64,000 nucleotides of DNA from NCBI GenBank assembly GCA_024279945.1, contig JAJRRA010000071.1, positions 2,171 to 66,170 of the forward strand, given 5' to 3'. The stretch comes from Gammaproteobacteria bacterium (lineage in GTDB: Bacteria > Pseudomonadota > Gammaproteobacteria > Xanthomonadales > SZUA-36). The number at the start of each line of letters is the position of its first letter. Position 1 is the stretch's first letter. Made by a program: the position numbers and the translations under genes. This document shows positions 1-64,000 of this stretch, piece by piece. The notes below the pieces were generated by a model that saw nothing but the letters and a program-made list of their open reading frames with translations, was not told where the DNA came from and made no database searches.

Positions 1-47
1 TGAAGCTTAAACTCCTTCCTTATCGTGGCCCAAAATGGAGTGGCAGT

Positions 48-680
48 ATGCCAGAGACCAAAATGAAACCGCAAGCATCCTACCAATGGCCCGAAATCAT
101 GGCCTTTGTATTCTCCATTGTCGCCATCGTCATATCCGGGTATTCCTTACTCGAAGGGCGCTGGCAGCACCAGGATGAACGCAATACGGAGATACTCGAT
201 TCCGTTTATGAGGACTGGATCGACCTGGCGAACCGGGATGACTGGCGAGTGCAGCATTTGATCGAATCACCCGACACTTACTACCTGGTGCGCGATGTCG
301 CCAGGCGGTTGACGGTAAACTTCAGCGAGGAAGAAAAGGCGCGCACGTTCCTGGTGGAGCGTGCAACGGTGAACATTGTATTCACTAACTTCGAGCATCT
401 CCTAAAGCAATGGATGCTGGCGGAAGAACTTGGCGATGAATCTCGACTGGGTGTTTTACGGGAGGAAGTGGATTTCTACGCCGAGGTGTATCTGCGAAAT
501 CCCCGCCTGCTGTGGTACTGGAGCGAGTCCGGCGGTGGCTGGGTTAACGGCGCAGATCCGTCAACCATCAAATGGTTTCGCGAGAAAGTCTTTGAGAACC
601 CGGAACAGCCGCTGACGGTTGACCCCGATGCAGAGGGTATTTTGCCCGGTTTTGACTGGCGGGCCGGAGCCGATGAATGA
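48..680 (+). CDS. hypothetical protein with a single N-terminal transmembrane helix
   Basis: 210-aa ORF. Hydrophobic segment IMAFVFSIVAIVISGYSLL near the N-terminus. No family motif recognised. Confidence 0.45.
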   Translation: MPETKMKPQASYQWPEIMAFVFSIVAIVISGYSLLEGRWQHQDERNTEILDSVYEDWIDLANRDDWRVQHLIESPDTYYLVRDVARRLTVNFSEEEKARTFLVERATVNIVFTNFEHLLKQWMLAEELGDESRLGVLREEVDFYAEVYLRNPRLLWYWSESGGGWVNGADPSTIKWFREKVFENPEQPLTVDPDAEGILPGFDWRAGADE

Positions 681-688
681 GTGCTTGT

Positions 689-1669
689 TCAGTCTCCGGA
701 TCGAGCTAAATCACGAACCCAGTCCGCCAAAATCTTCATCTGTGCACCATTCCTCCAGCGGTAATCCGGGCCGGTATAGCCCCACCAGTCCCAGCAGGCG
801 TAAGGGTTGTTTGCTGCTGGGGTCACCTGAGGAAAGGCCAGCACGATATCGTTTGCCTCGGCCCAGGGCAGGAAGCCGCTTTGTTCGATAAATTCCGTAC
901 CAATCTGGCTGGCGGATTGTGCGCAGCCGTGCAGAACCAGGTGCAGGGAGCAACTTTGCCTGTCAAGGCAGGCTGCAGGAACATACACGTAGGCCGTGTC
1001 ATTTAATCCAGCTTTAGTGGCACCCGGCAACGTTACGGTGGTCAGTTCCGAAACAGATTCAGCGCTTGGCGCCTCCAGGCCGGAATACAGATAATTTAAT
1101 ATCTCACCCGCAGCGTCATAGTCACAATCCCCCACGAAGGGCGGTCGTGATTCGGTGCAGGGTTGCCCTTGGCCTCGGCTGGGAAAGGTATGTGCTGCTT
1201 CGAAATCATTCACATAGCGGATTTGGGCTTCCGGTATAAACTCGGCGTAAAGTGCTTTAAGTGCGTTATTGACTTCCGCAACGACAACGGTGTCCAGGGT
1301 GCCGTGGAATAGCCAGACTGGGTCATCGGCTAGTGCAGCGGTATCTGCGACAAGACCTTCAGCGGCCGCCGTGCGAATTCCGGCGGCAAAATCTGCTATC
1401 GGCAGGTCACCATCGACTTTGCTCAGGCAGCGTTTCAGCGCCGTGACCAGCGAGCCCTCGGAGCAGCCGAATGGTCCGGCAGCAATGATGCCCGCTCCGG
1501 AAAACAGGTCCGAGTAGGCAATATGCAACTGGTGTGCCATCTGGCCACCGGCTGAGATACCCGATACCGTGATGCGGCCAGGATCTATATTAAGAGAGGG
1601 CGCCTGGTCCGACTGTACCGGCGAGGCGGCCAGCAGTGCACTGGTGAACAATAATCTGTACATGGTCAT
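689..1669 (-). CDS. secreted esterase, PHB-depolymerase/LpqC-like alpha/beta hydrolase family
   Basis: 326-aa ORF with signal peptide MTMYRLLFTSALLAASPVQS and nucleophile elbow GISAGG. Overall look of the esterase/PHB depolymerase family. Its ATG overlaps the stop of the upstream hotdog gene (ATGA at 1666-1669). Confidence 0.7.
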   Translation of the reverse strand: MTMYRLLFTSALLAASPVQSDQAPSLNIDPGRITVSGISAGGQMAHQLHIAYSDLFSGAGIIAAGPFGCSEGSLVTALKRCLSKVDGDLPIADFAAGIRTAAAEGLVADTAALADDPVWLFHGTLDTVVVAEVNNALKALYAEFIPEAQIRYVNDFEAAHTFPSRGQGQPCTESRPPFVGDCDYDAAGEILNYLYSGLEAPSAESVSELTTVTLPGATKAGLNDTAYVYVPAACLDRQSCSLHLVLHGCAQSASQIGTEFIEQSGFLPWAEANDIVLAFPQVTPAANNPYACWDWWGYTGPDYRWRNGAQMKILADWVRDLARSGD

Positions 1670-2064
1670 GATCTCCCTGGGAATTGATCAATGCCGTTTG
1701 CGGGCTGTGGTTTTACGTCACCGACATAAACCAGCGCCCGGCCAGTGGCAATGAGTTGGCCATCGACCCGTCGGCAGCTCGTTTCCAGGTCAGCCAGGTG
1801 CAGCTTTGGCCTGAGGCGCGTGATCTCCACCTGTGCAGTCAGCGCTTCTCCGATCAGTGCTTTGTTAACAAAGTGGGTTTGTTGTTTGAGGTACATGGCG
1901 CCCATGCCGGGTAGTTCCATGCCGAGCAAATAGGAAAACAGGGCGCCAACAAGCGGTTCGGGCACGTAGTCATCCTTAATGATGTGACCACTTAGTTCGC
2001 CATAGTCGTGCAGATCCCGGGCGCTGAAAGTCCGCGTAACTTCCGCTTTGTCACCGACTTTCAT
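1666..2064 (-). CDS. hotdog-fold (MaoC-like) protein, probably the non-catalytic partner subunit
   Basis: ORF 1666..2079. I prefer the internal ATG at 2064 (MKVGDKAEV...) because it forms an ATGA overlap with the stop of the upstream MaoC gene. Hotdog-like sequence without the D-x(4)-H hydratase motif. Confidence 0.6.
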   Translation of the reverse strand: MKVGDKAEVTRTFSARDLHDYGELSGHIIKDDYVPEPLVGALFSYLLGMELPGMGAMYLKQQTHFVNKALIGEALTAQVEITRLRPKLHLADLETSCRRVDGQLIATGRALVYVGDVKPQPANGIDQFPGRS

Positions 2065-2438
2065 GTCACCACCGTGCAATCGCCCTTGCAGGTGACGGTG
2101 CCGTCCGCGACACGTCGTACTTCCAGTGTAATTTTGGCGTCCGAGTCACCGGCAGAGCTGACGGTGGCGGTGAAACTCATTAGCTCATCGGCAAAGGTTG
2201 GCGCCGGGAACATCACCGATTGCTCGCTCATGCGCCCGCCAGGAAGCAATTGTTCGATCAGTCCCCGCAGCACGCTGCACAACAGCAGGCCATGGGCGGC
2301 CGTGCGACCGAAGCGGGTAGATGCAGCAAAATCCGGGTCGATATGAATCGGGTTGCTGTCGCCGCTCAAGCGGGCAAAACGGTCGAAATCCGCCTGCTTG
2401 AAACTGCGTTCAGTGGTGAGTCGTGGCATCTGGGTCAT
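2061..2438 (-). CDS. MaoC-family (R)-specific enoyl-CoA hydratase/dehydratase
   Basis: 125-aa ORF with hydratase motif SGDSNPIHIDPDFA...GRTAAHG. ATGA overlap with the acyl-CoA ligase stop at 2435-2438. Confidence 0.75.
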   Translation of the reverse strand: MTQMPRLTTERSFKQADFDRFARLSGDSNPIHIDPDFAASTRFGRTAAHGLLLCSVLRGLIEQLLPGGRMSEQSVMFPAPTFADELMSFTATVSSAGDSDAKITLEVRRVADGTVTCKGDCTVVT

Positions 2439-3892
2439 TTGGTTTTAAGTTCCGGCTCGGGAAGCAGGTGTTTTTGCACCTTGCCTGCTGCGGTGCGTGG
2501 AAAATCGGCTACCGGGACAAAGTATCGAGGTACCTTGTAGGCCGCCAGGCGCGGTTTGCAGAACGCGGTTAGGCTGGTCTGATCCGGTAGCGTGTGGCCG
2601 GGTTGCGCCAGCAAGTAAGCGTATCCTACCTCTCCCCACTTCTGGTCCGGCACTCCGATCACGGCAGCCTCCAGGATGTCCGGATGCCCGGCAAGCTGCT
2701 TTTCCACTTCGGCCGCATAAACGTTTTCACCACCGGAAATATACATATCCTTGAGGCGGCCAACGATGTAGTAATAACCGTCTTCATCCTGGCGCCCCAG
2801 GTCACCGCTGCGCAGCCAGACGCTATCCGCCAGGGCCTCGTTAGTTGCTTCGGGACGGTTAAAATAGCCCGGTGTGATGCCCAGGCCGGAAAACCACAGT
2901 TCCCCGGTTTCTCCCTGTGCCACATCCTTGCCGTCTGGATCAACCAGTCTCACCGAGGCCAGTAACTGCGGTTTGCCTACTGATCCGGTCTTGTTCGGAG
3001 CATTCTTTTTGTCCATCAGGAAGACGGTGGGCCCGGTTTCCGTCATGCCCATCCCATTGAGCACGGTGGCTCCGCGGGCGGCAAACTGTTGCCACAATTT
3101 GACCGGCATCGGGGCCCCGCCACAACCCCAGCAACGCACGCGGGAAAGGTCCAGTTCGTCAAAGCGCTGATGCAGGCTGATCGCCTGGTAAATGGCTGGA
3201 ACCCCGAAAAAGGTGTCCAGGCGGCCCGCTTCGAGCAGATCAAGCAAGCGTTCCAGGTCGAATCCGGGAATAAGCAAGACGCGGGCACCCATGATCAGTG
3301 CCGGCAGGGTAGTGAGGTTGATTCCGCCCGTATGGAACAGCGGAAGGTAATTCAGGGTCGTATCGTCCGCGCGTAATTCCATCCCCTGGGAGATGTTGAT
3401 GTAGTTGGCTATGGCCATGCCGTAGGTTTGAATGACGGCCTTGGGCATGCCGGTCGTTCCGGAGGTATACAACAGGTACCAGGTTTCATCCGAGGGCCAC
3501 ACGGTTCGTCCTGTAAACGGTTCACAGCGGTCGCGTTGCGTTGGGAATCCGCTTTCGCCCGCATCATCCAGATTGAGGCGGGGCAGGCGGTCGTTCGAGA
3601 GTTCTGCCGAGACTGCAGAATCTTCGCTGCCATGAAAAAGCCACTTCGCTCCACAATCAGCCAGTAGCGGTTCCAGTTCAGAACGGGGCATGCGCCAGTT
3701 CAGCGGTACAAGGATGGCGCCAATTTTGGCGCAGGCGAACAGCAATTCGAAAAATTCAACACGGTTCCGGCAAAGTATGGCCACCCTGTCGCCGTGGCTG
3801 ACCCCCCTCTTCACCAGCAGGGCGGCGGTACGTTCTGCCCGCAGGTTCATTTCCAGGTAACTTAACGGTATTCCGTGATCAATGTCTTCCAT
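2435..3892 (-). CDS. AMP-dependent acyl-CoA synthetase/ligase
   Basis: 485-aa ORF. AMP-binding signature YTSGTTGMPKA, plus TGDLG-like SGDLGRQDEDGYYYIVGRLKD and a C-terminal GKVQK motif. Confidence 0.85.
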   Translation of the reverse strand: MEDIDHGIPLSYLEMNLRAERTAALLVKRGVSHGDRVAILCRNRVEFFELLFACAKIGAILVPLNWRMPRSELEPLLADCGAKWLFHGSEDSAVSAELSNDRLPRLNLDDAGESGFPTQRDRCEPFTGRTVWPSDETWYLLYTSGTTGMPKAVIQTYGMAIANYINISQGMELRADDTTLNYLPLFHTGGINLTTLPALIMGARVLLIPGFDLERLLDLLEAGRLDTFFGVPAIYQAISLHQRFDELDLSRVRCWGCGGAPMPVKLWQQFAARGATVLNGMGMTETGPTVFLMDKKNAPNKTGSVGKPQLLASVRLVDPDGKDVAQGETGELWFSGLGITPGYFNRPEATNEALADSVWLRSGDLGRQDEDGYYYIVGRLKDMYISGGENVYAAEVEKQLAGHPDILEAAVIGVPDQKWGEVGYAYLLAQPGHTLPDQTSLTAFCKPRLAAYKVPRYFVPVADFPRTAAGKVQKHLLPEPELKTK

Positions 3893-3951
3893 GGCGATTC
3901 GATCCGGGCCGAGTTAGGCGCGCCTGGAAAGGATGTCGAAGACGGGAAAAC

Positions 3952-4566
3952 TCATTTCGGCTTAAGTGGTCGGAGTCCGTTGGCGATCAGGTCGGTGATG
4001 GTTTGCGCAATCTGCGCCGGAGGAATGCTCTCATCCCATTCTGCATACCGCATGCCCAGGGTAACGGCCATGCCCATGATGGCCCAGGACCATGTGTCGT
4101 AATCTCCCTCGCGGATTTGTCCCCGGTTTCCAGCCTCCTCCAGATTGGCCCGGTACGCTGCGGCAAAACTCGTATAGTGTTCACGGAAGGCATCGTTGGC
4201 GACAAATTCGGCTTCTGAGATGATGCGGTATATGCCTTTGTGCTGACGGACGAATTCAATGTAGGCCTCCAGGCCCATTTGCTCCGCCGTCAGGCGATCC
4301 GGCGCGTCGGATACCCGTTCGGCAATCCAACTGCGTGCGCGGTGGCTCATGAAGGATACCAAGGCCTGGAAAATTTCTTCCTTGCTTTCAAAGTAAGTAT
4401 AGAAGGTGCCGAGCGCAACGCCTGCTCTGTAGGTGATCCCGCTGACGGCAGCTTCGTGGAAGCCTTTCTCGCCAAATTCAACTTCAGCCGCACGTAACAG
4501 CTTGTCGCGGGTACGCTTACCTCGTGCTGTTTTCGGTATTTTGTTAGAACTTGAAACTTGATTCAT
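3952..4566 (-). CDS. TetR-family transcriptional regulator
   Basis: 204-aa ORF. N-terminal TetR HTH: RDKLLRAAEVEFGEKGFHEAAVSGITYRAGVALGTFYTYFESKEEIF. Confidence 0.85.
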   Translation of the reverse strand: MNQVSSSNKIPKTARGKRTRDKLLRAAEVEFGEKGFHEAAVSGITYRAGVALGTFYTYFESKEEIFQALVSFMSHRARSWIAERVSDAPDRLTAEQMGLEAYIEFVRQHKGIYRIISEAEFVANDAFREHYTSFAAAYRANLEEAGNRGQIREGDYDTWSWAIMGMAVTLGMRYAEWDESIPPAQIAQTITDLIANGLRPLKPK

Positions 4567-4778
4567 GTTTCATAATCTTGCATACTCTGACTCGATTGGC
4601 AAGCCTGGGCTCGCAAAACGGGTTTAAGTGAACGCACTACATCGGTCAACGGCAAGGGATGGCATATCACGATGAGGGCCATGGTGCGCCTATCTTACTC
4701 ATTTGCAACTGGGGTGTCAGTGGCAAAGTCAACTATCCGGCGCAGTCCGGCATCGAGTCATTATGATGGAGGAGATTC

Positions 4779-7136
4779 ATGAAAAGCTTATTTGAGCAGC
4801 AATGTGGCCCGCTTTTTCGGCGACATTTTTTACTGGTCATGGCGATCACACTGCTTGTGATGATACCGGCGACGGCACTTGCCCAGTCCCAAAAAGAGGG
4901 GGGCGATGCCAGGAAGGACGACTTCTCTGTAATCGAGGAGGTTATTGTTACGGCCACGCGGCGGGAAGAGAGCCTGATGGACGTGTCCATTGCGGTAACC
5001 GCGATCAGCGGAGAGGAACTGAACCTCTTTGGAATCCAGGACATTACGTATATCAGTCAGATGTCTCCCAATACAACGCTCAAGGTTTCCCGTGGCACCA
5101 ATACCACGCTGACCGCGTTCATCCGCGGCGTGGGCCAGCAGGACCCGGTCGCGGGTTTTGAATCCGGCGTCGGCATTTACCTCGATGACGTTTACCTGAA
5201 CCGCCCGCAGGCGGCCGTGCTGGACATCTACGATGTGGAACGAATCGAAGTGCTCCGCGGCCCGCAAGGCACACTGTACGGGCGCAACACGATTGGCGGC
5301 GCCATCAAGTACGTGACCAAGCGACTCAGAACCGATGGCACCGAGGCTCGGGCGAAGCTTTCCTACGGCAGTGACAACCTGATGGACCTTGTCTTGACCG
5401 GTTCAATACCTCTGACCGACACCTTTCGAATTGGCGGTTCTTTTGCCCGCTTCACGCACGATGGCTTTGGTGACAATCTCAACCTGACCGGTCTGGAAAA
5501 CTACAACAAGGACGTATTGGGCGTCCGTCTCAGCGCCGAATGGGAGCCGACTGACAATTTCTTCCTCAGGCTGGCTGCTGATTATGTCCAGGATGATTCC
5601 GATCCCAGACAGGGCCATCGCCTCACGGTGGGGAAACTCAGCGGTGCACCGATTCTGGATAACGTGTTTGATACCCGCGCCGGCCTCAACAACCCGCTTC
5701 AGTCCGTGGAATCGAAGGGTGTTTCCCTGTTGGCGGAGTGGCGGCTTAATGATGTAGTCACCCTGAAGAATATACTTTCCAGCCGTAGCGACGACAGTTG
5801 GTCGCCGATCGACTTCGACAGCCTGCCATCGGCTGATCTTGATGTGCCGGTGACCTATCAGAATGAGCAGTTTTCCGAGGAATTCCAGGTTCTTTTCGCG
5901 TCAGATCGCTGGAGCGGTGTGGCCGGGTTTTATTACCTGGATGCCAATGCCTTCAATGCATTTGATGTCATCCTCGGTAACCTCGGCGACCTGATCGGCC
6001 TGCCGGGCCTCAATGCATTCACTTCGGGTGACGTTGACACCGAGACCTGGTCGTTGTTTGCCGATGTCACTTATGCCCTGTCAGATCAGTTCAGCGTTTC
6101 GTTGGGCGGGCGCTACACCGAAGACAAGCGCAGTTCCAATGTGTTGAGACAGACCATGCTTTTCGGCACCTCGAAATTCTTTGGAGGCCATGCAATTCCC
6201 ATCGTGACCACTTCCGATTTTCAGGGATCAGAGACTTTTGACAAGTTCACACCGCGGGTCTCGGTAAGCTGGACGCCCAACGACGACCAGCTTGTCTACC
6301 TGACTTACAGTGAAGGTTTCAAAGGGGGTGGTTTTGACCCGCGTGGCCAGACGACCGCCGCGCCTGATCTTGATGGTGACGGCGTGGTCAGTGAAGCTGA
6401 GGTCTTTGAGTTTATGAAATTTGATCCTGAGACGGTGGATACCATTGAGTTCGGATTGAAGTCCACCTTCTTTCAGGGCCGCATGACTTCCAACATCGCG
6501 GTGTTTTTCTCCAATTACACCGATGTACAGATTCCCGGTTCTGTTGGTGTGGATACCAGTGGTGACGGCAACAACGACACCTTCATTGGTATTACTTCCA
6601 ACGCAGCCGATGCGGATATCAATGGCATCGAGTGGGAAGGACAGGCGATCCTGGCGGAGGATATTGGCAGGCAGGGCAGCGGATTACGCCTGGGCTGGGC
6701 GATCGGTTATCTCGATGCGAAGTTCAATGAGTTCATCGACCCCTTCGGCAATAACGTGGCCGATGAGCGCGTTTTCCAGAACACACCGAAGTGGACGGCC
6801 AGCGGCATATTAACCTACGAAATGCCGGTTGACCTGTTTGGCACGCCAGGGCTGTTTTCCGTGATTACCTCGCTTTCGTACAAGGGTGCGCACAGCCAGT
6901 TTGAAACGCCGAATCCCTACCTCGACCAGGCTGCTTATACGCTCTGGGATCTGAGCCTGGTGTGGTCGGATGACAGCGGTCGCTGGAGCGCAGGCATCCA
7001 TGGCAAGAATCTGACCGACGAAGAATACAAAGTGGCTGGGTACTTCTTCCCGTCACTGGGACTGGAGGGCAGCGTCACTGCCTTTTACGGCAATCCACGG
7101 CAGGTGTGGGGAACGTTGCAGTACAACTGGTTTTAA
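4779..7136 (+). CDS. TonB-dependent outer-membrane receptor
   Basis: 785-aa ORF. Signal peptide, plug motifs (VTATRREESL, RIEVLRGPQGTLYGRNTIGGAI) and a C-terminal beta-barrel ending in aromatic ...LQYNWF. GGAGGAG Shine-Dalgarno upstream. Confidence 0.9.
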   Translation: MKSLFEQQCGPLFRRHFLLVMAITLLVMIPATALAQSQKEGGDARKDDFSVIEEVIVTATRREESLMDVSIAVTAISGEELNLFGIQDITYISQMSPNTTLKVSRGTNTTLTAFIRGVGQQDPVAGFESGVGIYLDDVYLNRPQAAVLDIYDVERIEVLRGPQGTLYGRNTIGGAIKYVTKRLRTDGTEARAKLSYGSDNLMDLVLTGSIPLTDTFRIGGSFARFTHDGFGDNLNLTGLENYNKDVLGVRLSAEWEPTDNFFLRLAADYVQDDSDPRQGHRLTVGKLSGAPILDNVFDTRAGLNNPLQSVESKGVSLLAEWRLNDVVTLKNILSSRSDDSWSPIDFDSLPSADLDVPVTYQNEQFSEEFQVLFASDRWSGVAGFYYLDANAFNAFDVILGNLGDLIGLPGLNAFTSGDVDTETWSLFADVTYALSDQFSVSLGGRYTEDKRSSNVLRQTMLFGTSKFFGGHAIPIVTTSDFQGSETFDKFTPRVSVSWTPNDDQLVYLTYSEGFKGGGFDPRGQTTAAPDLDGDGVVSEAEVFEFMKFDPETVDTIEFGLKSTFFQGRMTSNIAVFFSNYTDVQIPGSVGVDTSGDGNNDTFIGITSNAADADINGIEWEGQAILAEDIGRQGSGLRLGWAIGYLDAKFNEFIDPFGNNVADERVFQNTPKWTASGILTYEMPVDLFGTPGLFSVITSLSYKGAHSQFETPNPYLDQAAYTLWDLSLVWSDDSGRWSAGIHGKNLTDEEYKVAGYFFPSLGLEGSVTAFYGNPRQVWGTLQYNWF

Positions 7137-7160
7137 TGCTTTCCCTTACCGTGTAAACCG

Positions 7161-7185
7161 GACGGCGCAGCTTTGCTGCGCCGTC
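7161..7185 (+). terminator. hairpin downstream of the TonB receptor (possible weak terminator)
   Basis: GACGGCGCAGC-TTT-GCTGCGCCGTC: 11-bp perfect stem with a 3-nt loop. Only a short T tract (TT) follows. Confidence 0.45.
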
Positions 7186-7227
7186 TTCCGGTACACTGCC
7201 ACTTCCCCATTGCCCGTCTGAAATATT

Positions 7228-8505
7228 ATGCGCAGCAGCGACTCGAAAGTTGACGAGTGTTTAACCCCGAACCGGGGCTATGTGCTGTTCATCCTGGTGG
7301 TGGTCTACACCTTCAATTTCATTGATCGTCAGATCGTGGGCATTCTGGCGGTGCCGATCAAGGCTGACCTCGGCCTGACAGACACCCAACTGGGCTTGAT
7401 GGGTGGGCTGGCTTTTGCGCTGTTCTATACCGGCCTGGGCATCCCGGTGGCGATGCTTGCCGACCGCTTCAGCCGTACCTGGATCATGACTGGCGCACTG
7501 GCTATCTGGAGTGCGATGACCGCAGCCAGCGGTCTGGCCACCAACTTCACTCAACTGTTCCTGGCCCGTTTGGGTGTGGGTGTGGGTGAGGCGGGTGGGG
7601 TGGCGCCGGCTTATTCCCTGATTGCGGACTATTTTCCGCCCGCCCAGCGGGCGCGGGCCCTGAGCGTTTACTCATTCGGTATCCCCATCGGCAGCGCGAT
7701 CGGTATTGTGTTTGGCGGTATCATCGCCAGCCTGATCAATTGGCGATATACATTTTTCATTGTCGGCCTGGCCGGTATCATTATTGCGCCAATTTTTCGT
7801 TTAACCATCAAGGAGCCACCACGTGGTCAGTTCGACCGCCAGCGCAGTGATGCGCGGGTACCGGGTTTGCAAGCGATCCTGCGCACCTTGCTGAAAAAAC
7901 CCAGCTTCTGGCTGTTATCACTGGGTGCGTCCTTTTCTTCGATGATGGGCTACGGTGTGTTCTTCTGGTTACCCTCTTTTTTTGTTCGCAGCTACCATCT
8001 GACCCTGTTGAACGCTTCCCTGTTTTACGGTGCGGTGCTGCTGATTGGCGGGCTCGCGGGAATCTGGGCGGGAGGCTGGCTGGGTGATCGTTTCGGACAC
8101 AGTCAGCACGCTCAGTATGCCAGGATTCCGGCGATAGCCTTTCTGGCCGCGGTGCCGTTTTACATACTGGCCATCCTGTCGCCGACGCTGAGCTTGAGTT
8201 TTGTCGTGTGGCTGGTGCCCACAGCCCTGGGGCTGGCCTGGCTGGGCCCGGTCATATCAGCCATCCAGCACCTGGTTCCGCCCAATATGCGGGCCACGGC
8301 ATCGGCCATCTTCCTGTTCATCAACAACCTGATTGGCATTGGACTGGGCACCTTTGCCATCGGCTTTCTTTCCGATACGCTACAGACACAGTTTGGTGAT
8401 GATTCTTTACGCTATTCCATCCTCGCGGGTACCGGCTTTTATATCGTCGCCGCAACGCTGTTTTTCCTGGCGGCACGCCACCTGGATCGCGATTGGGAGG
8501 ATTGA
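7228..8505 (+). CDS. MFS transporter (Spinster-like subfamily look)
   Basis: 425-aa ORF with about 12 hydrophobic segments. MFS motif A-like LADRFSRTW. Immediately downstream of the TonB receptor. Confidence 0.85.
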   Translation: MRSSDSKVDECLTPNRGYVLFILVVVYTFNFIDRQIVGILAVPIKADLGLTDTQLGLMGGLAFALFYTGLGIPVAMLADRFSRTWIMTGALAIWSAMTAASGLATNFTQLFLARLGVGVGEAGGVAPAYSLIADYFPPAQRARALSVYSFGIPIGSAIGIVFGGIIASLINWRYTFFIVGLAGIIIAPIFRLTIKEPPRGQFDRQRSDARVPGLQAILRTLLKKPSFWLLSLGASFSSMMGYGVFFWLPSFFVRSYHLTLLNASLFYGAVLLIGGLAGIWAGGWLGDRFGHSQHAQYARIPAIAFLAAVPFYILAILSPTLSLSFVVWLVPTALGLAWLGPVISAIQHLVPPNMRATASAIFLFINNLIGIGLGTFAIGFLSDTLQTQFGDDSLRYSILAGTGFYIVAATLFFLAARHLDRDWED

Positions 8506-8511
8506 TTCAGG

Positions 8512-8880
8512 CTATTTTTTGCGCCATTCGCCGCCGCTGTCCTTGATGTAGTTGCCGCGCACGGTTTTTTCGATTGCGGTGGTTCCACCTACTTTTTCAA
8601 CTTCAGACAAGGCAACACTTTGTTTTTCGGCGATCGTCTGGTAGCGGGCCTTGCGCTTGGCATTAACATCACGGACCAGGGCCTTGATTTCCGGTGGCAC
8701 ATCCTGGCGAACAAGACCCAGGTAGCCATTTGCCTGTTCGCCGATCAGACCATCGGCTTTGGGCTGGTCCAGGGCGCCGGCCATGGCCGGAGATGTACCC
8801 AGGGTCATGCCAAGGGACATGACCAACAGGAACAGGGCGGCAAATAAACGCCCGGATTTCGTTTTTGGTGTTTTCATCAT
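8512..8880 (-). CDS. ydbL: YdbL-family periplasmic protein (DUF1318)
   Basis: 122-aa ORF with a signal peptide. Sequence GLIGEQANGYLGL...NAKRKARY...GNYIKDSGGEW is typical of YdbL. Last gene of a ydbH-ynbE-ydbL arrangement. Confidence 0.75.
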   Translation of the reverse strand: MMKTPKTKSGRLFAALFLLVMSLGMTLGTSPAMAGALDQPKADGLIGEQANGYLGLVRQDVPPEIKALVRDVNAKRKARYQTIAEKQSVALSEVEKVGGTTAIEKTVRGNYIKDSGGEWRKK

Positions 8881-8922
8881 CTTGTACCATTCATATCGTG
8901 TGAGTTCTTGTCAGACCAGTCA

Positions 8923-9111
8923 TCAGAACATATCATCTTCTTCATCAAACATTTCCATGACTTCTTTCTCGACCTTGATCAGGATTTCGTGCTTGATATT
9001 GATATTCATATTGATCTCAATCGGCTTGTCAGGTGCTTCCATTTTAACCGTGGGCGTACACGCGACGGCGATCAGCATGCCACCCAACAATCCCAGTATC
9101 CGTAATTTCAT
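8923..9111 (-). CDS. ynbE: YnbE-family small lipoprotein
   Basis: Internal ATG gives MKLRILGLLGGMLIAVAC... with lipobox IAVAC, 62 aa. Located between ydbH and ydbL as in enterobacteria. Confidence 0.75.
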   Translation of the reverse strand: MKLRILGLLGGMLIAVACTPTVKMEAPDKPIEINMNINIKHEILIKVEKEVMEMFDEEDDMF

Positions 9112-9213
9112 TTTGATCACCCGACTCAATTGATTAATTCTTGCAGTTACTTTACGACGACCCGCTGAATGTAGCCTGAACCCCGGGGCCGGGCAAGTAT
9201 TAGCCCGATCCGA

Positions 9214-11604
9214 TTATTCCTGCATGATTCTTTCCATAACGGCTTTGTCGAAATTACCGGTCAGAAATAATACCTCGAAAGCCTTTGGCAGCTTACCACT
9301 GATATTCAGGTTGAGCGCAATCGGATAGCCCTCGTAGAGCTCAGGATTGCTTCCTGCCAGGTGGACCATCAGTTGGTAGGAACCATCAGGCTGATAGTTG
9401 ATGGTTCCATCAAGTTCACTGTAGTGAAAGTTTTCCAGTGCAGACAGGCCGATATTTTCCACCGAAGTGTCCGGCATCGAACCGGAGTAGTTCAGCACAC
9501 CCGGCCCGTTCGCACGAAAAGTACCGTCACGAATGTAGAGGTCGGATCCCCGGCTTCCGGCCGGCAGCAATATTTCTAGTGTTCCCGTACCTTTCAGGCT
9601 CCCGATATCGATATAGTCCAGCACCTGCCCCAGATCGATGTCGGTCATCCTGATCTGTGTGTCGTCCAGGCCCTGGGGGGAAAGCTGCAGGTAATCCGTG
9701 GACAGGCGGCCGCCGAAAAAATCAGCCTGGAAATTGTCCAGTTCGATGGTGTCCTGAGTTATCAAGCCGACCGAGGCGCGAGTTTGCAGGAGATTCAGGC
9801 CTGCAGCGAGCGCAATCCGGTCAATCGAAAACCAGCCGGTAGCGGACACGGTTTCATCGAGTTTTCCACTGAGTTCGAAGTCGATGCCATCTACCGCACT
9901 TTCAGCCAGGGAGAAATTCATTTTTTCACCACTTATATTCACCTTCCCGCTGAGCGTGTCGGCACTGCTGACACTGCCTTCTATATCGATTGTTCCGCCG
10001 TCCGCCTCAAGCTGGCCCGGATTTGTTCCTGTGGTCATTTCCAGCGCTTTCAGCGCCTGGGTCAGGGTGAAACGCGTCGGCAGGACATTAATCGTCCACT
10101 GACCTGTGTCCGCTTCTCCACTGAAACGCACCGCTGCCGTAATATCGCCGGCAAACTGAACATCACCACTGCCGCTGTAGCGAAGTCCGCCAGCACTCTC
10201 GTCGCTTCCGACAGGTATTGAACACTCTGCGGTTCCGGAAAACTCGGATTCGTGTAAATCCAGATTTCTTGATTCCAGATCAGCAATCAATCGGGGCACC
10301 ATTAACTGAAATCTGCTCGATTCCCTGAATTGAACGGTGTTCCCATCCAGCACCAGGCGCCCGGATGCCTGTAGATGGGCGCCCATCGGCAGAGAAGCTG
10401 ACAGCGGGGACTTGAATGTGACTGCCTGGCTGGTTCCCAGCTTGATATTGATCGTCCCCAGACCGGTCAGGCCTGGCGGAGTCAACGGCCCCTTCCATTG
10501 AAATTCTGCATCCGGGGCCAGGTCAAGTGACAGGTCAAGCAGGTCTGAGGTGATTTCCAGTGTAGCAGCGCCACTGAATGCTCCTGACCACGGGGCATCG
10601 GCCTGTAGCTTGAATGTGCTGAGCGGTTCGAAGGTCAGTTCGAGATTGTCCACTGCATTGCCGCTCGTATTCAGACTGAGTTGACTGATCGGCATCAGTT
10701 CACTCAACTGACCGGCCAAAAAATTGTTGCGGGCAGTGAAACGAACAATTCCGGGGCTGAGGAAGTTGATCTGAATCCCGTCCTGTTGCCGTTGTGCCTC
10801 CAAATCCAGATCCAGATTCAGGTTTTCATTTCCCCAATCGATAACGACGTTCTGTGCGGTCATCCTTATACGATCCAGAATCTGCTCGTTGCTACCGGTG
10901 AAATGTCCTGCAAAAGTGACATTACCCCGAATGGCCTGCAGTTTATCCAGAGGTAAACCCACATCGGGAAGTACTGCCGTTATCAAGGGTTGCAGGGCCT
11001 GCAGGTCACCGTGGCCGGAAATCTCACTGGAAATATTTTCAGTTTCTGCCGATTGCCGGAAATCCACCTGCAGGATTTTGCTTTGATCCGGCAGATCGAG
11101 TTGTAATTGCGCTTGCAGAGAATCACGTAACATACGGATATCGATCCGGGCATACAGTCCATCAGGTATGGGCAGGGGCAGGCTGGCGTTAAGCCGACTT
11201 TCATCTGGATTCTGTCTTTCCAACTGTACTTCCTCGAACAGCCAGGAAGTGGCTGGATTTTCCCCGGATTGCAGACTGACGCGGAGTGATTTGATGGAAG
11301 CGCGAGGGAGTTTCCCCGGTCGAACAATGGTTGGAATTGCAAGGTCATCCAGGGTGAATGCGTCGGTTTTCCCTTTTGCCTGCTTGTAAACAACGGCCAC
11401 ATCCACATTGGTTGCTTCAAGTGAGCGCTGGAAAATATCCAAATCCAGATCATGCGCGGTGACACGGACTCCGATCGCGCTCGGATTACCGTTGAGAACC
11501 AGGGTGTTTATGTGCAGCCTGGTGCTGCCTGGGTAGTCAAATTCCAGTGATTCCAATTGCCAGCCCTGTACCAGTTGCGCCTGAACGAGAGACGGCAACC
11601 ACAT
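9214..11604 (-). CDS. ydbH: YdbH, AsmA-like intermembrane (lipid-transport family) protein. The true start is probably upstream of 11604.
   Basis: 796-aa ORF, repetitive beta-rich sequence. Operon partners ynbE and ydbL lie downstream. The in-frame upstream sequence (11673-11605) encodes LKRLAIIFLLLAGALLSAYLTLP, a typical N-terminal membrane anchor, but contains no ATG/GTG/TTG. Confidence 0.75.
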   Translation of the reverse strand: MWLPSLVQAQLVQGWQLESLEFDYPGSTRLHINTLVLNGNPSAIGVRVTAHDLDLDIFQRSLEATNVDVAVVYKQAKGKTDAFTLDDLAIPTIVRPGKLPRASIKSLRVSLQSGENPATSWLFEEVQLERQNPDESRLNASLPLPIPDGLYARIDIRMLRDSLQAQLQLDLPDQSKILQVDFRQSAETENISSEISGHGDLQALQPLITAVLPDVGLPLDKLQAIRGNVTFAGHFTGSNEQILDRIRMTAQNVVIDWGNENLNLDLDLEAQRQQDGIQINFLSPGIVRFTARNNFLAGQLSELMPISQLSLNTSGNAVDNLELTFEPLSTFKLQADAPWSGAFSGAATLEITSDLLDLSLDLAPDAEFQWKGPLTPPGLTGLGTINIKLGTSQAVTFKSPLSASLPMGAHLQASGRLVLDGNTVQFRESSRFQLMVPRLIADLESRNLDLHESEFSGTAECSIPVGSDESAGGLRYSGSGDVQFAGDITAAVRFSGEADTGQWTINVLPTRFTLTQALKALEMTTGTNPGQLEADGGTIDIEGSVSSADTLSGKVNISGEKMNFSLAESAVDGIDFELSGKLDETVSATGWFSIDRIALAAGLNLLQTRASVGLITQDTIELDNFQADFFGGRLSTDYLQLSPQGLDDTQIRMTDIDLGQVLDYIDIGSLKGTGTLEILLPAGSRGSDLYIRDGTFRANGPGVLNYSGSMPDTSVENIGLSALENFHYSELDGTINYQPDGSYQLMVHLAGSNPELYEGYPIALNLNISGKLPKAFEVLFLTGNFDKAVMERIMQE

Positions 11605-11729
11605 GGGCAGCGTCAGGTATGCACTCAGAAGCGCACCCGCCAGCAGCAGGAAAATTATCGCCAGGCGTTTCAGGGGCGGTTTCTCACGGCAATATCACTT
11701 TAAAGGGAGCGCTAACGCAGGACACTACA

Positions 11730-12113
11730 CTAACTCAGGAAGCCCCACGGGGATTTGGATAGCGCCACGGTCACAATCCAGCCAAAAGTGGATAGTGCCG
11801 CAAGGAATGCCACGACCCGCCATGGCCCGGAGATTTTAGCGGACATGGCGACCATTCCGAGCACGATATAAACCAGAAGCCCTATGATCTTGGCGGTCAG
11901 CCAGGCGGTAGAAAAGGGGTACTGATTGATCGTGAATGTCAACGCCACCCCGGTGCCGAGGAACAGTGTATCAATAACATGAGGTGCAATTTTCGTCAGC
12001 CTCAGTTGTGCCAGTTGAGAGCCGTGAATTCTCCAATTCCAGCGCAGCATGAAACCTGTGATACTGGCCAGCGCAAAGCTCATGTGTACTTGCTTTAAAA
12101 GCACATAGTCCAT
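11730..12113 (-). CDS. SirB2-family small inner-membrane protein
   Basis: 127-aa ORF with 4 hydrophobic helices. N-terminus MDYVLLKQVHMSFALASITGFMLRW resembles the SirB/SirB2 family. Confidence 0.55.
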   Translation of the reverse strand: MDYVLLKQVHMSFALASITGFMLRWNWRIHGSQLAQLRLTKIAPHVIDTLFLGTGVALTFTINQYPFSTAWLTAKIIGLLVYIVLGMVAMSAKISGPWRVVAFLAALSTFGWIVTVALSKSPWGFLS

Positions 12114-12141
12114 AGAGGGCTATTCTAGCCGATTTGGAGGT

Positions 12142-12585
12142 TCAGGCAGTCTTCTGGCCCAGGCTCAGCATGTGGCAGAGCTTTGATTTGGGAGTGAGCA
12201 GATCAGCCAGCGTGTAGTCCCTGAGCGTATCGAGGTAGGCGGCAAGAGCCTGGCCGAGTATGCATTTCAATTCACACACCGGTGCAATGATACATTCTCC
12301 GTCTGAACAGAAGCACTCCACCATGTTGAGATCATCTTCCATGTCTGTAACGACATCCGCCAGGCAGATGTCGTCGGCCGGCCTGGCCAGTGCGATTCCG
12401 CCACCCGGCCCGCGTCGCGCATAGAGATAACCCATACGTGTCAACAGGCTGACAACTTTCATCAAGTGGTTGCGCGAGATGTTATAGGACTCCGATATTT
12501 CCCTGATGGTCACCCGGCCGTTTTGTTGTAAACCGAGGTGCATCAATACCCGTAATGAATAGTCGGTGAAGCGTGTAAGTTTCAT
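12142..12585 (-). CDS. nsrR: Rrf2-family NO-sensing repressor NsrR
   Basis: 147-aa ORF. MKLTRFTDYSLRVLM... winged HTH and a C-terminal Cys cluster. VECFCSDGECIIAPVCELKCILGQAL...YTLADLL reads closely like E. coli NsrR ([20 protein letters not shown]...YTLADLV). Confidence 0.75.
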   Translation of the reverse strand: MKLTRFTDYSLRVLMHLGLQQNGRVTIREISESYNISRNHLMKVVSLLTRMGYLYARRGPGGGIALARPADDICLADVVTDMEDDLNMVECFCSDGECIIAPVCELKCILGQALAAYLDTLRDYTLADLLTPKSKLCHMLSLGQKTA

Positions 12586-12695
12586 GGTTTTGTTCCGCCT
12601 GATTTTTATTAATCACCGGGCATGTGAGTTTTCGGCGACAATCTATTTCATGCACTGATTGGCATCTAATCTATCAACGGGCTGTCGAGAGTAGA

Positions 12696-12709
12696 TTGAT
12701 TCATATCAA
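12696..12709. promoter_or_regulatory. perfect FNR/ANR-type box TTGAT-TCAT-ATCAA
   Basis: Exact match to TTGAT-N4-ATCAA in the nsrR / TonB receptor divergent region. A TATGAT -10-like hexamer at 12733-12738 places the box centre near -41.5/-42.5 for a plus-strand class II promoter. Confidence 0.6.
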
Positions 12710-12782
12710 GGCAATCATATATTGGCCCTGTTTTATGATCTGTGATGCGATCCGGGTCAGGCTTGACTCAGGTCATAAATGA

Positions 12783-12796
12783 TGCATTAAAATGCA
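12783..12796. promoter_or_regulatory. TGCATT-AA-AATGCA perfect palindrome, candidate NsrR (Rrf2) operator
   Basis: 6-2-6 perfect inverted repeat about 45 nt upstream of the receptor ATG. It contains the ATGCATT / AATGCA core of the enterobacterial NsrR consensus (AAnATGCATTT-n-AAATGCATnTT), but the half-site spacing is 1 nt shorter. It also partially resembles a Fur box. Confidence 0.4.
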
Positions 12797-12838
12797 CCTA
12801 ATATTTGCTCGCCCCATGATCATTGACAGGCATTTCCG

Positions 12839-15073
12839 ATGAAGAAAATTGTGCACGCTGTTTGCGTACCGCTGTTGTTTACCATGCTGTCTTTGCCTGT
12901 GATGGGTCAGACTGATACGGGCGAGAGCCTGTCTGAGGACAGCAGCCGGGATCAGGTCGAACTGGATCCGCTGGTAGTCGTGGCAAGCAAATCCCCCCGT
13001 CCGCTGTCCGCGATTGCTGCCCAGGTAACGGTGATTGATGCGGATGGCATCCGTGAGGGGATGGCCGAAGATCTGGATGGCATGTTGAAATATGAGCCGG
13101 GTCTTGAGATGGAGACTGCCGGTACACGATTCGGAGCGACATCCATTAATATCCGCGGCATCGGCGGCAACCGCGTGGCGGTTGAAATTGACGGCATACC
13201 GGTGCGGGATCAATTTGTTATCGGTGCGTTTTCCAACGGTGGGCGGGCGTTGGTGGAGCCGGATCGTATCAGGCGGGTTGAAGTTTTGCATGGCCCGGCC
13301 TCGGTCATGTATGGTTCTGACGCGCTTGGAGGCGTTGTGGCGATTTCAACCTGGGATCCCTCGGACCTTCTGACCGGCAACGATAAATCAGGCTGGCTGG
13401 GCCTGAAAGGTGGATACCAGGGTTCGAACAACAGCTGGTTTGGATCCGGTGTGGCAGCATGGGGGGAAGGAGCTCACGGTTTCCTGGCGGCATCTACGGT
13501 CCGCAAGGGTCACGAACTGGATAACTACGCACCGGCTGACATCCCCAACGATCCGCAGGATTGGGACAGCACGGACTACATGTTTCGGTATACCTACGAT
13601 ACTTTGTCCGGCAACCGCTTCCGGGTTTCGGCTGAACGGACGGAGCGCAAGGCGCGAACGGAAGTGAATTCACAGCTTGGCTATGGTCGCCGTTTCCGCA
13701 ATACCACGGAACTACTGGGCGATGATCGCGACAAGAGTCGGCGCTTGTCGATGGATTATGAATTCAGTGCCGGCGGTTGGGAGCAGGCTGTAGTGCGTGC
13801 GTACAATGTTGTCCACGAAACCGACCAATTGACCCGGGAAGAGCGGGCCCGTGGTGCGAGACCGGTCAAGCTGGAGCGTCGCTTTTTCTATGAACAGGAT
13901 CTTTCAGGTATGGAACTGAACTTGTCCAGGGAAGAGCAATGGGGTTCAAGTACCCACCGTATCGGACTGGGTGCTGAATGGTTGCGAACTGACATTACCG
14001 AATTACGGGATGGTTTGCAGACCAGCCTTATTGATGGGTCGAGCACGAAGACGATCCTGGGTGAGGAGATGCCTGTGCGCGATTTCCCCATCTCGCAGAC
14101 TGACGAAACCGGTGTGTTTATTCAGGACGAAATTTCTCTGGCCGATGGCCTGTGGGAGATCATTCCGGCGCTGCGCTGGGATCGCTACAAGCTGGATCCC
14201 AGGCCGGACCGTGTCTGGCTGGAGGATCATCCGGATACGGAGATTGTTTCAGCGACAGAAAATCAGTTCACTCCGCGTTTGGGTGTTCTTTTTCACCTCA
14301 GCGATGAGTGGACACTGTACGGACAATATTCGCGCGGTTTTCGCGCCCCGCCGTTCTCCGATGCCAATATCGGCTTTGATATCCCCTTGTTTGGTTTCCG
14401 GGCGATTCCCAACCCTGATCTCAGGTCGGAGACTTCTGACGGATATGAACTGGGGATGCGCCGTATCGCCGGAGGGTCCCGTTTCAGTCTGTCCGGCTTT
14501 CTTAGCAACTACCAGGACTTTATTGAATCCAGGGTGCTGATTGGCCGTGATCCTGAAACCGGTGACCTGATTTTTCAGTCTAGAAATATCGGCCAGGCAC
14601 AAATTTATGGTATCGACATCCGCTATGCCCAGGATCTCGGTGAGTGGAATGAAGCGCTGAGTGGCTGGATGCTGAATGCGGCGGCTTATTGGGCCAGGGG
14701 CGAGAACCAGGATACCGGCGAGGCACTGAACAGTATTGCACCACCACAGGCTGTGATTGGCCTGTCCTGGGTTTCAACAAACGACAATTGGGACTTTGCA
14801 GCGACCGGTACATTCACTGACTCGAAGGGGAAAAGTGACATTGACAACACCGGAGGTGAGCGCTTTGCGACCCCTTCATGGGGAATAGTCGACTTGACGG
14901 CAGGCTGGAGGCCGAATCAACGGCTGGAGTTGCGGGCTGGCATTTTTAATGCAACGGACAAGAGGTACTGGCGCTGGCTGGACGTTGCCAACATGGATTC
15001 CAGCGACCCGATGATTAGCCTGCTATCGCGGCCGGGACGCAGCTTTTCAGTCTCGGCGCGTTTGTCATTTTAA
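12839..15073 (+). CDS. TonB-dependent receptor, heme/hemoglobin-receptor-like subfamily
   Basis: 744-aa ORF with signal peptide and plug motifs (RVEVLHGPASVMYGSDALGGVV). FRAP box (GFRAPP) and an NPNL-like box (IPNPDL) as in heme receptors. Terminal ...ARLSF. Confidence 0.8.
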   Translation: MKKIVHAVCVPLLFTMLSLPVMGQTDTGESLSEDSSRDQVELDPLVVVASKSPRPLSAIAAQVTVIDADGIREGMAEDLDGMLKYEPGLEMETAGTRFGATSINIRGIGGNRVAVEIDGIPVRDQFVIGAFSNGGRALVEPDRIRRVEVLHGPASVMYGSDALGGVVAISTWDPSDLLTGNDKSGWLGLKGGYQGSNNSWFGSGVAAWGEGAHGFLAASTVRKGHELDNYAPADIPNDPQDWDSTDYMFRYTYDTLSGNRFRVSAERTERKARTEVNSQLGYGRRFRNTTELLGDDRDKSRRLSMDYEFSAGGWEQAVVRAYNVVHETDQLTREERARGARPVKLERRFFYEQDLSGMELNLSREEQWGSSTHRIGLGAEWLRTDITELRDGLQTSLIDGSSTKTILGEEMPVRDFPISQTDETGVFIQDEISLADGLWEIIPALRWDRYKLDPRPDRVWLEDHPDTEIVSATENQFTPRLGVLFHLSDEWTLYGQYSRGFRAPPFSDANIGFDIPLFGFRAIPNPDLRSETSDGYELGMRRIAGGSRFSLSGFLSNYQDFIESRVLIGRDPETGDLIFQSRNIGQAQIYGIDIRYAQDLGEWNEALSGWMLNAAAYWARGENQDTGEALNSIAPPQAVIGLSWVSTNDNWDFAATGTFTDSKGKSDIDNTGGERFATPSWGIVDLTAGWRPNQRLELRAGIFNATDKRYWRWLDVANMDSSDPMISLLSRPGRSFSVSARLSF

Positions 15074-15135
15074 ATTGTTTACACTAAATTTGCTGTATGC
15101 ACAATGGGAAAGACTTGATTTTCCAGATCATTTTA

Positions 15136-15149
15136 TTGACATGAGTCAA
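15136..15149 (+). promoter_or_regulatory. FNR/DNR-type box TTGAC-ATGA-GTCAA upstream of nirS
   Basis: Perfect palindrome matching the DNR/ANR half-sites (TTGAY-N4-RTCAA). A TACATT -10-like hexamer at 15171-15176 puts the box centre near -41. Confidence 0.6.
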
Positions 15150-15152
15150 TGA

Positions 15153-17369
<2,217 letters not shown>

Positions 17370-17378
17370 TTGGATGCA

Positions 17379-17408
17379 GGGAGCCGGGCAACCGGCTCCC
17401 ACTTTTCT
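17379..17408 (+). terminator. rho-independent terminator after nirS
   Basis: GGGAGCCGG-GCAA-CCGGCTCCC (9-bp GC-rich stem, tetraloop) followed by ACTTTTCT. Confidence 0.7.
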
Positions 17409-17421
17409 GCTTCAAAGATGT

Positions 17422-17437
17422 GGCTGATTCATCAGCC
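17422..17437. promoter_or_regulatory. 7-2-7 perfect palindrome GGCTGAT-TC-ATCAGCC next to the porin ribosome-binding site
   Basis: Read directly. A 2-nt spacer is too short for a hairpin loop, so a dimeric protein operator is the more likely reading. It ends 13 nt before ATG 17451. Confidence 0.3.
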
Positions 17438-17450
17438 TTGGGAGTAAACC

Positions 17451-18692
17451 ATGAATACCAAACGCAAGCTGGCAGCGTTACCGGCAGGGATTCTCGCTGT
17501 CCTGATTACGTCGATTGCAGGCCAGGCACAGGCCGCAGACAGCTTTAAAGAGATGTTTACCCAGGGGAAAGGAGGTTTTGCTTTCAGGTATCGCCTGGAA
17601 AGTGTGGACCAGGATAATTTTGCTAAAAATGCCCTCGCTTCAACCATTCGGGCAAGACTGAATTTCAGGACATCAGATTGGAAAGGCTGGGGCCTGTTCG
17701 CCGAATACGATTTTGTTGAGACCGTTGGCTGGGATAATTACAATGCCGGTGCTGGAAACACGCCGGGCAAGACTCGTTACCCGGTGGTTGCCGATCCCAC
17801 AGGCCCGGATCTGAACCAGGCTTATCTATCCTGGAAATCTGCCGGCGGCAGTGAATTTCGTGCCGGCCGTCAGCGCATCAAATACGACAATGACCGTTTT
17901 ATAGGGAACGTCGGATGGCGGCAGAACCCGCAAACTTACGACGCCGTTTCTTATCGCTTCAAAAACAAGGCCGGGGTTGACCTGCAGTTCGCCTACATCG
18001 GTAAAGTCAATCGTATCTTTGGAGATGAAGTTGCGGCCGGCAACCACGATACGGATACCCTGATCGGAAATATCTCAAAAAATTGGGATAATATCGGCAA
18101 GCTGACCGGATATTACTACAATATTGACAACAAGGATCTCGCGGCTTTTTCTACCTCTACCTACGGCTTGAGGTTTGTTGGCAAGCAGAAAGTGGGCTCT
18201 ACTACGCTGGGCTATACTGCGGAGTATGCCCACCAGACCGACGCAGCGAATAATCCAGTCGATTATTCCGCAGACTACTGGCGGTTTGATTTGTCGGCAA
18301 CTTTTGGTGGCTTCACGCCATACCTTGCATTCGAATCACTCGGTGGTGATAACACACGAGATGGCGCGATGTTCCGTACGCCGCTGGCGACCCTGCATGC
18401 TTTCAATGGCTGGGCAGATAAATTCCTGGCCACACCGGCAGCGGGTCTCAATGACGCAATGATTGGTGTGAAAGGCAAGGTGTTCAGCAGTTGGAAATGG
18501 AATGTTGTCTATCATGATTACCAGGCCGAGTCAGGCAACGCGAAATTTGGCTCAGAACTGGATGCTTCCCTGGCAACAAAACTGGCAGGGCGTTACGGTG
18601 TATTATTTAAAGCCGCTTCGTTTAAAGCAGACAACAGCTCAAACTACGATGATACCCTCAAGTTGTGGTTCATGCTGACGGGTAGTTTCTAA
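17451..18692 (+). CDS. outer-membrane beta-barrel porin (alginate-export/AlgE-like family candidate)
   Basis: 413-aa ORF. Signal peptide ...IAGQAQA, alternating beta-strand pattern, N-terminal FAFRYRLESVDQ motif and terminal aromatic ...LTGSF. Confidence 0.6.
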   Translation: MNTKRKLAALPAGILAVLITSIAGQAQAADSFKEMFTQGKGGFAFRYRLESVDQDNFAKNALASTIRARLNFRTSDWKGWGLFAEYDFVETVGWDNYNAGAGNTPGKTRYPVVADPTGPDLNQAYLSWKSAGGSEFRAGRQRIKYDNDRFIGNVGWRQNPQTYDAVSYRFKNKAGVDLQFAYIGKVNRIFGDEVAAGNHDTDTLIGNISKNWDNIGKLTGYYYNIDNKDLAAFSTSTYGLRFVGKQKVGSTTLGYTAEYAHQTDAANNPVDYSADYWRFDLSATFGGFTPYLAFESLGGDNTRDGAMFRTPLATLHAFNGWADKFLATPAAGLNDAMIGVKGKVFSSWKWNVVYHDYQAESGNAKFGSELDASLATKLAGRYGVLFKAASFKADNSSNYDDTLKLWFMLTGSF

Positions 18693-18739
18693 AAAATCAG
18701 GATTCGCCCGCAAGCGGGCTCTTACAACTGGACGTGCGG

Positions 18740-19405
18740 CTAGAATTTCTGCACACCCGCAGAACTGGCCATCAGCACGATATTGGCAGGCCGGATGGCA
18801 AACAGGCCGCAGGTGACCACACCGGGCAGGTTGTTGATCCTTTTCTCGATGGCAACGGGATCGACCAGGTCCATATTGTGGACATCCAGGATCAGGTTGC
18901 CGTTGTCGGTGATGAAGTCTTCGCGCAGTTCCGGCTGTCCTCCGATGGCAACCAGTTGGCGGGCGATGTAGCTACGAGCCATCGGGATGACTTCGATGGG
19001 CACGGGAAACTTGCCCAGCACGCCGACCTTCTTGCTTTCATCGACAATGCAAACAAATTTCCGGCTGGCGCCGGCAATGATCTTTTCCCGTGTGAGTGCT
19101 CCGCCCCCGCCCTTGATCAGGCGCCGGTGCGAGTCGAATTCGTCGGCTCCATCGATGTAAACATCCAGGGTGCCGGCGAGATTCAGTTCACGCACATGAA
19201 TACCGTGCGATTGCAGGCGTTCTGTGGTGGCTTCCGATGACGACACCGCAGCCTCGATGTGGATACCGCTGGCGGCAAGTGCGTCAATAAAGCAGTTCAC
19301 CGTGCTTCCGGTGCCTACGCCCAACACCGCATCCGGGCGTACCCAGGCCAGGGCCTCCGCGGCAACCTGTTGCTTTTGCAGTTGTTGCTGATCGCTTGAG
19401 ATCAT
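18740..19405 (-). CDS. rpiA: ribose-5-phosphate isomerase A
   Basis: 221-aa ORF. Motifs GVGTGST, DGADE and [11 protein letters not shown]. Confidence 0.9.
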
Positions 19406-19411
19406 GTCTCA

Positions 19412-19876
19412 TTACTCCAGTGACAGGATGAAATCCCAGTGCTCTTTGGCAACCGGCATGACGGATAATCGGTTGCCCCGGCGGATCAGTGGCAATCCGT
19501 CCAGTTGCTCCATGTGCTCCTTGATCTCGGACAGGGAGATCAGGCGCCTTGTTTTGCGCAGGTAGCGGACATCCACCATCAGCCAGCGTGGATTTTCGGG
19601 ATCACTTTTCGGGTCAAAATATTTTTCCTTGGGATCGAAAGCAGTGTGATCCGGGTAGGCAGTATCAGATACGATTTCGGCGAGGCCCACGATACCTGGT
19701 GCTTTACAATTGGAGTGATAGAAGAATACCTGGTCACCCTTGCTCATGCCATCGCGCATAAAATTCCGTGCCTGGTAGTTCCGCACTCCATCCCAGTGTT
19801 CCGTTCCCTTTTCTGCATTTTTCAGATCATCTATGCTGAACGCATCCGGTTCACTTTTGATCAGCCAGAAGTTCAT
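19412..19876 (-). CDS. EVE (PUA-like) domain protein
   Basis: Track ORF is 19412..20095. I use the internal ATG 19876, which gives MNFWLIKSEPDAFSIDDL...HWDGVRNYQARNFMR, the typical EVE domain start, 154 aa. Confidence 0.8.
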   Translation of the reverse strand: MNFWLIKSEPDAFSIDDLKNAEKGTEHWDGVRNYQARNFMRDGMSKGDQVFFYHSNCKAPGIVGLAEIVSDTAYPDHTAFDPKEKYFDPKSDPENPRWLMVDVRYLRKTRRLISLSEIKEHMEQLDGLPLIRRGNRLSVMPVAKEHWDFILSLE

Positions 19877-19898
19877 GTAGTCATTTCCTGTTTCCTTG

Positions 19899-20474
19899 TC
19901 ATGAGGTGAAGCTGAGCCATCCGGTTTCAGACAGTAGCATATGCAGTCGGATATCCCAGGGCTCCCGTGGCAGGCGGGGTACTTTTTGTAGCTGATAGGC
20001 GACGCCCACTCGAATGGGCAGATCAGACTGGCTAAAGGGCTGCAGCGTACGGTCGTAGAATCCAGCACCCATGCCCAGTCGCTGGCCGAATTCATCCCAG
20101 CCTACCAGAGGCATTAACAGCAGGTTAATGTCAGGTAGCGGAATTTCAGGGCTGTTGAGAGGCTCCGGGATTCCATAGCGGTTGTTTTTCATTTCACTGG
20201 CTTCTGACCACTGCCGGAACAGAAGTGACGGACCGGCGGGACTTTGCATGACGACCGGCAAGGCAAGCTGTACTCCCTGTTGTGCCGCAGCAGCAAGCGC
20301 CGGGCGCAGGTCGGGCTCTCCATCGAAGCGCCAGAAAGCTGCAATCGTGTTCGGACGGTGTTCGGCAATAAACTCTGTCAGGAAGTGGTTGATGGACCCA
20401 TCCAGAGAAAGCCGACGCCTATTATCAAGCTGCTTTCGCCGTGCACGCAGTTTATTTCGTAAGGTGGATTTTAT
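19899..20474 (-). CDS. ygfA: 5-formyltetrahydrofolate cyclo-ligase (start codon uncertain)
   Basis: Conserved LRNKLRARRKQL N-terminal motif and GxGxGFYDR motif (GMGAGFYDRTL). The track ORF start (GTG 20588) lies inside the predicted 6S RNA. No ATG/GTG/TTG lies between the 6S 3' end and the conserved motif. The coordinate given assumes ATA 20474 and is provisional. Confidence 0.7.
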   Translation of the reverse strand: MKSTLRNKLRARRKQLDNRRRLSLDGSINHFLTEFIAEHRPNTIAAFWRFDGEPDLRPALAAAAQQGVQLALPVVMQSPAGPSLLFRQWSEASEMKNNRYGIPEPLNSPEIPLPDINLLLMPLVGWDEFGQRLGMGAGFYDRTLQPFSQSDLPIRVGVAYQLQKVPRLPREPWDIRLHMLLSETGWLSFTS

Positions 20475-20477
20475 AGA

Positions 20478-20668
20478 GAAAACCCTCCGTGGGGCCGCTA
20501 CGGGCCGGTGACCTTGAACCAAGTGGTCCAGGTGGGGCGGCTTACGAGGTTTCAGGCTTTTCGCTAAAAGCGAACATGCACACCACACTCAGATCAACCA
20601 CCCCGAGGTCGGTAAATAGGGACAAGGCATCTATCGGTCCCGTTGGCAAACACCACAGAGGGCAAGAC
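20478..20668 (-). ncRNA. ssrS: 6S RNA
   Basis: Located between zapA and ygfA on the same strand, as in E. coli. The closing stem is CCCUCUGUGG (about 20661-20652) with CCACGGAGGG (20492-20483). The 3' half contains CACUUGGUUCAAGGU, resembling E. coli CCUUGAACCAAGGGUUCAAGGGU. The 5' half contains GGUGGUUGA...GCAUG, like E. coli GGUUGGUGAGCAUG. Ends are +/- 10 nt. Confidence 0.7.
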
Positions 20669-20682
20669 TGAGTATATCCTTT

Positions 20683-20979
20683 TCAGTCCCCAAGCGCATC
20701 ATCGAGTTTATCCGCAAGCATACGGATTTTGCTGTCTATCTTTTCTTCCCTGATGTGTTCGTTGCGCTGCAACCTGACGACTTCAGCGCTGAAGTTCAGT
20801 GCCGCCTGGAGTGCGATCCGTTCCAGTGACATCAATCGGCCACCGTCCTTTATCGCAGTCATTGTTTCATCAAGTTGACGTGCAGCCTCAACCAGATCGT
20901 TGCGTTGATCCGGTGTGCAGGCGAACTGGTATTTTTTTTCCAGGATGGTTACAGAGACAGGCTCAGCAGCTTCGCTCAT
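20683..20979 (-). CDS. zapA: cell division protein ZapA
   Basis: 98-aa ORF. VTILEKKYQFACTPDQ...LMSLERIALQAALN is typical of ZapA. Conserved position upstream of ssrS. Confidence 0.85.
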   Translation of the reverse strand: MSEAAEPVSVTILEKKYQFACTPDQRNDLVEAARQLDETMTAIKDGGRLMSLERIALQAALNFSAEVVRLQRNEHIREEKIDSKIRMLADKLDDALGD

Positions 20980-21034
20980 GAGTGTACCGTGCGGGATTTC
21001 CGCCTATTCGTAATCCGGGTGATGCCGACAGGCA

Positions 21035-21256
21035 CTATGATTGTTCCAGCGCCTTTAGTCGGTGGATCATGGCTTCCACTTTCGAGCGTGCTTCCTCATT
21101 TTTTGCAACCAGTCCGGCACGTTCTGCCACCAGTGACTCCTGCCGATTCTGCAATGAGCGATTATCTTCACGCAGTTTTTGAGTTTGTTCCAGCAATAGT
21201 TTCAGTTGCTGCTCGAGTCGTTCCAGGTCTTTTCCTGTCTGATCCAGTGAATCCAT
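21035..21256 (-). CDS. small coiled-coil protein (TIGR02449/ZapB-like)
   Basis: Internal ATG 21256 gives a 73-aa heptad-rich protein MDSLDQTGKDLERLEQQLKLLLEQTQKLREDNRSLQNRQ.... Conserved position upstream of zapA. Confidence 0.55.
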   Translation of the reverse strand: MDSLDQTGKDLERLEQQLKLLLEQTQKLREDNRSLQNRQESLVAERAGLVAKNEEARSKVEAMIHRLKALEQS

Positions 21257-21392
21257 GGCTTCAACTATAGTTTGGTGGGCCAAAAGCGTCAAACATAATG
21301 CTGAAATATATCGACCCGAATGGGATAACACGCTCTGGTTTCTGTAGCAAGGGCTCGGGGGGTGATAATATTCCCCTTTTGGGAGCACCCTG

Positions 21393-21959
21393 ATGTCCGC
21401 ACCGACCCTGCCTGATTTCGAGCATACCATCCAGTTGGGCCGGGGCACTCTGGATACGGCTAGTCTGGCCGAGTGCCATGGTGTGTTGTGTGGTTTGGTG
21501 TGCCGGAAACCGGGAGACTCGGCCAGTGATTTTATGCATCATCTGCTGCAATTGAAACTGTTGGTGAATCCGGATGCAGCCCTGGCGGCCGCATTGACCG
21601 AGGCATTTGAAAGTACGGTTCGGCAACTGGCGGACGAGGACATGAGTTTTGAGCTTTGGCTGCCGGATGATAACGACATATTGGAAGACCGGACCACCGC
21701 ACTGGCGCAGTGGTGTGGGGGATTTCTGGCAGGGCTTGCAACTGGCGGGTCGTTCGACGTTCTGTCTGAGGAAGCCAGGGAAGCCATCGAGGATCTTCAG
21801 CAGATTGCACGAGCAGAATTGACGGTGCCGGAAGACCTGGGCCAGGACAATGAAGAAGATGAAGTCGCATTCACTGAAATTGTCGAGTATGTTCGTATTA
21901 TTACCTTGATGATGTGTGAGGATTTTCGCGGCCCCACCGCCGGGGATCCGATTCATTGA
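21393..21959 (+). CDS. ygfB: UPF0149-family protein YgfB
   Basis: 188-aa acidic ORF with ...ECHGVLCGL... and LAQWCGGFLAGL motifs. Precedes pepP-ubiH-ubiI as in E. coli. Confidence 0.8.
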   Translation: MSAPTLPDFEHTIQLGRGTLDTASLAECHGVLCGLVCRKPGDSASDFMHHLLQLKLLVNPDAALAAALTEAFESTVRQLADEDMSFELWLPDDNDILEDRTTALAQWCGGFLAGLATGGSFDVLSEEAREAIEDLQQIARAELTVPEDLGQDNEEDEVAFTEIVEYVRIITLMMCEDFRGPTAGDPIH

Positions 21960-21982
21960 TTAAGCCGCGGGCTCAGGACACC

Positions 21983-23287
21983 ATGATCAAACAAAAAGAA
22001 TACAGCAGGCGCAGAAGGCAACTGATGCGGATGGCCGGCGAGGACTCCATCATTATTCTGCTGGCTGCACCGGCCCGTATTCGCAACAATGACGCACATT
22101 ATCCCTATCGTCAGGACAGTGATTTTCTGTACCTGACGGGGTTTCGTGAGCACAACGCGATGCTGGTATTAATTCCACAGGGAAAGGATGGGCAGTGCAT
22201 GCTTTTTTGCCGGAATCGTGACCCGGAGCGGGAAATGTGGGATGGCGCCATGGTGGGCCTGGACGCAGCCGTTTCCCAGTACGGGATGGACCAGGCTTTT
22301 GATTTCTCTGAGGTGGAGAAACGACTGCCCGGCCTGTTGCAGGACCGGGACCGCGTTTACTACGATCTGGGCCGGAACCCGCTGTTTGATCAACGTCTGA
22401 TCGGCTGGCTGAACGAATTACGCGGCAAAACCCGCAAGACTTTCCATGCCCCCGAAGAAATTCACTCCCTGGATCACATGTTGCACGACATGCGTGTGTA
22501 CAAGAGCAGGGAAGAACTTTCCGCGATGCGCAGGTCAGCCAGGGTCGCAATTGAAGCCCATGAGCGTGCGATGAAGCTGTGTGCGCCGGGCTTGAACGAG
22601 GCTGATATTCATGCTGAGCTAATGGGCACCTTCATTCGCCATCACTGTGAGGCCTCGTATATTCCGATTGTCGGAGGCGGCGCAAATGGTTGTGTGCTGC
22701 ACTATATTGCCAACCGGGATCCGCTCAGAGATGGCGACATGTTGCTGATTGACGCGGGTGCAGAGTATGACGGCTATGCTTCGGATATCACCCGGACTTT
22801 TCCGGTCAATGGAAAGTTCTCAGCGGAACAGCGAGCTTTATATGAGGTTGTGCTGGCCGCCCAGGCCGCTGCGTGCAAACAGGCTTATGCGGGTAAACAG
22901 TGGCAGGATATGCACGATGCCGCCATCAGGGTAGCGACCGAAGGTATGATCAGCCTGGGTATCCTGGAACACAGTCTGGAACAGGAACTGGAAACAGAAG
23001 GCTACAAGCACTTTTATGTGCATAACACCGGGCACTGGCTGGGCCTGGATGTACATGATGTGGGTGAATACCAAATCGATGGCCACTCGCGGGAATTGGA
23101 ACCGGGTATGGTTATGACGGTAGAACCCGGCATCTACATCCATCCCGAGGAGACCAGTGTGGCCAAATGCTGGAGGGGTGTAGGCATCCGGATAGAAGAC
23201 AACATTGTCATCACCCGGGATGAACCGCGTATTCTTACCGATGACCTGGTTAGGACACCGGATGATATCGAGGCATTGATGGCGTAA
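21983..23287 (+). CDS. pepP: Xaa-Pro aminopeptidase
   Basis: Track start 21956 is TTG. I prefer ATG 21983 (MIKQKEYSRRRRQL). M24B metal-ligand motifs DAGAEYDGYASDITRT, HNTGHWLGLDVHD and VEPGIY. Confidence 0.9.
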   Translation: MIKQKEYSRRRRQLMRMAGEDSIIILLAAPARIRNNDAHYPYRQDSDFLYLTGFREHNAMLVLIPQGKDGQCMLFCRNRDPEREMWDGAMVGLDAAVSQYGMDQAFDFSEVEKRLPGLLQDRDRVYYDLGRNPLFDQRLIGWLNELRGKTRKTFHAPEEIHSLDHMLHDMRVYKSREELSAMRRSARVAIEAHERAMKLCAPGLNEADIHAELMGTFIRHHCEASYIPIVGGGANGCVLHYIANRDPLRDGDMLLIDAGAEYDGYASDITRTFPVNGKFSAEQRALYEVVLAAQAAACKQAYAGKQWQDMHDAAIRVATEGMISLGILEHSLEQELETEGYKHFYVHNTGHWLGLDVHDVGEYQIDGHSRELEPGMVMTVEPGIYIHPEETSVAKCWRGVGIRIEDNIVITRDEPRILTDDLVRTPDDIEALMA

Positions 23288-24555
23288 TGAACTCCGCTAC
23301 TGCACGACAATACGATGTCGCCATTATTGGTGGTGGACTGGTGGGAGCCAGCCTGGCTTGCGCCCTGGCGCCCCTGGGACTCAAAATTGCTCTGGTCGAG
23401 GCCGTGCCGTTCAAAGCATCATCCCAGCCCAGTTACGATGACCGGACTCTCGCACTTAGCGCCAGTTCCTGCCAGATACTGAAGGGGCTGGGCATCTGGC
23501 CGCTAGTGGAAGACAATGCCACGCTGATCCGGGAGATTCATGTGCGCGAACTGGATCGCCCCGGCCGCGTTCTGCTGACACCCGGGGAGTTGGGGCTGGA
23601 CGGGTTTGGGCACGTGGTGGAGGCCAGGGTGTTCGGTGCTGCGGTGATGGGCATTCTTCCGGATATCGAAAACCTGGATATCCTGTGTCCGGCATCAATC
23701 GCTTCGCTGGAGCCTGGTGAAGATGGTGCCCGCATCGTGCTGGAAAAGGACGGTGGGCAGGAGCAGATTGAAACACGCCTGGTCGTGGGTGCCGATGGCG
23801 CCCATTCCTTTATCCGTGAGAGCCTGGGAATAGAGACCGAAACTTACGACTACCGGCAGACCGCCGTTATTTGCAATATCACACCGGAACAGGCCCACCG
23901 GGGACGCGCTTTCGAGGGCTTTACCCCCTCAGGTCCTTTCGCGGTGATGCCGCACGTCCAGGGGCGCTGCGGTTTGATCTGGTGCGTACATACCGATGAT
24001 GCGGCCGCATTACTTGAATTGCCGGATGATAAATTCCTTTTCGGCGCACAGCAGCGCTTTGGCGATGCGCTGGGTGCTTTTGTCAAAGCGGGGCAGCGCA
24101 GCAGCTATCCTTTGCGACTGGTCCGGGCCCGGGAAGACATCCGGCCGGGCGTTGTCATCATGGGTAATGCGGCGCATGCCATTCATCCCGTTGGAGCTCA
24201 GGGTTTCAATCTCGGTCTGCGCGATGCGGCAGTACTGGCTGAAGTGCTGCATGACGAAATATCTACCGGCAGTGAACGGCCCATCGGCAGTATTGAAGTG
24301 CTGAGGCGCTACAGCCGATGGCGGGCGCCGGACCAGCAAGGAACGATCGCTCAATCCGATGGCCTGGCACGCCTGTTCGCCAACCCTTCGCCACTGGCGG
24401 CGGCGGTGAGGACAGCGGGCTTGTTTGCTCATGCTTTGCTGCCGCCCTTACGCCGGCAACTGGCGGTCAAAGCCATGGGGTTCAGGGGCAGGATTCCACG
24501 CCTTGCGCTGGGTGAACCCCTGGGCACCGCAATGCTACGATCAGGCAAGAGTTGA
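23287..24555 (+). CDS. ubiH: 2-octaprenyl-6-methoxyphenol hydroxylase (FAD-dependent ubiquinone hydroxylase)
   Basis: 422-aa ORF. GGGLVG dinucleotide fold and GNAAHAIHPVGAQGFNLGLRD motif. TAATG overlap with pepP. Confidence 0.8.
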   Translation: MNSATARQYDVAIIGGGLVGASLACALAPLGLKIALVEAVPFKASSQPSYDDRTLALSASSCQILKGLGIWPLVEDNATLIREIHVRELDRPGRVLLTPGELGLDGFGHVVEARVFGAAVMGILPDIENLDILCPASIASLEPGEDGARIVLEKDGGQEQIETRLVVGADGAHSFIRESLGIETETYDYRQTAVICNITPEQAHRGRAFEGFTPSGPFAVMPHVQGRCGLIWCVHTDDAAALLELPDDKFLFGAQQRFGDALGAFVKAGQRSSYPLRLVRAREDIRPGVVIMGNAAHAIHPVGAQGFNLGLRDAAVLAEVLHDEISTGSERPIGSIEVLRRYSRWRAPDQQGTIAQSDGLARLFANPSPLAAAVRTAGLFAHALLPPLRRQLAVKAMGFRGRIPRLALGEPLGTAMLRSGKS

Positions 24556-24572
24556 CAGGTTCCAGGTGAAAT

Positions 24573-25817
24573 ATGACAGCTGACAGAACATTTGATGCAT
24601 TGATCGTTGGTGCCGGGATGGTCGGTGCCGCAGCGGCCTGCCTGCTGGCCCGCTGCGGTTTTTCAGTGGCCATCCTGGAAGCTCATGAACCGCAGGCGTT
24701 TGATTCAGCAGCGGCGGTCGGTTTACGGGTCTCTGCTTTTTCGCCCGGAGCGCAGGCTATTCTCACCGAGGCCGGCGCCTGGCGGCAGATTGAGGCACAG
24801 CGTCATTGCCCCTACCGCCGGATGCATGTGGAAGACCGGGACGAGTCGGTCGTAATCGCTTTCAGCGCGCCTGAATTTGGGCTGGAACGACTGGGTACGA
24901 TCATTGAGAACCCGCTCGTACAGTGGTCGCTGTGGCAAACGTTGCAGGCCATGGGGGGTGTGGAAATCATTTGCCCCGATCAGCTTGAAACACTGGAATA
25001 CGTGGACAGTGAGCCGGTGGTCAGGCTGGTCAGCGGTCGCAGCATTCAATGCCGTCTGCTGGTTGGTGCTGACGGCGCGAACTCACAAGTACGCAAGATG
25101 CTCGGCATTGATCAGGACCACTGGGAATACGGCCAGCAGGGGATTGTTTCAGTCATCGAAACCGACAGGCCCAATCCAGGAATTGCCTGGCAGCGATTCA
25201 TGGAAGGCGGACCCCTGGCCTTTCTGCCGCTGCAGGATGGAACGTCTTCCATGGTCTGGTCTCGTCCGGAAGCCGAAGCGCAACGACTGCTGGAACTGGA
25301 TGACGATATTTTTTGTGCTGAATTGGAGCAGGCGGCTGGCGGTACAATTGAACCCTGGCCCGGCCCGATACGCGCCTGTGGGCCACGGGCGGCATTCCCG
25401 TTGACCATGCGGCTCAGCCATTATTATGCCGCTTCCCGTGCGGTTCTGATCGGAGATGCGGCCCATGTAGTCCATCCACTGGCCGGGCAGGGCGTTAACC
25501 TTGGCTTGCTCGATGCGGCCGGTCTGGCGGAAGTGCTGCTTGCTGCCCGCAGTGATCAGGCGGATATTTCCAGTGAAAAAACGCTGCGAAAATTCGAGCG
25601 CTGGCGGCGCTCTGAAGCCGAAGTCATGGCTCGCGGTATCCATCACCTCCGGGGGCTGTTCATGCCCGAAACCCTGGCGCCTCTGCGCCGGCTTGGGCTG
25701 GGTCTGGTCGCGCGAAGCTGGATTGCGAAAGAGGCCTTCATCAAGCGTGCCGCCGGCCAGAACAGCAACGCTCCGGCGCTCGCTCGCGGGGTAGCGCTGA
25801 CCGACTTGCTGCGTTAA
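24573..25817 (+). CDS. ubiI: FAD-dependent ubiquinone biosynthesis hydroxylase UbiI/VisC-like
   Basis: 414-aa ORF. GAGMVG and GDAAHVVHPLAGQGVNLGLLD motifs. Position after ubiH. Confidence 0.75.
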   Translation: MTADRTFDALIVGAGMVGAAAACLLARCGFSVAILEAHEPQAFDSAAAVGLRVSAFSPGAQAILTEAGAWRQIEAQRHCPYRRMHVEDRDESVVIAFSAPEFGLERLGTIIENPLVQWSLWQTLQAMGGVEIICPDQLETLEYVDSEPVVRLVSGRSIQCRLLVGADGANSQVRKMLGIDQDHWEYGQQGIVSVIETDRPNPGIAWQRFMEGGPLAFLPLQDGTSSMVWSRPEAEAQRLLELDDDIFCAELEQAAGGTIEPWPGPIRACGPRAAFPLTMRLSHYYAASRAVLIGDAAHVVHPLAGQGVNLGLLDAAGLAEVLLAARSDQADISSEKTLRKFERWRRSEAEVMARGIHHLRGLFMPETLAPLRRLGLGLVARSWIAKEAFIKRAAGQNSNAPALARGVALTDLLR

Positions 25818-25824
25818 GTGACAT

Positions 25825-25854
25825 GAACACCCGGGGTAAGAACACCCGGGGTCA
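25825..25854. repeat. tandem 15-nt direct repeat GAACACCCGGGGT(AA/CA) x2
   Basis: Read directly between ubiI and the convergent hydrolase gene. The second copy forms the left arm of the adjacent hairpin. Confidence 0.8.
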
Positions 25855-25880
25855 GAGTAAGTTTCTTACTCTGACCCCGG
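25846..25880. terminator. 16-bp perfect hairpin between convergent genes (bidirectional terminator candidate)
   Basis: CCGGGGTCAGAGTAAG-TTT-CTTACTCTGACCCCGG. The right arm overlaps the stop codon and last codons of the alpha/beta hydrolase gene. No long T tract. Confidence 0.55.
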
Positions 25881-26963
25881 CTCTGGAATATGTGGCTTGT
25901 CAGCCTTTGCTAATAAGGCATGGAACGCGCGGTTGAACTCGAGCGGATGGGACAGGAAAGGAACATGACCTGAACCTTTGACTGCGACTTCACGATATGA
26001 GCCACCTTGTCTGGCGTAGTCATCGAGCAAATTTCGAATCTGATCCATCATTGGCTGTGGCGGATATGCTTCCACGCCGGGATAGCCGGGGAGCAAACCT
26101 TTTGAGCCCCAGCTTCCTGGGTCCGATGCGGCACTGTTGGATATCGCTACATCGTTTGTCCCGTAAATCCACAGAACGTCGGCTTTCGGCTCACCGGCCA
26201 GGATTCGCTCAATCAGATTGCCGGTGTATTTCGGGGACAGGGCGTTCATCGGGCCCCATTTACCGGGAGCGACATAAGGCCAGTTGGGGGAAGCAATTTT
26301 GTCTCCCGGAAGACGGGTGTCACCCAGGTGTACCTGGAACATGGCATCGAGAAGGGCATCCTCACGATCCGGAATGAACGGTGGGCCCCAGACCAGCAAG
26401 CGCAATACCGTGCGTGGGCTGAAAGGTGAGTTTGCTGACCGGTCGCCATCCCTCAGGCCCTGGAGCAAATTGGGGTTTATCAGTCCACCACCCGAACCGG
26501 CAAAGTCGCTGTTGGTCGCTGTTCCGCGTGCATCTCTGGTGCCGCCAAATCCATACGGAGACCCCGGCCCGGGAAGTGTCACCGAGCGGAGGCGCCCGGG
26601 TGTATCGGCCATCATCCACCATGCAATAACACCGCCGAGTGAGTTGCCGGCAAGATGGAATCTGTCGTAGCCCAGGTGATCCATGAGTGCGATCGCATCA
26701 TCGACAAAATCGCCCATACCGTTCAAGGCATTAATCCTCACCGCCGGATCTGATTCACCAAAGCCACGTTGATCGGGAGCGATCGCCCTGTACTGCGATG
26801 GCAGTGCCAGCATGGTTTCTTCCCACCACGTAGCGGACGAGAAGTTGCCGTGGATGAATAGCACGGGAACGCCATCTTCGGGGCCGGAGAAAAGTACCCG
26901 CGTGGTTAATCGACCGGTGGTCACGGTTTGCGCTGTCACACCGGGTAAAGTTGGAGTGCTCAT
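25866..26963 (-). CDS. alpha/beta-fold hydrolase
   Basis: 365-aa ORF. HGNFSS oxyanion region, nucleophile elbow GNSLGG and C-terminal GSGHVPF (catalytic His). Confidence 0.8.
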   Translation of the reverse strand: MSTPTLPGVTAQTVTTGRLTTRVLFSGPEDGVPVLFIHGNFSSATWWEETMLALPSQYRAIAPDQRGFGESDPAVRINALNGMGDFVDDAIALMDHLGYDRFHLAGNSLGGVIAWWMMADTPGRLRSVTLPGPGSPYGFGGTRDARGTATNSDFAGSGGGLINPNLLQGLRDGDRSANSPFSPRTVLRLLVWGPPFIPDREDALLDAMFQVHLGDTRLPGDKIASPNWPYVAPGKWGPMNALSPKYTGNLIERILAGEPKADVLWIYGTNDVAISNSAASDPGSWGSKGLLPGYPGVEAYPPQPMMDQIRNLLDDYARQGGSYREVAVKGSGHVPFLSHPLEFNRAFHALLAKADKPHIPEPGSE

Positions 26964-27014
26964 GTTGGATTTTCCCCTGATGCGTACAGTCTCCTGCTGC
27001 GCCGGTCTGACAGA

Positions 27015-28052
27015 CTATTTCGGCGCGCCCCACTGGACTATGGCTCCGGCCCAGATGTAGCCGATACCTGCCGCCAGAATCGCCATGGTATTTCCCGGCT
27101 TGAGGCGGCCCTGTTCGATTCCGGCTTCTATGTTGATGATGGCGTCTTGCTCTCCGATGTGGCCAATGTCGGACATGTAGACGCTCTGCTCCTCGCTAAG
27201 TCCGAGATGTTCAAGCATCTCACGATGGGCCGATGGCTTGACCAGGGACATGTTGAAGAAATCGATATCATCGCGTGTGTACGGCTCCCCGTCACCCTTG
27301 TTGCCGGACTTGCCGAGGGAGACGTCCACACAGGCCAGCCAGTTCTTGATCGAGACTTCTCCAAGGCGCGTTTTCATCGCCACCGGTTCAAGCAGTCTGA
27401 ATTTGAAATCACCACGATTCACCGCATCGTCCGTTGGATGCTGAACCGTTCCGCTTGCCGGTACAATCACGTGGCGGCTCATTGAACCGTCCGCGATAAG
27501 GTGCATGCCGAGCACCTGGTTTTCCGGCCAGTCGCGTTTCACGATCATTGCGCCGGCACCGGCGCCGATATTGAACAGGAATGAGGTGTCTGTGTCTGCA
27601 AAGTCAATGAAATGTGAATTCACATAGCCGCCACCGATAAGAATGGTGTTGATGGACGGATCATCAGCCATCAGACTTTTGGCGAATTTAAGTGCGGCAA
27701 TGGTCGTTGCGCAACGGGTGTGGATGTCGATGCCCCATGCGTTCCTGGCTCCGATTTCCCACGCGAGGTCGATGGCGGTCGTCCACAGTAAGTATTCGCG
27801 CCATTCTTCGGTCGTGCCCAGGACAACGTCAATCTCCAGTGGATCGATGCCTGCTTTTTCAATGGCTTTGCGCGCCGCATGGGCGGCCATTTCATTCGGG
27901 TGTATGTTGGGGTCTGCGATAAACTTGCGTTCAATACCAAGCTTTTCTTTGACTACCCATTCGGGCATTCCACTTTGTTCGGCGATCTCTTCCGCAGTGA
28001 TACTGGTGTCCGGAAAGTACGTGCCGGTTGAGACTATGCCCATGGTTGTCAT
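27015..28052 (-). CDS. KAS III (FabH)-like thiolase-fold enzyme with a divergent active-site region
   Basis: 345-aa ORF. FabH-like N-terminus (GTYFPDTSITAEEIAEQSG), a Cys in HTRCATTIAAL, and His in KPSAH. IGHIGEQDAI stands where FabH has GNTSAAS. Confidence 0.7.
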   Translation of the reverse strand: MTTMGIVSTGTYFPDTSITAEEIAEQSGMPEWVVKEKLGIERKFIADPNIHPNEMAAHAARKAIEKAGIDPLEIDVVLGTTEEWREYLLWTTAIDLAWEIGARNAWGIDIHTRCATTIAALKFAKSLMADDPSINTILIGGGYVNSHFIDFADTDTSFLFNIGAGAGAMIVKRDWPENQVLGMHLIADGSMSRHVIVPASGTVQHPTDDAVNRGDFKFRLLEPVAMKTRLGEVSIKNWLACVDVSLGKSGNKGDGEPYTRDDIDFFNMSLVKPSAHREMLEHLGLSEEQSVYMSDIGHIGEQDAIINIEAGIEQGRLKPGNTMAILAAGIGYIWAGAIVQWGAPK

Positions 28053-28347
28053 GCGGTTTCCTTTGGCTTGCTGTAGTCGGAGCTACGGCTGATCACTGGT
28101 TTCGTGACTCCAAACATGAAACCTGAATCAGGTGTCATGTTACGCCAAGAAGATGTTAACCGCAAGTGGAGACGAGGGACCCGGAACACAGAATACTATA
28201 CCCCTGCCGGCTCTTACAGCGAAGTACCGCCAGCGATGCATGACGGGACAGCTTATTCCGCACAGTTATATCCTGATAGGAAACACTTCGTTCACGCTGG
28301 CAAGACGAATTTATATGCTTTGTTCAACTTAAGCAGAGGTACCCGGC

Positions 28348-30165
28348 ATGTTGAACGCACTTGAAACAGAAAACTCACCCTTCAGTGAGCAGCAAATCGT
28401 TCAGTTACGGCAAAGTCTGGGGCAGATCAGCCCGGCACAATCCCTGTGGCTGAGTGGTTACCTGGCCGGGCGTCTGTCAGACCGATCCCAGGCAGAGTTG
28501 CCTGCACAGCCCACATTGGCGAAGCAGGGTGCATTGAACGTGTTTTATGCCTCGCAGACCGGTAACGGCGAGGGCCTTGCCGAAGCGTTTGTGGTGCAGG
28601 CGGAACAAGCGGGCCTGGCGGTTAAATCACGGCCCTTGAATGAACTCAAACCGGCTGTACTGAAGAATTTGGCTCACGCAGTCTTCATCATCAGCACGCA
28701 TGGAGACGGTGATCCACCTGATGATGCCCTGGATTTATTTGAATACCTGGAAAGTGCGCGCGTGCTGGAACTGAACTCGCTGCGTTTTCGCGTGCTTGCG
28801 CTGGGTGACCGCAGCTACAGGCAGTTTTGTGAGGCCGGGCGCAAGCTGGAAGAGTTATTACTGGCCCGGGGTGCACAGGCATTCGCCCGGCGCGTGGATT
28901 GCGATGTGGATTACCGTAGCCCGGCAGAGTTGTGGACAACGGAAGTGATTGAATACGGGCGCAAGCAATTGTTAGTGGAAGAGAATGCACGGGTGCCGGC
29001 GCCAATGACTGCAGCGATGCCGCAGCTCAGCGTGGTTCCCAGCACCAGGGTGTGGAACCGGACACGCCCGTACCCGGCGACGGTAGAGCGTGTGCAAAAG
29101 ATCACCGGGTTGAAATCTACCAAGGACGTATACCACCTGGAACTGTCCCTGCAGGATTCGGGTCTGCGTTATGAACCTGGTGACTCCCTCGGTGTATGGG
29201 CTTTCAACGATCCGGAACTGGTCGCCGATGTATTGACGGCCCTGGCGATAGATCCTGCGATGAAAGTTGAGGTGGACGGCAAGATCCATAGCATTCGGGA
29301 TCTGCTTACCCATCACCGGGAATTGACCAGGCTGAGCGTGGATACCGTAGATGCCTACGCCGGTCGGATCGAGGATCAGATATTGAAGAAGTTTCTGGAC
29401 TCGCTTGACCAGGAACAGTACAGGAACTTTATTGAGCAACGTCAGTTCATCGATCTGGCCAGGGAGCACCCCGTGCGTATGTCGGCGCAGACGCTGGCGC
29501 AATTGTTACGACCTTTGACACCCCGGTCGTATTCTGTTGCCTCCAGCCAGGCGAGCGTGGGCGAGGAAGTCCATCTCACAGTTGCGACACGTTTCAGCAA
29601 CGCCATTGGGCTGCAGCGGCGGGGTGTGGCCAGTTCCTGCCTCAACTACCGCCTGCAAGCGGGTGATGAGATTGCCGTGTTTGTGGAGCCGAACCACCGC
29701 TTCCGCTTGCCACAGGACCGCTCAACGCCGTTGATCCTGATCGGTGCCGGCACCGGAATTGCACCCTACCGGGCATTTCTGCAGCAACTCGAAGCGGAAG
29801 GCTCAAACCCGCAAACCTGGCTGATATTCGGTAACCCGCATTTACGCACTGATTTTCTCTACCAGAGTGAATGGTTGCGCTGGCGCAAGATGGGGTTGAT
29901 TGCACGGATTGACGGTGCTTTCTCCCGTGATCGGGCTGAAAAACGTTATGTACAGCATGTAGTCCGGGATCAGGCGCCGGAAATAGACAAGTGGCTGAGT
30001 AAAGGCGCGCAAATCTATCTCTGCGGCAGCCAGGCCATGGGATGCGAGGTCGAACGGGCCCTGCAGCATGGAATTGCTCTCAATCGAGGTCTGGAAGATG
30101 TTGCTGCAGCCGAAGTGATCGCCGGTCTGAGGCGCGAGCGCCGCTTGCTGAAGGATTTGTACTGA
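28348..30165 (+). CDS. cysJ: sulfite reductase [NADPH] flavoprotein alpha subunit
   Basis: 605-aa ORF. Flavodoxin-like FMN domain (YASQTGNGE), FAD motif RSYSVAS and NADPH motif GAGTGIAPYRAF. Ends ...LKDLY. Confidence 0.9.
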   Translation: MLNALETENSPFSEQQIVQLRQSLGQISPAQSLWLSGYLAGRLSDRSQAELPAQPTLAKQGALNVFYASQTGNGEGLAEAFVVQAEQAGLAVKSRPLNELKPAVLKNLAHAVFIISTHGDGDPPDDALDLFEYLESARVLELNSLRFRVLALGDRSYRQFCEAGRKLEELLLARGAQAFARRVDCDVDYRSPAELWTTEVIEYGRKQLLVEENARVPAPMTAAMPQLSVVPSTRVWNRTRPYPATVERVQKITGLKSTKDVYHLELSLQDSGLRYEPGDSLGVWAFNDPELVADVLTALAIDPAMKVEVDGKIHSIRDLLTHHRELTRLSVDTVDAYAGRIEDQILKKFLDSLDQEQYRNFIEQRQFIDLAREHPVRMSAQTLAQLLRPLTPRSYSVASSQASVGEEVHLTVATRFSNAIGLQRRGVASSCLNYRLQAGDEIAVFVEPNHRFRLPQDRSTPLILIGAGTGIAPYRAFLQQLEAEGSNPQTWLIFGNPHLRTDFLYQSEWLRWRKMGLIARIDGAFSRDRAEKRYVQHVVRDQAPEIDKWLSKGAQIYLCGSQAMGCEVERALQHGIALNRGLEDVAAAEVIAGLRRERRLLKDLY

Positions 30166-31865
30166 TGAGTACGACCATCTCAAAATTGTCTGAGCTTGAA
30201 AGTATCAAGGTCAACAGCAATTTCCTGCGCGGGACCATTGTGGAGAGCCTGCAGGACAGCGCCAGCGCAGCGCTGGCCAAGGATGACGCACAGATCGTCA
30301 AGTTTCATGGGTTTTACGAGTATGACGACCGCGACACACGCGAAGAGCGGCGCCGGCAACTGCTCGAGCCCGATTATCAATTTATGATTCGCGCGCGGGT
30401 GCCGGGCGGCGTATGCACGCCACAGCAGTGGCTGGCACTGGATGACATCGCCCGGAAATGGGCCAACGGCACCATCCGTCTCACTACCCGCCAGGCCTTT
30501 CAGTTTCACGGTATTCTCAAGCATGAGCTGAAGGCGAGCATCCGGGCGATCAACGACTCGTTACTGGACACAATCGCCGCCTGTGGAGATGTCAATCGAA
30601 ACGTGATGTGCACACCGCTGCCGGAGGCGTCGGATATTCACCGGCAGGTGTTTGCCGCAGCACGATCTCTGAGTGATCACCTGACACCGCATACCACCGC
30701 CTACCATGAGATTTGGTTGGTCGATGAGGAAGGACGCAATAAGGTGGCTGCTACACCGGACCGGGAGCCGATTTACGGCCCCGACTATCTACCGCGCAAG
30801 TTCAAGATCGCTTTCGCTATTCCGCCGCGAAACGACGTGGACGTATTTGCCCATGACCTGGGTTTTATCGCCATTGCCGGTACAGACGGCCTGGCGGGTT
30901 TCAATGTAACGGTGGGCGGTGGAATGGGCGCCACGCACGGTGACCCGGCTACCTATCCCCGTTTGGCTGAACTGCTGGGATTTTGTGCTCCGGACCAGGT
31001 GGAGGAAGTGGCCGAGGCCATCGTAAGCATTCAACGGGACTACGGTGACCGCAGCAATCGTACGCATGCCCGCTTGAAGTACCCCCTCGATGACCACAGC
31101 CTCGAGTGGTTGCACGCTCAAATGGAACAACGTTTGGGCTACCGTTTACCAGCGGACAGGCCATTTGAGTTTAGCCACAACGGTGACCGCTACGGCTGGC
31201 AGCAGACTACGGATGGCCTGTGGCACCTCGGCCTGTTCCTGGAGAACGGGCGGATTGCGGATGTCGGCGGGGCGAGGCAATTAAGCGGTTTGCGGGCAAT
31301 TGCTGAAGTGCACAAGGGCGAATTCCGCCTGACGCCCAACCAGAATGTCATTGTGTCCTGTGTGGATGCTCCGGACCGGGCTCATATTGATCACCTGGTG
31401 CAGGCGCATGGTCTGGATAGCTACCTGCATTCCAGTCCCCTGAGGCTGCATTCAATGGCCTGTGTGGGGTTTCCGAGCTGCGGTTCCTCCATGGCCGAAA
31501 GCGAACGCTATCTGCCCGAGTTCATCAGCCGGATCGAAGCCTTGCTGCTTGAGCACGACCTCAAAGACCAGGCCATAACGATTCGTATGACCGGTTGCCC
31601 CAATGGCTGCGCGCGACCCGGCCTTGCGGAAATCGGCATTGTTGGGAAAGGCCCGGGTTTGTACCAGCTTTATCTGGGCGCTGCTTTCAACGGTACGCGC
31701 CTTAACCGGAAGGTCCGGGAAAGCGTACACGAAGATGAAATTCTGGTTTTACTGGGGGAGTTGTTCACGGATTTTCGCAGCATGGCGAAACCGGATGAAA
31801 CATTTGGTAATTTCGTTTTACATAGTGGCATCCTGCAGGACGGGGTGGAAGAGGCCGTGATATGA
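30165..31865 (+). CDS. cysI: sulfite reductase hemoprotein beta subunit
   Basis: ATG 30165 overlaps the cysJ stop (TGATG) and gives MSTTISKLSELESIKVNSNFLRGTI.... Siroheme/4Fe-4S Cys motifs CVGFPSCGSS and TGCPNGCARP. Confidence 0.9.
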   Translation: MSTTISKLSELESIKVNSNFLRGTIVESLQDSASAALAKDDAQIVKFHGFYEYDDRDTREERRRQLLEPDYQFMIRARVPGGVCTPQQWLALDDIARKWANGTIRLTTRQAFQFHGILKHELKASIRAINDSLLDTIAACGDVNRNVMCTPLPEASDIHRQVFAAARSLSDHLTPHTTAYHEIWLVDEEGRNKVAATPDREPIYGPDYLPRKFKIAFAIPPRNDVDVFAHDLGFIAIAGTDGLAGFNVTVGGGMGATHGDPATYPRLAELLGFCAPDQVEEVAEAIVSIQRDYGDRSNRTHARLKYPLDDHSLEWLHAQMEQRLGYRLPADRPFEFSHNGDRYGWQQTTDGLWHLGLFLENGRIADVGGARQLSGLRAIAEVHKGEFRLTPNQNVIVSCVDAPDRAHIDHLVQAHGLDSYLHSSPLRLHSMACVGFPSCGSSMAESERYLPEFISRIEALLLEHDLKDQAITIRMTGCPNGCARPGLAEIGIVGKGPGLYQLYLGAAFNGTRLNRKVRESVHEDEILVLLGELFTDFRSMAKPDETFGNFVLHSGILQDGVEEAVI

Positions 31866-32617
31866 GCAACGCAGAACTGAATCTGTGCATTCCCAAGCCA
31901 GGCCAGGCATGGAATTCGTCCCAACTGGCGGCGGTCAATCCCTGTCTCGAGCGCATGAGCGCGGTGGAACGTGTGCAGTGGTCACTGGACTACCTGCCGC
32001 AGCAGCACATACTCAGCTCGAGTTTCGGGGCACAGTCCGCAGTGATGCTACACCTGTTGAGCCGTTTTGAACGCAGGATTCCCGTGATCGTGATCGACAC
32101 CGGATACCTGTTTCCGGAAACCTATCAATTCATCGATCAGATGGTTGAACGACTGAATGTTGATCTGAGGGTGTATCGGCCGCTTATCAGCCCCGTGTGG
32201 CAGGAGAATCGCTTTGGCAAGCTGTGGGAGGCAGGCGTGGAGGGTATTCGCCGCTACAACCGGATGAACAAGGTTGAGCCCATGAGCCGGGCGTTGAAGG
32301 AACTGGATGTGGGCACGTGGTTCAGCGGCCTGCGGCGCAGCCAGTCAGATTCGCGTCGCCGGATCAGTGTATTGCAACACCAAGGCCGGGCCGTGAAAGT
32401 TCATCCCATCGCTGACTGGAGCAACCGTGATGTGCACCGTTATCTCAAGCAACATGATCTGCCGTACCACCCCTTGTGGGAGCAAGGTTATGTTTCGATC
32501 GGTGATGTCCATACCAGTCAGCCTCTCGGTGCAAAAATGGAAGAACAGGACACCCGTTTTTTCGGCCTGATGAGGGAATGCGGCCTGCACGAAGTGGAAA
32601 ACTTTCAGGAAGTGTAG
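31862..32617 (+). CDS. cysH: phosphoadenosine phosphosulfate (PAPS)-type sulfate-assimilation reductase
   Basis: 251-aa ORF with ATGA overlap with cysI. C-terminal ECGLHE motif. No CC...CxxC iron-sulfur motif, so it is PAPS-reductase-like rather than APS-reductase-like. Confidence 0.85.
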   Translation: MSNAELNLCIPKPGQAWNSSQLAAVNPCLERMSAVERVQWSLDYLPQQHILSSSFGAQSAVMLHLLSRFERRIPVIVIDTGYLFPETYQFIDQMVERLNVDLRVYRPLISPVWQENRFGKLWEAGVEGIRRYNRMNKVEPMSRALKELDVGTWFSGLRRSQSDSRRRISVLQHQGRAVKVHPIADWSNRDVHRYLKQHDLPYHPLWEQGYVSIGDVHTSQPLGAKMEEQDTRFFGLMRECGLHEVENFQEV

Positions 32618-32621
32618 CGTT

Positions 32622-33632
32622 TCAGATTCCTGAGGGGTGTATACCTGCATGGCCGTTCAGTCCATGAGGTGAACGATAGGGAGCGATGGTATGGTTATCC
32701 ACTGCATCCCCGACAGTAGAGATCACCCGGTCAATCTGTTCGCGGTCGATACCCGGCACCATCAGTTGCAGGAAGCTGTACATGTAATTGCGCAGGAAGC
32801 GGTCGCGGCGGAAGCCGATCCAGGTCGTGCAACTCGGGATCAGGTGGGCTGCGTTGATCGCCACCAGCCCGGCATCCTGGATGGGGTCGTACGCCATGCA
32901 GGCAACGATTCCAATGCCCATGCCCTTGCGCACATAGGTCTTGATCACATCCGGATCTTCAGCGGTGAACACGACATTCGGTTCAATTCCAGCGTCCCTG
33001 AACGCGTTGGCCTGGTCTGAATCTGAATCAAAACTGTGGGTGTAGCTGATGATGGGGTACCGCGCGAGGTCTTTGAGGCTGACATCCTTTTGCCGGGCCA
33101 GGGGATGATCCGGCAGAACCAGAATGGTTCTTTCCCAGTGATAAATGGGAAAAGTCACCAGGTCCTCAAACAGTTCGCTCTGACCGGAGGCGATGGCGAA
33201 ATCGGCTTCCTGGTCCTGCACCTGGTGTGCGATGCGGTCGGAAGTGCCCTGGTGCAGGCTGATCGAGATACCCGGGAATTCGCGGTGGAATCCGGCCAGC
33301 AAATCCGGCAGCACGTAGCGTGCCTGGGTATGTGTGGTGGCAACCACCAGTTTACCCCGCTTCTGACCCGCCAACTCATGCGACATGGATTTGATGTTAT
33401 CGACTTCGGTCAGGATCTTTCGCGCCTTTTCAATAACTTCTCTACCGGCTTCGGTGAGGCCGGAAAGGCTTTTTCCTTTTCGTACAAACAGTTGCAGGGA
33501 TAATTCATCCTCCAGCATCTTCACCTGTTTGCTTACGCCGGGTTGAGAAGTGAATAAGGCCTGGGATGCCGCCGTGATATTCAGACCGTTGTCCACGATG
33601 GCAACGAGGTAACGCAGTTGTTGCAATTTCAT
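32622..33632 (-). CDS. cysB: LysR-family regulator of the CysB/Cbl family
   Basis: 336-aa ORF. MKLQQLRYLVAIVDNGLNITAASQALFTSQPGVSKQVKMLEDEL and TTHTQARYVLP, DVIKTYVR, IGFRRDRFLRNYMYSF read nearly collinear with E. coli CysB. AAGAGG Shine-Dalgarno upstream. Confidence 0.8.
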   Translation of the reverse strand: MKLQQLRYLVAIVDNGLNITAASQALFTSQPGVSKQVKMLEDELSLQLFVRKGKSLSGLTEAGREVIEKARKILTEVDNIKSMSHELAGQKRGKLVVATTHTQARYVLPDLLAGFHREFPGISISLHQGTSDRIAHQVQDQEADFAIASGQSELFEDLVTFPIYHWERTILVLPDHPLARQKDVSLKDLARYPIISYTHSFDSDSDQANAFRDAGIEPNVVFTAEDPDVIKTYVRKGMGIGIVACMAYDPIQDAGLVAINAAHLIPSCTTWIGFRRDRFLRNYMYSFLQLMVPGIDREQIDRVISTVGDAVDNHTIAPYRSPHGLNGHAGIHPSGI

Positions 33633-33686
33633 TTTCTCTGCCTCTTGTTTGTTTGGCTGTTTTTCCTCAGCTAAAATATCCAGACC

Positions 33687-33714
33687 AAAAAAAACCGCCG
33701 GTAGGCGGTGGTTT
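33687..33714 (-). terminator. rho-independent terminator about 55 nt upstream of the cysB-family start codon, same strand
   Basis: Minus strand reads AAACC-ACCGCC-UACC-GGCGGU-UUUUUUU: 6-bp GC-rich stem, tetraloop, run of 8 U. Confidence 0.7.
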
Positions 33715-33740
33715 CATCAAAATACGGTAAAAAAATCAGG

Positions 33741-33800
33741 ACTACACCACGCGCCTCCGGGTTTGCGGACAGTTACAACATTTGCACATGTTGGTGTAGT
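33741..33800 (-). promoter_or_regulatory. alternative-pairing segments 1 and 2 of a candidate attenuator
   Basis: ACUACACCA (33800-33792) and UGGUGUAGU (33749-33741) form a perfect 9-bp pairing. GGCGCGUGGU (33755-33746) can instead pair with ACCACCGCC (33712-33704, the terminator left arm) with one bulged C. Confidence 0.5.
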
Positions 33801-33807
33801 GGTTCAT
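33742..33807 (-). CDS. candidate leader peptide MNHYTNMCKCCNCPQTRRRVV (4 Cys in 6 consecutive codons)
   Basis: ATG AAC CAC TAC ACC AAC ATG TGC AAA TGT TGT AAC TGT CCG CAA ACC CGG AGG CGC GTG GTG TAG, read on the minus strand. The stop codon lies inside pairing segment 2. Only a weak Shine-Dalgarno (AAAGA). A second in-frame ATG lies directly before the Cys run. Confidence 0.45.
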   Translation of the reverse strand: MNHYTNMCKCCNCPQTRRRVV

Positions 33808-34089
33808 CGCGTATCTTTGTTTATCTGAGTTGCCAGCATAGTATTGTAACCGAGCCGAATCAAGCACTAATTCTTCGCCGGGCGATATAACGCTGCGGTA
33901 TAAAGGCAGAAAGAATCCGTATTTCCGCAGTTCGGGCGTGGCTATTATGATTAACCCGCATATCGCACCCACATCACAGTGGGGTTCAATATTGGACAGG
34001 TAGACACGCCGGGGAGTAACCTCAATGGGCTCAACCCAAAACAGATATCAACAGGCTCCAGGGAAAACGGGCCTCAATAAGGAAACGAC

Positions 34090-35055
34090 ATGATTTTCAA
34101 CAATATTCTCGAGACCATTGGAAAAACACCCGTTATTAAAATCAACAAGCTGGCGCCGGAAGGTATCGACATCTATGTCAAGGCGGAAGCATTCAACCCG
34201 ATGAGTTCGGTCAAGGACCGTCTGGCTCTGGGGATTATTCTCGATGCAGAAAAAAGAGGCGTCCTGAAGCCGGGGCAGACCGTAATCGAGGCCACTTCGG
34301 GCAATACCGGGATCGCGCTGGCTATGGTATGCGCCGTACGTGGCTATCCTTTCGTGTCCGTCATGGCAGAGTCGTTCTCTGTTGAGCGGCGCCGGCTGAT
34401 GCGTTTCATGGGTGCCACGCTGGTTTTGACGCCGGCGGCTGAGCGTGCTTCAGGCATGGTCAGGGCCGCTGAAGCCCTGGCCGAAAAGCATGGCTGGTTC
34501 CTGACGCAGCAGTTCGAGAATGAAGCTAACCCTGCCTTCCATCGCAATACCACCGGGCCTGAAATACTCAGCGATTTCGCTGATCGAAAACTGGATTACT
34601 ACGTCAGCGGTTATGGAACCGGTGGAACGATTACCGGCACGGGGCAAATGATCAAGCTGGCGCGCCCGGATGTAAAAATCATTTCGACCGAGCCGGCGAT
34701 CGCCGCCCTGCTGGAAGGTGATGATTGGCAACCGCATAAAATCCAGGGCTGGACACCTGATTTCATCCCCGAAGTCCTGGATCGCAGCGTGGTGGACGAA
34801 AATATTCCGGTGACCGATGAGGAGGCGATTGAAGCCTCGCAGGCGCTGGCGCAGAAAGAGGGAATTTTCTGTGGAATTTCTTCGGGTGGCACGTTCGCTG
34901 CAGCAGTCAAGGTAGCGGAAAAGGCTGAGCGCGGGTCAGTGGTTCTGGCCATGTTGCCGGATACCGGAGAGCGCTACCTGTCTACTCCCCTGTTTGAGAA
35001 TATCGCGGACGGTCCGGATGAAGGACAGGATTTGCTGGAAGGCCTGGAGTACTGA
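34090..35055 (+). CDS. cysK: cysteine synthase A (O-acetylserine sulfhydrylase)
   Basis: 321-aa ORF. PLP-lysine motif NPMSSVKDR, plus TSGNTGIALA and GTGGTITG motifs. Confidence 0.9.
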   Translation: MIFNNILETIGKTPVIKINKLAPEGIDIYVKAEAFNPMSSVKDRLALGIILDAEKRGVLKPGQTVIEATSGNTGIALAMVCAVRGYPFVSVMAESFSVERRRLMRFMGATLVLTPAAERASGMVRAAEALAEKHGWFLTQQFENEANPAFHRNTTGPEILSDFADRKLDYYVSGYGTGGTITGTGQMIKLARPDVKIISTEPAIAALLEGDDWQPHKIQGWTPDFIPEVLDRSVVDENIPVTDEEAIEASQALAQKEGIFCGISSGGTFAAAVKVAEKAERGSVVLAMLPDTGERYLSTPLFENIADGPDEGQDLLEGLEY

Positions 35056-35082
35056 CAGACCAATACAGGACGCTACCCTGGA

Positions 35083-35985
35083 TCAGGGTTTCAGCAGATC
35101 TGGCGGCAGGTCTCTGAAACAAGCGGCCAGTTCGCACAGAAAATCTGACAGTGCTGAGCTATTTCGCCAGACCATTGCAATGGTGCGGCTGGGCGCCGGA
35201 CTGGCAAAGCGTCTGGTGGTCAGGTTGCTGGTCTGTGCAATGGGCGGCTTTACCGACAACAGGGGCATCAGTGTTATACCGACGTTAGCAGCCACCATCT
35301 GGCGCAGGGTTTCCATGCTGGTGGCGTGGAAGTCCACTCGCTCATGGGCGCCCGCCAGGGCGCATACTTCCAGAGCGTGCTCCCGCAGACAGTGGCCATC
35401 ATCCAGTAGCAACAGTTCACTGCCATTGAGGTCATCAAGGGTGATCCGGTCTTTTGCCCCCAGCGGGTGCGTATCCGGCACGGCCAGCACGAAGGGTTCT
35501 TCGAACAGAATTTCCATATCCAGGCCATCATCATTAATCGGCAAGGCCAGTAGGGCGGCGTCGAGTTCACCCTGTTGCAACATTTTGAGGATGTCTTCGG
35601 TCTTTTCTTCTGCCAGTTGTAATTTCAGGTTGGGATATCGCTTGCGAATCGTTGGAATGACATGCGGGAGAAGATAAGGAGCCAAAGTAGGAAACAACCC
35701 CAGTCGCAGGTTTCCATCCGCCGGATCTCCTGCGCGTCTGGCGACGGCGCGTATCTGGTCAACATCGCTGAGGACCAGGCGGGCGCGCTCCGCGATCTCC
35801 TGACCTACCGGCGTCAGCATGATTTTCCTCGGTGAGCGCTCGACCAGTTGCACGCCCAACTCGTCTTCCAGCTTCCTGATCTGCGTGCTGAGCGTCGGCT
35901 GACTGACAAAACAGGCTTCGGCCGCCTTACTGAAATGCCTGAGGTCGGAAAGTTTTACAAAGTATTGGAATGCTCTGAGATTCAT
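35083..35985 (-). CDS. oxyR: hydrogen-peroxide-sensing LysR-family regulator OxyR
   Basis: I prefer ATG 35985 (MNLRAFQYFVKLSDLRHFSKAAEACFVSQPTLSTQIRKLEDELGV), 300 aa. Redox Cys pair context LLLLDDGHCLREHALEVC matches E. coli MLMLEDGHCLRDQAMGFC. Confidence 0.85.
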   Translation of the reverse strand: MNLRAFQYFVKLSDLRHFSKAAEACFVSQPTLSTQIRKLEDELGVQLVERSPRKIMLTPVGQEIAERARLVLSDVDQIRAVARRAGDPADGNLRLGLFPTLAPYLLPHVIPTIRKRYPNLKLQLAEEKTEDILKMLQQGELDAALLALPINDDGLDMEILFEEPFVLAVPDTHPLGAKDRITLDDLNGSELLLLDDGHCLREHALEVCALAGAHERVDFHATSMETLRQMVAANVGITLMPLLSVKPPIAQTSNLTTRRFASPAPSRTIAMVWRNSSALSDFLCELAACFRDLPPDLLKP

Positions 35986-36041
35986 AGTGTCCATTATATA
36001 GATTGATTCAATTCTTTGAGGCTTTTTAATTGAAAATACCA

Positions 36042-36728
36042 ATGAATAATACTACGGGGCTACACATTTTTCCCGCCGCTGCCGGGCTACTGGTCAAAAT
36101 CCTGACTCTGGTTATCCTGCTGCTTGCACCAATATTTTTGCAGGCACATGAAGTTACTTTCCCGGACATGGAAACACTGAATCGCTTACGTCTCGGGGAG
36201 ATTGTGACTGCACCGGTACGAGTTGACGAAGAAGGGGTTGCGATCAAAGCAAGCCTGATGATTAGGGCGCCAGTGGAGGATATTTGGGCAACCGTGTATT
36301 CCTGTGAGTACGCTTTTATATTTCTGGACGGGCTGGAAGTTTGTGAGGTTCCTGAAGATGACGGTGTGGACACCGTGACACATCAAATCATAAATGAGGG
36401 CTGGCCCGTGGGCCGGCAGGAGTATACATTCTGGACGCATCGCGCGCCATATACCCGAGCCGATATTCGAATGGTTGAAGGCAAAATGAAATTCATGCAT
36501 GCCGGTTGGGACTATATCAAGTTGCCGGATTCGGTCGTTGTTACCTACACGGTTCGGCTCAAGCCCAATTTCCCGATACCACAATTCCTGCTGCGACACT
36601 CCTTGAAAAGTGGCATGATCGAGCTACTGGCTTGCGTGCGGGGACTGGTTGGCGGGTCAGGGAATGTTGGACAGGAAGAGGAAGATCTGGGTCGCTGCCC
36701 CGGCGACATCGAACGGGTCGCCAGATAA
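36042..36728 (+). CDS. exported or membrane-anchored SRPBCC (START/Bet v1-like) superfamily protein
   Basis: Track start 36030 is TTG. ATG 36042 gives MNNTTGLHIFPAAAGLLVKILTLVILLLAPIFLQA. APVEDIWATVYSCEYAFIFLDGLEVCEV and the C-terminal pattern resemble polyketide-cyclase/SRPBCC folds. Weak call. Confidence 0.45.
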   Translation: MNNTTGLHIFPAAAGLLVKILTLVILLLAPIFLQAHEVTFPDMETLNRLRLGEIVTAPVRVDEEGVAIKASLMIRAPVEDIWATVYSCEYAFIFLDGLEVCEVPEDDGVDTVTHQIINEGWPVGRQEYTFWTHRAPYTRADIRMVEGKMKFMHAGWDYIKLPDSVVVTYTVRLKPNFPIPQFLLRHSLKSGMIELLACVRGLVGGSGNVGQEEEDLGRCPGDIERVAR

Positions 36729-36812
36729 TTTTTAACAGAATAAATTCGCTCGGAATTAACCACCGGTTTCCCGTAAAATATTGCATCCAATTTAAGTTTC
36801 GGATCTTTGATT

Positions 36813-37820
36813 ATGAGCAAGCGAACCGTTCTGACCGGTATCACGACCACGGGTACTCCCCACCTGGGCAACTATGTTGGTGCGATGAAGCCCTGCATAG
36901 ACGCCAGCCATGATGCGGACGTTCAGTCTTATTATTTCCTGGCTGACTACCACGCGCTGGTGAAGAACCGGGATCCGGAGCAGATGCGCCAGTCCACCCT
37001 GGAGATTGCCGCTACCTGGCTGGCTCTGGGCCTGGATACGGACACGGCTGTTTTTTATCGGCAGTCGGATGTGCCGGAAATTCCGGAGCTGACCTGGATA
37101 CTGACCTGTTCAACAGCCAAGGGGCTGATGAACCGGGCTCATGCCTACAAAGCGGTGGTTCAGGGAAATGTGGAGGCAGGTGAGGATCCGGACTTTGCAG
37201 TCAATATGGGTCTGTTTTGCTACCCGGTGCTGATGGCCGCAGATATTTTGATGTTCAATTCCACCCATGTTCCGGTGGGTAACGACCAGGTTCAGCACCT
37301 GGAGATGGCACGTGATATAGCCCAGCGCTTCAATCATCACTACGGCGAACATTTCGTGCTGCCGGAGGCGGTGATTGACGAAAATGTTGCGACGTTGCCG
37401 GGGCAGGACGGGCGCAAGATGTCCAAGAGTTACAAAAATACGATTCCACTGTGGTTGCCGGAGAAACGGCTGCGCAAGGCTATTATGAAAATCGTGACCA
37501 ATTCCCTGGAGCCTGGTGAAAGCAAGGATCCGGATGATTCAGCCCTGTTTAAATTTTATGCGGCCTTCGCCGATCAGACGCAACGCGAAGAGATGCGCCA
37601 GGCCTATCGGGACGGTATCGCCTGGGGTGAGGCAAAACAGCAGACCTTCGAGTTGATCAACGGGGAATTGAGCGAGGGGCGCGAACGTTACGAGGCGCTG
37701 ATTTCAGAACCAGGGCGAATTGAAGAGATTCTGATCGAGGGAGCAAAAAAAGCCCGAGACTATGCCACGCCTTTCCTGACCCGGATCAAGGATGCAATCG
37801 GTATCCGCAAGCTGGGATGA
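36813..37820 (+). CDS. trpS: tryptophan--tRNA ligase
   Basis: Track start 36807 is TTG. ATG 36813 gives [21 protein letters not shown] (HIGH-type motif). KMSKS motif present ([10 protein letters not shown]). Confidence 0.9.
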
Positions 37821-37865
37821 TCGCGGTATCATTGTTGTTTGCAATTGCAATTATATTACTGACAA

Positions 37866-39047
37866 ATGGACCAATCGGCTGAAGTCACTGCTGCAGCGGA
37901 AAATCTGGAATCCGCCGCACCCACCCTCCAGGCCCTGACGCTTGACGTCAGAATAGGGGACTTTCTGCCGGATTTCCTTCAGCCGGCCTGGTCATTGTTT
38001 CAACAGTATCCCCTGGTTCTCGGTCTGTTGATTATCATTTTCGGCTACCTGCTCGGCAAAGCATTGCAGTGGCTGGTAAGCAAAAGCCTGCAACGCATTA
38101 CCGCAAAGACCGCCACTGACTTCGATGACCGGCTGATTGATTTGCTGCTGGCGCCCATTTTGCAGACCACCGTGACCCTGTCACTGATTCTGGTTGTGCT
38201 GATTCCTGAAGCCCCTTCGTCTTTCAACCAGATCTCGATTCGCGTACTGGTGTCATTGCTGCTGATTTTCTGGGCCAGAGCCTGGTTCAAGGCTTCACAT
38301 ATGCTGCTGGAACTGATGGGCGCTCACCCAGATCGTTTCAGTGCTTTTCAGCCGCGCACCGTGCCCTTGATCGAAATGGGCTTCAAGTTGTTCATGCTGG
38401 GTGTGTTCGCTTACTTGCTAATGGCAATCTGGGGGGTCGATGGCACGGCCTGGCTGGCTTCGGCCGGTGTGATTGGTATTGCGGTAGGTTTTGCGGCAAA
38501 AGATACGCTGGCCAACCTGATTTCGGGTGTTTCCATCGTTGCTGACGCGCCATATAAAATCGGCGATTACATCGTTCTGGATACGGGAGAACGGGGCATT
38601 GTCACCAACCTGGGTATTCGCTCAACTCGCCTGCTGACCCGCGATGACGTGGAAGTGTCTATACCCAATGCGGTAATCGGTAATGCCAAAATTACCAATG
38701 AAAGTGGCGGGCCGTGGATAAAGCACCGAATCCGGGTAGCCGTTGGTGTGGCCTACGGCAGCAATACCGAGGAGGTCGTTGCCATACTGGAGCAGATCGC
38801 TTTGCAATGCCCGGGCATTAACAACAGTCCGGCGCCACGGGTCAGAATGCGGGCTTTCGGCGCCAGTTCACTGGATTTTGAATTGCTGGGCTGGATCAAT
38901 CATCCGGAATTGCGGGGGCGGGTGAAACATGACCTGCTGATGGAGATTGACCGGCGCTTCCGTGAAGAGGGCATTGTCATTCCTTTCCCACAACGGGATG
39001 TGCACATCAGGAGCGGAAATCTGGACGGAGACTCCGGTCAGCTCTGA
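37866..39047 (+). CDS. MscS-family mechanosensitive channel
   Basis: 393-aa ORF. N-terminal TM helices, then the MscS beta-domain signature PYKIGDYIVLDTGERGIVTNLGIRSTRLLTRDDVEVSIPN. Confidence 0.85.
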   Translation: MDQSAEVTAAAENLESAAPTLQALTLDVRIGDFLPDFLQPAWSLFQQYPLVLGLLIIIFGYLLGKALQWLVSKSLQRITAKTATDFDDRLIDLLLAPILQTTVTLSLILVVLIPEAPSSFNQISIRVLVSLLLIFWARAWFKASHMLLELMGAHPDRFSAFQPRTVPLIEMGFKLFMLGVFAYLLMAIWGVDGTAWLASAGVIGIAVGFAAKDTLANLISGVSIVADAPYKIGDYIVLDTGERGIVTNLGIRSTRLLTRDDVEVSIPNAVIGNAKITNESGGPWIKHRIRVAVGVAYGSNTEEVVAILEQIALQCPGINNSPAPRVRMRAFGASSLDFELLGWINHPELRGRVKHDLLMEIDRRFREEGIVIPFPQRDVHIRSGNLDGDSGQL

Positions 39048-39077
39048 ATGCATGGGCTTGGCACGACACCTGTGGGA

Positions 39078-39326
39078 TCAGTCAAGCCCGTCAGATTCCG
39101 GGGATTCCAATCGTTTCTCCAGTGCTTCCAGCTTTTCCCGGGTGCGGGCCAGCACCGTGCACTGTGCATCAAACTCTTCCCGGGTGACCAGGTTCATTTT
39201 TTCAAATGCACTGCTTAATATAGCCTGGAAGCCGGCTTCAGCTTCTTTTTTCGCTGCAGAAAGCCCCGGCGGCAACGAGTCGCTCAGTTTACGGGTCAAA
39301 TCATCAACAGTTCGCAGATCAATCAT
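39078..39326 (-). CDS. ubiK: UbiK/YqiC-family ubiquinone biosynthesis accessory factor
   Basis: 82-aa coiled-coil ORF. MIDLRTVDDLTRKLSDSLPPGL...LVTREEFDAQCTVLARTREKLEALEKRL is typical of UbiK/BMFP. Divergent from glnK as in pseudomonads. Confidence 0.7.
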   Translation of the reverse strand: MIDLRTVDDLTRKLSDSLPPGLSAAKKEAEAGFQAILSSAFEKMNLVTREEFDAQCTVLARTREKLEALEKRLESPESDGLD

Positions 39327-39393
39327 GTTTTTTTCCTTTTTTTCATACTCGCAAAGCTTGCGGCCTGATTATGCTCGCATTACAGTCAGGTGA

Positions 39394-39759
<366 letters not shown>

Positions 39760-40000
39760 TGTCCCTTGTCTCGCCGGCTACTGTAAGGGGGGCTCGGGTG
39801 GCAGATATTGGTTTGTGATTTCGCCAGTTTTTCGCAGCTTTCACCAATTTGCACGAAATAAGAAACTAATTCCGGCTCCAGAGCGTCTACTATCGGTGCT
39901 GGTGGTAGCTGGTGTTGGAAGAAAGTTGGGGTAATGGCCCGGGAATTGCATGAATACCTGTCGTACATGAAGAACTAACTGAGCAAGAAGAATATCTGAA

Positions 40001-42190
40001 GTGGCAGAAAGACATTCATTTATATCGGCTACGCTGGCTGAACTGACCCGGCGCAAAGTACTCCGTACGGTGGGTGCTTACGCAGTGGGTGTGTTTGTCT
40101 TGCTGCAACTGATGGATGCTGCAGTTGAGCCATTGCGCTTGCCGGACTGGGTTCCGACTCTGGTTATTATCGTGGTGATCCTGGGTTTTCCATTGGTATT
40201 TCTGCTGGCCTGGCACCTGGAACTTACCCCTGCTGGCGTGCAAAAAGCTGAGCCGGCCGGCCTGGTCAGCAAGTCCCAGAGCGCCATTCTTTTCAGCCTT
40301 ATGTTGCTGGCCATGTTCGGTCTGGCCTTTGTTTTTTATCAGTACTATTCTGAAGTTTTCGAAGCCGGATCTGCTCAGTCGGTCGTTGATCAACGGGATT
40401 TTCAGGCTCCTGAAAATTCCATTGCGGTGCTGCCATTCACAGATATGTCGGCAGAGGGGGACCAGGCTTATTTTTCGGATGGGGTTTCCGAGGAGATTCT
40501 TAACTTGCTGGCCGGAGTGGAAGGCTTGCATGTGGCTGCCCGGACTTCATCTTTTGCTTTTCGGGACAGCAAGACAAATATTCGTGAAATTGGCAGGTTG
40601 CTGAATGTCCGGACCTTACTCGAGGGCAGTGTGCGGAAAATCGGTAAGCGGATTCGTCTGACAGCGCAATTGATCAACATTGAGGATGGTTTTCATATTT
40701 GGTCTAAAACCTATGACCGTGAATTGGATGACATATTCGCAATTCAGGACGAAGTCTCCAATCAGATAGCTGCCGCACTGGTCGAATCCTTTAAAGGGCT
40801 TGCCATCAAGCCGGTCGGGCGGACACACATTTTCGCCGCATCACAAGCTTATCGAACCGGGCGTATTCACTGGTGGCGGCGTACACCCAATGAACTGCAG
40901 CGAGCGATTGAGCTGTTTGCAACCGCTCTGGAGCATGATGCCCGTTTCGCCCCGGCTTACGCAGCCATGGCCGACACATGGCTGTTGCTGTCCCTCTACG
41001 GCAATGTGAACACGCTCAAGGCCACCCGAAAGGCAGAAACAATGATTGAAAAGGCCTTGGAAATCGACCCTGGGTCAGCCGAAGCATTTGCTGCCCTGGG
41101 GCTTGCGCGGTGGCAAATTGGTCAGATGGATGCGGCGGAATCGGCGCTCCGGCAGGCAGTGGAATTGAACGAGAACTACGTGCCCGCGCAACTGTGGCTG
41201 GCCGGTTTACTGGGGCAACTGGGACGCTATCCGGAAGAGCACCTGGTGCTTAAAAATGCAATGGCAATTGATCCCCTGAATGAACTGTTGGCGATCAATT
41301 ATTCTCAGAATCTGGCGGTCACGGGCAACTGGAGCAAAGCCAAAGAACTAATGGATCGGCTGATTGAATTGCGGCCCGATTCGACCATGTTGCTCCGCTC
41401 GATGGCGGCTTATGAGTTAGCGCACGGAAACCTGGTGGAAGCCTGGAATTTCGCTCATCGCGCCTGGCAGTTGCAGCCGGATAATCCGGAGGATATTTCC
41501 GTTCTGGCCAAGACCTGGATGGCGCTTGGAGAAGTTGAGGAAGCAGAACAGATTATTCAGCGAGGCCTCGAAAAATCAGGACAGAACAGTAATCTTTTAT
41601 CCACCTACTGGATGGCACTGATGATCTCACATCGCTTTGAGGAAGCGGAGACGCTGGTGCGGGACAGGGTGTTGGAGTTTGGTGATGGCTTGCCGGATGC
41701 AATGCTTCGCCGTTTTAATTTTCTACTTGGCATCGTTGCTTTTTCCCGCGAGGATTATCCCCGTGCTTACAGCTTGTTTAGTTCGGCAATGGGTGACGAG
41801 GATGGACACGTTTTTCAGGGGGACGAGATATGGGTCACCACGATGGCTTCACTGGTATCGGAGATCGTTGGCAAGCATGAGGAGGCAGAGTCCAGGCTGG
41901 CGACCGCGGAGCGGGCTGTGCAGCGTGCACGGCTGAACGGAGTTGATGATCCGGGTATCTACTACACCGAGGCGGTTCTTCTTGCCATGCGGGATCAACC
42001 GGAAAAAGCCATGGAGAAACTCAGTCAGGCATATGAGCGGGGATTTCGTGAGCTCTGGACCATCGATCTGGACCGCCGCCTGGATTCTTTGCGTGAACTG
42101 CCTGGATTCATCGACCTGAAAAATCGCATGAGCGACGATATCAGTCAGGCACTTGCAGAGGTCAGGTCTGTGAGGCTGGCACGACGCTGA
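40001..42190 (+). CDS. membrane-anchored TPR-repeat protein with a TolB-N-like periplasmic module
   Basis: 729-aa GTG-start ORF. Two N-terminal TM helices. IAVLPFTDMSAEGDQAYFSDGVSEEILNLLA...RLTAQLINIEDGFHIWSKTYDRELDDIFAIQDEVSNQIA module, followed by multiple TPR-like repeats. Confidence 0.65.
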   Translation: MAERHSFISATLAELTRRKVLRTVGAYAVGVFVLLQLMDAAVEPLRLPDWVPTLVIIVVILGFPLVFLLAWHLELTPAGVQKAEPAGLVSKSQSAILFSLMLLAMFGLAFVFYQYYSEVFEAGSAQSVVDQRDFQAPENSIAVLPFTDMSAEGDQAYFSDGVSEEILNLLAGVEGLHVAARTSSFAFRDSKTNIREIGRLLNVRTLLEGSVRKIGKRIRLTAQLINIEDGFHIWSKTYDRELDDIFAIQDEVSNQIAAALVESFKGLAIKPVGRTHIFAASQAYRTGRIHWWRRTPNELQRAIELFATALEHDARFAPAYAAMADTWLLLSLYGNVNTLKATRKAETMIEKALEIDPGSAEAFAALGLARWQIGQMDAAESALRQAVELNENYVPAQLWLAGLLGQLGRYPEEHLVLKNAMAIDPLNELLAINYSQNLAVTGNWSKAKELMDRLIELRPDSTMLLRSMAAYELAHGNLVEAWNFAHRAWQLQPDNPEDISVLAKTWMALGEVEEAEQIIQRGLEKSGQNSNLLSTYWMALMISHRFEEAETLVRDRVLEFGDGLPDAMLRRFNFLLGIVAFSREDYPRAYSLFSSAMGDEDGHVFQGDEIWVTTMASLVSEIVGKHEEAESRLATAERAVQRARLNGVDDPGIYYTEAVLLAMRDQPEKAMEKLSQAYERGFRELWTIDLDRRLDSLRELPGFIDLKNRMSDDISQALAEVRSVRLARR

Positions 42191-42211
42191 GAGTCTGCCT
42201 GTATCAATTTT

Positions 42212-44284
42212 TCAAACGCCTGCGAACCTCGTTGAGTCACCAATCCATCGGCGCACCAGTTTCTCCACCTGTTCCGGATTTTCCCTGGACAGCCGGTCTG
42301 CCACGGGTGGAATCTGCTCCAGCAAGTGCCGATCACGGGCCAGATCCGCCACCCGGAACTGGAGCATGCCGGTCTGTCGCGTACCCAGAACCTCGCCGGG
42401 TCCGCGTAGTTCCAGGTCCTTTTCGGCAATCTGGAAACCGTCTGATGTTTTGCGCAGGATATCCAGCCTTTGTCTGGCCAGAGGTCCGATTGGCGGGTTG
42501 TACATCAGGACGCAGGATGCCTGCTGCTCACCGCGGCCGACCCGGCCTCTGAGTTGATGCAATTGGGCGAGCCCCAGGCGCTCGGCATTTTCGATGATCA
42601 TCAGCGATGCATTCGGTACATCCACTCCCACCTCGATTACGGTCGTGGCCACCAGTAGCTGGATCCCGCCCTGCTTGAAGCGATCCATTATCTCCTGTTT
42701 GTCCACGGCCTTCATGCGCCCGTGTATGAGGCCCACACAGACGCCGGACAGACCGGTTTGCAGTTCCAGGGCCACGTCCTGCGCAGCCTGGGCCTGGACC
42801 ACATCAGACTCTTCGATCAGCGTGCAGACCCAGTAAGCCTGTTTTCCTTGTGCACAGGCTGCCGCCACCCGTGCGATGACTTCGTTGCGGCGACTGTTCG
42901 AGATAGCGACTGTGGTGACGGGCTTTCTTCCGGGGGGTAGCTCACCTATCACGGAAGTTTCCAGGCCCGCGTAGGCTGTCATCGCCAGTGTTCGTGGAAT
43001 CGGGGTGGCCGTCATGATCAACTGGTGGGCGTGCAGTGAGGTTTCAGACGCCTTGTCCAGCAGTGAGAGGCGTTGATGGACGCCGAAGCGGTGTTGCTCA
43101 TCTACGATAACCAGCCCCAGTTGCCCAAATTGGACGCCTTCCTGCATCAGGGCATGAGTGCCAATAACCAACGGCACCCCTTCGCGAATGGCTTTGAGCG
43201 CTGCCTGCCGGGCCTTTCCGGTGACCTTGCCGCTGAGCCAAGTGGGCTTCATATTCATGGGCTTCAGCCACTCAGTGAAGCTGCGCAGGTGCTGTTCGGC
43301 CAGTAATTCAGTTGGTGCGGTAATGGCGGTCTGGTAGCCGTTACCCATGGCCCGGAGTGCAGCCATTGCAGCGACCACAGTTTTGCCTGAACCCACATCC
43401 CCTTGTACCAGTCTTTGCATCGGGTGCCTGAGTGCAAGATCCCGATGGATTTCATCGATTACACGTTCTTGCGCTGCGGTCAGACTGAACGGCAGGTGCC
43501 GAATAAAATCGCCCTCCAGGACCGAAATTCTATCCATAACGGGTGCACGGAAGCGGCGTTGCCGTTGGTGTAATTGCTGCATGCTGAGGTTATGTGCCAG
43601 CAATTCTTCCAGCGCCAGGCGTTGCTGGGCGGGGTGTCTTCTCTCCACCAGGGCCGCCACATCAGCGCCTGCCGGTGGCCGGTGGATATAGTGGATGGCA
43701 GCCTCCAGAGACATCATTCGGAGCTTTCCGCGCAGGTCCTCCGGCAGAAGCTCTTCGAGCACCAGGCTGTGTTGTTCAAGCAGCGCCAGTGCCTGGTCGC
43801 TTAACTTGAGCCAGCGCGCCTGTCCCAGGCCTTCCACCGATGGGTAGACCGGTGTGAGGCGATCCGAGAGCGCTTCATCCGGTTCATTGAGGATTCTCTT
43901 GTAGCTGGGGTGAACCATTTCCAGGCCCTGGAAGCCGGTGCGCACTTCCCCGTAGCAGCGCAAGCGTGTTCCACGGGAGAGTTGTTGCTTCTGGGCGGCG
44001 CGAAAATGAAAAAACCGCAGTGTGATGTGCCCGGTGCCATCAGACAGTACAATGACCAGCATAGATCGCCGCGCCCGGACGATTGCCGAGTGCTGCACTT
44101 CGCCTTCCACCTGGACCTGGGCTCCGGGATACAGGCTGCCAATCGGGTGAATGCGGGTCCGGTCCTCGTAGCGAAAAGGCAGGTGAAACAAAAGATCCTG
44201 GACCGTGTGTATGTCCAGTTGCCCCAATGATGCTGCAAGTTGCGGCCCTACACCATGTAACTCCCGGAGCGCAGGAACCGTCAT
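42212..44284 (-). CDS. recG: ATP-dependent DNA helicase RecG
   Basis: 690-aa ORF. Wedge domain, Walker A GDVGSGKT, DEQH box (VDEQHRFG) and LHGRMK-like IHGRMK motif. Confidence 0.9.
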   Translation of the reverse strand: MTVPALRELHGVGPQLAASLGQLDIHTVQDLLFHLPFRYEDRTRIHPIGSLYPGAQVQVEGEVQHSAIVRARRSMLVIVLSDGTGHITLRFFHFRAAQKQQLSRGTRLRCYGEVRTGFQGLEMVHPSYKRILNEPDEALSDRLTPVYPSVEGLGQARWLKLSDQALALLEQHSLVLEELLPEDLRGKLRMMSLEAAIHYIHRPPAGADVAALVERRHPAQQRLALEELLAHNLSMQQLHQRQRRFRAPVMDRISVLEGDFIRHLPFSLTAAQERVIDEIHRDLALRHPMQRLVQGDVGSGKTVVAAMAALRAMGNGYQTAITAPTELLAEQHLRSFTEWLKPMNMKPTWLSGKVTGKARQAALKAIREGVPLVIGTHALMQEGVQFGQLGLVIVDEQHRFGVHQRLSLLDKASETSLHAHQLIMTATPIPRTLAMTAYAGLETSVIGELPPGRKPVTTVAISNSRRNEVIARVAAACAQGKQAYWVCTLIEESDVVQAQAAQDVALELQTGLSGVCVGLIHGRMKAVDKQEIMDRFKQGGIQLLVATTVIEVGVDVPNASLMIIENAERLGLAQLHQLRGRVGRGEQQASCVLMYNPPIGPLARQRLDILRKTSDGFQIAEKDLELRGPGEVLGTRQTGMLQFRVADLARDRHLLEQIPPVADRLSRENPEQVEKLVRRWIGDSTRFAGV

Positions 44285-44302
44285 TTCAGCACGGACGGGA
44301 AT

Positions 44303-44682
44303 TTATAATCCCAGGATCGCATCCATTTCAACCTGCGCGCCACGTGGCAGGGCCGCTACACCAACCGCAGCTCGCGCAGGGTACGGCTCGGTAAAGTATT
44401 CCGCCATGATGGTATTTACAGCAGGGAAATTGACCATGTCAGTCAGAAAAATATTCAGTTTGAGAATATCATTCAGGCTGCCGCCCGCCGCTTCGCAAAC
44501 GGCCTGCAGGTTCATGAAGACACGATGAATTTGCGCCTCGACATCCCCATCAACTATTTCCATGCTGCCAGGATCCAGCGGGATCTGGCCTGAAAGGTAA
44601 CAACATCGCCGTGACGTGTTGCTTGTGAATAAGTGCCGATGGCTGCCGGCGCCTGTTGGGTGCTGATGATTTGTTTCGTCAT
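44303..44682 (-). pseudogene. ridA: RidA/YjgF-family enamine/imine deaminase interrupted by a 1-nt frameshift
   Basis: ATG 44682 gives [30 protein letters not shown], then runs out of frame to TAG at 44554-44556. The other frame (track ORF 44303..44563) continues as (S)[20 protein letters not shown]...[25 protein letters not shown]. The two frames join if one extra T is added to the TTT run (plus-strand AAA 44593-44595). 380 nt + 1 = 127 codons. Confidence 0.8.
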
Positions 44683-44718
44683 TTTTTAAGCTCTGGTTTG
44701 AAGGAATTCTTGCTTTGT

Positions 44719-46848
44719 TCAGCCGACCCGGTTGACACGAATCACGTAGCTGTTTCTTTTCAGTCTGCGCATGACCCGGGCCATGTGGTCACGATCTTTG
44801 ACGCTGATCGTAAACAGCAGCGTCGCCTGCTCCGGGTTGGCCTCGGGTTGTGCAACCGTCTCGATATTGCTGTCGGCCCGGCCGATACTGGCGGAAATAT
44901 TGGCCAGAACCCCTGGTGTGTTGCGGGCGATAATGCGCACCGCGACCGGGAATTTTCCTTTGGTAATGGGCGCCCAGACGACATCCACGCAGCGGTCAGG
45001 GTGCTTGCGAAACTCATGTACATTCTGGCAGCTTACACGGTGAACAACCACACCCTTGTCGGTTGAGACAAAGGCCATGATCTTGTCACCCGGGACCGGC
45101 TGGCAACAGGCGCCGAAACTAACGGCGCTATCTTCGGAACCGGCTATACTCAGGGCTTCTACTGCATCCTTGTCGGTCGGAAACAGGTTTGAGTCGGGTG
45201 CGAGTTTCGCTGCTACCATATTGGCCAGCGTAGTGCCCAGGGCCAGATCGTGGAAAAGGTCTTCCTGGCGTTCCAGGAGATTTTCGGAAAGAAAATAATC
45301 CCACCGCTCCGGTGTTATCGCTTCAACCGAACTGCCCCGTGCATTGAGGGCTTTTTCCAGCAAGCGCAGACCCAGTGCAACGGTATCTTCCTGGCGAAGG
45401 CTCTTGAGATAATGCCGGATTGCGGTACGCGCGCGTGCGGTTGCCACGAATCCCAGCCATTCCGGGAGTGGCTGAACATCGGGATCAGTGAGGATTTTGA
45501 CCATCTGGCCATTATCCAGGCGGGTAGAGAGCGGGACTTCTACCTTGTCGACCAGTGCTTTTGCGGTGTGATTTCCCACATCTGTATGGATGGCATAGGC
45601 GAAATCCAGGGCCGTGGAGTTCTGGCGTAAATCGATAATTTTTCCCTTGGGCGTGAAGATGAATATCTCATCGGGGAACAGGTCGGATTTCGCGTGATCA
45701 AGAAATTCCAGGGAATCACCCGTATGCCGTTGTACATCAACCAGTTGCATCAGCCATTCCCGTGCACGGACTTGTGCGGAACCATCGGCATCCTCGCCGG
45801 TTTTATACTGCCAGTGCGCCGCTGCGCCTTTGCTTGCCATGATGTCCATTTCCTCCGTTCGGATCTGGATCTCGATCGGCAGGCCATAAGGACTGTTCAG
45901 GATGGTGTGCAGAGACTGGTATCCATTGGCTTTGGGCAGGGCGATAAAATCCTTGAAACGGCCGGGTTTTGGCTGGTACAGGCTGTGAACTGCGCCCAGC
46001 GCGAGATAACATTGCGTTTCCGCCTGTGTAATGATGCGAAAAGCATAAAAATCAGTCACTTTGGAGAAAGATAAATCCTTAGCCAGCATCTTTTTGTAAA
46101 TACTGTAAGCAGATTTTTTGCGACCGGTGATGCGGCAAGGCACGCTGGCTTCGTCCATCTTTTTCTCAATCGCCGCCATGATGTTTCCGACAATTTCTTC
46201 GCGATGGCCGGTCATCGTCTGCAGGTGTTCTGAGATGGTACGGTGCCGCCAGGGATACAGGTTGGCCAGGCCCAGATCTTCGAGTTCGTGTTTCATGCTG
46301 TTCATGCCCAGGCGGTCAGCAATGGGCGCATAGATATCCAGGGTTTCGCGCGCAATACGGCGGCGTGACGGACGTTCCATGCTTTCCAGGGTGCGCATGT
46401 TGTGCAGACGGTCTGCCAGTTTGATAAAGATCACCCGCAGATCCCGTGACATGGCCAGCATGAGTTTGCGGAAGCTTTCCGCATCCGCCTCGATGCGGGT
46501 GCGGAATTTCATCTTGTCAAGCTTGGTCACACCATCCACGAGGTCGGCGATGAACTCACCAAACTCACGGACAATATCCGCTTTGGTGAGTGGTGTGTCT
46601 TCTATGGTGTCATGCAATATCGCGGCAGCAATACTTTCATGATCCATGCGCATGCTGGCAAGGATATGGGCAACCGCGACCGGGTGGTGGATGTAAGGCT
46701 CCCCGGTTTTCCGGGTTTGCCCCTTGTGGGCGGCGTTGCCGATTTCGAAAGCCCGCAGGATGATTGTGACCTTGTCAGGGTCAAGGTACGTGTTTAGCAA
46801 GTCTTTGAGCTTGAGGAAAGGTTCAGCGGATACTGTGGTTTCCTGCAT
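44719..46848 (-). CDS. spoT: bifunctional (p)ppGpp synthetase/hydrolase
   Basis: 709-aa ORF. HD domain ([10 protein letters not shown]...HDTIEDT), RelA/SpoT synthetase domain, and TGS and C-terminal ACT regions. Confidence 0.9.
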
Positions 46849-46887
46849 GGGACTGAAAATCCTTAGAGCACTGGCAGCGCCCTGGGT

Positions 46888-47151
46888 TCAGGGCGTAAGT
46901 TCATCATCCTCTGCTTGCAGATCAAATGCCTCCGCTGCTTCTATTTCCGCCTGGATGAGGTCGACGCTTTCGGCGGTGATAAAGCCTTCAGCAATTTCGC
47001 GCAGCGCGATCACCGTGGGTTTGTCATTTTCTTCCTCTACCAGTGGTTCTGCGCCATTGGCGATCTGGCGAGCACGCTTGGTAGCGGTCAGTACCAGTTC
47101 AAAACGGTTGTCAACATTGTCGAGACAGTCTTCTACTGTGATTCGTGCCAT
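46888..47151 (-). CDS. rpoZ: DNA-directed RNA polymerase omega subunit
   Basis: 87-aa [33 protein letters not shown] is the canonical RpoZ start. Confidence 0.9.
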
Positions 47152-47229
47152 TGTATGTATTCCTGATTGCTATTTAGCAATATGCCTGTGTGTGCCAGGG
47201 CCTTAAAAGGCCGGGCTGAACCTACCATT

Positions 47230-47853
47230 TTATCTATTTTCCTGCAGTTGTGCCAGAAGATCGTTAACACGGTCCTTTTGGTCTGTGCGAACCGGCTTTT
47301 GATATCGAACAATGGACTCCAGGTCAGTCAGAGCTTTATCGAACTGATCATTGATAATCAGATAGTCAAACTCGTTCGCATGTGAGATTTCCGCCTGGGC
47401 TTCGCGCATGCGCCGGTCGATCACTTCATCGCTGTCCTGTCCACGCCTGGTGAGGCGACTGTGTAATACGTTCAGTGAAGGCGGAAGGATAAAAATCGTA
47501 CCACAGGCCGGAAAAGATTTTCGGACCTGGCGGGCGCCTTGCCAGTCGATGTCCAGCAGGACATTGAAGCCTGCCTGCAATTTTTTATTCACTGCATCAC
47601 GCCCGGTTCCATAGCGATGCCCGAATACTTCGGCATGTTCGAGAAAGGCATTTTTTTCGATCAGTTCGAGAAACGCCTGCTCATCAATGAAGTGATAGTG
47701 GACACCATCCTCCTCGCCGGGACGTGCTGCTCGTGTGGTGTAGGATACCGAGAGGCTGACCCGCTCATCTTTTTCCAGCAGAGCATTGATCAGGCTGGTT
47801 TTGCCTCCGCCGGATGGGGCTGAAAGGACATAAAGCTGCGGTTTAGCCTGCAT
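47230..47853 (-). CDS. gmk: guanylate kinase
   Basis: 207-aa ORF. P-loop SAPSGGGKTSL and SVSYTTRAARPGEEDGVHYHF. Confidence 0.9.
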   Translation of the reverse strand: MQAKPQLYVLSAPSGGGKTSLINALLEKDERVSLSVSYTTRAARPGEEDGVHYHFIDEQAFLELIEKNAFLEHAEVFGHRYGTGRDAVNKKLQAGFNVLLDIDWQGARQVRKSFPACGTIFILPPSLNVLHSRLTRRGQDSDEVIDRRMREAQAEISHANEFDYLIINDQFDKALTDLESIVRYQKPVRTDQKDRVNDLLAQLQENR

Positions 47854-47897
47854 AATGCACCGCTATCCTGAGCCTGGTCGCCGCTTGTGCATGATAT

Positions 47898-48767
47898 TTA
47901 TTCAATGTTCTGAACATGCTCCCTCATTTGTTCAATCAAAACTTTGAGTTCAACCGCAGCCTGGGTCGTTCGTTGGTCGACTGACTTGGAACTCAGCGTG
48001 TTGGATTCACGGTTGAACTCCTGCATCAGGAAATCCAGTCGGCGACCAACCGGATCATCCCGGTCCAGTACCAGCAGCGTTTCCCTGACGTGAGCGGCCA
48101 GGCGGTCCAGTTCTTCGTCGACATCCATTTTCTGAGCAAGAAAAGCGACTTCCTGTTCCAGGCGCCCGGGTTCCAGTGTTTGCTGCAGGTCTTCGATACG
48201 GCTGAGTTGTTTTTGCCGCAGGGCCTCACGGATTTCAGGCAGCCATTGCCGAATCTGTGTCACCCATTGTTCAATTCCCGCCAAGCGCTCACGGATGGCT
48301 GCAGACATCTGTTCCCCCTCGCGGCCGCGAGCGGCGTTTAAGCCTTTTGCGGCTTCTGAGAGGAGTTCCAGGGCTGCTGCATGCAGTGGCTGAGGATCTG
48401 GCGCCTGTTCCTGCACCATGCCCGGCCAGCGCAACAGGGACTGTAAATCCGGTTCCTGTTCCACACCGCTCAGGTCCCGAAATTCCTTTTGCAGGGCAAG
48501 CAGCCTGCCGGCCAGTTCCCGGTTCAGGTTCAGGTTTGAGCTGCTGATGGCTGCGGCCGGTGTATAGCGAAGCGTGGCGTCAACTTTTCCCCTGCTCAGA
48601 TGCAGCCCAAGAATTTTTCGAATTTCCGGTTCAAGGACGCGGAATTCCTCCGGAACGCGAAAGCCGAATTCAAAATAACGGTGGTTTACCGAGCGAATTT
48701 CCCAAGTGAGTCGGCCGAAATCGTACTGCTGCTCTGCACTGGCAAAGCCGGTCATACTGTGGATCAT
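47898..48767 (-). CDS. yicC: YicC-family stress-induced protein
   Basis: 289-aa ORF. MIHSMTGFA...WEIRSVNHRY start and C-terminal DFLMQEFNRESNTLSSKS...EQMREHVQNIE. Confidence 0.85.
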   Translation of the reverse strand: MIHSMTGFASAEQQYDFGRLTWEIRSVNHRYFEFGFRVPEEFRVLEPEIRKILGLHLSRGKVDATLRYTPAAAISSSNLNLNRELAGRLLALQKEFRDLSGVEQEPDLQSLLRWPGMVQEQAPDPQPLHAAALELLSEAAKGLNAARGREGEQMSAAIRERLAGIEQWVTQIRQWLPEIREALRQKQLSRIEDLQQTLEPGRLEQEVAFLAQKMDVDEELDRLAAHVRETLLVLDRDDPVGRRLDFLMQEFNRESNTLSSKSVDQRTTQAAVELKVLIEQMREHVQNIE

Positions 48768-48851
48768 GAATTGTTGCCTTTTGGATGTCTTGGCACAATG
48801 TTACCGTGAAATGACCATGGCCTGTTAACAGGCCCCGAAACAGGAGCGCAA

Positions 48852-49568
48852 ATGAGACCCAGTGGCCGAAAGCCGGATGAACTCCGGCAGATCACAATCA
48901 CGCGAAATTATTCCCGGCATGCAGAAGGTTCGGTGTTGATTCGCTGTGGAGATACCCACGTTCTGTGTACCGCTTCGGTAGAAGATCGCGTACCTCCATT
49001 CCTGCGCGGTAAAAAACAGGGCTGGGTAACGGCCGAGTACGGTATGCTTCCCCGGTCGACAGGAAGCCGGATGGGGCGTGAAGCCGCCCGCGGAAAGCAG
49101 AGTGGCCGCACGCTGGAAATTCAACGGCTGATTGGACGCTCACTCCGGGCCGTGGTGGACCGGGAAGCTCTTGGTGAAAGAACCATCACCCTGGATTGTG
49201 ATGTACTGCAAGCCGATGGTGGCACCCGGACTGCATCCATAACGGGTGCCTACGTTGCGCTGGTGGATGCCTGCTCCTGGTTGATGAAAAGGGGCGAGAT
49301 AAAAAAGGATCCGATCCACGGGCAACTTGCCGCAGTATCGGTGGGGATTTATCGGGATATGCCGGTTCTGGATCTTGATTATCCCGAGGATTCTTCCGCC
49401 GAAACTGATCTGAACGTGGTCATGAACGACGGGGGTGCTTTTATTGAACTGCAGGGAACTGCCGAGGGACATGCTTTTCGCCGGGACGAGCTTGACCGGA
49501 TGCTGGATTTGGCTGATTCTGGAATCCGGCAGTTGATGGCTTTGCAGTTGGACGCACTAGATGCCTGA
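48852..49568 (+). CDS. rph: ribonuclease PH
   Basis: 238-aa [23 protein letters not shown]...AEGSVLI and [19 protein letters not shown]. Confidence 0.9.
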
Positions 49569-50184
49569 TTCGAACCATCCGGGTCGCCTGCTGGTGCTTG
49601 CCAGTGGAAACGCGGGTAAGCTGAAGGAATTGTCTTCCATGCTGATGCCGCTTGGCTGGACGGTCAGGTCACAGGGTGACTGGCAGCTCAGCGAAGCCGT
49701 GGAGGATGGCCTCAGTTTTGTTGAAAATGCCCTGATCAAGGCCCGTCATGCGGCCCGCTGCACCGGACTGCAGGCTCTGGGAGATGACTCCGGGCTGGTG
49801 GTCGATGCACTGGGTGGGATGCCTGGCATTTATTCTTCCCGCTATGCCGGTGCAGATGCCGACGACAAAGCCAATAATCAGAAATTGCTGCACGCCCTTG
49901 GCGCCGTACCCGAGTCGGAGCGGACAGCGCATTTTTATTGTGCGATGGTCTTTGTGCGGCACGCAGAAGATCCCGCGCCACTGATTTCAACCGGCAAGTG
50001 GCCGGGGAAGATAATGACACGGCCCAGGGGGGAGGGTGGCTTTGGTTATGATCCGCTTTTCTGGGTCCCCGGAAGTGGCTGTACGTCTGCAGAATTGCCG
50101 GCTGATATCAAAAACCGTCTCAGCCACCGGGGGCAGGCGCTGAGCGCCCTGGCTACACAAATGAAAGATGAATTCAGGAACTGA
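49561..50184 (+). CDS. rdgB: dITP/XTP pyrophosphatase (RdgB/HAM1 family)
   Basis: 207-aa [32 protein letters not shown] and GFGYDPLF motifs. Confidence 0.9.
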
Positions 50185-51388
50185 CAGCGCACTGGACAGC
50201 CTTCCTCCACTGGCGCTGTACGTCCACCTTCCGTGGTGTGTGCGTAAGTGCCCGTACTGTGATTTCAATTCACATCAGGCGCCGTCAGAGTTGCCGGCAA
50301 AAGACTATGTTGATGCGTTGCTGGCAGACCTGGAACTGGATTTACCCTTGGTCTGGGGGCGAACGGTTCAGAGCATATTCTTTGGTGGGGGCACCCCCAG
50401 CCTGTTCAGTGCAAAGTGGATTGAGCGGCTGATTGCAGGCTTTCGGGCACGCTTGCGTGTGAGCCCTCAGGCGGAATGTACGCTGGAGGCCAATCCCGGA
50501 ACCACCGAGCATGACAGCTTCAGCGCATACCGGGATGCGGGCATCAATCGCGTCTCCCTGGGTGTGCAGAGCTTCAATGATGAGTTGCTGCAACGACTGG
50601 GAAGAATTCATGGCAGCGCCGAGATTGAAACAGCAGTGGAGTCCATTCACACTGCGGGTATTAGTAATTTCAATATTGATTTGATGTACGCCTTGCCCGG
50701 CCAGTCCACGAATGAAGCACTGGACGATATACGCAGGGCGATCCATTGCGCACCATCACACCTGTCGTTTTATCAATTGACCATTGAGCCGAATACGGCA
50801 TTCCACGCCAGTCCACCCAAGTTGCCCGATGAGGATACAGCCTGGGACATGCAGGAACAGTGTGGTGAATTACTGCTTGAGTCCGGCTTCAGGCAGTACG
50901 AGATTTCCGCCTGGGCCCGTGCGGGGTTCCGTTGCCGGCACAATCTGAATTACTGGCGTTATGGAGACTTTCTGGGCATTGGCGCCGGCGCTCACTCGAA
51001 GTTGACGCTGCCTGCAGAGCAGTCCGTGAGACGCAGGGTAAGACACCGTCATCCGGACGTCTGGCTCAAGGCAATGCAGAGCGGAGAATGGCTTGCAGAT
51101 GACCGCTTGATTGGTGAAGAAGAACGGGTGTTCGAATTTTTTCTGAATCAGTTGCGTTTATACGATGGCGTTCGCAAAGATCAGTTTACGCCGCGTACCG
51201 GAGTGGGCTGGAACCGGATATCGGCCCGGCTTGAAAAAGCCATAGAAAGGGGTGTGTTACAAGACAGTTGCGGTATGTTGAAGCCTACAGCCCTTGGCTG
51301 GCGGTTCAGTAATGAAATTCAGGCCATGTTCTTACCGCCCGGAATAGAAAAAAAACCGCAATCCTCTTATAATGCAGACTTGCATTGA
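50168..51388 (+). CDS. hemW: radical SAM heme chaperone HemW (HemN-like)
   Basis: 406-aa ORF. CxxxCxxC motif LPWCVRKCPYCDF. HemN-like core, GGGTPS motif. Confidence 0.85.
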   Translation: MNSGTDSALDSLPPLALYVHLPWCVRKCPYCDFNSHQAPSELPAKDYVDALLADLELDLPLVWGRTVQSIFFGGGTPSLFSAKWIERLIAGFRARLRVSPQAECTLEANPGTTEHDSFSAYRDAGINRVSLGVQSFNDELLQRLGRIHGSAEIETAVESIHTAGISNFNIDLMYALPGQSTNEALDDIRRAIHCAPSHLSFYQLTIEPNTAFHASPPKLPDEDTAWDMQEQCGELLLESGFRQYEISAWARAGFRCRHNLNYWRYGDFLGIGAGAHSKLTLPAEQSVRRRVRHRHPDVWLKAMQSGEWLADDRLIGEEERVFEFFLNQLRLYDGVRKDQFTPRTGVGWNRISARLEKAIERGVLQDSCGMLKPTALGWRFSNEIQAMFLPPGIEKKPQSSYNADLH

Positions 51389-51454
51389 GCCGGCAGCGTC
51401 AGTACACTGGCCGGTCTTTCGCGTAAGCGTAAACCCTATTATTAAGGAACTGTC

Positions 51455-51697
51455 ATGAAAGTCGGCATTCACCCCGAATACAAAGAAGTGGTATTCCAGG
51501 ACATATCTTCGGATTTTGCCTTCCTGACCCGCTCAACGATCAATAGTAAAGAAACCATCAAGTGGGAAGACGGTAACGAGTACCCGTTGATCAAGGTTGA
51601 AGTTTCCAGCGCTTCACATCCCTTTTATACCGGCAAGCACAAGATGCTTGACTCCGGCGGTCGTGTTGATCGATTTAAAAAGCGCTACGGCAAGTAA
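51455..51697 (+). CDS. rpmE2: 50S ribosomal protein L31, type B (no zinc-binding Cys motif)
   Basis: 80-aa [19 protein letters not shown]...[26 protein letters not shown]. No CxxC pairs. Confidence 0.85.
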
Positions 51698-51741
51698 GGG
51701 AATCGGCAGGCAAAAACAGAAAAAACCTCGTCAATCAAAAA

Positions 51742-51777
51742 GGCCCGTGCCGGCAACGCCGGCACGGGCCTTTTTTT
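51742..51777 (+). terminator. strong rho-independent terminator after rpmE2
   Basis: GGCCCGTGCCGGC-AAC-GCCGGCACGGGCC (13-bp perfect stem) followed by TTTTTTT. Confidence 0.9.
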
Positions 51778-51854
51778 GTGGTGCTCCGCGCTATCATTAG
51801 TCTCTCTAAGCGCATGATTAACAAATGAAATAATAGCGTAATAATCGGCTTGGG

Positions 51855-51863
51855 TGCTATAAT
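51855..51863 (+). promoter_or_regulatory. extended -10 element TGcTATAAT upstream of gltA
   Basis: Sequence TGCTATAAT read directly, about 95 nt upstream of the GTG start. No clear -35. Confidence 0.3.
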
Positions 51864-51958
51864 AAATCATCCTCGCAGCAGACGGAACAGCCAAAGTAAT
51901 TCGGTGCTCAGTTTGCAGCCCACATTCTAGAATAGACGAGTCAGTCAAGGAGAATTCA

Positions 51959-53251
51959 GTGTCTGAAAAATATGTATTGATAACGGACGAATCCACTGGT
52001 AAAGATCTGCGATTGCCGGTAGTTGAAGGTACCGAAGGGGAACCAACGCTGGCCATCAAGGCATTACCTTCAACCCTGGGCTATTTCACCTATGATCCTG
52101 GTTTTTCCGCCACTGCGGCCTGTACCAGTCGCCTGACCTTTATCGACGGCGGCAAAGGCATTTTGCGTTACAGAGGCTATCCCATTGAGCAGTTGGCAGG
52201 CCAGAGCAGTTTTCTTGAGGTGGCCTACCTGTTGCTGAATGGAGAATTGCCCAGTGAAGAGGAATTTTCCGGCTTCAGTGAACAAATCACTCATCACACA
52301 ATGGTTCATGAACAATTGAATCATTTTATAGCCGGTTTCCACTATGATGCACACCCGATGGCCATGATGGCCGGTGTCGTGGGTTCGCTGGCGGCTTTCT
52401 ATCATGACCGGATGGATATGGAGAATCCGGAGCACCGTATGCTGGCGGCCCAGCGTATGATTGCCAAGATGCCGACCATCGCAGCGGCCTGTTATCGACA
52501 TCACATGGGTCGGCCGACGGCATACCCGAGAAATTCGCTCGGTTTCTGTGGCCGTTTCCTGGACATGATGTTTTCCGTGCCGGCCGAAAAGTATGAAGTC
52601 AGCCCGCTTGCGGCCAGGGTAATCGATCTCCTCTTTATACTGCATGCGGACCACGAACAAAACGCCAGTACCTCCACCGTGAGGCTGGTTGGATCAACCG
52701 GTGCTAACCCTTATGCCTGCGTTGCTGCCGGCATCTCCGCCTTGTGGGGGCCCGCTCATGGTGGCGCGAATGAGGCTGTGTTGGATATGCTGAGCGAAAT
52801 CGGCGATATCTCCAATGTGCCCGCATACATTAAACGGGCAAAGGACAAATCCGATCCCTTCCGTCTGATGGGTTTCGGGCATCGCGTCTATAAGAACTAC
52901 GATCCTCGGGCGACCATCATCCGCAAGGCATGCTACGACGTGCTGGATGAAATGGGTGTGGATGATCCGATGATGGACCTGGCCATGGAGTTGGAGCGTA
53001 TTGCCCTGGAAGATGACTATTTCATCGAAAAGAAGCTCTACCCCAATGTCGATTTCTATTCCGGAATCATCTACCGGGCCTTGGGCATTCCAGTCAGCAT
53101 GTTTACCGTCATGTTTGCCATAGCCAGGACAGTGGGATGGGTTGCCCAGTGGCTTGAGCAAAGCAAGGAACCGACCCGCATCGGCCGTCCCCGGCAGGTT
53201 TACAGTGGCCCGACAGCACGCGATTACGTGCCAATGGAAAAACGCTCCTAG
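51959..53251 (+). CDS. gltA: citrate synthase (type II)
   Basis: 430-aa GTG-start ORF (AAGGAG Shine-Dalgarno). Motifs [12 protein letters not shown] and [13 protein letters not shown]. Confidence 0.9.
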
Positions 53252-53431
53252 CCCGCTAGCTGGCTACACGATCATCAGGGCCTGACAGCATTTGTCGGGC
53301 CCTGATGCATCCTGAATTCCGAGACGGAGGCTCTTTGTTGGGGGGCATTGATTGGGCTTGGTGGTGCAATATTACGGGCGGCTTCAGCAGCGACCTGCAT
53401 GCGCGTCTGTTTGAGTCTGGCGGCCAATCAC

Positions 53432-55948
53432 TCAGTATATTTCGTACGGGTTTTCCTCTGTTGAGACATCCTGGCTTTCTCCTCCCGTAGCCTGCTCCAT
53501 CGGCGGCAGCCTCCCCACTTGGAATATTTCCATAATTGCCTTGTCGTTATCAAGTCTGGCGAGCAATCCGGAGTCCGGATCTATCCTGGCCTGTGCAAGG
53601 CCTTCAGGCATCGTCGGGGGCTTGTCCTCGACGCCATCAAGTGCCGCTCCCATGAATTCCATCCAGACAGGCAGAGCGGCACGGCCGCCCAGTTCTCTTT
53701 TTCCCAAGGGGTCGTGATTGTCGAATCCTACCCACACCGAAGTCACCAGGTAGTCGTTGTAGCCGGAAAACCAGGCATCACGCTGTTCATTGGTGGTTCC
53801 CGTTTTTCCTGCCAGGTCGTGGCGGCCAAGTTGCATGGCGCGTATACCGGTTCCCCGGCGAACAACATCCATCATCATGGAGCGGACCAGGTATGCATTC
53901 TGGGGGGATATGGTGCTTTTAGCGTACGGGCTTTCGGCTGCAGGATCAGGCTTGCGCCGGTCTGAGCCTTTTGCAGTGACTTCCAGCCCCTGGGAATTTG
54001 AAGCAATATTCAGTGGTCTGAATTCGGGGTTGTTGGCTTTGTCATGGCCTGACTCGGTGACTTCTTCCGCCACTTTTTCTTCGCAGTCATCACAAATAAT
54101 GGATGGCAGTGTTTGGTACACCACGTGGTCTGAAGAATCCACAATAGAACGAATGAAATGAGGCGTTACCAGGTGGCCGCCGTTGGCAAAGACTGCGTAG
54201 CCCCTGGCCATGGAGAGGGGGCTCAGAGAGGCACTTCCAAGCGCCAGGGAGAGGTTGGCCGGGAGTTCGTCCAACCGGAAACCAAAGCGTGTGATGTACT
54301 GCCTGGCATAATCAACACCAATGTCACGCAGCAAGCGGATGGAGACCAAATTGCGGGAGTTGACCATGGCTTCTCTGAGGCGGGTGGGGCCATAGAATTT
54401 CTGACTGAAATTTTGCGGCTTCCAGGTCCTTTCGAGCTCCTTGTCTTCGAAAACTATGGGGGCATCATTAATAATGCTCGCTACCGTAAAACCACGATCA
54501 AGGGCCGCTGAATAAACAAAGGGTTTGAAACTGGACCCCGGTTGCCTGCGTCCCTGCGTCACGCGGTTGAATTTGCTGCGTGAAAAGTCAGAACCGCCGA
54601 CCAGTGCTTTGATATCGCCGGTCCATGGATCCAGTGAAACCAGCGCAGCCTCGACTTCCGGCAGTTGCCCCAACTCCCATGTTCCGTCATTACCCAACCG
54701 GGTGCGGACAATATCTCCCGGCACCATGATGTCACTTATGGTTGATGGCGCCTTGCCCTTTCTGTCACGACTAATAAAAGGTGCAGCCCATTTTGTCTGA
54801 TCGAGGCTAAGTGCTATGGTCTGTCCGCTGCGCAGGTAGACCAGGGCGATCTCACCTTCGGCCTCAATGACCAGACCCGGCTCCAGTCCGGCAACGGGCC
54901 GGTAGCTTGTCAATATTTCGTCCCAGGCCCGGGGGGTGTGCTTGTCTGCAAGGTCGATATGAGCTTCTGCTCCACGGAAGCCATGTCGCTGGTCGTATTC
55001 CTCAAGTCCTTTGTCCACGGCAAGATTCGCTGCCGCCTGCAACCGGCTGTCAATGGTAGTGAATACTTTGTAGCCACCGGTATAGGCCTTTGATCCGAGC
55101 AGGCTCAGTGCCTTGACCCGAACCATTTCGGCCACATAGGGCGCTGATATCTCGGCAATGGCGCCGTGATAGAACGCGCGGTCCTGCTCTTTGAGCGCTG
55201 TTTCATGCTGGGATTCATCTATATAACCCAGAACCAGCATCCGCTTCAGCACATAGTTTCTTCGTTCCAGCGCACGTTCCGGAGAGTTGATTGGGTTAAT
55301 TCGTGAGGGTGCTTTGGGCAGTGCTGCGATCATGGCGCATTGCGCCAGTGACAACTCCGATACAGATTTTCCGTAGTAAACTTCGGCCGCTGCACCGACG
55401 CCGTAAGCACGGTAGCCGAGGAAAATCTTATTCAGGTAAAGTTCGAGAATGAGATCTTTATCCAACTGCCCTTCGATTTTCAGCGCAAGAAATATTTCTT
55501 TGATTTTCCGGGTGAATGTTTTTTCCGAAGTGAGGAAAAAGTTTCTGGCCAGTTGCTGGGTGATGGTACTGCCGCCAATGGATTTTTCACCTGTCGTTAA
55601 CAGGGACCAGGCAGCACGCGTAATTCCCTGGTAGTCAACGCCGGGGTGTTCATAAAACCGAGCGTCCTCGCCGGCAATAAAGGCATTTTTCAGTTGAGCA
55701 GGGATTTCGTCTATTGTGACCGGAGTGCGTCGTTTCTCGCCAAAGATTCCGAGCAGTTTCCGATCTGCACTGAACACCCGCAGGGGAACCTGCAACTGAA
55801 TATCACGCAGGGTTTCGACATCCGGCAGTTCAGGTTTGAGTATCAGGTAAGTGACGCCAATGCCCAGGGCAACAAGCAAGACAGACACGAGGGAAAAAAC
55901 AAGTAAGCGGAGGAAAAGTTTTTTCACACAAAAATCCTGCTGGGCCAA
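53432..55948 (-). CDS. mrcA: penicillin-binding protein 1A (bifunctional transglycosylase/transpeptidase)
   Basis: 838-aa ORF. GT51 motifs EDARFYEHPG, GGSTITQQ and RKIKE. Transpeptidase motifs SSFKP, SRN and KTGT. Confidence 0.9.
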   Translation of the reverse strand: MAQQDFCVKKLFLRLLVFSLVSVLLVALGIGVTYLILKPELPDVETLRDIQLQVPLRVFSADRKLLGIFGEKRRTPVTIDEIPAQLKNAFIAGEDARFYEHPGVDYQGITRAAWSLLTTGEKSIGGSTITQQLARNFFLTSEKTFTRKIKEIFLALKIEGQLDKDLILELYLNKIFLGYRAYGVGAAAEVYYGKSVSELSLAQCAMIAALPKAPSRINPINSPERALERRNYVLKRMLVLGYIDESQHETALKEQDRAFYHGAIAEISAPYVAEMVRVKALSLLGSKAYTGGYKVFTTIDSRLQAAANLAVDKGLEEYDQRHGFRGAEAHIDLADKHTPRAWDEILTSYRPVAGLEPGLVIEAEGEIALVYLRSGQTIALSLDQTKWAAPFISRDRKGKAPSTISDIMVPGDIVRTRLGNDGTWELGQLPEVEAALVSLDPWTGDIKALVGGSDFSRSKFNRVTQGRRQPGSSFKPFVYSAALDRGFTVASIINDAPIVFEDKELERTWKPQNFSQKFYGPTRLREAMVNSRNLVSIRLLRDIGVDYARQYITRFGFRLDELPANLSLALGSASLSPLSMARGYAVFANGGHLVTPHFIRSIVDSSDHVVYQTLPSIICDDCEEKVAEEVTESGHDKANNPEFRPLNIASNSQGLEVTAKGSDRRKPDPAAESPYAKSTISPQNAYLVRSMMMDVVRRGTGIRAMQLGRHDLAGKTGTTNEQRDAWFSGYNDYLVTSVWVGFDNHDPLGKRELGGRAALPVWMEFMGAALDGVEDKPPTMPEGLAQARIDPDSGLLARLDNDKAIMEIFQVGRLPPMEQATGGESQDVSTEENPYEIY

Positions 55949-56258
55949 TGTAAACAGTCAATGAAAACTTACCAGGAAAACAATTTATTTCGATTTTTAC
56001 CGCAATACCCAGTAAAAATCGGTATGATAGCAACTGGCAAGCAAGGAAGCGGCCAGTCTTCACATCAGGTTGACAACATCGCTTCCCAATAAATTCCACA
56101 GCTTGCATTATAATGTCAGTGGAGTGTGAGCGATTGAAGTTTTATCGCTGCTTTTGACAGAAAATGTGACATCAACGTTGAGATACGGTTCATTTTCTGT
56201 TACAAACCAATGTAAGAAGTGTCAGTAAACCATTGTCGAGCAAAGGATTGAGGGCAAT

Positions 56259-57317
56259 TTGAAACTCTTCGGCACAAGATCAACACCCGTAATGGGCTTG
56301 GATATAGGGTCTTCAGGCGTTCGCCTGTTGCAGCTTTCACGTCATGGATCCTCCTACCGGATAGACCACTTCGCGATTGAGCCGCTTCCGCAGGGTGTCA
56401 TCGTAGAAAAATCGGTTCAGGATATCGAAGCCATCTCAGATGCGATTCAATCAGCCGTAAGGAATTCGGGTTCGGATTCGAAATGCTGTGCTGTCGCTGT
56501 ATCCGGATCGGCTGTATTCACCAAGACCATCAGCCTTCAGTCCAATCTGGCGGAAGCAGATTATGAGAGCCAGGTACAGATTGAGGCAAACCAGTACATT
56601 CCCTATCCCCTGGATGAAGTTAGCCTGGATTTTGAAGTGTTGGGCCCTTCGCCACGTAATGCAGACATGGTAGATATCCTGCTGGCAGCCAGTAAAAATG
56701 AAAACGTCGAGGCCCGGCAGGACGCATTGGAGTCGCTGGGACTCAAGGCCAAGGTCGTTGATGTAGAATCATTTGCCATTGCAAACGCATTTGAGTTAAT
56801 CCGTGAAAGAGACGGGATCAGAAGCACCGAAACGATTGGTGTGTTCGATATCGGCTATGATCTTTCCACCCTGCTGATCCTTAGAAATGGTCGTGTTATT
56901 TATACACGCGATCATCCTTTTGGTGGAAAACAGCTGTTTGAAGAAATCACGCGGCGTTATGACATGCCACCGGAACAGGCTGATTTCTTCATGCGAGGAG
57001 AGCCTGGGCCGGAAAACTTTGACGATGAAGTGCTCGAGCCATTCATGCTGAACGTTGTGCACCAGATAAGTCGAGCCCTTCAGTTTTATAGTTCCAGCGC
57101 CGAGTTCTCCAATATCAGAACCATTTATCTCGCTGGTTCCATGGCAAACATTAAGGGCCTGTCCGGCATCGTTGAGCAGGAATTGGGCGTCAAGACCGGT
57201 ATAGCTGATCCGGTTAGCGGCTTGGAACTGGCCCCTTCAGTTGCAGTAACTGCATTGACAAGGAATGCCCCCAACCTGATGGTTGCGATGGGGTTGGCGC
57301 TGAGAGGGTTTGACTGA
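56259..57317 (+). CDS. pilM: type IV pilus assembly protein PilM
   Basis: 352-aa ORF (TTG start; the alternative ATG at 56292 gives MGLDIGSS). Actin-like ATPase fold. Divergent from ponA as in Pseudomonas. Confidence 0.85.
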   Translation: MKLFGTRSTPVMGLDIGSSGVRLLQLSRHGSSYRIDHFAIEPLPQGVIVEKSVQDIEAISDAIQSAVRNSGSDSKCCAVAVSGSAVFTKTISLQSNLAEADYESQVQIEANQYIPYPLDEVSLDFEVLGPSPRNADMVDILLAASKNENVEARQDALESLGLKAKVVDVESFAIANAFELIRERDGIRSTETIGVFDIGYDLSTLLILRNGRVIYTRDHPFGGKQLFEEITRRYDMPPEQADFFMRGEPGPENFDDEVLEPFMLNVVHQISRALQFYSSSAEFSNIRTIYLAGSMANIKGLSGIVEQELGVKTGIADPVSGLELAPSVAVTALTRNAPNLMVAMGLALRGFD

Positions 57318-57910
57318 TGGCCAGAATCAATCTCCTTCCGTGGCGTGAGGAAGCGCGCAGGGAGCGCCAGCGGCAGTTCATGTATTCCCTGGTAGGCACC
57401 CTGGTTCTGGGCGCAATCCTGGTCCTGATTGTTGGCTTGTTTATTGACCAGCGGATCAGCCACCAGGAGGCGCGAAATCAACAGATTCAGGTCGAAATCA
57501 ATCGTCTGCAGCTGCGCATCGAACGGATAGCGGAACTGGAAAATACCCGCAACCGACTGCTTTCACGTAAGCAGGTAATTGAGTCCCTGCAGGCCAGTCG
57601 CTCACTTACGGTAGAACTGCTGGACCAACTGGCCAGAAGTATACCGGTTGGGGTGACTTTGCGAACGGTCAAACAGCAGGGCACAAAACTGGTCCTGATG
57701 GGTACCAGCCAATCTAACGCACGGGTTTCGGCTTACCTGCAGAGCCTCGAAGGAATGAGTTTTTTTGTTGGGCCTGAGTTGCAGTATGTGCGTGCAGCCG
57801 AGAAGCCGGAAAGCCGCGTTGAAAGCTATGAGTTTGCTATTCAGGTCAGCCTGGACAATACCCCCGACGAAGAATCGGGTGATGGCGAAGACCAGGTGGG
57901 GGCGAGCTGA
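57317..57910 (+). CDS. pilN: type IV pilus assembly protein PilN
   Basis: 197-aa ORF. MARINLLPWREEARRERQRQF followed by a TM helix. ATGA-type coupling with pilM. Confidence 0.85.
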   Translation: MARINLLPWREEARRERQRQFMYSLVGTLVLGAILVLIVGLFIDQRISHQEARNQQIQVEINRLQLRIERIAELENTRNRLLSRKQVIESLQASRSLTVELLDQLARSIPVGVTLRTVKQQGTKLVLMGTSQSNARVSAYLQSLEGMSFFVGPELQYVRAAEKPESRVESYEFAIQVSLDNTPDEESGDGEDQVGAS

Positions 57911-58548
57911 TGATTAACGAACTAAGAGATCTTGATTTTCGTGATATCGGCAGTGCTCCCGCGTCAGTGCGCTACGTGATCCTCAGTTTCCTGCTGGTAA
58001 TAATTATTGCCATCGGTTATTTCCTGTTGGTCAAAACCAAGCTTGAGCAGCTTGAAATTGTTCATAAAAAAGAATCTTCCCTGCGTGTTGAATTTGAGAG
58101 CAAACAGGAAAAAGCTTCCAACCTCGAAGCGTACGAGGTGCAACTGGCTGAAATGCAGGAGTTGCTCGAAACCATGTTCCGGCAACTTCCCAGCAAGACC
58201 GAAATGGACAAATTGTTGGTGGATGTTTCACAGACTGCCCTGGCAGCTGGAATTGATGTTCAGTTATTCCAGCCCAATGCCGAAACCCACCATGATTTCT
58301 ATGCAGAAAGACCAATCTCTGTTCGCATGCTGGGTGACTATCACCAGTTTGGTGAGTTCGTCAGCGGTGTGGCGTCACTGCCAAGAGTAGTGATTCTCAC
58401 CATGCATGATATTTCTTTGCGTCGCGCAACCAGTCGGGACATTGGCGGTGGTGATGATGGCCGCCTGATCCTGGAGGGGACGGTCAAGACCTATCGCTAC
58501 ATTGACGAAGAAGAGGCTGCAGAACTGGCCGAGGCGAATGCGCCATGA
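57910..58548 (+). CDS. pilO: type IV pilus assembly protein PilO
   Basis: 212-aa ORF. N-terminal TM helix, coiled coil, then YHQFGEFVSGVASLPRVV motif. Confidence 0.85.
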   Translation: MINELRDLDFRDIGSAPASVRYVILSFLLVIIIAIGYFLLVKTKLEQLEIVHKKESSLRVEFESKQEKASNLEAYEVQLAEMQELLETMFRQLPSKTEMDKLLVDVSQTALAAGIDVQLFQPNAETHHDFYAERPISVRMLGDYHQFGEFVSGVASLPRVVILTMHDISLRRATSRDIGGGDDGRLILEGTVKTYRYIDEEEAAELAEANAP

Positions 58549-59093
58549 GTAGCGTGATTCATCTCAATATGTTAAAAATTCTGACCCTGGCAGCCATACT
58601 CACCCTGCTGACCGCATGTGACAACAACCAGGATGACCTGGGCCGTTACATTGCTGAAATCAAGGCGCGGCCGGCGACCCCGATTCCGCCGATACCTGCG
58701 GTCCGTACCTATACTCCTTACGTGTATAACGGCTTGCGAGGTCGTGATCCTTTCCGTCAGTCAACCAGTGAAGGCAGCGAAGAGGAAGTAGGTGCTGGTC
58801 CGAGTGAAGACGGTCCGCATCCTGATTTTACTCGAACCCGGGAATACCTGGAAAAATTCGAGCTGGACACTTTAATGATGGTTGGAACCTTTGCCAAAGG
58901 AACATCACAATGGGTTCTGATTCGCGATCCGGATGGCACGATTCATCGGGTTGCTGAGGGAAATTATATGGGCAAAAACTTTGGAAAAGTAAGTGCGATT
59001 TCACCGGACGAGGTGGAACTAAGCGAGTTTATTGCCGATGGTACGGGCGGATGGCTGGTCAGGTCTGCTTCTTTGGTTCTGGGCGGGAGTTGA
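58545..59093 (+). CDS. pilP: type IV pilus assembly lipoprotein PilP
   Basis: 182-aa ORF. Lipobox LLTAC and RDPF motif (GRDPFRQ). Operon position. Confidence 0.8.
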   Translation: MSSVIHLNMLKILTLAAILTLLTACDNNQDDLGRYIAEIKARPATPIPPIPAVRTYTPYVYNGLRGRDPFRQSTSEGSEEEVGAGPSEDGPHPDFTRTREYLEKFELDTLMMVGTFAKGTSQWVLIRDPDGTIHRVAEGNYMGKNFGKVSAISPDEVELSEFIADGTGGWLVRSASLVLGGS

Positions 59094-59192
59094 GACCGGA
59101 TGCTTGAGTTATTAACCTTCAGAGGCAATGCGATGAGCAGCCATAAGGAACGCGTGACAATTCAACCGCAACACTGTGAACGAGGGCGCAGC

Positions 59193-61301
59193 ATGCGTAA
59201 TTCAGGAAAAGGATTTCTGACGGGTTTGGGCCTGTTATTGATGGTACTGCCGATGACGGCGGCTTTCGCAAGTACCAGGGTGACAGGCATCAATTACAGC
59301 AGTACGGCGGACGGTGGTGTGAAGATCACTCTGCAGACCAGCGGTGATGTGCCCCAGGTCAGTGTATTTGCTACCCAAAGTCCAGCGCGGATCGTACTGG
59401 ATCTTGCCGACACCCAAAGTGAGGCAGGAACGGATGCGGTCACTGTCGGACTGGGGGCAGTTCAACAATATTCCGCTATTGCAGCCGGTGGCAGAACCCG
59501 GTTGCTGGTTGATCTATCAGAGCTGACTGCTTATGACTACACCGCAGAATCCGGCCAGGTGGTGCTGACCATTGCAGATGGTGGGGCCAGCAACTATTCA
59601 AATGCCGGTGCGAGTACTTCCGCTTACAACGTTACCGGAGTTGATTTCCGCCGCGGTGAAGAGGGGCAGGCGCGGGTTATTGTGAGCATGGATCGTCCCG
59701 GTGCCAGTATTTCGGTGAAGGAAGGTACAAACAACCTCATCCTCAATATTTTCAATGCCGGTGTTCCTGAGCGTCTGAATCAACGGCTGGATGTGATCGA
59801 TTTTGCCACACCTGTGCGTTTGATTGACACAGCGCCGGTCGACAATACGGTTCAACTTGTCATGACAACAACGGGCATTTATGAACACCTGGAGTATGAA
59901 TCAGGTAACGATATCGTTGTTGAGCTCAAGCCGGTTAAAAAGTCCGTCCAGTCAGTGGAAGAAGTCAAGGTCAAGTTCTTTCAAGACAAAACCTATGAAG
60001 GCACCAAGGTAACCTTCAATTTCCAGGATATCCCGGTGCGCTCTGTTCTGCAGTTAATCGCAGATGTTTCCGATCTGAATATTGTTGTTGCAGACAGTGT
60101 GCAGGGTAATCTGACGCTGCGCTTGACCAATGTTCCCTGGGATCAGTCGCTCGATATTATTATGGATGCCCGTAATTTGGACATGCGGCAGAACGGCAAT
60201 GTCATCTGGATTGGCCCAACCTCAGAAATCGCCGCCCGGGAGCAGCAACTGTTGCAGGCTCAGCTTGACCGGCAGATTCTGGAACCCTTGCAAACGGTGC
60301 TCATTCCAATCAGTTACGCCAAGGCAGAAGATCTGGTATCGCTTATTCTGGACTCTACTTCTGAAGCCGGCAGTGAATACGGACTGCTGTCCGAACGTGG
60401 TTCCGTTACTCTGGATGAGCGGACCAATACGCTGTTGCTTACCGATACTGCAGAAAAGATTGTGGAAGTCCAGAAACTCATCACGCAACTGGATTATGCT
60501 GTTCGCCAGGTTCAGATCGAATCGCGTATCGTGATTGCAAGTTCTGAATTTGCCCATGAATTGGGTGTTCGCTTTGGTGTGAGCCATTGGAACGTGGGTA
60601 AAAACGTTGGGGTCATAGCTGCCGATGGCAGAGCGGCTGACATCATCAACCCCCGCATCAACCCGCCCGGTACCGGCCTGATTGATATACCTTCCTATCC
60701 GAATCGTTATCAGGTTAACCTGCCTTCGCCAAGTTCCAGTGCGGCGACGCTTGGCCTGTCTTTCCTGAGTGGAGACTGGTTGCTGGATCTGGAGCTGTCT
60801 GCACTGGAAGCCCAGGGTGAGGGTGAGGTGATTTCGACCCCACGCATTGTCACGGCCAACCAGGCTGAAGCCTTTATCCAGCAGGGTGTGGAGATCCCGT
60901 ATGAGGAAGCAACTTCATCAGGCGCCACCTCGGTACAGTTCAAAGAAGCCGTGTTGGAGCTTAAAGTCACCCCGTTGATTACGCCGGACAATCGTATTCA
61001 GTTGGATCTTGGTATCAAGCAGGACACGGTGGGTGAGATATTCCAGACCGCAAGAGGTGGTTCTGTACCCTCAATCGACACCCGTGAGTTAAGTACAACG
61101 GTGTTGGTTGCCAACGGTGATACGGTCGTACTGGGTGGAATATTCCAGGACGAGAACAATTCGAAAGAAGAAAAAGTACCGTGGCTGGGAGATATTCCGG
61201 GTCTTGGTGTACTGTTCCGGCGCCGTTCCAATGAAACAAAGAAACGTGAGTTGCTGATCTTTATTACTCCAACCATTGTGGAGGATCGCCCCGTACAATA
61301 A
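59193..61301 (+). CDS. pilQ: type IV pilus secretin PilQ
   Basis: Track start is 59100. ATG 59193 gives MRNSGKGFLTGLGLLLMVLPMTAAFA (signal peptide). Two AMIN-like repeats and the secretin C-domain (VLGGIFQD...VPWLGDIPGLGVLFR). Confidence 0.9.
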   Translation: MRNSGKGFLTGLGLLLMVLPMTAAFASTRVTGINYSSTADGGVKITLQTSGDVPQVSVFATQSPARIVLDLADTQSEAGTDAVTVGLGAVQQYSAIAAGGRTRLLVDLSELTAYDYTAESGQVVLTIADGGASNYSNAGASTSAYNVTGVDFRRGEEGQARVIVSMDRPGASISVKEGTNNLILNIFNAGVPERLNQRLDVIDFATPVRLIDTAPVDNTVQLVMTTTGIYEHLEYESGNDIVVELKPVKKSVQSVEEVKVKFFQDKTYEGTKVTFNFQDIPVRSVLQLIADVSDLNIVVADSVQGNLTLRLTNVPWDQSLDIIMDARNLDMRQNGNVIWIGPTSEIAAREQQLLQAQLDRQILEPLQTVLIPISYAKAEDLVSLILDSTSEAGSEYGLLSERGSVTLDERTNTLLLTDTAEKIVEVQKLITQLDYAVRQVQIESRIVIASSEFAHELGVRFGVSHWNVGKNVGVIAADGRAADIINPRINPPGTGLIDIPSYPNRYQVNLPSPSSSAATLGLSFLSGDWLLDLELSALEAQGEGEVISTPRIVTANQAEAFIQQGVEIPYEEATSSGATSVQFKEAVLELKVTPLITPDNRIQLDLGIKQDTVGEIFQTARGGSVPSIDTRELSTTVLVANGDTVVLGGIFQDENNSKEEKVPWLGDIPGLGVLFRRRSNETKKRELLIFITPTIVEDRPVQ

Positions 61302-61325
61302 GTCGTCTGCTCAGATTTTTGATCA

Positions 61326-61355
61326 ACACCCGGGTAAAGCCCGGGTGTTTGCTTT
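61326..61355 (+). terminator. rho-independent terminator after pilQ
   Basis: ACACCCGGG-TAAAG-CCCGGGTGT followed by TTGCTTT. Confidence 0.6.
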
Positions 61356-61994
61356 ATGATCCAAACAAAATCTGAATTTGGTCAAGCCATGATCCCTCTG
61401 CCCTGCTCTGAATCCTGTGAACGCAACAAGGGACCCATCCTGGAAGTCCTGCGCCAGTTATTACCCTCCTGTGGAAGAATTCTTGAGATTGGTTCCGGTA
61501 CGGGTCAGCACGTGGTGTATTTTGCATCGCATTTTCCATCCCTTCAGTGGCAGCCCTCTGACCGCGATGAGTACCTGCCGGGATTGACCGCCAGGGTGGA
61601 GCAGGGGGGCAGTCCAAACATCCTTCCGCCGATAAAACTGGATGTGCTGGAACCCTGGCCGGAAGGCTTGTTTGATGCGGTTTATTCAGCCAATACGGCG
61701 CATATCATGAGTTGGGATGCAGTTTGTGCCACGTTTGCCGGGCTGGGAGAGTGCCTGATTTCAGGCGGTCTGTATTGCCTTTATGGCCCCTTCAACCAGG
61801 ATGGCCACTTTACAGCGGACTCCAACCGGGTGTTTGATCGCCATCTGAGAAGCCGTGATTCAGAAATGGGCTTGCGCGATCTCCAGGCACTTGAAGAACT
61901 GGCGAGTTTGAACCAAATGGTTTTACAGCAGAAATTTTCTATGCCGGCTAACAATCAGATTCTGGTTTTCCGGAAAGAGGGCTCTCGGGCTTGA
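61356..61994 (+). CDS. DUF938-family class I SAM-dependent methyltransferase-like protein
   Basis: 212-aa ORF. ERNKGPILEVL...ILEIGSGTGQHVVYFA...WQPSD and ...ANNQILVFRK are typical of DUF938. Confidence 0.7.
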   Translation: MIQTKSEFGQAMIPLPCSESCERNKGPILEVLRQLLPSCGRILEIGSGTGQHVVYFASHFPSLQWQPSDRDEYLPGLTARVEQGGSPNILPPIKLDVLEPWPEGLFDAVYSANTAHIMSWDAVCATFAGLGECLISGGLYCLYGPFNQDGHFTADSNRVFDRHLRSRDSEMGLRDLQALEELASLNQMVLQQKFSMPANNQILVFRKEGSRA

Positions 61995-62455
61995 ATACAT
62001 CACAATCCTCCACCAACCTGATAAGTCAGGCACGGTCCCTTTTATCCGGCCAGCAGGACATGATCGCCAACGCTGCCAATCTTGCCGCCTTGCTATTCCA
62101 CGAGTTAACTGACGTGAACTGGGTAGGTTTTTATTTTCTCAAAGACGGGCAATTAGTTGTCGGGCCGTTCCAGGGCCGACCGGCCTGTGTCACCATCCCC
62201 CTGGGCCGGGGAGTTTGTGGAACTGCTGCCGCCACGCGACAGATTCAGCGCGTCAGTGATGTACATGAATTTGATGGGCACATTGCCTGTGATGTGAATT
62301 CAAGATCGGAAATCGTTATTCCGCTGATCCGGGATGGGAAGGTATTGGGTGTGCTGGATCTGGATAGTCCCTCTCCGGGGCGTTTTGATGAGAATGACCA
62401 GACCTTGCTCTCAGAAGTAGCACAGATTTACCTGGAGTCAATCAGACGGCTGTGA
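61991..62455 (+). CDS. msrC: GAF-domain free methionine-(R)-sulfoxide reductase (YebR/MsrC family)
   Basis: 154-aa TTG-start ORF. VNWVGFYFLKDGQLVVGPFQGRPACVTIPLGRGVCGTAA...VHEFDGHIACD..SRSEIVIPL is collinear with E. coli YebR. Confidence 0.8.
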   Translation: MNTSQSSTNLISQARSLLSGQQDMIANAANLAALLFHELTDVNWVGFYFLKDGQLVVGPFQGRPACVTIPLGRGVCGTAAATRQIQRVSDVHEFDGHIACDVNSRSEIVIPLIRDGKVLGVLDLDSPSPGRFDENDQTLLSEVAQIYLESIRRL

Positions 62456-62493
62456 ATCGGAAACACAGGAAAGGCGGATTCAGGTATTCGGGC

Positions 62494-62991
62494 CTATAGT
62501 TTTTTACCCCGAATTTTATGGCGCAGAATTCCCTTGCCTGATCCGGTTTCCCAGCCGGATTCGAAATCCACTACCACCAGGGTTCCGGTTGCCAGGCGGG
62601 TAATTTTGTCGTATTCAGAGCGCGCGATCGCATCGAAGACCAGCCTTTCAGAACCAGGGTTGTGGCCCACCATGAGAATGCGGTCGGCTTCGGCAAAGCC
62701 AAAATCAAGGAATGAGTGCAGGGCTCTGGTTGATGCGCCGTAGATGGCTTGTTCGAAATGGGTAACAGACTCCAGTGCGGGATTCAGTAATAACAGAGGT
62801 GAAAGTGTCTCCCGGGTACGTCGTGCCGGGGAGCAAAGGATTCGGTCAGGCGCATCCAGGTGTTCGCTTATCCAGACGGCGACCTTACGGGCGTGTTCCG
62901 CACCGATATCACTCAGGGGCCGGTGAAAATCATCTACCCCCGGATACCAGGGTTCAGCTTTCGCATGTCTTAAAATCATCAGTCTTTGCAT
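62494..62991 (-). CDS. sixA: SixA-like histidine phosphatase
   Basis: 165-aa ORF. RHAKA catalytic motif at the N-terminus (LMILRHAKAE) and MVGHNPG. Confidence 0.7.
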   Translation of the reverse strand: MQRLMILRHAKAEPWYPGVDDFHRPLSDIGAEHARKVAVWISEHLDAPDRILCSPARRTRETLSPLLLLNPALESVTHFEQAIYGASTRALHSFLDFGFAEADRILMVGHNPGSERLVFDAIARSEYDKITRLATGTLVVVDFESGWETGSGKGILRHKIRGKKL

Positions 62992-63012
62992 ACAGTCGCT
63001 CCGAGGTGTTGC

Positions 63013-63981
63013 TTAACCTCTGTCCGTCAGGGACAGCCAGTCGCCCGGATCAATGTTGCCACCGCTGATAATGGTGCCAACTTTTTTTCCAGCAAAAATT
63101 TCCCGGTTATTCCTGATGGCTGCGATCACGGTGGCGGATGAGGGTTCGATCACCAGGCGCAATTCTTGCCAGAACAGGTACATGGCCTGACGGATGTCCT
63201 CATCACTGACGGTAAATACCTGTTTTACCTTGTGGCGGATCACGGTAAAATTGCGTACGCCGATAAGTGCCCGCAGACCGTCTGCAATGGTATCCGGTGT
63301 CCAGCACTTAACCCGCTCGCCCTGTTCCAGGCTGGCCACGGTGTCTGCGGCGCCTTCGGGCTCAACACCGAACACTTGCTGGCCGGTATTGTCCACTGCG
63401 ATAGCCGTGCCGCTGATGAGGCCACCGCCGCCGATTGGGGTAATAATCTGATCGAGCGTGGGAACCTCCTGAACCAGTTCCAGTGCTGCGGTTCCCTGTC
63501 CGGCAATGATATCGGCGTGATCGTAAGGTGGGATGGGTATCTTTCCCTCCTTTACAAGCTTTTCCAGCGCATCTTCGCGAGATTCCTGGCTCGGCGCACA
63601 GAAGTGCACAATGCCGCCATAGCGTTTGACAGAGTCAATTTTCATCGAAGCGGAGTTCTCGGGCATGACCACGTGAGCTATGCGCCGGTCCAGTTTGGCC
63701 GCCAGCGCCAGGGCGGTCCCGTGGTTCCCTGAAGAGTGTGTCGCGACTTCGCCCTCAATGCCGTTTTCGCGCAAGTGGGATATGGCATTGCTTGCCCCAC
63801 GGAATTTGAAGGCACCTGTGCGCTGAAGGTTTTCACATTTGCAGTAGAGCATACAGCCCAGTTCCTGGTTGAGGCCGGGGTCACTCAATACGGGTGTCAG
63901 TCGGGTCCAGTCAGCAATTCGGACACGTGCCAGGTGGATATCGGCAATATCCGGGATATCGGCTGTGGTATCTGGGGTCAT
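63013..63981 (-). CDS. PLP-dependent threonine/serine dehydratase (serine-racemase-like fold type II)
   Basis: 322-aa ORF. PLP-lysine motif TGAFKFRGASNA, plus SSGNHG and GGGGLISG motifs. Confidence 0.8.
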   Translation of the reverse strand: MTPDTTADIPDIADIHLARVRIADWTRLTPVLSDPGLNQELGCMLYCKCENLQRTGAFKFRGASNAISHLRENGIEGEVATHSSGNHGTALALAAKLDRRIAHVVMPENSASMKIDSVKRYGGIVHFCAPSQESREDALEKLVKEGKIPIPPYDHADIIAGQGTAALELVQEVPTLDQIITPIGGGGLISGTAIAVDNTGQQVFGVEPEGAADTVASLEQGERVKCWTPDTIADGLRALIGVRNFTVIRHKVKQVFTVSDEDIRQAMYLFWQELRLVIEPSSATVIAAIRNNREIFAGKKVGTIISGGNIDPGDWLSLTDRG

Positions 63982-64000
63982 CTCCGACTGCTCTTTATGA

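Follow-up and report, generated by a model that had tools for sequence, protein, structure and literature searches.

A candidate cysteine-sensing leader-peptide attenuator upstream of a CysB-type regulator gene in Gammaproteobacteria

The 64 kb stretch of gammaproteobacterial DNA analyzed here (hereafter the window) carries a short, Cys-codon-rich open reading frame (uORF) between divergent genes, upstream of a gene for a CysB-type LysR regulator. Does this leader control the regulator, and if so, what does it sense? We put at about 75% the probability that the leader acts as a transcription attenuator of the ribosome-mediated (leader-peptide) type, sensing how much charged tRNA-Cys is available and thereby determining what amount of mRNA for the CysB-type activator is completed. 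A preliminary description, made from the sequence alone, had placed a Cys-codon uORF and mutually exclusive antiterminator and terminator hairpins before the CysB-family gene. Re-reading of the minus strand bore out its letter-level sequence statements base for base, and comparative evidence together with folding models argues for its core claim.

The leader and the gene that it precedes

All features described below lie on the minus strand. The regulator gene (32622–33632) starts with ATG at 33632, preceded by the Shine–Dalgarno sequence AAGAGG (33646–41), both found where they had been placed, and encodes 336 amino acids. From its NCBIfam and PDB matches, the protein clearly belongs to the CysB-type LysR family. 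In NCBIfam the CysB equivalog scores best, with 403 bits, under the cutoff of 436; residues 1–305 align with the solved CysB structures 1al3 and 4gwo at about E = 1e-101, versus 9e-47 for Cbl. Strict equivalence to E. coli CysB is less clear than membership of the family. Neighboring genes are cysJIH (the assignment of cysJ being tentative) and cysK.

The uORF (33742–33807) opens with ATG at 33807 and runs for 21 codons to a TAG at 33744–33742, encoding the peptide MNHYTNMCKCCNCPQTRRRVV. As first described, four of the 21 codons specify Cys, namely TGC (33786–84), TGT (33780–78), TGT (33777–75) and TGT (33771–69). These putative regulatory codons span 33769–33786, and codons 11 and 13 form a C-x-C core. 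The uORF was never called as a gene. Its Shine–Dalgarno sequence, already described as weak, is a poor AAAGA in the window and GGAG or AAGGAGG in several relatives.

Segment 1, ACUACACCA (33792–33800), is a candidate anti-antiterminator or pause-hairpin arm and is fully complementary, over 9 bp, to UGGUGUAGU (33749–33741). Segment 2, CCGGAGGCGCGUGGU (33746–33760), forms the 5′ arm of the antiterminator in both the minimum-free-energy (MFE) fold and the RNAalifold consensus; it is encoded by the final uORF codons, and the stop codon lies 1 nt further on. Segment 3, ACCACCGCCUACCGG (33698–33712), identified as the antiterminator 3′ arm by the MFE fold, RNAalifold and pair counts, includes the 5′ arm and loop of the terminator as well as 2 nt of its 3′ arm. 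The preliminary description had joined GGCGCGUGGU (33755–33746) to ACCACCGCC (33712–33704). These stretches do pair, but the helix was drawn too short: 33760–33746 pairs with 33712–33698, giving an antiterminator of 15–16 bp that also takes up the loop of the terminator and some of its 3′ arm.

A terminator scan recovered the intrinsic terminator (3:4) at 33687–33709, with the hairpin ACCGCC-UACC-GGCGGU and a U-run, eight U in all (−10.2 kcal/mol). The expected termination point, at about 33687, is 54 nt 5′ of the regulator ATG. Since the flanking genes are divergent, no gene-end terminator is required at this site. The U7 run reported 3′ of the 1:2 hairpin (33735–33729) does exist, and it is specific to the window sequence; in the alignment of homologous leaders it is absent, relatives carrying CAGUCAUAUUUAC at the same place, and it is probably non-functional.

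Transcription of the leader would start from a promoter predicted by conservation (33835–33863), with a −35 element TTGATT (33863–58), a 17-nt spacer and a −10 element TATGCT (33840–35). In most leader-bearing loci, TTGxxx-17-TATGCT or TATTCT stands at the equivalent position. The −10 hexamer proposed earlier, TACAAT (33848–33843), is present but falls inside the spacer. A consensus promoter scan of the leader region returned no promoter, TTGATT-17-TATGCT being too weak for the scanner; from the sequence we infer a start near 33828–33830. On the 5′ side of the −35 element lies a conserved LysR-type box, GAAATACGGATTCTTTCTGCC...TTATACC-N5-GTTATATCG (33883–33925), which occurs once in the window (versus 0 copies expected by chance). 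It precedes most orthologous regulators, whether the leader is present or absent, and is a putative CysB autoregulatory site.

Conservation of the leader in related loci

Within the window alone, each feature of the leader is near chance level. The terminator scan gave 1 terminator-like site in 700 nt versus 0.9 expected, and the whole-leader folding z-score against shuffles was −0.53, a value that is uninformative because a two-state RNA is expected to behave in this way. Over all six reading frames, the 64 kb window has five sites with at least four Cys codons within six, and the uORF is the only such site outside genes; the others, at 2287, 12873, 19368 and 60083, were rejected as lying within genes or long ORFs, that at 2287 out of frame. 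Judged by sequence comparison, it is conservation in 24 orthologous loci that lifts the element far above chance.

These 24 homologous leaders were recovered 5′ of orthologous CysB-type regulator genes that are 71–88% identical. Their hosts are uncultured Gammaproteobacteria and the cultured Elongatibacter sediminis, whose possession of the leader makes it directly testable. In E. sediminis the leader occupies 1313–1426 of locus L057, which lies in JAZHOG010000011.1:63199–67227. Comparison of orthologue upstream regions, a check suggested in the preliminary description, found the uORF, the terminator and the antiterminator in every one of them. A covariance model (R1) matches the whole element in the window at 33684–33819 (121 bits, E = 4e-27), the sole copy in the 64 kb. 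Across the loci the matches have E values between 3e-10 and 1e-35 and are confined to this position before the regulator; neither the window nor any other part of about 50 loci yielded a second copy. About 17 related loci have lost the leader, which is thus dispensable.

The terminator is uniform across the set, with a CCGCC/GGCGG stem and a T-run in 24/24 leaders (−9 to −17 kcal/mol), and its stem, being nearly invariant, shows no covariation. Between stop codon and U-run end lie 49–62 nt. At six loci (L003, L030, L033, L053, L054 and L055), the U-run directly adjoins the GGAG of the regulator and ends 9–15 nt short of its ATG. A separate promoter for the regulator would not fit there, and read-through of the terminator is obligatory.

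A homologous short uORF of about 21 codons with 2–5 Cys is present in 24/24 leaders, four of which have only two Cys codons. The C-x-C core occurs in 23/24, with adjacent CC in L003. Core Cys1 is subject to synonymous swaps (TGT in 16 leaders, TGC in 7), and core Cys2 is TGT in all 24 and lies 27 nt from the stop codon in 22. Nearly all columns that are invariant or near-invariant in the 5′ half of the alignment fall within Cys codons or on the bases directly 3′ of them.

Could such a unit instead be an independent small gene, encoding a Cys-rich micropeptide (C-x-C-P, for example metal- or redox-active) or serving as a dual-function small RNA with its own terminator, and with the regulator expressed separately or by incidental read-through? 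The C-x-C-P motif is well kept, with P in most leaders, but the N-terminal halves of the peptides are unrelated between lineages (MNHYTNM, MKRKENVLV, MHQSDPRK, MHPSFGND, (M)FETTGTYR), and the C-terminal G-R-V-V is accounted for by the antiterminator nucleotides that encode it. Although the unit has a promoter and a terminator of its own, its stop codon adjoins segment 2, where the antiterminator 5′ arm ends, in every leader, and the six loci just described have no space for a separate regulator promoter. The peptides also lack an exact match in a collection of 15 billion proteins and a meaningful match in Pfam or NCBIfam. We regard a small gene of this kind as improbable. According to PMC6614838 and PMC7298713, terminated attenuator RNAs and leader peptides of Sinorhizobium can act in trans, and a trans role of the present leader could coexist with attenuation.

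Pairing and modeled ribosome-dependent folding

For the antiterminator, 85.6% of cells in the leader alignment are paired, compared with 39–59% when the partner columns are slid, and the inner helix reaches 92%. Compensatory changes occur in 7 antiterminator pairs versus 3.8 ± 1.0 in shuffles (2/500 shuffles reach 7), and the observed covariation score was reached by 0/500 shuffles. Of the five outer pairs, four carry such changes. The helix is contained in the RNAalifold consensus, and the folding check suggested earlier led to the same pairing, the unconstrained MFE fold of 33850–33630 choosing 33760–33746 with 33712–33698.

The 1:2 helix fared differently. Its perfect 9 bp in the window stand, but its conservation is limited to the MNHYTN clade, to which the window belongs and which contributes most of the paired cells (76% of all cells); covariation is weak. 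Its duplex energy does not go beyond that of dinucleotide shuffles (z = −1.65 in the window, −2.6 to +1.5 overall). With pair counts and energies at this level, we rejected the 1:2 helix as an established element and kept it as possible.

Energetically, the antiterminator state (−20 to −39 kcal/mol) is favored over the terminator state (−9 to −17 kcal/mol). When a ribosome footprint is imposed in the folding models, its position flips the predicted state in the sense originally proposed. A footprint at the stop codon yields the terminator in 24/24 leaders. Placed at the first or core Cys codons, it yields the antiterminator in 21–22/24 under a downstream-only model, and at the first or core-Cys1 codon in 18–19/24 under a whole-RNA model. 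For a stall at core Cys2, just 6/24 leaders form the antiterminator under the whole-RNA model. With the ribosome at the last Cys codon this model gives mostly the terminator; because the downstream-only model yields the antiterminator, we attribute this last outcome to the whole-RNA model's allowing helices that enclose a ribosome. The ribosome-free RNA adopts the antiterminator in 10/24 models, and L040 and L057 show no switching.

Proposed mechanism and relation to known systems

The locus brings together a uORF in a 5′ leader, cognate Cys codons, an intrinsic terminator and a covarying antiterminator that excludes it. In classical attenuators (Yanofsky model), a ribosome at the stop codon masks the antiterminator 5′ arm and a stalled ribosome frees it (10.1101/834739); in silico, a stall likewise leaves segment 2 free, and a ribosome on the stop codon covers it. 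In the mechanism that we propose, RNA synthesis would begin at TTGATT-17-TATGCT, downstream of the LysR-type box, and a ribosome would translate the 21-codon uORF. With plentiful Cys-tRNA, the ribosome would reach the TAG (33744–42) and cover segment 2 (33760–33746), the hairpin 33709–33694 with its U-run would form, and RNA polymerase would terminate at about 33687. With scarce Cys-tRNA, the ribosome would stall at the Cys codons (33786–33769) with its 3′ edge just short of segment 2, which would be free to pair with 33712–33698 in a much stabler helix, using up the terminator 5′ arm, the loop and part of the 3′ arm; polymerase would then read through, and more regulator would be made. Termination efficiency would in this way respond to cysteine, and the leader probably raises regulator expression only when charged cysteine-tRNA is short.

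A genuine terminator/antiterminator switch might also answer to a different control: the RNA could bind a protein or a small molecule, the efficiency of translation in general could set the outcome, or a nascent C-x-C-P arrest peptide could respond to sulfide, a metal or redox state. The sequence TGTCC (core Cys2 and the two following bases) is nearly invariant at the nucleotide level, so part of the constraint could act on RNA and not on codon identity; in addition, the bases UUUGAUC are conserved in the antiterminator loop, and some leaders manage with only two Cys codons. Attenuators that couple a uORF to general translation stress do exist, whiB7 among them as cited in 10.1101/834739. The TGT/TGC swaps at core Cys1 and the extra Cys codons of most leaders nevertheless suggest that codon identity is what is kept, and permissive and gathering Rfam scans of the window leader and 10 related loci gave no relevant match to a riboswitch or other family; the best sub-threshold match was asX2, at 18 bits versus a gathering score of 70. 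(An Rfam scan of L006, which shares a hairpin element with L008, was also without significant match.) As the regulated gene is the activator of the cysteine regulon, the Cys codons are the parsimonious sensor, and we think it unlikely that another signal is read. Far less probable still is a chance co-occurrence of uORF, hairpins and U-run without regulatory function, which would suit the unremarkable single-sequence statistics but is, on comparative sequence data, effectively refuted already by 24 loci conserved down to 71% regulator identity, fixed spacing, compensatory changes in the antiterminator and covariance-model matches at this position only.

If the leader is a cysteine attenuator, is it a new one? 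The preliminary description had suggested that it may be undescribed, and in the open-access literature we found no account of a Cys attenuator upstream of cysB or anywhere in Proteobacteria, and no report of a terminator-based cysteine attenuator. On balance, and with less assurance than for the attenuator itself, we favor the view that this is the first classical Cys-tRNA leader-peptide attenuator acting through an intrinsic terminator and antiterminator; that it gates the master activator of the cys regulon instead of a biosynthetic operon, adding end-product sensing to the control of CysB by its effectors; and that it is apparently ancestral to a family-level gammaproteobacterial clade (relatives of Wenzhouxiangellaceae) in which it seems to have been lost repeatedly. 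If confirmed, it would extend classical attenuation to cysteine and would be a case of an attenuator governing the master transcription factor of a pathway. Feedback would then act on two tiers, with the level of CysB following Cys-tRNA charging and its activity following the effectors. Annotators would also gain, in the form of 24 sequences and one covariance model, a means of recognizing what gene callers and Rfam currently miss.

Leader-peptide attenuation in Proteobacteria is known for Trp, His, Leu, Thr, Ile/Val and Phe. The present leader is like trpL, hisL, leuL, thrL, ilvL and pheL in having end-product codons in its uORF, an intrinsic terminator and an exclusive antiterminator. It departs from the classical enterobacterial attenuators in its amino acid, cysteine, read through few, interspersed codons (a C-x-C core, 2–5 in total), in regulating a CysB-type transcription factor and not a biosynthetic operon, and in a 1:2 anti-antiterminator that is not demonstrably conserved; it has no sequence or structure match to any Rfam leader family, Trp_leader, His_leader, Leu_leader and Thr_leader included. 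In Firmicutes, T-box (tRNA-Cys) and S-box/SAM leaders of cysteine and methionine genes relieve premature termination under scarcity of the sulfur amino acid or its charged tRNA, binding tRNA or SAM directly, without translation, through large conserved folds; references for the S-box are given in PMC1262725. Their functional logic is the same, but the window leader has no such fold or Rfam match.

To our knowledge, the mycobacterial system is the only characterized cysteine uORF system, and it acts on translation. The whiB7 leader, also from Mycobacterium, responds to general translation stress and not to one amino acid. As cited in 10.1101/834739, whiB7 has a uORF-dependent intrinsic terminator before a transcription-factor gene, as here, but it belongs to another phylum and has no sequence relation to the window leader. 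Canestrari et al. 2020 (10.1101/834739) describe polycysteine leaderless sORFs that sense cysteine supply and control cysteine-related genes, uORF-mediated cysteine attenuation being, by their account, previously undescribed. Control there is translational, in that a consecutive-Cys tract pairs with a downstream Shine–Dalgarno sequence in a leaderless mRNA with no intrinsic terminator. Compared with that description, the gammaproteobacterial leader has a 5′ UTR, a terminator with U-run and an antiterminator, and shows no homology. Its uORF lies about 23 nt 3′ of the predicted start site, unlike the leaderless sORFs, and the MFE fold contains no pairing of the Cys-codon region with the regulator Shine–Dalgarno sequence (33646–41). 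In Actinobacteria, Seliverstov et al. 2005 (PMC1262725) predicted Cys-codon leader peptides upstream of cys/cbs operons, with Cys runs near the stop codon and without terminator hairpins, and proposed Rho-dependent termination. Those leaders and ours are both short Cys-codon ORFs before cysteine genes; the one described here differs in having all components of an intrinsic-terminator attenuator.

The leader and its setting

A structured leader lies in the 457-nt gap that separates the gene of a CysB-type LysR regulator (33632 to 32622, minus strand) from the divergent cysK (34090-35055, plus strand). The regulator, identified by NCBIfam and PDB matches, scored 403 bits against the NCBIfam CysB equivalog, slightly below the cutoff, and matched the solved CysB structures 1al3 and 4gwo at about E = 1e-101, compared with 9e-47 for Cbl. 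Directly downstream of the regulator, cysI and cysH converge on it, with the stop codons of cysH (plus strand, ending at 32617) and the regulator (minus strand, ending at 32622) situated 4 nt apart (32617-32622). An OxyR-like LysR regulator gene (35083-36042, minus strand; NCBIfam OxyR, 310 bits, just under the cutoff of 329) directly follows cysK in the opposite orientation. The window also encodes a 6S/SsrS RNA (20480-20664, minus strand; Rfam RF00013, 94.6 bits, E = 2e-17).

The preliminary description proposed a Cys-codon attenuator on the minus strand of this gap, and re-reading the sequence showed all of its base-level statements to be correct. The uORF (33807 to 33742) encodes MNHYTNMCKCCNCPQTRRRVV, with Cys codons at 33786, 33780, 33777, and 33771. 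Segment 1 (33800-33792) is a 9-bp complement of 33749-33741, and a GC-rich pairing joins 33755-33746 to 33712-33704. The intrinsic terminator (33709-33687, ACCGCC-UACC-GGCGGU plus a U-run) was also reported by a terminator scan. While the core of the attenuator reading is supported, four details required correction. The antiterminator (2:3) is longer than described, pairing CCGGAGGCGCGUGGU (33760-33746) with ACCACCGCCUACCGG (33712-33698), as chosen by an unconstrained MFE fold of the region. The 1:2 helix pairs without mismatch in the window and is retained in the MNHYTN clade to which the window belongs, with 76% of cells paired across all leaders; however, pairing of the upstream part with segment 2 was not stronger than in dinucleotide shuffles of the upstream part (z of −2.6 to +1.5). 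The U7 run noted at 33735-29 is replaced in relatives by CAGUCAUAUUUAC. Finally, the TACAAT suggested as a −10 falls within the spacer of a conserved TTGATT-17-TATGCT, which we predict to be the leader promoter (TTGATT 33863-58, TATGCT 33840-35, minus strand).

The window sequence alone does not lift the element above chance, and the comparative evidence is decisive. The terminator scan of 700 nt gave one terminator-like site, as many as in shuffled sequence, and the leader is not more stable than its shuffles (z = −0.53). Five stretches with at least four Cys codons in six were found in the six frames of the window, the leader's being the sole one outside genes.

Conservation among orthologous loci

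Regulator-protein scans of reference genomes and metagenomes, plus four more distant homologues, provided about 45 orthologous loci (designated L), 24 of which carry a homologous 5′ element before regulators that are 71-88% identical. The named relatives are MAGs labelled Lysobacterales, Wenzhouxiangellaceae, or Oceanospirillales, together with cultured Elongatibacter sediminis (Wenzhouxiangellaceae; L057). A covariance model built from 19 of the leaders recovered 24/24 (E = 3e-10 to 1e-35) and matched nothing else across about 250 kb; the 64 kb window contains one copy. At L050, a complete leader (1325-1458) is present, but the tblastn match after it begins at regulator residue 204, which may reflect an assembly artefact or a rearranged gene.

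The N-terminal halves of the uORFs are unrelated between lineages (MNHYTNM, MKRKENVLV, MHQSDPRK, MHPSFGND, (M)FETTGTYR, and MNQGKPTQTGGKLTTF), and the leader peptides, never called as genes, matched no Pfam or NCBIfam family. Of the 24 leaders, 23 have a C-x-C core, mostly as C-x-C-P, and L003 has adjacent CC. Most leaders have extra Cys codons, for a total of 2-5 per about 21 codons. TGT encodes core Cys1 in 16 leaders and TGC in 7. The invariant or near-invariant columns in the 5′ half of the alignment are almost all Cys codons and the bases directly after them. Core Cys2 precedes the stop codon by exactly 27 nt in 22/24 leaders, and the U-run ends 49-62 nt beyond the stop. The antiterminator 5′ arm (segment 2) is formed by the final codons (G-R-V-V), which explains their nucleotide-level conservation (GGGCGCGUGGU); the stop codon lies directly 3′ of this arm. 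The uORF Shine-Dalgarno is weak in the window and good in some relatives (AAGGAGG-N6-GUG in Elongatibacter; GGAG in L004, L038, and L054).

A CCGCC/GGCGG hairpin followed by a U-run was found in 24/24 leaders. As this stem is almost invariant, it yields no covariation, and the test says nothing either way. The antiterminator, in turn, was the consensus structure picked by RNAalifold, with 85.6% of its cells paired in the 24-sequence alignment versus 39-59% when partner columns were slid. Compensatory changes occur in seven of its pairs, compared with 3.8 ± 1.0 in shuffles (2/500 reach seven), and the observed covariation score was reached by 0/500 shuffles, although this alignment was fitted to the model, which biases the counts towards structure. 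An independent MAFFT alignment of 19 sequences agrees, with 85.1% paired and five compensatory pairs. The compensatory changes fall within the outer helix, which joins uORF codons to the loop and 3′ arm of the terminator (e.g., L030 has CCUC:GAGG where most leaders have GCCGG:CCGGC). The inner helix has 92% of cells paired.

To model ribosome position, each leader was folded up to the terminator stem, keeping the bases under the ribosome unpaired. All 24 leaders form the terminator when the ribosome sits on the stop codon. Placing it on the first Cys or on core Cys1 yields the antiterminator in 18-19/24 (whole-RNA model) or in 22/24 when pairing is confined to RNA beyond the ribosome (downstream-only model). 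At core Cys2, the corresponding counts are 6/24 in the whole-RNA model, which permits helices enclosing a ribosome, and 21/24 downstream-only, or 16/24 with a 2 nt longer footprint. Predicted energies span −20 to −39 kcal/mol for antiterminator states and −9 to −17 kcal/mol for terminator states. The non-switching exceptions, L040 and L057, are the most diverged leaders. Counting from the first base of core Cys2, the inner antiterminator helix starts about 13-14 nt downstream, roughly where the 3′ edge of a ribosome holding that codon in its A site would be expected; we infer that this accounts for the fixed 27-nt spacing. Ribosome-free RNA was predicted to fold into 1:2 plus terminator in the window and into the antiterminator in 10/24 leaders. 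Since these folds differ among leaders, a trp-like superattenuated default is possible in the window and not general.

Proposed mechanism and known attenuators

We consider it about 75% probable that the element is a Cys-tRNA-sensing transcription attenuator of the CysB-type regulator, and we infer the steps that go beyond sequence, conservation, and modelling. Translation of the uORF would report Cys-tRNA charging. Fast translation would bring the ribosome onto the stop codon and segment 2, allowing the terminator to form and ending transcription at about 33687, whereas a stall at the Cys codons would free segment 2 for the antiterminator, and the regulator would be transcribed. In L003, L030, L033, L053, L054, and L055, the U-run abuts GGAG and ends 9-15 nt before the regulator ATG. 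This leaves no space for a separate promoter, so read-through is the sole route to regulator mRNA in these six loci; the 54-nt gap in the window may accommodate an internal promoter.

Enterobacterial CysB activity is set by N-acetylserine, sulfide, and thiosulfate. If our reading is true, end-product sensing, of cysteine via its tRNA, is placed upstream of the regulator. The proposed mechanism is that of the trp, his, leu, thr, and phe attenuators, whose testable sequence-level defining features are all present here, apart from a clearly supported 1:2 hairpin. The leader matched none of the curated Rfam leader families. To our knowledge, the mycobacterial polycysteine sORFs are the only characterised cysteine uORF system. 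These leaderless sORFs have no terminator and regulate at the level of translation, by occluding the Shine-Dalgarno; according to the study describing them, uORF attenuation for cysteine was previously undescribed (10.1101/834739). Earlier predictions of Cys leaders in Actinobacteria also lack terminators (PMC1262725), in contrast to the leader described here. Searches of the open-access literature returned no account of a Cys-codon attenuator preceding cysB or in any proteobacterium. What is new here is the amino acid sensed and the gating of a master regulator; the attenuation mechanism itself is known. The presence of the leader in a cultured organism makes it testable.

Predicted promoter region and evolution of the leader

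In most leader loci, the uORF start is preceded at a distance of 23-30 nt by a promoter-like TTGxxx-17-TATGCT, or by the same arrangement with TATTCT. A conserved LysR-type box (33883-33925, minus strand; GAAATACG(G/C)ATTCTTTCTGCC..TTATAxCC-N5-GTTATATCG) is situated upstream of the predicted regulator promoter. It is single-copy in the window, occurs before most orthologues with or without the leader, and probably serves CysB autoregulation. About 60 nt separate the start of this box from the −35 in leader loci; in leader-less loci, a TATAAT −10 directly follows it.

The gene divergent from the regulator differs among relatives: the window has cysK, and L053, L054, L055, and L057 have a siroheme synthase gene (cysG-like, region 1-1150). 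The leader thus travels with the regulator and not with this neighbour. Downstream, cysH-cysI is kept in L054, L055, and L057, with another gene in L053.

Mapped onto a neighbour-joining tree of the regulators, the leader is present in all 20 loci of the window's clade and patchy in the sister clade, where L040, L057, and L004/L037/L038 retain it and about 17 loci lack it. The core is common to the leaders of both clades, which is most simply explained by an ancestral element that was lost repeatedly. At about −100 to −60 relative to the regulator ATG, leader-less L035 and L036 retain TTTGTCATTTTG, which forms the U-run tail of the terminator in L004/L037/L038, shortly downstream of a TATGCT −10; this resembles a deletion scar left by loss of the leader.

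In L006 and L008, whose regulator ATG is at 2501, the 5′ UTR has a series of three or four hairpins in place of the Cys leader (L006, about 2330-2440; L008, about 2340-2415), with no significant Rfam match to this hairpin element. The hairpins comprise GCGGCAC..GUGCCGC, then CAUUUUCAAUGA..UCAUUGAAAAUG, then GCGAAGCAAAA..UUUUGCUUCGC, the third being GCCAAACAAAAA..UUUUUUGUUUGGC in L008, a compensatory difference.
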